From a virus (taxonomy: Duplodnaviria > Caudoviricetes), in IMG/VR virus record IMGVR_UViG_3300027732_000094, positions 1 through 28,941 of that record: a DNA stretch of 28,941 nucleotides, one strand, 5' to 3'. Under the pieces are notes generated by a model that was given only the letters and a program-made list of their open reading frames with translations, was not told the DNA's origin and did not search any database. Numbering within the stretch: the first letter of the stretch is position 1; every line of letters starts with the position of its first letter. Shown in pieces: positions 1-28,941 of this stretch. A program made the position numbers and the translations under genes.

Positions 1-100
1 GTTCTGGATATACAGTGATACCTTTGATCTCAAAGTATCGCATAACAGCTTCATGGCTCAAACCAAAGCCACCATAACAACGATTGATCACTACTTTCAT
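1..100 (-). CDS. conserved phage hypothetical protein, partial (runs off left edge)
   Basis: Hand-translated MKVVINRCYGGFGLSHEAVMRYFEIKGITVYPE...; ATG overlaps the ligase stop (ATGA); the KVVINxCYGGFGLS start is a recurring phage protein motif. Confidence 0.7.
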   Translation of the reverse strand, partial: MKVVINRCYGGFGLSHEAVMRYFEIKGITVYPE

Positions 101-1407
101 TTTATCACCTTTGAATTATCTGCAACATCTTTATCATCACGAATTTCAATGAACACTGGGAGGAATAAAGATTCTTCTCCAGTTTTGTTCTTGATCCTAG
201 CATTATACTTCACTGCCACGATTTTGTCAACTAAATTTTCACCCCAGTACTGCTTGCGAAGTGCATCTGTAAAACCAGATCCAACATTTACCTTTACAAT
301 ACCATCTGCTGATTCGCATACAATTGCACCAAGCATGCCTACAGCTTTACCTTTACCCTCTTCAACTGCAACAATCTTCAGATCGCACTCAAGTTCTCCC
401 TTGAATTTAATTTGCGTCTTACTACGTTTGTCTTCCCAAACACCTGAACCATCTTTAAGAATAATTCCTTCAAGACCACTGGTAAGATATCCTTCAAAGA
501 GCACCTGTGCTTCATCCAGATTCTGTACGATGTCGCTAGTAACAAGCCAAATCTTTTTACCTTCTGACTTCTGTTTCTTAGTCAAGACTTCCAACGATGA
601 GAATCGTTTCGAGTATGGAGTTGGACAATAACCATCAGTGAAGTATGCGTATGGAATAACATCCCAAACAGTTGCGTGTACCAGTGCTGCTTGTTCTGCT
701 GAAATAGTACCTTTGTTTGCTTTGTTCAGAATACCATTACCAGTCTGACGATCTGCAAACTGATGGTCACCTTCAAACATTACAAGTAGTTCACCATCAA
801 ATACACAGTCAACATCACCAGCAAGTGCAGCAAACTCTTTCTCAAGATTACCAAGCAGGTGAATCTCTTTACCATTTCGACTACGGAATTCTACCTTACC
901 ACTTCTGACGATAGCGTTGAAGCGCATCCCGTCCATCTTTAGCTGTGCGTATGCTGGATACTTTATTTTGTCCACCAACTTCTGTTCGAATCCGCTGCAC
1001 AACATTACTGGATACTCTTGAATCAAGCCACTCCACACGCTGTTTGCAGTTGATACTTGGACGCCACATTTCAAATCCTTCTCAATAATTCGTTCAAGAA
1101 CCTTAGCATCATCTGGGCTAACAGCTTGTAGGATGTTAGTCAAGTGGTCAATAGCAGCGTTGCCAGTAATAACACGCTCACGCAAATCAAATAATGCTGG
1201 CAACATGGACTTCAGTGATGCTGCATGAGAAGTTGTGTTTGGAACATACTTTGGAATCTTACGTTGATAGAATTGCGTGAATGGATCAAGAGCCAGACGA
1301 ATGACTTCTCGCAATGTGTCGTTGTTTGAGTTCTTACTCAGCTGTTCAATCTTATAGTTGCGTGACGGATTGTCGGCTAGATCATTCAGGAATTCATTAA
1401 TGTTCAT
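97..1407 (-). CDS. gp30: ATP-dependent DNA ligase (T4 gp30-like)
   Basis: Motif I QLKMDGMR, motif III FDGEL, motif IV EGIILK, motif V KFK, and a C-terminal OB-fold with VGSGF and LFLPVF. Confidence 0.95.
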   Translation of the reverse strand: MNINEFLNDLADNPSRNYKIEQLSKNSNNDTLREVIRLALDPFTQFYQRKIPKYVPNTTSHAASLKSMLPALFDLRERVITGNAAIDHLTNILQAVSPDDAKVLERIIEKDLKCGVQVSTANSVWSGLIQEYPVMLCSGFEQKLVDKIKYPAYAQLKMDGMRFNAIVRSGKVEFRSRNGKEIHLLGNLEKEFAALAGDVDCVFDGELLVMFEGDHQFADRQTGNGILNKANKGTISAEQAALVHATVWDVIPYAYFTDGYCPTPYSKRFSSLEVLTKKQKSEGKKIWLVTSDIVQNLDEAQVLFEGYLTSGLEGIILKDGSGVWEDKRSKTQIKFKGELECDLKIVAVEEGKGKAVGMLGAIVCESADGIVKVNVGSGFTDALRKQYWGENLVDKIVAVKYNARIKNKTGEESLFLPVFIEIRDDKDVADNSKVIK

Positions 1408-1592
1408 TTGCGTTTCAATTCTTTAAAGGTACGATAACGTGGATCGAATCCAATTGGCTTGATAAACGTCTTCACTGTTTGTGTGTCGATGTTATAGAAT
1501 GCATACATCTTGCGTTTGTCGTCTGACAAATAATAGATGTGATTCGAGACTGGAGTTGTCCAGTCCTTTGTAGTCTCAACGAATGCTTTCAT
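1404..1592 (-). CDS. hypothetical protein
   Basis: 62-aa ORF overlapping the start/stop of its neighbours on both sides. Confidence 0.7.
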   Translation of the reverse strand: MKAFVETTKDWTTPVSNHIYYLSDDKRKMYAFYNIDTQTVKTFIKPIGFDPRYRTFKELKRK

Positions 1593-1801
1593 CAGGCGAA
1601 TGCCTTGCTAGGAAAACCAGTGGACATACCACCAGTACCAGCAACGAAACCACGAGATGTTTTTGTAGTCATTTTTGACTTAGGAATCTTTCTGGCTTTG
1701 ACAATCTGAATGTCTCCACCAGTCTTGAGGAATTTCTTCAATGCTTTTTCAGATTCAGTACGCAGTTCAGCTTTGGTCTTTGTTTTATAGAGCACGTTCA
1801 T
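1592..1801 (-). CDS. hypothetical basic protein (likely start MNVLYK at 1801)
   Basis: The ORF-track start at 1873 lies upstream of the promoter at 1832-1860; the ATG at 1801 is preceded by AAAAGGAA. Confidence 0.65.
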   Translation of the reverse strand: MNVLYKTKTKAELRTESEKALKKFLKTGGDIQIVKARKIPKSKMTTKTSRGFVAGTGGMSTGFPSKAFA

Positions 1802-1831
1802 AATCAAGTTCCTTTTCAAGTTTGTAGATAT

Positions 1832-1860
1832 ATTATACAGCAAACCTGAATTAAAGGCAA
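1832..1860 (-). promoter_or_regulatory. sigma70-type early promoter
   Basis: TTGCCT-17 nt-TATAAT on the minus strand, with a TG extended -10. Confidence 0.7.
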
Positions 1861-1930
1861 CAAATAAATGCAATGACCCTACAATCCTGAGGGGATTGTA
1901 AGTTGTTGATTTATAAGGGGATTTTAGAGG

Positions 1931-2227
1931 CTAGAGACCAGCGATAGATCCAGCTGGGGCAATCTGAATACCTGAGCCAAAGAGACGATTGTATTCGTTC
2001 TCCATCTTAAGATCAGCGTCTGCACTGGATGCAATTGAATTTGCATGCAGTTTGATCTTACCACTTGCGTATGGCATATATGGAGCCAAGCCAACTCCAA
2101 CACCCTGCTCAGTTCTCTGCATCATAATTGATGCTGGACTTTCAAGTGTGTAATCTTTATTTTGATCCATACCTTCACATTTAGAAATAATTTCTTCACC
2201 ACTAATCAATTTAAATACTTTAATCAT
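1931..2227 (-). CDS. conserved T4-like hypothetical protein (probable Sm-like beta-barrel)
   Basis: N-terminus IKVFKLISGEEII, then LAPYMPY and a C-terminal YNRLFGSGI, typical of this small T4-like family. Confidence 0.7.
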   Translation of the reverse strand: MIKVFKLISGEEIISKCEGMDQNKDYTLESPASIMMQRTEQGVGVGLAPYMPYASGKIKLHANSIASSADADLKMENEYNRLFGSGIQIAPAGSIAGL

Positions 2228-2228
2228 A

Positions 2229-2435
2229 TCATTCCTCTATAACAAGTTGTTCAATAAATTCTGCTGCCATATTCTGATCAACAAAATATCTTATGTAAAA
2301 TTTATCTGCTTCGTATAAATTTTGCGCAAGAACCATTATCTGTTTGTTCTTAAACACAGATACTTTAAGGATCCACTCACCACGTCTTACAGTGATAAAC
2401 GAGATCATGTTTTGGGTTATTTTTGCTTTCATCAT
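2229..2435 (-). CDS. hypothetical protein (likely start MMKAK)
   Basis: ORF ends 1 nt before the next gene; an ATG at 2435 follows a TAAATA late-promoter-like motif. Confidence 0.6.
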   Translation of the reverse strand: MMKAKITQNMISFITVRRGEWILKVSVFKNKQIMVLAQNLYEADKFYIRYFVDQNMAAEFIEQLVIEE

Positions 2436-2445
2436 ACAAGTATTT

Positions 2446-2468
2446 AGGGAGACCATAATAGTCTCCCT
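2446..2468. terminator. hairpin downstream of rubredoxin, possible terminator
   Basis: AGGGAGAC-7 nt-GTCTCCCT inverted repeat; the T-tract is on the plus side, so direction is uncertain. Confidence 0.45.
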
Positions 2469-2481
2469 TTTATCGTATGAT

Positions 2482-2619
2482 TTAGATCAATTCATAATCG
2501 TCTTTACCAACACCACATTCTGGACAAGTAAAGTCAGCAGGAAGTTCTTCCCACTTACCTTCTCGTTCTTCATCATGGACATGCCCACAAACTACACATA
2601 CATGTTGTTCATCCATCAT
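2482..2619 (-). CDS. rubredoxin (44-45 aa; not in ORF track)
   Basis: Hand translation MMDEQHVCVVCGHVHDEEREGKWEELPADFTCPECGVGKDDYELI: CxxCG...W..LPADF.CPECG.GK rubredoxin signature; GGAGG RBS; overlaps the rubrerythrin stop. Confidence 0.93.
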   Translation of the reverse strand: MMDEQHVCVVCGHVHDEEREGKWEELPADFTCPECGVGKDDYELI

Positions 2620-3065
2620 AGACCTCCGAGTACATCTTTGTATGCATTAGCATGGCGTTCTTCAACTTTCTTCAAAGCATTGAAACGCTTTTCTGCTTTA
2701 CGTAACAAATCACTGAATTCAGCAGCATGTCTTTCTGATTCCAGAATTTGGTGACGAGCTTCCATTGATGCAGCTAGATTACCTTCTGTCATGGCTTCAG
2801 TTTCAAACTGAGGATACATTGTAGTAAACTCATAGGTCTCTCCATCAATTGCTTTCTGTAAACATTCCTTAGTGGATGGTTTACCGATTAACAATTCAAG
2901 ATGACCCCATGCATGTTGGAGTTCTTGGTCGGCAGTTTTCCAAAAATGTTTTGCAACATCTTCGTAACCTTCTTCCATTGCAATCCTAGCGAAGTATCGA
3001 TACTTGATATGAGCCATCGATTCGCCAGCTAATGCACTCTCAAGATTTTTTATTGTTAAAGACAT
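2616..3065 (-). CDS. rubrerythrin (short ferritin-like di-iron form, no fused rubredoxin domain)
   Basis: TIKNLESALAGESMA..KYRYFA..A.EEG...A..F..TADQELQHA and AIDGETYEFTTMYPQF motifs; likely start MSLTIK at 3065 (ORF track gives 3077). Confidence 0.9.
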   Translation of the reverse strand: MSLTIKNLESALAGESMAHIKYRYFARIAMEEGYEDVAKHFWKTADQELQHAWGHLELLIGKPSTKECLQKAIDGETYEFTTMYPQFETEAMTEGNLAASMEARHQILESERHAAEFSDLLRKAEKRFNALKKVEERHANAYKDVLGGL

Positions 3066-3083
3066 ATTATTTCTCACTTATGT

Positions 3084-3581
3084 TTATAGTCTCTCAGCGA
3101 CCTTATCATATTCTTCATTAAGAAGTTCTCTCTTACCCTTCTCTTTCACTTCGATTTTCTTTGGTTTCTTGTGTTCTGGAATAATTCTTTCCAAGAATAC
3201 TTTGAGCATACCATTGAGCATCTCTGCATCCTTTACTTCAACTTGATCGTTGAGAGCAAATGAACGAGTGAAAGCACGATTGGCGATACCTTTGAATAGG
3301 TAATCAGAATCATCTTCCGTAGTGTTCCCTTTGATGATCAATTTATCACCATCAAGTTCAATATCAATATCCTGCTTACCGAATCCAGCAACAGCCATCT
3401 CGATCTGGTAATTATTCTCACCAGTTTTCTTAATGTTGTATGGAGGATAGTTAGGAATATTCTTTGTCAAATCATCATGCATCTTTGCGATGCGATTGAA
3501 CTGATCATCAAACCCAACAAAAAACTTATCAAAGTCTTTTAGATGAGCACCCCATGTCTCTGGAACAAATTTTGTAACCAT
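3084..3581 (-). CDS. hsp20: small heat shock protein Hsp20 (IbpA-like)
   Basis: NYPPYNI, EMAVAGF, YLFKGIANRAFTRSF, A...NGML..L alpha-crystallin motifs; start MVTKF at 3581 has an AGGAGA RBS. Confidence 0.95.
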   Translation of the reverse strand: MVTKFVPETWGAHLKDFDKFFVGFDDQFNRIAKMHDDLTKNIPNYPPYNIKKTGENNYQIEMAVAGFGKQDIDIELDGDKLIIKGNTTEDDSDYLFKGIANRAFTRSFALNDQVEVKDAEMLNGMLKVFLERIIPEHKKPKKIEVKEKGKRELLNEEYDKVAERL

Positions 3582-3591
3582 GTTATTCTCC

Positions 3592-3813
3592 TTATTGTTT
3601 AAATGCTTGGCGTGGATCAAATGCAAGGGCAGAAGTGCCAACTGTAGTGAAAAAATCTACAGTGGTCTTAGCCATTGTCTTAGCAAATGATTGCTGAGCA
3701 TCAATGTAAGTCTGGAGTTGGGATTTAATTTCTTCGTTTTCCACGCAGGTGTCAACGAATTTTGTTTTGATACTGCAAATAGTATCGATGGACTGATTAA
3801 TAGCTGATAACAT
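3592..3813 (-). CDS. hypothetical helical protein (possibly phasin-like)
   Basis: 73-aa ORF with an AAGGAGA RBS and an amphipathic helical pattern; family assignment tentative. Confidence 0.65.
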   Translation of the reverse strand: MLSAINQSIDTICSIKTKFVDTCVENEEIKSQLQTYIDAQQSFAKTMAKTTVDFFTTVGTSALAFDPRQAFKQ

Positions 3814-3818
3814 ATTGT

Positions 3819-3833
3819 CTCCTTTTCAGCGAG
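3819..3833 (-). promoter_or_regulatory. ROSE-like RNA thermometer hairpin sequestering the RBS
   Basis: Minus strand CUCGCU-GAAA-AGGAG: the U(U/C)GCU motif pairs with the SD leaving a bulged G, as in ROSE elements; hsp20 lies just downstream. Confidence 0.55.
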
Positions 3834-3843
3834 TAATAAAAAT

Positions 3844-3960
3844 GCTACCCCGAAGGCATAGCGGTTTTCCAGCTTACCTTATACTGGCTCGAACTTTCGT
3901 GTCGAGGGTGTAATTACACGGACGCCTTATACCGTAGCGACGAACAGCCCTAAGGTGGGA
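3844..3960 (-). ncRNA. structured intergenic RNA (manA-like candidate)
   Basis: Several stems: CCC/ACCUUA/GGG; ACGG/UAUAAGGCGU/CCGU; GUGU-AAUU-ACAC; CUCGA..GAAA..UCGAG; CCAG/UAUAAGGUAAG/CUGG; and a cUUCGg hairpin. GC-richer than its flanks. Confidence 0.6.
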
Positions 3961-3963
3961 CTC

Positions 3964-4038
3964 TTAGCGATTCATTACGTACATTGTTACTTCGAATCCG
4001 AATCGCATATCTGTTGCTGTTGGTGTTGTCCAAGCCAT
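3964..4038 (-). CDS. pqqA: pyrroloquinoline quinone precursor peptide PqqA (24 aa; not in ORF track)
   Basis: Hand translation MAWTTPTATDMRFGFEVTMYVMNR*: W-T-x-P, R-F-G-F-E-V-T-M-Y with the ExxxY core; RBS AAGGAGA 6 nt upstream of ATG. Confidence 0.95.
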   Translation of the reverse strand: MAWTTPTATDMRFGFEVTMYVMNR

Positions 4039-4104
4039 TTTATATCTCCTTAAAGTTAAGTTGTCCAAGTGGACTTATTACTTATAAGATTGTCACAGAA
4101 AACA

Positions 4105-4123
4105 CCTAATGAAAATCATTATT
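4105..4123. promoter_or_regulatory. Fur-box-like palindrome
   Basis: CCTAATGAAAATCATTATT matches the E. coli Fur consensus GATAATGATAATCATTATC at 15/19, with a perfect TAATGA-N3-TCATTA dyad. Confidence 0.4.
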
Positions 4124-4144
4124 CTTAGGTAGTTCTACATTTAT

Positions 4145-4312
4145 TTATGCAGCTGGAGCAGCTTCTTGAGCTTTCGCCATTTCAGCTACTTGTGGTTCAC
4201 CCTGAGATTTAATTTTATTAATTAGAGTAGCGATCTCTTCAAAAGGATGCTTACCCAAAGAACGAAGAATAGCATTTACTTCATCAACACTCAATTCAAG
4301 TTTAATATTCAT
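4145..4312 (-). CDS. hypothetical protein (55 aa; not in ORF track)
   Basis: MNIKLELSVDEVNAILRSLGKHPFEEIATLINKIKSQGEPQVAEMAKAQEAAPAA; ATGA overlap with the regA stop. Confidence 0.8.
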   Translation of the reverse strand: MNIKLELSVDEVNAILRSLGKHPFEEIATLINKIKSQGEPQVAEMAKAQEAAPAA

Positions 4313-4728
4313 TTTGATTTCTTTCCTATGTTATATTTTGGAACTAATTCCCACTGGTCTTTTTCTTTGTAAGAGACCACCTTAATTTGAGACAAAGATG
4401 CTTTCTGTTCTGCCTGTGTAGCAACTAGAATCTTTAGAAGTTCCCAGTCCTGAAGCAATCCAGCAATAGCATTTCTGCGCTCGATATCTCCATTAGTGAT
4501 ATTTGATTCTTTACCATCTAATGCAAATAATTCTTTGAAGTGTACAATGAAGTATCTACCCTGCTTATGTAAAATATGGCAAGATTGATACAGTTTGTTT
4601 TCTTTTCTGGAAGCGATCCCGATGCGGGTAAGAGTCTCACGGACTTTTAGAAAGTTGTCTGGCTCTGGCAGACTCACTTCAAGCATCGACTCTGGTGTCC
4701 AGTCGTAGTAAATCATTTCTACAGTCAT
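4309..4728 (-). CDS. regA: translational repressor RegA
   Basis: DNFLKVRETLTRIGIAS, LYQSCHILHKQGRYFIVHFKELFALDG; follows gp62. Confidence 0.97.
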   Translation of the reverse strand: MTVEMIYYDWTPESMLEVSLPEPDNFLKVRETLTRIGIASRKENKLYQSCHILHKQGRYFIVHFKELFALDGKESNITNGDIERRNAIAGLLQDWELLKILVATQAEQKASLSQIKVVSYKEKDQWELVPKYNIGKKSK

Positions 4729-5105
4729 TATTTTCCACCTTTAAATAATTTTTCTTTTATCATAGTCATTTGGTCATCAGATAAAATACTCAGTGCTTCA
4801 CTGGCTCTTTCTGATGAGTAACCAAAATACTCTTTTACTAGAGCCATCGATTCACTTTCGGTGTCTTTCTTAGCCCACTTACTGAATCTCTTTTTCTTTG
4901 GTATACTATTTAGGAAAAAATAAAACTGCCAGTCCTTTGGGATACTAGCATTACGATTCATCTCATTCGCATGTAGAATCGTATCGGGGAAATATGACAA
5001 CCCTCTATTCACTAGGAATGCAGAGTAATCTTTCGAAGCTAATGGATCTTCAAATAAATCTTTCTTTGTAGTGTTGATTGCATTAACAAAATCAAATGGG
5101 CTCAT
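4728..5105 (-). CDS. gp62: clamp loader small subunit
   Basis: SPFDFVNAIN..K, Y.AFLVNRGLSYFPDTI..ANEMN, KRFSKWAK; synteny with gp44 and regA. Confidence 0.93.
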   Translation of the reverse strand: MSPFDFVNAINTTKKDLFEDPLASKDYSAFLVNRGLSYFPDTILHANEMNRNASIPKDWQFYFFLNSIPKKKRFSKWAKKDTESESMALVKEYFGYSSERASEALSILSDDQMTMIKEKLFKGGK

Positions 5106-5428
5106 GATAGGAAACCGACTTCGATTAGATTCTCTTCTTTGACAGCAAACAACTTTCCAGGAAATCTTGAACGTAGTGATTTGTCCAAGTCTTCTTTAGA
5201 AGTAGCCTGAGCCAAGAATGTTTTATTCTCTTCTTCATAAACGAAGAAGGTTTCATCGTGCTTTTCAATCACAATCCGAATATAGTTATCTGGAAGGTCA
5301 TCATCTTCTTCCATCTGTTGATGGTACTCAAGAAGTTTTTGCATTTTGTGTTTTGCAATTACTTCTCTCATATGCCATCCAAACCAGATAGATAAAATCA
5401 TTGCTACTAAGAGTACAAGTATATCCAT
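5102..5428 (-). CDS. hypothetical membrane-anchored protein
   Basis: N-terminal hydrophobic helix; inserted between gp44 and gp62, overlapping the gp62 start. Confidence 0.7.
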   Translation of the reverse strand: MDILVLLVAMILSIWFGWHMREVIAKHKMQKLLEYHQQMEEDDDLPDNYIRIVIEKHDETFFVYEEENKTFLAQATSKEDLDKSLRSRFPGKLFAVKEENLIEVGFLS

Positions 5429-5435
5429 ATCGTCC

Positions 5436-6386
5436 TCACTTGAATTTACACTGAGCCATAATTTCAGTCAGTGCTGCCATAATATTTAGTTCATGGTCAG
5501 CCACAAATGCTGCTTTGTACTGATAATCAGCGAGGATTAGTACGAGTTGAGGGATACTTGCTTGGTCAATATTAGTTGATGCAGTATCATACAATTCTCG
5601 GAAGAGTGCAACTGTATCGGCATCAGAGTTCTTAGCAACCCACTTACGTGTTTCAGTGAAGTCTTTTTCTTTAAGAAGTTTTACCAAACCCTTAAATGAT
5701 TCCTGAGACATGTTGACCAGAATACCAGAATCAATCTTACCTGATACTGAATATCGTTGGAGTTCATTTAGAATCCTACGATAATCTGGAAAGTGTTTTG
5801 TGATAAGTTCAGCAACAACCTTTGGGTCAAACTCAATGGACTCTTGCTTAAGAATCTGCACTGCACGTTTAAAGAATGCAGCTGCGATCTCCTGCTTGTC
5901 TTTACTTTCGATCTTGAATTCAATCACAGCACAACGACTGTGGATTGGTTCAATGATACGATTCTTAAAGTTACAAGTCAGAATGAATCGGCAGTTGTTG
6001 GCAAACTCTTCAATGAATGCACGTAGTGCTGGTTGAGTCGAGTTGGCTTGCAGGTAATCAGCTTCATCTAGGATGACAACTTTCTTGGCATCAGTTAGAC
6101 TCACAGTTGATGCAAACCCTTTGATCTTAGTTCGGAGTGTATCAATACCTGATTCTTCCGAGCCGTTAATCATTAGATACTCTGCACCAATTTCATTACA
6201 AAGTGCTTTAGCAATTGTAGTTTTACCTACACCTGCAGTTCCTGCAAACAAAAAGTTAGGCAACTCTCCTTGAGCAATATACTCTCGGAAAGTTTGTTTA
6301 AGAGTTTCTGGAAGTACACAATCATCAATCTTTTGTGGGCGGTATTTCTCCACCCACAGGAACATCTCATCACGAGAATCAATCAT
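5436..6386 (-). CDS. gp44: clamp loader AAA+ subunit
   Basis: LWVEKYRP, Walker A GTAGVGKTT, Walker B ILDEAD, SRC motif. Confidence 0.97.
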   Translation of the reverse strand: MIDSRDEMFLWVEKYRPQKIDDCVLPETLKQTFREYIAQGELPNFLFAGTAGVGKTTIAKALCNEIGAEYLMINGSEESGIDTLRTKIKGFASTVSLTDAKKVVILDEADYLQANSTQPALRAFIEEFANNCRFILTCNFKNRIIEPIHSRCAVIEFKIESKDKQEIAAAFFKRAVQILKQESIEFDPKVVAELITKHFPDYRRILNELQRYSVSGKIDSGILVNMSQESFKGLVKLLKEKDFTETRKWVAKNSDADTVALFRELYDTASTNIDQASIPQLVLILADYQYKAAFVADHELNIMAALTEIMAQCKFK

Positions 6387-6404
6387 AATATAAGTCTCTC
6401 AAAA

Positions 6405-7064
6405 TTAAAATTCAAATGTAGAATCTGCCTCAACTGCTACGTAATAAACCAAGTCAGTGGATGGTGACTTGAAGCGAGAAATTTTCTTGCTTGAGATACT
6501 GACTGCATAATCTCCTGGAAGCATCTTCAGGTTTTCTACTTTCAAGTTTACCTTGAATGTCTTGTCAGTTGTACCGACAGATTCGCTGAACGAGTTACCA
6601 GTTGCATTCTTCTTATCACCAACAACTACAGTGATTGTGCTACCATCACCAACGATTGATACGTCGGAGGCACGAAGAACAGATGCAGTTTTGCTAATCA
6701 TATTCATCATTACAGCAGACATATTGAAGTTGATTTCTGCGTCTGGGAATGTGATTGCTTTCTGTGGTGCAGTCAAGACTGATGCGTCAGCTGCATAGAA
6801 TTTAATGTTAGAGCTACCCTGACGGATAGAAACATACTTGTCTTGGAAGTCCAGATCTGGATCATCGAACAAAGACATTGCACCCAAAAATTCATTTAGG
6901 TCATAGATGCCGAAGTCTGGGAAGGTTTCTGTGACAGTTACATCTGCCATCACGTTCTTCTGTCCAGAGATTGTGGCGAGTTTGCTACCGCTCTTCAAAA
7001 GAAGATTGCTGTTAATGCCAGCAAAGTTTTTAAATAGGGCGACTGTTTCTTTACTTAATTTCAT
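6405..7064 (-). CDS. gp45: sliding clamp
   Basis: MKLSKET...KNFAGIN, FGIYDLNEFL, NLKMLPGDY, YYVAVEADS; directly precedes gp44. Confidence 0.96.
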   Translation of the reverse strand: MKLSKETVALFKNFAGINSNLLLKSGSKLATISGQKNVMADVTVTETFPDFGIYDLNEFLGAMSLFDDPDLDFQDKYVSIRQGSSNIKFYAADASVLTAPQKAITFPDAEINFNMSAVMMNMISKTASVLRASDVSIVGDGSTITVVVGDKKNATGNSFSESVGTTDKTFKVNLKVENLKMLPGDYAVSISSKKISRFKSPSTDLVYYVAVEADSTFEF

Positions 7065-7105
7065 TTAGTTCTCCTGTTCAATGAATACATTACTATGTAT
7101 AAAAC

Positions 7106-7134
7106 ATTATACCCCAGAAAGGGGTATTTGTCAA
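7106..7134 (-). promoter_or_regulatory. consensus sigma70 promoter for the gp45 operon
   Basis: Exact TTGACA-17 nt-TATAAT; the spacer region contains the inverted repeat ATACCCC/GGGGTAT. Confidence 0.8.
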
Positions 7135-7135
7135 A

Positions 7136-7933
7136 TTATTTTTGCATCATCAAAGCATTGAAGTTACTAGGAACGACAATAGTTTGTACTTGGCCATTCT
7201 TAATACCTTCTGAGATATTCAACATAGCCTGTGCTTGCATAAACTGAATAGATGCACCAGAGTTATTTGCCAATGCTGCCATACGACGACTTTCTGCTTC
7301 GGCAGTTTTGACTTCAACTTCCTTCTGCTTCAATTCATTCTTAGAACGAACCAATGCATTAGCAGATTCAACAACGCTATCAGCTGGAACAACATTACGA
7401 ATCAGCACTTGGCTAATTGTAATAGATCCATCCAACTTTTCTTCTGCTAGATTCTTTTGGATCTCTTCTTGAATAAACTTCTCCATGTCGCTTCGGTTAT
7501 CTGCCATATCCAATGCTTCATATTTACGAGCAGATTTATAAATCGCATTACGAGCATTCTGTACAATGTAGTTGTACATCACATAAGTGTCACCACGAAA
7601 ATCAGCATGGAATGCCTTATTCTTAGTTGAGTACAATTCTGCTACACTTTGTGGGTTAATGTTGTAAACAACTACAGCATCCAAATCTTTCATAGTTGAG
7701 TTGTCCTTGGCCACTGGGGTCATATTCTCCAATGTGACATTAACATCTTTAATCGGGAATGTCAAAACATCACCAATTAATACCTGATTGAACGATCCTG
7801 GAAGCAATTCGCCTGACTGAACCTGCTTGTCAAATCCAACACGAACACCAACTTCACCAGTCTCGATACGAGTACAACCAGTAGCCAGTGCCATGGATGC
7901 AACGATGGCAGAAATTTTCAAAACACTTTTCAT
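7136..7933 (-). CDS. SPFH/band-7 (prohibitin-like) lipoprotein
   Basis: Signal peptide with lipobox-like LATGC, RIETGEVGVRV, and a coiled-coil C-terminus. Confidence 0.88.
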   Translation of the reverse strand: MKSVLKISAIVASMALATGCTRIETGEVGVRVGFDKQVQSGELLPGSFNQVLIGDVLTFPIKDVNVTLENMTPVAKDNSTMKDLDAVVVYNINPQSVAELYSTKNKAFHADFRGDTYVMYNYIVQNARNAIYKSARKYEALDMADNRSDMEKFIQEEIQKNLAEEKLDGSITISQVLIRNVVPADSVVESANALVRSKNELKQKEVEVKTAEAESRRMAALANNSGASIQFMQAQAMLNISEGIKNGQVQTIVVPSNFNALMMQK

Positions 7934-7942
7934 ATCAAATCC

Positions 7943-8119
7943 TTAAAATAAAACAACAAAAGCAACCATAACACCAAGTGTCAATAGCGAACATAACAAA
8001 CTAAATGAAAGGATCTTAATTAAATCCCACTTCTCATGCCCATTCAGTTTTCTGAAAGCAGGGATTACAAAATAGAATCCAGCAAACAGAATAGCAAACA
8101 ATAACCATAAACGAATCAT
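7943..8119 (-). CDS. small two-TM membrane protein (58 aa; not in ORF track)
   Basis: MIRLWLLFAILFAGFYFVIPAFRKLNGHEKWDLIKILSFSLLCSLLTLGVMVAFVVLF; fills the gap, AAGGA RBS. Confidence 0.78.
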   Translation of the reverse strand: MIRLWLLFAILFAGFYFVIPAFRKLNGHEKWDLIKILSFSLLCSLLTLGVMVAFVVLF

Positions 8120-8120
8120 T

Positions 8121-8465
8121 TTATTCCTTCGAATACTTCACATCATGCTCATAAAGAAACATCAGGCAACACATTGCATGTGCCAAGTGATTCTTTCCAG
8201 TTTCGGGATCGTTTTGCTCTCCCTCTTTCCATTCCCACAGATGTCTCTGCAAGGCATCGTAATATCTTCGTTTAGCATCAGGTACAACTTTCCAGTTATC
8301 TGGTTCGTATTTCTCTGCTCCAAAAGTAAGTATCTCTACTGTTGCCTTCAAAGCAAGTGGTGGCAGCAAACCATACTGCAGTTTGCCACCATCAAATTTA
8401 CGACCACCAGTAGTTGCTGTCTGAGATGCCTTTACAACATCATTCTGCTTCTTATCGGTAGCCAT
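8121..8465 (-). CDS. dATP/dGTP diphosphohydrolase N-terminal-like (DUF5664) protein
   Basis: GRKFDGGK..Y.LLP..AL......TFGAEKY..DNW, ALQRHL..W..GE..DPETG..HLAHA.CC..FL. Confidence 0.8.
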   Translation of the reverse strand: MATDKKQNDVVKASQTATTGGRKFDGGKLQYGLLPPLALKATVEILTFGAEKYEPDNWKVVPDAKRRYYDALQRHLWEWKEGEQNDPETGKNHLAHAMCCLMFLYEHDVKYSKE

Positions 8466-8473
8466 AATTTCTC

Positions 8474-8740
8474 TTAGCTACGTTGTGCAGTGAATGCAGA
8501 TGCACCAGCGATAGCGTTTGCAAGACGAACGATACGCTTGCTTGCAACACCGATACGGTACTTAGTAGTTGGTGTACCATCATGCAATTTAGATGCATTA
8601 GAGTAAACGCAATAACCTTGCTCACGTAGGTTACGAATTGCACTTGCTGGATGTGCAATACCGAAAGATGACTTGATCTGTTTTGCAGTAAAAGATTTAC
8701 CACGACTCAATTGATTCAAAAGCATTTCTTGTTTAGACAT
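8474..8740 (-). CDS. winged helix-turn-helix DNA-binding protein
   Basis: L..G...TAKQI...FGI....SAI.NLR.QGY.VY...T.YRIG pattern; start MSKQE with a GGAG RBS. Confidence 0.72.
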   Translation of the reverse strand: MSKQEMLLNQLSRGKSFTAKQIKSSFGIAHPASAIRNLREQGYCVYSNASKLHDGTPTTKYRIGVASKRIVRLANAIAGASAFTAQRS

Positions 8741-8769
8741 ATTAACTCCATTATTATAAACCATCAAAT

Positions 8770-8810
8770 AAAAAAAGTCATTCAGAGGGATGGCTAACCT
8801 CTGAATGACT
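8770..8810 (-). terminator. intrinsic terminator
   Basis: 13-bp perfect stem AGTCATTCAGAGG/CCTCTGAATGACT followed by a U-run on the minus strand. Confidence 0.75.
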
Positions 8811-8825
8811 GGGTAAAATTATAAC

Positions 8826-9320
8826 TTATACTTCGATACCATTGTCACGCAGAATCTGATTGAAGTCTTCTACATCTTCGTCATGAGAAACTGATTCCTC
8901 GATGATTCGTTGTAGACGATTAGTCTCCAATGCATCTTCAGTTGCTTTGGCTTTGACTGCTGGCTTAGATTTAACAACCACAGTCTTAGCTTTAGCAAGT
9001 TTCGCAACCTTAGCTTTAGCTTTAACAACAGGATTCAACTTGGCAGTCAGTTCCTGTTTGTATGCAGAAAGTTCTGCATCAGTCGGGATGGGTAATTGAT
9101 ACACACCACGCTCAACTTTGTTCTTGTTGAACAACCAGTTGGGATAACCGATCTTCTCATTCTTAACACCAGCACGTTGATCACGCAGAGTGTAATAGAT
9201 TGAGGCACATTCCTTCAACGTAATTTGTGGATCTTTCTTGTACTGTTTATTGGATTCAATAACAGCTACCACAAAACGCTTTTGGGCGAGGGACAGGTTT
9301 GCAAATTTTAACATAATCAT
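8826..9320 (-). CDS. hypothetical protein with a K/A-rich linker
   Basis: 164-aa ORF behind a consensus promoter; AAAGGAAA RBS. Confidence 0.75.
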   Translation of the reverse strand: MIMLKFANLSLAQKRFVVAVIESNKQYKKDPQITLKECASIYYTLRDQRAGVKNEKIGYPNWLFNKNKVERGVYQLPIPTDAELSAYKQELTAKLNPVVKAKAKVAKLAKAKTVVVKSKPAVKAKATEDALETNRLQRIIEESVSHDEDVEDFNQILRDNGIEV

Positions 9321-9361
9321 TTTCCTTTTAAAGTTTCACAAAATTTCACAACAGAACACAT

Positions 9362-9390
9362 ATTATACCGCAAGATTACATAAATGTCAA
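9362..9390 (-). promoter_or_regulatory. consensus sigma70 early promoter
   Basis: Exact TTGACA-17 nt-TATAAT. Confidence 0.82.
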
Positions 9391-9394
9391 GCAT

Positions 9395-9423
9395 TTATTT
9401 TTCCCTGTAAAATCAACAACTTA
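9395..9423. repeat. promoter-upstream repeat, copy 1
   Basis: TTATTTTTCCCTGTAAAATCAACA is identical to 13097-13120; TGTAAAATCAACAACTTA is identical to 10652-10669. Confidence 0.8.
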
Positions 9424-10596
9424 GAAGGGGATCTCATCCTCTGGACTTACAGGCTTTATAGTCTCGGGTACTACTTCGGGAGCAGGACTTGCAACTTTGT
9501 CGTACAGGTCGATAAAGGCAGTCTTGGTTGCCACATCGAAACGATTGCAGCAGAGTTCAACAGCCTTAACACGATCTTTGAAAATCGCAAATGCTCGAAC
9601 AATGTGGATCATACGACGAGTCGTAATTGTTTCGTCCACACCACCATCCTCGAAAGTGCGACGAATTGCATCAGCCCACTTCACGAGTGTCTCTGCAAAC
9701 TCTTCATCAACGCATGAATATGTCTGCATAAGATTCTTGATAATCTTCACTTCAACTTTTGAAGAAGGATATTCTTGGTTGAAGGTAACAGCAAATCGTT
9801 CCAAGAATGCTTCGTTCAATACGTTTGTACCGATGTAACGACCATCGTCTGAACCCTTACCCTTAGTGTTGGCAGTGGCAAGGATGTTAAAACCCTCTGC
9901 AGGAATGATCATCTCATTCTTCAACTTGAAGTAATATGGCTTACCTTCCAAAATTGGTTGCAAGCAAAGCAAAGTGTTTGCAGAGCCAGCATCAATTTCG
10001 TCTAGCAGCAGAGTTGTACCAGTACGCATAGCGATGAGCACTGGACCTTCGACTACTTTAACATTACCATCTTCAAGAGTCTTCGAACCAATCAATTGAT
10101 CTTCGTCAGTCATCATGTTAAGGTTAACACGAATCAAAGGACGTTTGTGTTTGGCACAAATTTGTTCAACCATCGTAGATTTACCGTTCCCAGTTGGACC
10201 AGAAATGTAGGCAGGATAGAAGATACGTGACTTGATGATGCTTTCCAAATCAGTGTAGTTGCCGAATGGAACAAAATTAGAATCCTTGGCAGGAATCAAT
10301 GCATCTGTATCATTATAGTTCACCATAAAAGACTCTTGTTTTTTAGGTTTGAGTGCAGTGTTACCTGCAGTCGGAAAGTCAACTGGTGTGCCACCTTCAA
10401 TAGCGTACAGACCACGACCAGCTTTGGTCTTCATAAGCCATGTAGGATACTTCTCCGTATTCATATGTGCCATCGTTTCCAGCAACTGTGGTCGTGACAC
10501 CACACCTTTCTGTGAAACTTCAGGAAACAGTTCGTACATTTTAGCTTCAAACATACCACGAAACACCATATCGGATTTTGCCATCACATTCTCCAT
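9421..10596 (-). CDS. MoxR/CbbQ-type AAA+ ATPase (phage CobS-like)
   Basis: Walker A GPTGNGKS, DEDQLIG, LLLDEID, ATANTKGKGSDDGRYIGTNVLNEAFLERF; start may be MAKSD at 10584. Confidence 0.92.
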   Translation of the reverse strand: MENVMAKSDMVFRGMFEAKMYELFPEVSQKGVVSRPQLLETMAHMNTEKYPTWLMKTKAGRGLYAIEGGTPVDFPTAGNTALKPKKQESFMVNYNDTDALIPAKDSNFVPFGNYTDLESIIKSRIFYPAYISGPTGNGKSTMVEQICAKHKRPLIRVNLNMMTDEDQLIGSKTLEDGNVKVVEGPVLIAMRTGTTLLLDEIDAGSANTLLCLQPILEGKPYYFKLKNEMIIPAEGFNILATANTKGKGSDDGRYIGTNVLNEAFLERFAVTFNQEYPSSKVEVKIIKNLMQTYSCVDEEFAETLVKWADAIRRTFEDGGVDETITTRRMIHIVRAFAIFKDRVKAVELCCNRFDVATKTAFIDLYDKVASPAPEVVPETIKPVSPEDEIPF

Positions 10597-10608
10597 AATA
10601 AAAACCTT

Positions 10609-10637
10609 ATTTTACATCAAACACAAATTAATGTCAA
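10609..10637 (-). promoter_or_regulatory. sigma70 promoter
   Basis: TTGACA-17 nt-TAAAAT. Confidence 0.72.
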
Positions 10638-10651
10638 CAACTATTTTACGT

Positions 10652-10670
10652 TGTAAAATCAACAACTTAC
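10652..10670. repeat. promoter-upstream repeat, copy 2
   Basis: TGTAAAATCAACAACTTAC, 14 nt upstream of the -35 box. Confidence 0.75.
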
Positions 10671-12862
10671 GCAACAAGAGTCACGAATCGGTTGAGAAGC
10701 ACACGGCTAGTCTTCTTGACATTGAGATACTTACCGAAGTTCTTTGCAATTGCTCTTGCATTCATATCGGCATTCGTTTCCAACTCACCTTCTTCAATCT
10801 TGGTAGAATGTTTAGTGATTAAGAACAATTCGTCACGTCCAGTATTCTTTAATGAAACGAATCCCTCTTTCCTAAACTCTGCTCTCCAATTTTCGATAAG
10901 GCTGTAGCGATCACCAGCATACGAAGGTAGATTGCAATTCATCACAGTGTCCAACTCACGACGACCACTACCACAAATATGAAATCCAACAACTGAGATA
11001 CCATAGCGATCTTTAATCATACGAAGAATCATTTCAGTTTGCGGAGCACCTTGAGATGACAATTCATATGTTTTCTGAGTCACTTCATCTTTGATGAAGT
11101 TCTTCACCTTAAGACGTTTGTGGCTATTTTCTTCATAAGTCCATTCACCCATTCTACCATTAATACCATACAAACTCTGGCCATCACCATCAGTCAATGT
11201 AATAAAAGTCATTTTCTCAATGTTGTTATTCTTCATATATGTTCCAATATTTTGATAACACCATACCAAAGCCTCATTCAATGGAGTGCTGCTAGTGCTA
11301 TATTGATCATTCATCTGGAATGAATAGTGAATCACACGTTTAGCCATCATGTTGAATTCGCTAGTCGTCATCTTGCTAGAGAAGAGTTCCAACAAATTGA
11401 ATTTTGAAGTTGCGTTGTTGAGTAGATTCTCGCCAGTCTTGGTGCGCATCCATGCATTATATTTTTCATACTCTGTTTGGCTATCAGTAATATCTTTATT
11501 ATTATAACCATTAGTGAATGCAAACACACGATATGGAATCTGTGTACGATTGCAGAACATAGCCAAGTTAATAACCTGTTTCAATGTATCAATCAGAACA
11601 TCATTCATTGAACCAGACCAGTCCACGAGCATAATCATGCCATGGTTTTTACCCTGTGGCAACATAGTGACACGTTTGAACAAGTCATCTTTCAGTTTGT
11701 AGGAATAGATTTTAGCCATATCCAATGAACCAATTTTAGAAACCTGAGCACGTTTGTAAGTCTGAGCAGACTTCTTCATCTCAAATTCTTTGACCAAATA
11801 GTTCACAGTGCTGGAAGATTCAGTCTTGAATTTGGTGTACTCAGCGAGTTGTCTTTTAGCATAATCAGCACGTTGCTGTGTATCCATATTACGTGTGTAA
11901 CGATCGTATGCATCTGTGGCATACCATGCTTCTGGAGTCAGTGTCTCACTCAGAATACGTTTGTAACCGATGATTGGATCTTTAAAATAATTCTTATCAA
12001 ATTTCCAATATTCGTATACAGTACTTGTGTCAGCTAAGTCTTCAAGTTTCTTGGAGAAATTACGTTCAGTCTTAGACTCTAAGTCTGAATCAGAGACTTC
12101 GTTATTGGTATGTTTTTTAGACTTAGAATTTCCATTCTGTTCTTTTTGTGGTTTAGCAGCCTGACCATCATCTGAGTCTTCATCAATGTCTTGTTCATTA
12201 CCATTATCAAAATCATCGTATTCACCACCACCATCAGGATCATCATCTTCATTCTCATCTTCTTCCACTTGGTCAGTGGGGTCTTGTTTGATGCGCTTCT
12301 TACGTTCTTCCATCTGCTCTTTAGAAAAAGCATAGATGTCATTGGCAAGTTGAATTACTTCTTCGATAGTTTCAACACGTTCAGCACGATTGACAAATTG
12401 TTTTTCTTCAGGTGTGAATGTAACACCACACTGGAAACCAGCTTTGAAATACAGATTGATTTTGTCGATGAGCAACAAGTCATCGAATGTTTGGACTTGT
12501 TTAACACCAAAGAAGTCACGATCGTTCAGTTGTTTGTAACCTTCATTCATGCGCTTACGCAGACCAGGATATCTACGCTTCATCAATTTCTCGATGCGTA
12601 CATCCTCGACAATGTTCAGATATGACATCATCTTCACGTTGTCTTGAATTGGTTTTAGATATTCTTCACCAGTGTAAAGTGCATGACCGACTTCGTGACC
12701 AATCAACATGTCCTCAATCTCTGGAGTCATGTCTTTCCACAAAGGTAAAGTTAGCACACGTGACTTGATGTCAAACGATGCTGTTTGTGTGCGTGCACGA
12801 ATAACTGAAAGGTTTTCAGTCGCAAGAAGACGTGCAGATAAATCTGATGCTGTAGTTTCCAT
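10667..12862 (-). CDS. CobT-like protein: N-terminal HExxH metallopeptidase-like domain, acidic linker, C-terminal VWA domain
   Basis: HEVGHALYT...NIVEDVRIE; MIDAS DWSGS...STPL...LTDG; start METTA at 12862 with a GGAG RBS; adjacent to the MoxR-type ATPase. Confidence 0.87.
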   Translation of the reverse strand: METTASDLSARLLATENLSVIRARTQTASFDIKSRVLTLPLWKDMTPEIEDMLIGHEVGHALYTGEEYLKPIQDNVKMMSYLNIVEDVRIEKLMKRRYPGLRKRMNEGYKQLNDRDFFGVKQVQTFDDLLLIDKINLYFKAGFQCGVTFTPEEKQFVNRAERVETIEEVIQLANDIYAFSKEQMEERKKRIKQDPTDQVEEDENEDDDPDGGGEYDDFDNGNEQDIDEDSDDGQAAKPQKEQNGNSKSKKHTNNEVSDSDLESKTERNFSKKLEDLADTSTVYEYWKFDKNYFKDPIIGYKRILSETLTPEAWYATDAYDRYTRNMDTQQRADYAKRQLAEYTKFKTESSSTVNYLVKEFEMKKSAQTYKRAQVSKIGSLDMAKIYSYKLKDDLFKRVTMLPQGKNHGMIMLVDWSGSMNDVLIDTLKQVINLAMFCNRTQIPYRVFAFTNGYNNKDITDSQTEYEKYNAWMRTKTGENLLNNATSKFNLLELFSSKMTTSEFNMMAKRVIHYSFQMNDQYSTSSTPLNEALVWCYQNIGTYMKNNNIEKMTFITLTDGDGQSLYGINGRMGEWTYEENSHKRLKVKNFIKDEVTQKTYELSSQGAPQTEMILRMIKDRYGISVVGFHICGSGRRELDTVMNCNLPSYAGDRYSLIENWRAEFRKEGFVSLKNTGRDELFLITKHSTKIEEGELETNADMNARAIAKNFGKYLNVKKTSRVLLNRFVTLVA

Positions 12863-12863
12863 A

Positions 12864-13040
12864 TTACTCTCCAAATGCTTCAGCCAATTCATACTCAGTC
12901 AAAAACTTCTCCATCCGAGCACGATCTTTCAATTTTAAAGGGAGGATACTTTCGACATCATCAGGTTCAACAGTGAAACCATAGTCATCATATAAACACG
13001 CCAACTCAAAGTCACTGAATTCACTCCACTGGTTTTTCAT
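12864..13040 (-). CDS. hypothetical acidic protein
   Basis: Start MKNQW with a GGAGA RBS, behind the promoter at 13065-13093. Confidence 0.65.
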   Translation of the reverse strand: MKNQWSEFSDFELACLYDDYGFTVEPDDVESILPLKLKDRARMEKFLTEYELAEAFGE

Positions 13041-13064
13041 AACAATCTCCATAATTTATACGTT

Positions 13065-13093
13065 ATTATACACCATGCCTGAATAAAAGGCAA
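13065..13093 (-). promoter_or_regulatory. sigma70 promoter
   Basis: TTGCCT-17 nt-TATAAT. Confidence 0.7.
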
Positions 13094-13096
13094 GTG

Positions 13097-13120
13097 TTAT
13101 TTTTCCCTGTAAAATCAACA
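13097..13120. repeat. promoter-upstream repeat, copy 3
   Basis: 24-bp identity to 9395-9418. Confidence 0.8.
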
Positions 13121-13132
13121 GGTTACGGAGGG

Positions 13133-14851
13133 CTAGGGAGTTGCAATAACAGAGAAGTCATTGCGTTTCTCGAATTTAATGACACTGCGGAATTTGTCAA
13201 ACAACTGATCACCTTTGTGGGAGATAACGAAGATGTTGGTGTTCTCTCCAAATTGGTTCATCAGATTCAAGAAGTAATCAGTTCCAGCTGTATCCAAAGA
13301 TGAATCAAAGATCTCATCAAGCAACAACAGGTTTGTGTTCACTGAGTTCTTCATCTTTGCGATCTGTCTCCATGTGAATAGGATTGACAAGTCGATACGC
13401 ATCTTCTCACCTTCAGAGAAACTTGCATATGTAAAGTCATCTCGGAAACGAGACTTCACATGTTCATTGAATGCTTCATCAAGTTCGAAGTGAATGTAAG
13501 CATCCATTGCTTGGAGATACTTATTGATCAACTTGTTCATCACTGGAAGATACTCACGAATGATTGCTGTCTTGATGCCAGTATCTTTCAATAGAATATT
13601 AGCAACTTCTTCGAGATTGCGTTGCTCTTGCAGAGAAGTTTTCTGTTCAATCTTTCCAATAGCTTCTTTGGCTAGATCTTTTAGTTTGCGTTTCTCTTCA
13701 TCGACATTGGTTGTATCTGCTTTGGATAAATCAATCTCGGTCTGTAGGTTAGAATTCATTCGATTCAACAGACTGATTTTATTGTTCATCGTAGATAGTT
13801 CGATGTTCTTTTGAGTGATTTGATTTTGAACATTGTTAATGTTGTTCAGGTCTAGCGTTAACTTACTAAGAATGGATTCAAGTTCCTCAATTCGAAGATT
13901 GTTCTCATCGATCTTTGTATTCAAATCAGTGATAACTTTATTCTTATGGTCTTCTGAGATATCCTGTGAACAAGATGGACAGGTTGCATTCTCTTCGAAA
14001 AACTCATGGTGTTGATGACAGTGTTCTAGTTTGGCATTGATCTTACTCTTGATAGATTTTGCCTGTTCAATCTGTGCATCAATAGATGGCTTCTCTTCAG
14101 TAGCTTTGGAAAGAAAATCAATGTCAGAAATAAGAGAACCAACTGATACTTGAGAGTCTAGAATTTCTTTGTTGTTATCATCAATCTTGGTAAGTAGTGA
14201 TTTAATCGTATCAGTCTTAGCATCAGTCATAGTCTTGATCAATGTAGTCTGACTATCAACTAGACTCTTGGCTAGATTTATTTCTTGTTCGATACGAGAG
14301 ATAGTATCTTTCGTGTCGTTGATCTTTTCCTTGAGTAACTGATTCATTGTAGAGAAGATTCTGATATCAAGAATGTCTTCGATGACATCACGTCGTTGTG
14401 ACGAAGGTAGTTGCATAAATGGAACGAAAGAAGCAGAGCCAAGAATAACTACCTGAGTGAATGTCTTGTAGTTCAACTTAAGAATCTGTTGTTCAAGAAC
14501 CTTTTGATAGTCACGTGAAGCTGCATCCTGATTGATCAGTTCATCGTTGACATAGATCTCAAAGATGTTTGGTTTGATACCACGAACAATTCTATACTCT
14601 TTGGAATTGATAGAGAATTCAATTTCAACAATACAACCCTTACCATTGATCGAGTTAACCAACTGTCCTTTGTTGATGTTTCTAAATGGTTTTCCAAATA
14701 ACGAAAAGCACAATGCATCTAAGATTGTGCTCTTACCTTCACCATTCTTACCGATGATAAGAGTGGTTTGTGATTTGTTTAATAGGACTTTGTTTGGAGA
14801 GTTGCCAGTAGATAAAAAGTTTTTCCAAGTTACGCTTTTAAATACAATCAT
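13133..14851 (-). CDS. gp46: recombination endonuclease SbcC/Rad50-like subunit
   Basis: KNFLSTGN, GKNGEGKST, Zn-hook CPSC, signature FSEGEKMR, LLDEIFDSSLD, ISHK. Confidence 0.97.
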   Translation of the reverse strand: MIVFKSVTWKNFLSTGNSPNKVLLNKSQTTLIIGKNGEGKSTILDALCFSLFGKPFRNINKGQLVNSINGKGCIVEIEFSINSKEYRIVRGIKPNIFEIYVNDELINQDAASRDYQKVLEQQILKLNYKTFTQVVILGSASFVPFMQLPSSQRRDVIEDILDIRIFSTMNQLLKEKINDTKDTISRIEQEINLAKSLVDSQTTLIKTMTDAKTDTIKSLLTKIDDNNKEILDSQVSVGSLISDIDFLSKATEEKPSIDAQIEQAKSIKSKINAKLEHCHQHHEFFEENATCPSCSQDISEDHKNKVITDLNTKIDENNLRIEELESILSKLTLDLNNINNVQNQITQKNIELSTMNNKISLLNRMNSNLQTEIDLSKADTTNVDEEKRKLKDLAKEAIGKIEQKTSLQEQRNLEEVANILLKDTGIKTAIIREYLPVMNKLINKYLQAMDAYIHFELDEAFNEHVKSRFRDDFTYASFSEGEKMRIDLSILFTWRQIAKMKNSVNTNLLLLDEIFDSSLDTAGTDYFLNLMNQFGENTNIFVISHKGDQLFDKFRSVIKFEKRNDFSVIATP

Positions 14852-15906
14852 TAAACTACCTCAATATTCACTGCTTCAGTGTACAATGTTCTCATATAGG
14901 TTTTGATCTGTTCCTTATCAACATCAGTGTTGATCGAATCAACATAATTCGATAGGACAGATAGTGTGTCTTCAAGATTAATTTCCTCACCAATCTCTCC
15001 ATCTTCAAACTCAGAGAGATCCTCAATAATTTTAATCTCATGGCATCCTTTGCTATACAATTTCTGTATGAATTTATCAAACTTGTAGAAGTCTGTTTTG
15101 TTAACAACAATCAACTTAACATACATATCTTTTAAATCAAGTGAATCTAAATTGATGGGCTCAACTTCTTTGTCGTTGTACTCGACTCGGGCAAACATAG
15201 TGTATGGGTTTCCAATGAATTCGAGGTTTCTTGTTGCAAGGTCAAACAAGTGAAACCCTCTGGTATCATTGTAGTCTTGCCAAGTGAGTTCATAGGGATT
15301 TCCGAGATAGTAGATATGTCCATCGTCACTTTTGTGATGGTAATGCCCACTAAAAACCATATCAAATTTATCGAATGTTTCTTTAGCCAATCCTTCATGA
15401 GATTCCATTCCTCTATACATAGCGAACCCATTGATTTCAAAATGACCCATACAGATCTCAGCATCTGTATTCTTCATATGATCTATACTTTGTGTATAGT
15501 TATCAGGACAGATCCAAGGCATCATACAAATCTTTGTACCATCAATAACAATATTCTCTGGAGAGTCAATCACATCGATGTTACCATACTCAGTAAGAAG
15601 TAAGTCTGGTGAATTTACATCATTGGTGTTTTTATAGTAAGTGTCATGATTGCCAGCCAGCATATGAACACGAATGCCACGCTCTTCCAATCTATCAAAG
15701 AACATTTGTTTTGCTCGTTGCAGAGAATAGAAATTAACATACTTGCGTCTATCAAAAGTATCACCAAGAATAAGAACAGTGTCAATCCCAGATGCATCAA
15801 TAGTAGGAAAGAAGGTATTGTCATAGAATTTTTGATAGAAATCTAAGAATGCTATACTATCATTACGAGCACCAAAGTGCTGGTCTGTAATAATCGCTAC
15901 CTTCAT
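14851..15906 (-). CDS. gp47: recombination endonuclease SbcD/Mre11-like subunit
   Basis: TDQHFG, GDTFD, GNHD, GHFE, SGHYH phosphoesterase motifs. Confidence 0.97.
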   Translation of the reverse strand: MKVAIITDQHFGARNDSIAFLDFYQKFYDNTFFPTIDASGIDTVLILGDTFDRRKYVNFYSLQRAKQMFFDRLEERGIRVHMLAGNHDTYYKNTNDVNSPDLLLTEYGNIDVIDSPENIVIDGTKICMMPWICPDNYTQSIDHMKNTDAEICMGHFEINGFAMYRGMESHEGLAKETFDKFDMVFSGHYHHKSDDGHIYYLGNPYELTWQDYNDTRGFHLFDLATRNLEFIGNPYTMFARVEYNDKEVEPINLDSLDLKDMYVKLIVVNKTDFYKFDKFIQKLYSKGCHEIKIIEDLSEFEDGEIGEEINLEDTLSVLSNYVDSINTDVDKEQIKTYMRTLYTEAVNIEVV

Positions 15907-16055
15907 AGTTCGTCATACCCTTTACCGAAACCGAAATAAATGTTCCATTTAATTAATGATATCGTGATTGACAATTTATGTGGGAATGTATCGATATAAA
16001 TTCCCAAAGAAACACCATGTATCATATTGATTTGAAATTTTGGACCAGCACCCAT
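15903..16055 (-). CDS. hypothetical protein (50 aa; not in ORF track)
   Basis: MGAGPKFQINMIHGVSLGIYIDTFPHKLSITISLIKWNIYFGFGKGYDEL; TAATG and ATGA overlaps with both neighbours. Confidence 0.68.
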   Translation of the reverse strand: MGAGPKFQINMIHGVSLGIYIDTFPHKLSITISLIKWNIYFGFGKGYDEL

Positions 16056-17233
16056 TAGATAAACCCCAACTTTCTTTCTTTTGGTTTATGTGTTTGCTGA
16101 TTGAATACATCAGCAATAGAATAATTTTCCATTTCTTTACCACGTGGTTTAGCTGGAAGTGTAACTTCCAATTTATTAGCAAGAACATTCGCTTGCTGCA
16201 CTGTCAGTGTATCAAATGTAATGATATCAAAACAACGTCCTGGACGAACCAGCGCAGAATCAATATCACGAATACTTGGAAGATTGGTAGAGAAGACCAT
16301 CTTCTTTCCTTTGGTAGTCACAAGACCATCACCAACATTTAAGAATCGGTGCATCATTGTGTTACCATCATTACGTGATTTTAAGAATGCATCGCTGTCT
16401 TCAAGAACCATAATGTTAGATTCATCTTCAATGAAGCGAGCAAAGAATCCATCTTTCTCAAGAATCTGTGCATCGTATGTAACGATGGCAGATGAACTTG
16501 TATGTGCAAGTAGACCACGAATGAATGTAGTCTTACCAGTTCCAGGTGGTCCAATCAACAACAGAATGTTTGCTGATGATGCCATATAACGATCGTAATA
16601 TGATTCCAGTGTTTCACCTTTAAGGAATGGATACATTTCTGCAACTGGCAGACGATCACGATTCAATGGTACATTACAAGAAGCACCATCAGAAGAATAC
16701 ACCCACTCGATATATGATGTAACAACATCAAAATTGTTCTCAATGATCTCAACCATATCGTCACAGAAGTCTACATCACCAACTGCACGAACAGTAGTTG
16801 AGTTTGAGTTAACATCAAACTTAATATAGTTCAATGTTTCTTCTTCGATGATAAAACCATTCGATGAATTACCCTGCACATAAAGGTAATCATTGTAGTT
16901 CTGCTCTGCCCATTCAGCCCACTTTGCACGATTGCAGAGAACAGTTGTCTCACGATGTACTGTTTTCTTACCTGAGTCGATTCGATTCTTAAGAATCTCA
17001 GAGATTACCAAATCATCTAAATCACTAACACCTAAAAAGATTTTATCGTTTTCCATAATTTTATTCAAGTTAAATTGACCATCTGTTGCATCCCACGTAA
17101 ACCTTTTTATAGTACGTCTACTTTGTTTATTTTTCTTTATTGGAGAACGTGATGTTCTTGACCTTACTGGTCTTGATTTTACACCATGCGTTCTAAGAAA
17201 CTCAGAAAAGTTAAAGGATCTCGCCATTATCAT
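16055..17233 (-). CDS. AAA ATPase (classic clade)
   Basis: GPPGTGKTT, VLEDSD, FSTN, DSALVRPGR; start uncertain. Confidence 0.88.
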   Translation of the reverse strand: MIMARSFNFSEFLRTHGVKSRPVRSRTSRSPIKKNKQSRRTIKRFTWDATDGQFNLNKIMENDKIFLGVSDLDDLVISEILKNRIDSGKKTVHRETTVLCNRAKWAEWAEQNYNDYLYVQGNSSNGFIIEEETLNYIKFDVNSNSTTVRAVGDVDFCDDMVEIIENNFDVVTSYIEWVYSSDGASCNVPLNRDRLPVAEMYPFLKGETLESYYDRYMASSANILLLIGPPGTGKTTFIRGLLAHTSSSAIVTYDAQILEKDGFFARFIEDESNIMVLEDSDAFLKSRNDGNTMMHRFLNVGDGLVTTKGKKMVFSTNLPSIRDIDSALVRPGRCFDIITFDTLTVQQANVLANKLEVTLPAKPRGKEMENYSIADVFNQQTHKPKERKLGFI

Positions 17234-17786
17234 CGTCTTTCATCATTATATCATCTTCCAATTCAATAAACTCATCTAAGTTCGTTTGTGTTTTCTTTTT
17301 CTTGGCTTCTTTCTTACGTTCAATGAAGTCATCAAAGTTACTATTGTTTTGCATAAACTCTAAGTATGCATTGTGAAAATCTCTATCGTCTTCATGGTCT
17401 TGAAGTTCGAATGCCTCGAATGGCATATTCTGTAACAACTTACCTTTAATGTAAGTTTGTTTCTTTTCTTTTGCTATGCGTCTTAAAAATGCATAGTAGA
17501 TAATCTGTGTGAAGTAAGAGAAAGGATTGTTCGACTTGGCTGGATCAAAGTTATCAATATATTGAATGCAGTTTTCTATTCCATCGAGAATCATATCATC
17601 TCGATAGGAGTAATTTATAAAATTGGGTTTGTAAGAGAGGTGTGTAGCGATCTTTAAGATGCACTCGCCAATGTAGTTACTGATGATTGGCTTTGGAAGG
17701 TTTTTCTCTTTTGCTTCGTGTACTTGTCTTCGATACTCGGATATCGCAACTAAGAAGTCTGCGTTGTTAACATAATGGGTGGCCAT
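17211..17786 (-). CDS. gp55: late transcription sigma factor
   Basis: HYVNNADF, YIGECILKIATHLSYKPNF.NY.YRDDMI.DGIENC, NPFSYFTQI.YYAFLRRI.KEKKQ. Confidence 0.96.
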   Translation of the reverse strand: MATHYVNNADFLVAISEYRRQVHEAKEKNLPKPIISNYIGECILKIATHLSYKPNFINYSYRDDMILDGIENCIQYIDNFDPAKSNNPFSYFTQIIYYAFLRRIAKEKKQTYIKGKLLQNMPFEAFELQDHEDDRDFHNAYLEFMQNNSNFDDFIERKKEAKKKKTQTNLDEFIELEDDIMMKDDDNGEIL

Positions 17787-17821
17787 GCGATTGGAGTTCC
17801 TCTATAATTCAATATAGCATA

Positions 17822-17850
17822 AGTATACATCAACTGCTATAAAAAAGCAA
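17822..17850 (-). promoter_or_regulatory. sigma70 promoter for gp55
   Basis: TTGCTT-17 nt-TATACT. Confidence 0.6.
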
Positions 17851-17875
17851 ATATCATTTTATTGCAAAAATAAAC

Positions 17876-17904
17876 TTGTCTTGCGACTTGAACTCTGGTA
17901 TAAT
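17876..17904 (+). promoter_or_regulatory. divergent plus-strand sigma70-like promoter
   Basis: TTGTCT-17 nt-TATAAT with a TG extended -10; points antisense into 17933-19803. Confidence 0.45.
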
Positions 17905-17932
17905 CCACAGTGTCTGTGGTTGATGAGATAGA

Positions 17933-18337
17933 TTAGTTGATTGTATCGTTTCCTTCGATAACAAACAAAAAGTCTTCTTCTGCAGGTCTGCTCTCTTCCA
18001 TGACTTTATTATTCTTACGAATGCGTGGTTCAATATTCAAACCAACTTCCTCATGGTCTGCAACAATCTTTTGATAGTGGGGAATGAATAGATGATGCAT
18101 CTTCTTCACAAACATTAGATTCTTTTTATCTAAAATATAAGAAGACGAATCTTCTGCAAACTGGCAGAGAGGAGATGCAGTGATGTGTTCTCTACCTGTT
18201 TCTATTACTGGGATAGTTCTAATGCACATTGGAGATTCAACTTCAATAAAGTCTTCATCTTCAGATTTTAAAACAGCCATGATATTCTCACCACTTACTA
18301 ATTTCATAACAACATAAAGTTCATTGCCTGTTAGCAT
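17933..18337 (-). CDS. conserved T4-like hypothetical protein (Sm-like), downstream of uvsW
   Basis: VMKLVSGENIMA motif; usual position between uvsW and gp55. Confidence 0.75.
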   Translation of the reverse strand: MLTGNELYVVMKLVSGENIMAVLKSEDEDFIEVESPMCIRTIPVIETGREHITASPLCQFAEDSSSYILDKKNLMFVKKMHHLFIPHYQKIVADHEEVGLNIEPRIRKNNKVMEESRPAEEDFLFVIEGNDTIN

Positions 18338-19803
18338 AAATCTACCTCTACTATTTTAATTGTAAATTCTTCTTCGGCATACGTCTTGTAGCGTTCAGCT
18401 GCATGATTCAACGTATGATTCTTCCATGACTTCCAATGCAAGTCATCGGCAATATCAAAAAGATTACAATGCGTCTTACCACTCTTCAATCTTAAACCAC
18501 GACCTATCGATTGTAGGTTGCGGATTTTGCTTTTGGTTGGCGACGCAAAAATAACATTCTCAAGCGAAGGTATATTAATACCAGTGGAAAAAGTTCCATA
18601 CGATGCAATAATGATAGCATCTGACTCTCCCTCGGTGATATGCCTAATGGCTTCACGATCAGTGGTGTCAGTTCCCCCGTAGACGAAAAATACTTTTCTC
18701 TCAGAGTGCGCTTTCTCTTTGATAAGCTCATACAATAATTTCCCATGCTTCTCAACATACTGGAACAAGACCAAAGTATTACCATCGGATTTTATTGCTA
18801 GATTGCGTATAAATTTATTACGCTTTTCGTTGGCGACTAACCAATCCATCTCTTCTTGGTAAGTTTTGTTCTTACGTTCTTTACGTATGTCTTCATTGTA
18901 TTTAAGAATGATAGACATTATATTTAGTGAAGATAATCTTCCTGAGTCCATCAATGCTTTGGTGGTGGTGACTCTATGCACCATTCCGAATACACCTTCA
19001 AGAACTAAACGATGTATCTTTTTATTGTCAAGAGTACCTGTTGTACCTATACGATAACGAACATTGTCCATCTTTTCCATGACACCGATTAAAGACTTAG
19101 CTTTAAACTGATGTGCCTCATCGCCTATGATACAATCAAATTGTTTGAACCATGACTTTGGTTGCAGATAAATTGACTGCCATGTAGTAATAAGAATATC
19201 ACTGTTGAGTTGTTTAGTGAATCCACTGTAAAGTTTTTGGCAATGTGTACCAACATCCCATCCATTAATAGATGAGTAGTCTACAAAGTCTGCATGGAGT
19301 TGTTCAACAAGAGATGTAGTTGGCACTACGATGATGCATTTTCTTCCAGCCCTTACATGCCAGCGAAGAATAGAATAGATGATGAATGATTTACCAGATG
19401 CTGTTGGAGATAGTAGGAGTGTTCGTTCTTTATCAAGAGCAGTAGTTATTGCATCAATTTGATAATCACGAATTTCAATTTTGTCTGGTAGGTTTAAACC
19501 ACGAACAAATTTCTCAACAAGTTCTTCGCTGATACCATTTGTTGTATTGAAATCAGATTTGTGTGTTAGTTCATATCCATTACGTTCACAAAACTTTTCA
19601 ACATAATCAAGCAGACCAATGTAAAGAGTTTTTCTTACTTGGTCATATAAGCGAACCTTACCATCCCACAATCTAGCTTTGTATTGTGGAGTGAATCTAG
19701 CTCCAGGATATTCATATGTAAAGAAGTCTGCGAGTTCCTGTTCAATACTAGGATCTCCAAACACTCTCATATAAACTTCATCTAATTTTTCAACAGTTAA
19801 CAT
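18331..19803 (-). CDS. uvsW: UvsW SF2 DNA helicase
   Basis: WDGKVRLY, RDYQ, SPTASGKS, DEAH, GTTGT, QSIGRGLR; likely start MLTVE at 19803, overlapping the uvsY stop. Confidence 0.96.
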   Translation of the reverse strand: MLTVEKLDEVYMRVFGDPSIEQELADFFTYEYPGARFTPQYKARLWDGKVRLYDQVRKTLYIGLLDYVEKFCERNGYELTHKSDFNTTNGISEELVEKFVRGLNLPDKIEIRDYQIDAITTALDKERTLLLSPTASGKSFIIYSILRWHVRAGRKCIIVVPTTSLVEQLHADFVDYSSINGWDVGTHCQKLYSGFTKQLNSDILITTWQSIYLQPKSWFKQFDCIIGDEAHQFKAKSLIGVMEKMDNVRYRIGTTGTLDNKKIHRLVLEGVFGMVHRVTTTKALMDSGRLSSLNIMSIILKYNEDIRKERKNKTYQEEMDWLVANEKRNKFIRNLAIKSDGNTLVLFQYVEKHGKLLYELIKEKAHSERKVFFVYGGTDTTDREAIRHITEGESDAIIIASYGTFSTGINIPSLENVIFASPTKSKIRNLQSIGRGLRLKSGKTHCNLFDIADDLHWKSWKNHTLNHAAERYKTYAEEEFTIKIVEVDLC

Positions 19804-20240
19804 CACATCCCAGCTAAGAATTTTTTCCATTCAACAGCAGTTTTAATTTGCCAATCTCTGGCTTTAATTTGCTGCATAATGGACTCTAGAAAATATATCA
19901 TTGTTTCAAGATAATCAATCTTTACTCTTAAAGTATTTAGATCAGAATCTCCTGACAGGAATTCATCCATCTCATTCTTTAATGGTTTAACACCCTGCCA
20001 TTGCGCCCAACCAAGATCGTTTAATTCATCACGTGATAGTTCACCACGATAGTAGCGAAACTTATTCTTGCGAAGAAGATTGTAGTCTGATTGGAGTTTT
20101 GTATGTTTTAGTTTAACTTGCACAAGAAGTTTAACATACTTTGCATGGAGTTTTGGAGTAGCAGTAGATTGCTCACCGAGATAGTTATCATCGATGGCAC
20201 AGTCTGCATCCCATAAATCTTGGAGTTGTTCAATGTTCAT
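19803..20240 (-). CDS. uvsY: recombination mediator UvsY
   Basis: W..D..ID, PKLHAKY, RYYRGE, R.WQIK.A.EW.KF.AG; adjacent to uvsW. Confidence 0.92.
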   Translation of the reverse strand: MNIEQLQDLWDADCAIDDNYLGEQSTATPKLHAKYVKLLVQVKLKHTKLQSDYNLLRKNKFRYYRGELSRDELNDLGWAQWQGVKPLKNEMDEFLSGDSDLNTLRVKIDYLETMIYFLESIMQQIKARDWQIKTAVEWKKFLAGM

Positions 20241-20264
20241 AATATCCTCATATTTGTTTACCGC

Positions 20265-20293
20265 ATTATACAGTAAACTTACAAAAAAATCAA
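20265..20293 (-). promoter_or_regulatory. sigma70 promoter for uvsY-uvsW
   Basis: TTGATT-17 nt-TATAAT. Confidence 0.65.
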
Positions 20294-20300
20294 ATTTGTC

Positions 20301-20834
20301 TTACAAGAATTTGTAATAACCGTATCTGAATGTAGCATTGCCTACTACATATTGCACGTCTTGGTTCGTAGATTCAAATACAATTGAGTCTATCGAAACT
20401 GGAAACAAGTCATTGAATTGCACGATCTGTGATGGAACATTAGTTCCAGAAAGAATCTGCAATGTTGCGTCAGAATAGTTTCTTGCTAACTCTGCTAAAG
20501 CACCACGCTGATCTTGATTTACAAAGGTTATGTATTGATCATAACTCTGAGGAAATCCAAGAGCAACAATCCAGTTATAGATTGCTTTGTAGTTAGCCAT
20601 GTCAGAATCAACTAAAAACTGAACAGTCAGTTGATCATATGTTAATGTCTCACCTGGAATTGGTTGAGTATTAAATGGATTACCAAACTCTGGTGCTCCC
20701 AATGTAATTCCAGGAAGATTTACCTGTTGGCAAAAGTAAGACATATCAGGCAATTTGCTGATGCTGAACATGAACCCATTAGGTGATAATGGAGTTATGT
20801 TGTTTGGGATAGGACAAGAAAGTGTATTAGCCAT
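20301..20834 (-). CDS. gp3: tail completion / sheath stabiliser (gp3-like)
   Basis: LSPNGF.F.I.KLP..SYFCQ.VNLPGI, FLVD.DM.NY..IYNW, SDATL.IL; lies between gp23 and uvsY. Confidence 0.85.
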   Translation of the reverse strand: MANTLSCPIPNNITPLSPNGFMFSISKLPDMSYFCQQVNLPGITLGAPEFGNPFNTQPIPGETLTYDQLTVQFLVDSDMANYKAIYNWIVALGFPQSYDQYITFVNQDQRGALAELARNYSDATLQILSGTNVPSQIVQFNDLFPVSIDSIVFESTNQDVQYVVGNATFRYGYYKFL

Positions 20835-20852
20835 ACAATTATTTAGTCAAAT

Positions 20853-20880
20853 AAAAAAGGGAGACATTTCTGTCTCCCTT
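20853..20880 (-). terminator. intrinsic terminator after the major capsid gene
   Basis: GGGAGACA-GAAA-TGTCTCCC followed by a U6 run on the minus strand. Confidence 0.85.
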
Positions 20881-20917
20881 AAAACACCGCTTCTTAGCGT
20901 CGGTTTATTACTCTTGA

Positions 20918-22216
20918 TTACATCAAGTTAGTAACTTTAACACGACGGTAGTAGTAGTTTTCGTCAGCTGTCAAGCCACCAGTACCATCCAATGCAACGA
21001 ATGGGTTAGCAACTAGACCATAACGAGTCTTGAAGCCAATTTTTGGTTGGAAGCTGTTAGGATCAACTGCACGAACCATTTGTAATGGAACGTATGGGCA
21101 GTAGAATAGACCAGCATCAAATGCTGACTGACCTTTGTAACCAACTACGAAGAACTGGTTAGCAGATACGTTTGCAGAATATGGATCAACATAAACTTTG
21201 TACTTGCCATTTAGAACACCAGCAAAAGTAGTAGAAGTGTCATCGATGTTCAATGCACTGTTACCTTGTAGAGCAGGAGTGTAGTCAAGAACACCAGCCA
21301 TCGCTAGAGCAGACGCTACGTCAGCTGAAGTGATGATGAAGTTACCACGACCACGACGAGTTTGTTGACCAATCGCATTTGCTTCACGTTCGATTTGGAA
21401 CATCAAGCCTTTGAATTTTTCAACAGACCAACGACCATTAGAGTCAACGTCCAAGTCGAAAGTACCAGCAGTAGCTGTACCGATTGCAGCACCAGGTTTT
21501 GCAGTAACGTAAAGAGTACGAATAACTTCACGATTGATTTCAGCAAGAATCTCTGTTGAAAGAATGTTGCTCAATTCGCCTTCAGCGTCAAGACCATGAA
21601 CTGATTTCATATCTTGTGCTAGTTCGATTGAGTATTCTGCTTTCAATGCACGAGTCTTAGCAGTAACAGAAGTCTTTTCGATGCTGAATGCCATTTGACC
21701 GAATGAACCATCACCTTGGCCACCTTGACCTAGACGTTCACCATCAGAAGTAGCAAGACCAGTACCAGTAGTGAAAGTACCGCTAACTGGGTTAGAACCA
21801 GCATGAGTACCAGTACCAGAGAAGTCTGAATCAGCTTCGTTGAAAAGTGCTTCAGTACCACCCATAGTGCTGTAACGTGATTTCATTGCGAAAATCAAAC
21901 CAGTAGGTTGAGTCATTGGTTGAACACCAGCAACATCATAAGCGATAAGTTGTGGCATTGCACGACGAACCAAGCTGATCAATACTGGATCAAACTTAGC
22001 CATACCGTTTGTGTCTGGATATGAACCAACAGAGTTTGTTGGTGCTGTTTCGTTCAACTCACCCATTGCTTCGTGACCACGACGTAGTTCACGTTCTTGG
22101 TTTTCTAGAAGAACAGCTGTAACTTCTTTAATGTAGTTGTTCTTAATTGGAGCAGATCCTTCATGTTCTAGGATCGGAGCCCACTTTTTAACTAAATCTT
22201 GGCGATTTTGTTGCAT
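20918..22216 (-). CDS. gp23: major capsid protein
   Basis: KW.PILEH, LLENQE, DPVLISLVRR.MP, GVQPM..PTGLIFAM, RALKAEYS.ELAQD, FQPKIGFKTRYG. Confidence 0.98.
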   Translation of the reverse strand: MQQNRQDLVKKWAPILEHEGSAPIKNNYIKEVTAVLLENQERELRRGHEAMGELNETAPTNSVGSYPDTNGMAKFDPVLISLVRRAMPQLIAYDVAGVQPMTQPTGLIFAMKSRYSTMGGTEALFNEADSDFSGTGTHAGSNPVSGTFTTGTGLATSDGERLGQGGQGDGSFGQMAFSIEKTSVTAKTRALKAEYSIELAQDMKSVHGLDAEGELSNILSTEILAEINREVIRTLYVTAKPGAAIGTATAGTFDLDVDSNGRWSVEKFKGLMFQIEREANAIGQQTRRGRGNFIITSADVASALAMAGVLDYTPALQGNSALNIDDTSTTFAGVLNGKYKVYVDPYSANVSANQFFVVGYKGQSAFDAGLFYCPYVPLQMVRAVDPNSFQPKIGFKTRYGLVANPFVALDGTGGLTADENYYYRRVKVTNLM

Positions 22217-22227
22217 TTTAATTTCCT

Positions 22228-23217
22228 TTATTTATTTTTGTTGAGTGCTGTTAGATAAGCTGACATAGTAGGATCAACTTTCTTTGATACTTCTTCTGTC
22301 AAGTTTTCTACTGGAGCATCTGTGACTACAGATTTAACACCTGAAGCAACTTTGGTTGTGAAATAATTTTCACGGATAGTCTTAACTTTTGTCTCAAAAG
22401 ATTCAGCATCTTCGTAAGAAAGTTCTTCAACAAGATTATTAAACTTTTCAGTTTCAGTATCTGTCAAACCTTCGCTTACTGTCTTAACGATATCACTACG
22501 CTTTTGTTCTGCGATGGTTTTATTCATCTCAACATTAGCTGATAGTTGTTCATTAAGTTTTGCTTCAAGTTCTTCGATCTTAGATTCCATTTCGCCTAAC
22601 ACGTCAAGACGTTCTTCTGGAATGTCAATATAGTGTTCTTCGAATAAACCTTTCAATCCGCCAATAAATCCTTCAAGAATTTCTGACTTCATACCACGCT
22701 CAAGGGCAATTTCATTCTGTGCAATCCACTGCTCGGCAATATAACCGAGATATCCATCAACCTGTTCAACAAGTCCCTCTGTATTCTGTGCTACTTGCTC
22801 GGCAAGTTTAGCTTCGAATTCTTCTTCGATACGTGCAACTTCTTCTTTAACACGAGCCATAACTGCTGCTTCGTAGATAGTAGTTGCTTTATCTTTAAAC
22901 TCTTCTGATAGGTCTTCACCATTAAATAGTGCAGCCATATCTTCTTTAACTGTGTTACCTTGACGAATAACTGATTGGTCACCAGCTGCTGCAGATGCAG
23001 TAGCAGCATTAGGCTTCTTAGAAGTACCACCTTCAGCTTCTTTTTCGTCTTGCACGTTGTTACGTGCATTGTCTGGATTAGGTGTTTCGCCACCATTCGG
23101 TACAGCGTTACCCTGACGAATTACTGACTTGTCACCAGCTTCTTCATCTAATTCTTCATGTAGTTTAGCCTTTTTAGATTCGGCTAATAGTTCTGCAATT
23201 TTTTGTTCGATTGACAT
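22228..23217 (-). CDS. gp22: prohead core scaffold protein
   Basis: Acidic coiled coil with LSEEFK.KATTIYEAAV and VDGYLGY.AEQW..NE.A.E.G.KSE; lies between gp21 and gp23. Confidence 0.93.
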   Translation of the reverse strand: MSIEQKIAELLAESKKAKLHEELDEEAGDKSVIRQGNAVPNGGETPNPDNARNNVQDEKEAEGGTSKKPNAATASAAAGDQSVIRQGNTVKEDMAALFNGEDLSEEFKDKATTIYEAAVMARVKEEVARIEEEFEAKLAEQVAQNTEGLVEQVDGYLGYIAEQWIAQNEIALERGMKSEILEGFIGGLKGLFEEHYIDIPEERLDVLGEMESKIEELEAKLNEQLSANVEMNKTIAEQKRSDIVKTVSEGLTDTETEKFNNLVEELSYEDAESFETKVKTIRENYFTTKVASGVKSVVTDAPVENLTEEVSKKVDPTMSAYLTALNKNK

Positions 23218-23251
23218 CGTGTTCTCCTATAACTGGATAGTTCTATTGAAT

Positions 23252-23259
23252 TATTTATA
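23252..23259 (-). promoter_or_regulatory. T4-type late promoter
   Basis: Exact TATAAATA upstream of gp22-gp23. Confidence 0.8.
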
Positions 23260-23261
23260 AA

Positions 23262-23915
23262 TTATCTGATTTTACTCAGGAAACTTTGGAAAGCACGTAC
23301 TTTGGCTTCCTCTAAATTACGAGATGAAGTTTTCTTGATTAGAGATTTAACTTCTTCTATATGTCTTTCCACGTACTTTCCATCAACAAATATCCACTCT
23401 TTATTTTCCATGATACCTCTAACGAATGCATCAGGTGCGGAAGGATCAGCAACAATATCAGCTGCAGTAGACAGCATAAAATCGTCTTGAACAATTTGAA
23501 CACCTTCGTTATTTGCTTTCAAAGAACCAAGTGCTCGACTAGATACTCCAAGGTTTGCTCCGCCATCTAATAGACCACGTGCAATTTGTCCCATTGGTGT
23601 TTCTAGAATTTTTGCTCTGCCGATATAGTTAGTGCCTTCTTTACGTAGTGATGTAATCAAGTGTGATACACGATCAAGATTAATTGATGGAGTATCTGGA
23701 TGACCTAACTCACCATAAGCACGATTTTTTTCAACATACTCTTTCATATAACGACCGACTTCGTTATCCATAATTGATTCTGGATACATGCGACCATTAC
23801 GATTCTGTAGCTCAGATTGAAGGAATACACCTTCAATAAAATATTCTTTACCTTTTCCTAGCTTTGATTCAACTACAAAGCTGGTTTGATCGAAGACTTC
23901 TCTAATTAGTTTCAT
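23262..23915 (-). CDS. gp21: prohead protease
   Basis: IEGVFLQSE..NRNGRMY, GELGHP, NLDRVSH, LGVSSR..GS, DIVADPSAPDAFV. Confidence 0.97.
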   Translation of the reverse strand: MKLIREVFDQTSFVVESKLGKGKEYFIEGVFLQSELQNRNGRMYPESIMDNEVGRYMKEYVEKNRAYGELGHPDTPSINLDRVSHLITSLRKEGTNYIGRAKILETPMGQIARGLLDGGANLGVSSRALGSLKANNEGVQIVQDDFMLSTAADIVADPSAPDAFVRGIMENKEWIFVDGKYVERHIEEVKSLIKKTSSRNLEEAKVRAFQSFLSKIR

Positions 23916-23916
23916 G

Positions 23917-24345
23917 TTAGCTTCCTACAACAGATTCGTCATCGTGTGCACCGAATTGTGCAGTTTCGATCTTAGGTGCATAACCACCAACTTTGCGTAA
24001 AATTAAATAACATTGTGCTTCTGCACCAGCGATTGTGACAACTACATCGCTTGTGTTTTCAATTGTATCAACAAAACCATTTCCTGCAGCAAATTCCATA
24101 TAGTCTGCGCCACCACCTGGAAGTGTTAATATGTTAACTGAATTTCTAGTGATAGTTATTGTAGCACTAGGTAAACCTACCCACTGAACACCAACAATAT
24201 TAACTGTCTGTGTAGCACCATCTAATGCTTGTGATGCTGTTAAAATATCAGTTTGTAGATCAATAGTTGCAGCTGCTGCAGTGCCTGCGATTTTAACAAC
24301 TGCTTCTTGTGCAGTATTTTTTAATATTGTTTTAACAACTGCCAT
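23917..24345 (-). CDS. hypothetical, probable virion/head-module protein
   Basis: 142-aa beta-rich ORF with a GAGGA RBS, between the portal and protease genes. Confidence 0.7.
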   Translation of the reverse strand: MAVVKTILKNTAQEAVVKIAGTAAAATIDLQTDILTASQALDGATQTVNIVGVQWVGLPSATITITRNSVNILTLPGGGADYMEFAAGNGFVDTIENTSDVVVTIAGAEAQCYLILRKVGGYAPKIETAQFGAHDDESVVGS

Positions 24346-24346
24346 T

Positions 24347-24889
24347 TTATTCCTCTATTCGTTCAAGCACATAAAAGAAGTTTTCTTTACTCTCTCTCAT
24401 GTACTCGATAATATCTGTTTGATCTTGTAATAAGTTATTTAGGAACGCTTGGGTGCGCTCGCTAATTGCTACAATTGAATCATCATTTAACACATAGTGT
24501 AGTTTATTTTCAACCAAGTTGTCGAGTTTATTTAATTTTCTAATCTCTTGGACAACTGGGTCTATAGTAAAAATTTTAGAAGAAGCAAGACTAATATAAT
24601 TTTCTATTAGCGTATCTGTTACTTTAACATCATGGTATTCTTTGATGATATGAGCAACTGTATTGTCAGATAAATTTTCGTATAAATCTTTTGATACTTC
24701 TTGTTCTAATTTTTTAGCAATATGTTCTTCTTTAATGTGACGTCTTGCTTCTTCTAAAGTCTTAAATTTAGTTTCACTTCCATCGATCAATATTACGTTA
24801 TGGTCATTCAACATAATGTTATGACCATAACAGCGAATATGTTCTACGATATTCGCTTTGATTGATTTATTGAACTGGTGATATCTCAT
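24347..24889 (-). CDS. hypothetical head-module protein (position of gp68-like core genes)
   Basis: 180-aa ORF tightly packed against its neighbours; identity from synteny only. Confidence 0.6.
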   Translation of the reverse strand: MRYHQFNKSIKANIVEHIRCYGHNIMLNDHNVILIDGSETKFKTLEEARRHIKEEHIAKKLEQEVSKDLYENLSDNTVAHIIKEYHDVKVTDTLIENYISLASSKIFTIDPVVQEIRKLNKLDNLVENKLHYVLNDDSIVAISERTQAFLNNLLQDQTDIIEYMRESKENFFYVLERIEE

Positions 24890-25062
24890 TACTCTGCAGA
24901 TTCTTCTTCTGGAGATTTAAACATACTTTGTGCTACTTGTGTTCTCATATCTTCTAGTTTGGCAGATACTTTCTGCGCCATTGCAGCAGAGAATGCATTT
25001 TCTGTTTCAAGTGCATCGCCAGCAGCGATAGCATTTACTAATGTGTCAATTGTTTCACTCAT
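24889..25062 (-). CDS. small prohead core protein (gp67-like, 57 aa; not in ORF track)
   Basis: MSETIDTLVNAIAAGDALETENAFSAAMAQKVSAKLEDMRTQVAQSMFKSPEEESAE; AGGAGA RBS; immediately after the portal gene. Confidence 0.78.
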   Translation of the reverse strand: MSETIDTLVNAIAAGDALETENAFSAAMAQKVSAKLEDMRTQVAQSMFKSPEEESAE

Positions 25063-25074
25063 TCAAATCTCCTA

Positions 25075-26664
25075 TTATGTGGGTTTCTTTTTAGCAGGTT
25101 GTTGCTGTTCTTCTTCAGGTTGAATCATATTCTGTTGCATATAGTTATTAGCAGCAGTCTGTTGCATACCTTGTTGCATACCTTCTTGTTCAGCATTAGA
25201 CATATGAAGTTGTTCTTCATCGTCAATCTGCTTTTCAATCTCTTCAATCTGATCGTCGTCAAGACGCAGAATATTTTTACGAACCCATTGCATTGAATAG
25301 TACTTACCAACAAATGGATCAATCTGTTGTAGAGTTGCCATACGTGCAGTTAGAATCTCAGCATCTTTTAATTCGCTATAGTGATTGTCTTCTAAGAAAT
25401 CATACTTTAGATTATGAGCGATATCTTCCCACTCGTCTTCTCTAATAATGTTCTTAGCAACCAACTGCACACGAAGTGCATTTGAAATCAATACAACAAA
25501 TTTCTTACGAAGTCTAACGATAAATTTATTAAACTTAACTTCATCACGGCTAATCTCTGTTGAACGACCAATTGAGAACCCTTGTTGCTGTTGCAAACGA
25601 GAGATTGGAACATTCAATGCATGGTATAATTTACCTTGGAAGTATTCAATGTCTTGAATTTCACCGAGATTCTGACCACCTGGAAGTGTAGTAATCTCAG
25701 TACCTTTACCACCTTCACGACGTGGCATCCAGAAGTCTTCCATCATTGATAGATGACGACGATCATCACGTGTTTCACCAGTGGTTGCATCATAAACAAT
25801 CTTATTACGGAACTTGTTCATAATGTCGTTAACGTATTGTTCAGCTTTTAGCTTGGGTAAGTTACCCACGTCAACATAAAAGATTCTACGTTCAGGCGCA
25901 CGGCTAATGCGATAGATGACCAATGAATCTTCGATCATCTTCAATTGATTAACTGGCTTGATTGCCTTATGAAGATAAGACATCATCATACCAGTATTTG
26001 AGTCTACATAACCAGATGGTGCATAGACTACAGAATCAAGAGCCAATTTAACACCCTGTGTTGTCTGCTCAGTAATTCCTTTATCATTGTAAAGGTAGTA
26101 TTCTTCTACAGTCTTTACAACTTCAACTCCCTTTGGAGTTCTTTCTTTAATGATATTTTTGATCCTACGAATCTTACGTGGATCAATATATCTTAGTTCC
26201 TGAATACCTTGTTTGGCATTTGCTGGATCTATAAGAATTTGATAATATAATCTTCCATCAATATACCAAGAGCGGAAGATTTCATGTGCTCTATCATTAA
26301 AATGTAGTAGCTTTAAAACATTATCAAACTCTTCTTCTATTTTCTTTTTAATACCAGATGATACTTTAACCTCATCCATCATAATTTCGATAGGACGTTT
26401 GGCTTCATCTGCAACAATAGCTTCGTTAACAATGTCTTCGATAGCACCATCACAATCACTATACTGCGATACTTCACGATAGCGACGAATTAAATCATTC
26501 TCGTTTTTAATTGTACCTTCGAGATCCATGACCATACCGTAATGCCCACCAGCATTCACGCCAGTGTTTATTACGGTTGCGCCTGTCTCGACTGGACTCG
26601 GAGTAACTACACTTGGTAGATCCGAGTCCTGCTTGCGTTTTATTTCAAACCCAAAAATCTGCAT
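25075..26664 (-). CDS. gp20: portal vertex protein
   Basis: LIRRYRE, AIEDIVNEAIV, WYIDGR, SYLHKAIKPVNQLKMIEDSLVIYRISRAPERRIFY.DVGNLP, EDFWMPRREGGKGTEI. Confidence 0.98.
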   Translation of the reverse strand: MQIFGFEIKRKQDSDLPSVVTPSPVETGATVINTGVNAGGHYGMVMDLEGTIKNENDLIRRYREVSQYSDCDGAIEDIVNEAIVADEAKRPIEIMMDEVKVSSGIKKKIEEEFDNVLKLLHFNDRAHEIFRSWYIDGRLYYQILIDPANAKQGIQELRYIDPRKIRRIKNIIKERTPKGVEVVKTVEEYYLYNDKGITEQTTQGVKLALDSVVYAPSGYVDSNTGMMMSYLHKAIKPVNQLKMIEDSLVIYRISRAPERRIFYVDVGNLPKLKAEQYVNDIMNKFRNKIVYDATTGETRDDRRHLSMMEDFWMPRREGGKGTEITTLPGGQNLGEIQDIEYFQGKLYHALNVPISRLQQQQGFSIGRSTEISRDEVKFNKFIVRLRKKFVVLISNALRVQLVAKNIIREDEWEDIAHNLKYDFLEDNHYSELKDAEILTARMATLQQIDPFVGKYYSMQWVRKNILRLDDDQIEEIEKQIDDEEQLHMSNAEQEGMQQGMQQTAANNYMQQNMIQPEEEQQQPAKKKPT

Positions 26665-26685
26665 TATATAAACCTCAGTTAATTA

Positions 26686-27273
26686 TTAAACAGGGATAGT
26701 GCCGATTGGTGTATCAATAGAAACATTAACACCAAATCCAGCAGAAGCTCCAGTGTTTGAAGTGAAGAAGTTGTAAGTAAACTCTACATCAAACTGTTCA
26801 ATTGCATTTTGTTGTTCAAAGTCAAGTCCAACTGCAGAGATGCTAGTTGGATAAGCATCGTGGAATTTGTAACTCTTAATAATTGCACCATTACGATCCA
26901 ATTGGTGAACATTCAAGTCAACCTGATAGTCAGTAGGGTTAACACGACCAGTAGTCGAATTATAGTTTTGAATACCAGACTGCCACTGTTCTAATGAATT
27001 ACGGATACCGAATGTTGTATCATTGTAGATTGAGATAGTCCATGGTTGGAATGTTCTCTCTCCAGCAAAGTTAACAGGACGTCCACGATACAGAACAGGA
27101 ATGTTTTCAATTGTAGATCCAGGTAGTTGTGCTGCTTTACACAAGAATTGTGCTCTTTGTCCAGCAACCACACCTAGAGTAACATATGACGGAAATGTTA
27201 GTTCTACACGAAACTGATTAGGGCGAGCACCGCCCCCAATCATCTGTGCTTTAAAGTCAGCAATATTTGCCAT
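26686..27273 (-). CDS. gp19: tail tube protein
   Basis: GGARPNQF.V, FLCKAAQLPGS, GR.VNFAGERTF.PWTI, QLDRNG; follows the sheath gene. Confidence 0.95.
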   Translation of the reverse strand: MANIADFKAQMIGGGARPNQFRVELTFPSYVTLGVVAGQRAQFLCKAAQLPGSTIENIPVLYRGRPVNFAGERTFQPWTISIYNDTTFGIRNSLEQWQSGIQNYNSTTGRVNPTDYQVDLNVHQLDRNGAIIKSYKFHDAYPTSISAVGLDFEQQNAIEQFDVEFTYNFFTSNTGASAGFGVNVSIDTPIGTIPV

Positions 27274-27309
27274 TTATTTCTCCTTTGTGTTCTTTCTATT
27301 TATTCTTAA

Positions 27310-28941
27310 TTACGCACCGATTTCGGTAAAGCTAATGCTTGAACGAGCAGCAACGAAGTTAAGAGTAATATAGTTGATAGAACGATTTGGCTTAACAAAG
27401 ATATCTGCAACAAATTCATTGCTGTCGATAACTTGTCCTGTATTGTTTGTCTCATCACACTTAACAACGAAATCAGTAATACCACGACGACCTTGTACGT
27501 CACGTAGGAATGGCTCTACTAAACTCTTGAACTGTGCACGAGTGAATGGGTCGTTAAATTCGAACAACTGGAATTTAGCTGCTGTTGCAACTGCCTTCTC
27601 AAGAACGATGAATAGACGACGAACATTGATACGATCGAACGCACTTGGTTTTGCCAATAGTGTTTTATCGCCATAAAGAACAGTACCTTCTCCTGGGAAT
27701 GAAACAACTGGGTTAACACCAGCTTTGTACAACATATCACGTTGTGTTTTATTTGGATTGAATGCTAAGCGAACAACATTCTTAACTTGTCCACGATTCA
27801 AACCACCTGGAGAGAACCATGGGTCATTGTTGTAGTCAGTACGAGCACATAGACCAGCAATGTCACCATTCAATGGAACATAACGGTATACGTCATTGTA
27901 GCGGTCGTATTGATATTTGTAACCAGAATCCATAACAGCGTATGAGCTGCTTGGTAGTGAGTTACGGTATGCAATAATTGCATTTTGTTCTGTAGAACTA
28001 GCACCAATGATAGGATCACCGCTAGAAACATTCTGTGGAGAAACAAAAGCCACGCAGTCTAAACGAGATTCTGCAACAGACTGAATAACGTAAGTAGCAA
28101 CAGTAGTTGATGCATCACCAGCCATAACTAATGAAATGTCATACTGTTCTGCGTTTGCTAATAGTGCATATGCATTTTGTTTTGCAGCATCAGTAACAGC
28201 CCAATCATCTGCACCGCCAGTGAATGAACGATACTGAGAAGCAGTTAATGATTTGTATGTTGAACCTGCAGCAGCTGTACCCCAGTTAACTGTACCAGTT
28301 ACGCTAGTAAGAGCAGTTGGATGATCCATCCACCAGATCCAGTCTGAGTTAGTATTGATTACGCTCTTGTAGTAGTTGTTTGTACCATCAGATTTTCTAG
28401 CGTCAGATGCTTTTGATACAAATGCAAATTTTTCTAGGATAGTACCAGCAGTACCAGAGATACCACCATCTTTGTCGAAAACAACGATATGCATCTCATC
28501 ATTAGAACCACCTTGGCTTGTTGCCCAAGTAGATGTAGATGGAGCAGCATCGAACAGAGAAGCACAGTCAATAGTAGAACCAGCAATAGTAGCTGTCCAA
28601 CCAGTAAATGTATCAGCATCAGCGAAAGCTACAGAGATAGAGTTACCTTTAGAACCTGGATATCTTGCAGCAAATTCACCAACAACACCCTGACCAGATG
28701 CCCAGCTTGCTAGGTAGTTAGAACCATTGTTGATCTTAACACCAGCACTTGCAGCATAAACTGCAGTAGCAACTGCTTGAGTACCAGTTGGAGGATTAGC
28801 GATTGTTACGTTTGGAGCACTAGTATAACCAGTACCAGCTTCAACAAGAGTAACTCCAGTGATAGAAGAAGAACTAATAGTAATAGCACCTACAACTGCT
28901 GCAGTTGTATATGTACCAGTAATAGTTACTGTTGGATTATT
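27310..28941 (-). CDS. gp18: tail sheath protein, 5'-truncated by the window edge
   Basis: Frame stays open from 28494 to 28941 (hand-checked; includes FAARYPGSKGNSI); C-terminal DSGYKYQYDRYND, PWFSPGG.NRG, GDKT...SAFDRINVRRLF. Confidence 0.97.
   Translation of the reverse strand, partial: NNPTVTITGTYTTAAVVGAITISSSSITGVTLVEAGTGYTSAPNVTIANPPTGTQAVATAVYAASAGVKINNGSNYLASWASGQGVVGEFAARYPGSKGNSISVAFADADTFTGWTATIAGSTIDCASLFDAAPSTSTWATSQGGSNDEMHIVVFDKDGGISGTAGTILEKFAFVSKASDARKSDGTNNYYKSVINTNSDWIWWMDHPTALTSVTGTVNWGTAAAGSTYKSLTASQYRSFTGGADDWAVTDAAKQNAYALLANAEQYDISLVMAGDASTTVATYVIQSVAESRLDCVAFVSPQNVSSGDPIIGASSTEQNAIIAYRNSLPSSSYAVMDSGYKYQYDRYNDVYRYVPLNGDIAGLCARTDYNNDPWFSPGGLNRGQVKNVVRLAFNPNKTQRDMLYKAGVNPVVSFPGEGTVLYGDKTLLAKPSAFDRINVRRLFIVLEKAVATAAKFQLFEFNDPFTRAQFKSLVEPFLRDVQGRRGITDFVVKCDETNNTGQVIDSNEFVADIFVKPNRSINYITLNFVAARSSISFTEIGA

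Follow-up and report, generated by a model that had tools for sequence, protein, structure and literature searches.

Between pqqA and the hsp20 operon of a T4-like phage, the minus strand of the window (the whole 28,941-nucleotide stretch analyzed here) carries a short segment that looks like a structured RNA. Is it a genuine RNA, how would it fold, and what might it do at this place? The initial annotation described a multi-stem RNA in which one hairpin loop could pair alternatively with two repeated loops, and proposed a variant of the manA motif or a new cis-regulatory RNA influenced by pqqA translation.

The locus and its RNA family

The window covers part of the genome of a T4-like lake phage and contains regA, clamp and clamp loader, UvsW and hsp20 genes. 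The gene order on the minus strand is regA, a 55-aa ORF, pqqA, the RNA, a 73-aa ORF, hsp20 and rubrerythrin (Table 1). The RNA starts just after the pqqA stop codon, as initially noted, with 4 nt in between. The 73-aa ORF has no match in Pfam, PHROGs or NCBIfam; 11 related loci were identified, and in 24 of the 147 loci described below an ORF with a similar N-terminus comes after the core. The gene pqqA has already been reported in methylotroph phages (excerpts of PMC7678222), the host of the window's phage being only presumed, and is also carried by three cultured Methylophilales phages. A blastn search of 3780-4100 against cultured phages matched pqqA only, in those same three phages, and the RNA core alone gave chance matches only.

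Table 1. Coordinates of the RNA, its parts and its neighbors in the window.
Feature	Position	Strand	Basis or remark
Conserved RNA core	3959-3869, 91 nt	minus	comparative analysis
P1, 5' hairpin with conserved CCUU loop	3948..3959	minus	92% of cells paired
Pseudoknot 1 (predicted): stem 3947-3944 with 3935-3932; loop 3941-3936 with 3926-3921	3921..3947	minus	pair counts
Pseudoknot 2	3888..3920	minus	tree-aware covariation
Self-complementary 8-mer: U3916-A3911 (plus G3917-C3910) around AAUU	3910..3917	minus	covariation
ACC triplet, 5' strand of pseudoknot 3 (partner GGU 3878-3876)	3907..3909	minus	pair counts
Terminal hairpin D (5-bp stem; GUAA at the end of its 9-nt loop)	3869..3887	minus	100% paired
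ROSE-like element, separate from the core	3819..3862	minus	hairpin 3862-3844; UCGCU 3832-3828 with SD 3823-3819 predicted
pqqA, 24-aa PQQ precursor peptide, neighbor outside the RNA	3964..4038	minus	PF08042, E 5e-10; TIGR02107 above cut-off
73-aa ORF, first gene downstream of the RNA	3592..3813	minus	without known family
hsp20 (IbpA-like small heat-shock protein)	3084..3581	minus	PF00011, phrog_432, NF008013

Contigs from RNA libraries of three studies span the RNA site, one of them identical to the window over 3432 to 4624; these are assembled contigs and not records of transcription, transcript ends or levels. A late-promoter-like TATAAGTA at 4086-4079 is no evidence of a promoter, because one-mismatch sites do not exceed expectation (39 against 46.5). 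A terminator-like site was looked for at the core and not found. A freshwater-2 match over the pqqA leader (4036-4089) is weak (20.2 bits, E 1.1); it stems from the ribosome-binding site and is probably due to chance.

Homologs were collected from IMG/VR with a 17-nt pattern of the 5' end (about 390 stretches, 119 among the matches listed) and two patterns of the terminal hairpin (about 130 and 330 stretches, 120 and 119 among the matches listed). The 333 parsed matches contain at least 147 distinct cores, 137 with a layout like that of the window and ten with other middles. These counts describe the sample only, because the search sets are limited in size and pattern-biased and the parser demanded CCUU. 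Among 66 untruncated loci found without CCUU selection, 63 have CCUU by eye, and the other three are without the module. For the alignment, 64 representatives with less than 92% identity to each other were used.

No Rfam 15 family covers the core, or the minimal module described below, at gathering score in the window and 46 loci, including manA and wcaG, the families named by the initial annotation. At E<=10, the region 3600-4200 also gave no credible match over the core, with wcaG, riboswitches and ribozymes included. No bacterial copy was found with the family model R1 below E 0.085 among the 120 listed of about 360 GTDB pattern stretches. Searches of the openly accessible literature returned no published description of this RNA. 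Its sequence strings had no or unrelated matches in the PMC10085705 supplement and did not occur in the searched parts of the PMC10690425 supplement, whose 10,006 candidates may still include it; excerpts of PMC12191101 do not mention it. Folding energy alone does not set the segment apart from random sequence (z = 0.15; 107 of 200 shuffled versions reach an equally good fold), and the evidence for a real RNA is comparative rather than energetic. On this comparative evidence, the segment belongs to a real, uncatalogued phage RNA family, which agrees with the initial view of a new structured RNA upstream of the hsp20 operon.

Predicted fold and covariation

The fold model consists of the 5' hairpin, three pseudoknots, a mini-stem around AAUU (3917-3910) and the terminal hairpin. 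In the 64 representatives it pairs 93.4% of 1783 cells, compared to 32-45% in slid controls, and double changes occur at 19 of its 28 pairs. Covariation was assessed by our own R-scape-like, tree-aware G-test with 40 simulated alignments. Ten helix pairs reached E<0.05, all in the 3' half, and the test revealed a pair missing from the drawn model, C3901-G3894. Four non-helix pairs were also flagged among D-stem columns fixed by two of the search patterns. Because these patterns fixed the other D-stem columns (pairs 85-103 and 89-99 partly), only the free D pair 87-101, which changes on 11 branches, counts fully. P1 and pseudoknots 1 and 3 were not significant: they hardly vary, and the tree shows a single origin of the ACC/GGU form. 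At the level of sequence comparison, covariation supports the 3' half only.

In pseudoknot 2, CGU 3920-3918 is paired with ACG 3900-3898 and CUCGA 3906-3902 with UCGAG 3892-3888, while C3901-G3894 forms across the bulged U3893. Six of its column pairs (54-72, 66-84, 67-83, 68-82, 70-81 and 71-78) are below E 0.05, and on 7-17 branches each both sides have changed. Pseudoknot 3 is ACU/AGU or ACC/GGU in all 137 cores (136 by parser, L275 by eye), with a single change on the tree (E 1.25). The minimal module has a third state, CG/CG; pseudoknot 3 therefore occurs in three Watson-Crick states across families. In the 5' half, P1 shows a C-G/U-A change in 8 of 64 representatives. The stem of pseudoknot 1 is 97% paired and its knot 80% in the MAFFT register; in a pairing-maximizing parse, five of its six positions are paired in 95-109 of 109 and the A-U/U.U position in 66 of 109, and a few U-A and A-U swaps add support. 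Many unpaired bases are invariant across the core family.

The pair flanking AAUU in the 8-mer is among the strongest signals (U-A, C-G or A-U in 64 of 64, changed on 13 branches, E<0.03). The center is AAUU in 111 and GAUU in 18 of 137 cores and self-complementary in 129, and no compensated change was seen in it among the 137. For three variants, a duplex energy near -5.6 kcal/mol is predicted. These data agree with a mini-hairpin as well as with a dimer contact, the latter being unlikely in our judgment.

The letters on which the initial annotation relied are all present on the minus strand: CCC-ACCUUA-GGG (3959-3948), UAUAAGG (3931-3925 and 3883-3877), CCAG/CUGG (3887-3869), a 12-nt palindrome (3919-3908) and the UUCG hairpin (3862-3844). 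Both end hairpins were confirmed by the pair counts of Table 1. The stem between them fared differently: the proposed ACGG/CCGU hairpin has no double change in its four pairs, and its A-U is kept in 23 of 64. Of the proposed GAAA-capped stem, the outer helix CUCGA/UCGAG stands, whereas the inner pairs exist only in 11 and 33 of 64, and the tetraloop is not confirmed, as the loop's ACG pairs upstream instead. The palindrome is full-length in only 32 of 137 cores, with at least 6 nt of it kept in 111.

The central proposal was that the ACCUUA loop switches between both UAUAAGG loops, with pqqA translation or PQQ as a possible influence. In the window the complementarity is perfect over 6 and 5 bp (-4.7 and -3.0 kcal/mol), the pqqA stop lies within 4 nt of P1, and of the six pairs with the terminal loop, three persist in 191 of 192 cells. 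Against this, neither kiss is compensated. The kiss of P1 with the first loop pairs 74% of cells. For the terminal loop, the decisive pair C3954-G3878 is kept in 11 and broken in 53 of 64, and G3878 is paired with C3907 in 64 of 64, as C-G or U-A. The commonest variant would gain only -0.4 kcal/mol. The loop repeat is no family trait, as 12 of 137 cores carry TAAGG in each of the two loops. Of the 147 cores, 2 have pqqA 4 nt upstream (one core being identical to that of the window), and two more, with a different middle, have it 63-64 nt upstream. The switch is contradicted for the family by these comparisons, a role for it being extremely improbable, and neither switching nor PQQ sensing is needed for the RNA. 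What remains of the terminal kiss, 3 bp of UUA/UAA, is nearly invariant and never compensated; a short tertiary contact between the P1 loop and the terminal loop is possible.

Genomic settings and separable modules

Most cores, 113 of 147, precede hsp20 or an ORF of the 73-aa type (108 by peptide regex, 5 by eye). Eight adjoin a tRNA (ARAGORN), 11 stand before another gene with its own TAAATA promoter motif directly behind the core, and one is truncated. The core lies close to upstream ends: 53 of 147 cores follow an ORF stop at a distance of 0-9 nt, 50 follow TAAATA within 30 nt, and seven have a tRNA within 25 nt. Some cores start a few nt after a tRNA CCA end, and some are situated between tRNAs.

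A ROSE-like element follows the core in 103 of 147 loci (regex match). With the short ROSE-like thermometers (RF02523; excerpts of PMC3669281), the segment 3862-3819 of the window shares two hairpins, U(U/C)GCU opposite the SD and a downstream hsp20 operon. Unlike known ROSE elements, it precedes the 73-aa ORF, one ORF before hsp20, and the likeness applies to this neighbor only, not to the 91-nt core. The pairing of UCGCU with the SD is part of the MFE fold and stays there from 10 to 45 °C, only its extension being lost above 10 °C. The ROSE_3 model scores 13.0 bits in the window and 34.9 in the best homolog (L040), below the gathering score of 43. Heat control of translation is likely left to this ROSE-like element.

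The two elements can be apart. L075 and L003 (same contig), L083 and L055 have a core with no ROSE-like element or with one set apart from it, and one contig with the window's core has a gene between the two. In 47 of 147 loci (L019, L025, L030, L112 and others), the 110 nt upstream of the core hold a further module, which begins with a GGGAUGGGA hairpin and includes an H-type pseudoknot (by eye), often with CCA at its end. The window has no such module; in L006 and L007 it is found by itself ahead of the ROSE-like element.

The 5' half (P1 and pseudoknot 1) also occurs before other 3' parts, for instance in the cultured Limnohabitans phage DC31, after tRNA-Tyr. In L012, L028, L086, L101 and L117 it is directly followed by degenerate tRNA-like sequence, with no 3' half. 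In L020, L022, L050, L066, L077, L085, L089 and L092 another 3' part follows, seen by eye as two hairpins whose loops could kiss (GGC/GCC) and a short terminal hairpin with an AAAGU loop. Variants of 170-190 nt in or near tRNA arrays (L078, L126, L128, L373 from DC31, L554, L577 and L583) have the 5' half first, a shared CGCCA or UGCCA loop, and a D-type hairpin last.

The 3' part is found separately as well. Among cultured phages, Carvaje and Snitter carry hairpin D with a CGUAA loop, and DC31 has the hairpin at a second site with a GUAA loop. The CGUAA hairpin pattern matches about 1700 IMG/VR stretches, with 120 among the matches listed, many of them chance matches in genes. Of the 112 distinct CGUAA hairpins listed, 48 have A-N-C-G-N and a 4-bp hairpin directly before D (shuffled controls: mean 2.6, maximum 7). 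In this minimal module of about 45 nt, the elements are arranged like ACY, stem and D of the window and, as a rough extrapolation, the figures suggest that some 700 IMG/VR stretches hold it. In 28 of 48 modules, the base following CG and the one preceding CGU match (permutation p 0.002, without correction for the tree). A stop codon lies within 25 nt upstream in 22 of 48, a terminator-like hairpin follows in 19, and CCTT lies upstream in 13; the two upstream genes tested are pstS and a phosphate porin. Rfam returned no family on twenty minimal-module loci. In Klebsiella phage Carvaje (L494:1660-1720) and Erwinia phage Snitter (L495:1650-1695), short ORFs resembling tmRNA tags lie near the D hairpin, with weak tmRNA model matches of 21.7 and 25.8 bits, below the cut-off.

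Candidate functions and related RNAs

Comparison establishes the family, its contexts and its 3' pairings, and from these we infer every functional step. The reading that we prefer, with a probability of roughly 0.35, is that the core acts as a nuclease-resistant block, which would stabilize its RNA and survive as a small stable RNA. Swappable modules would fold into one compact three-pseudoknot structure. The loop of the terminal hairpin would pair back to the triplet before the preceding stem, leaving 3'-to-5' exonucleases no easy path, and the 5' hairpin could cap the 5' end left after a promoter start or tRNA processing. In the window, the protected RNA may be the upstream pqqA message or the leader of the hsp20 operon. 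Bacterial 3' barriers, such as REP hairpins, stall exonucleases. The same principle as proposed for the core is known from the xrRNAs of eukaryotic viruses, whose compact knotted fold stalls an exonuclease (excerpts of PMC12191101); xrRNAs, however, block 5'-to-3' enzymes and form a ring, whereas the core has no Rfam match and no evident ring fold.

A block fits because the fold is kept while the neighbors vary, because transcript and gene ends are hugged, and because no expression platform is visible. It is further supported by the single mutually compatible fold, the rival helices showing no compensation, and by the 3' half standing alone behind stop codons (pstS, phosphate porin). Several findings argue against it: the invariant unpaired bases exceed the needs of a passive barrier and would equally suit a ligand, protein or catalytic site, 19 of 48 minimal modules already have an intrinsic terminator behind them, and P1 and pseudoknots 1 and 3 did not reach significance on the tree. 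Loci of the L012 type, with a 5' half but no 3' half, also make a single job for the entire RNA less certain.

The invariant loop bases are also what a trans-acting small RNA might display, a decoy, scaffold or protein-binding RNA cut from longer transcripts and perhaps dimerizing through the 8-mer. The position of cores after tRNA CCA ends and between tRNAs (the DC31 copy follows tRNA-Tyr), the resemblance to orphan stable RNAs of T4/T5 tRNA clusters, and the 8-mer center, self-complementary in 129 of 137, point the same way, as do the kissing-loop cages reported for manA RNAs and the first rank of the rnaD 5' end in T4, both treated below. However, 77% of the cores share one cis position, the lack of compensation in the 8-mer center is also what an intramolecular mini-hairpin predicts, and the rnaD score is within background, with both family models missing it. 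Such an RNA is possible, at somewhat lower odds than the block. A riboswitch-like element sensing a ligand or protein for the adjacent gene would account for the compact multi-pseudoknot core with its invariant bases, mostly located in a 5' leader, and for the minimal module after phosphate-uptake genes in several loci; it is nonetheless unlikely, as no overlap with an SD or terminator is seen by eye, the ROSE-like motif being what pairs the SD, the neighboring genes share no pathway, and positions in tRNA arrays and 3'-UTRs do not fit. TRNA-adjacent HDV-like theta ribozymes exist in phages. The size of the core, its pseudoknot density and its place directly behind tRNA and stop-codon ends would suit a small ribozyme that separates the upstream tRNA or mRNA from the downstream RNA by self-cleavage or processing. 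This is slightly less likely still, given that no Rfam ribozyme matches at E<=10 or E<=1, that the helix order is by eye unlike HDV-like, twister, pistol and hammerhead ribozymes, and that the modules occur separately.

Among known phage RNAs, the manA motif (RF01745) is an orphan structured RNA of T4-like phages, located before ibpA/hsp20-type genes (excerpts of PMC2864571). The core shares this position in 113 of 147 cases. The manA RNA measures 192 nt against 91 nt and is a marine and cyanophage RNA, whereas the core family is mostly found in pqqA- or hsp20-bearing T4-like contigs. Its covariance model (gathering 55.2) has no match in the region or record at E<=10 or in 20 homolog loci at E<=1, and the consensus text and first alignment rows of the PMC2864571 supplement are by eye unlike the core. 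The idea of a manA variant was accordingly dropped. According to excerpts of 10.64898/2026.07.01.735769, manA RNAs form kissing-loop cages of 8, 10 and 60 copies.

Because some cores adjoin tRNAs, ten annotated stable RNAs of T4 and T5 were compared. The function of T4 rnaD (species 2 RNA) is unknown according to excerpts of PMC9697503, PMC3014915 and PMC12685909. Like some cores, rnaD and the T5 stable RNAs are small RNAs in tRNA clusters right after a CCA end, and the loop of the rnaD 5' hairpin and the following hexamer resemble pseudoknot 1. In contrast to the core, rnaD is without P1, has a tRNA-like end, and its CGUC pairs with the 3' end in 66 of 66 cells, with two single-sequence compensations. 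With a family-trained descriptor, built after rnaD had been viewed, the rnaD 5' end ranks first in the T4 genome at 11.4 bits, against a background of 10.8 and 30-35 for true members. Neither family model, R1 or R2, matches rnaD, the sequence-only R2 being weak; a whole-genome search was blank too, although it is insensitive and misses DC31's own copy. Across 11 rnaD homologs, the knot pairs are formed in 4-7 (MAFFT register, four rows apparently shifted by one) and the closing stem in 66 of 66 cells, CGUC fitting the closing stem better than the knot. A kinship of the rnaD 5' knot with pseudoknot 1 is thus rather improbable, a lead and not a finding.

A broader reading, which we hold to be speculative and rather improbable, is that of a combinatorial RNA toolkit shared by tailed phages, with a universal 3' knot, exchangeable 5' pseudoknots, an activity of a new class, and a 5' knot kin to rnaD. 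Hundreds of phages without close kinship would then carry the 3' knot (triplet, hairpin and GUAA-loop hairpin), both after genes of host origin and within tRNA arrays, with an exonuclease block, self-processing or a multimeric decoy as candidate activities. The family is widespread, well supported and missing from Rfam, and at 45-91 nt it is fit for probing, crystallography and nuclease assays. The minimal module is the simplest test object, with DC31, Snitter and Carvaje as cultured carriers. If the barrier to decay is true, it would explain the persistence of host-derived messages (pstS, porin, pqqA and hsp20) and offer a portable stabilizer; if the tie to rnaD is true, a long-standing orphan RNA becomes testable by comparison. 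Relatives of rnaD (L496:1554-1672), which have no Rfam family, are present in about 740-830 cultured enterobacterial phage records, Vequintavirinae included, and have a covarying 5' stem and closing stem.
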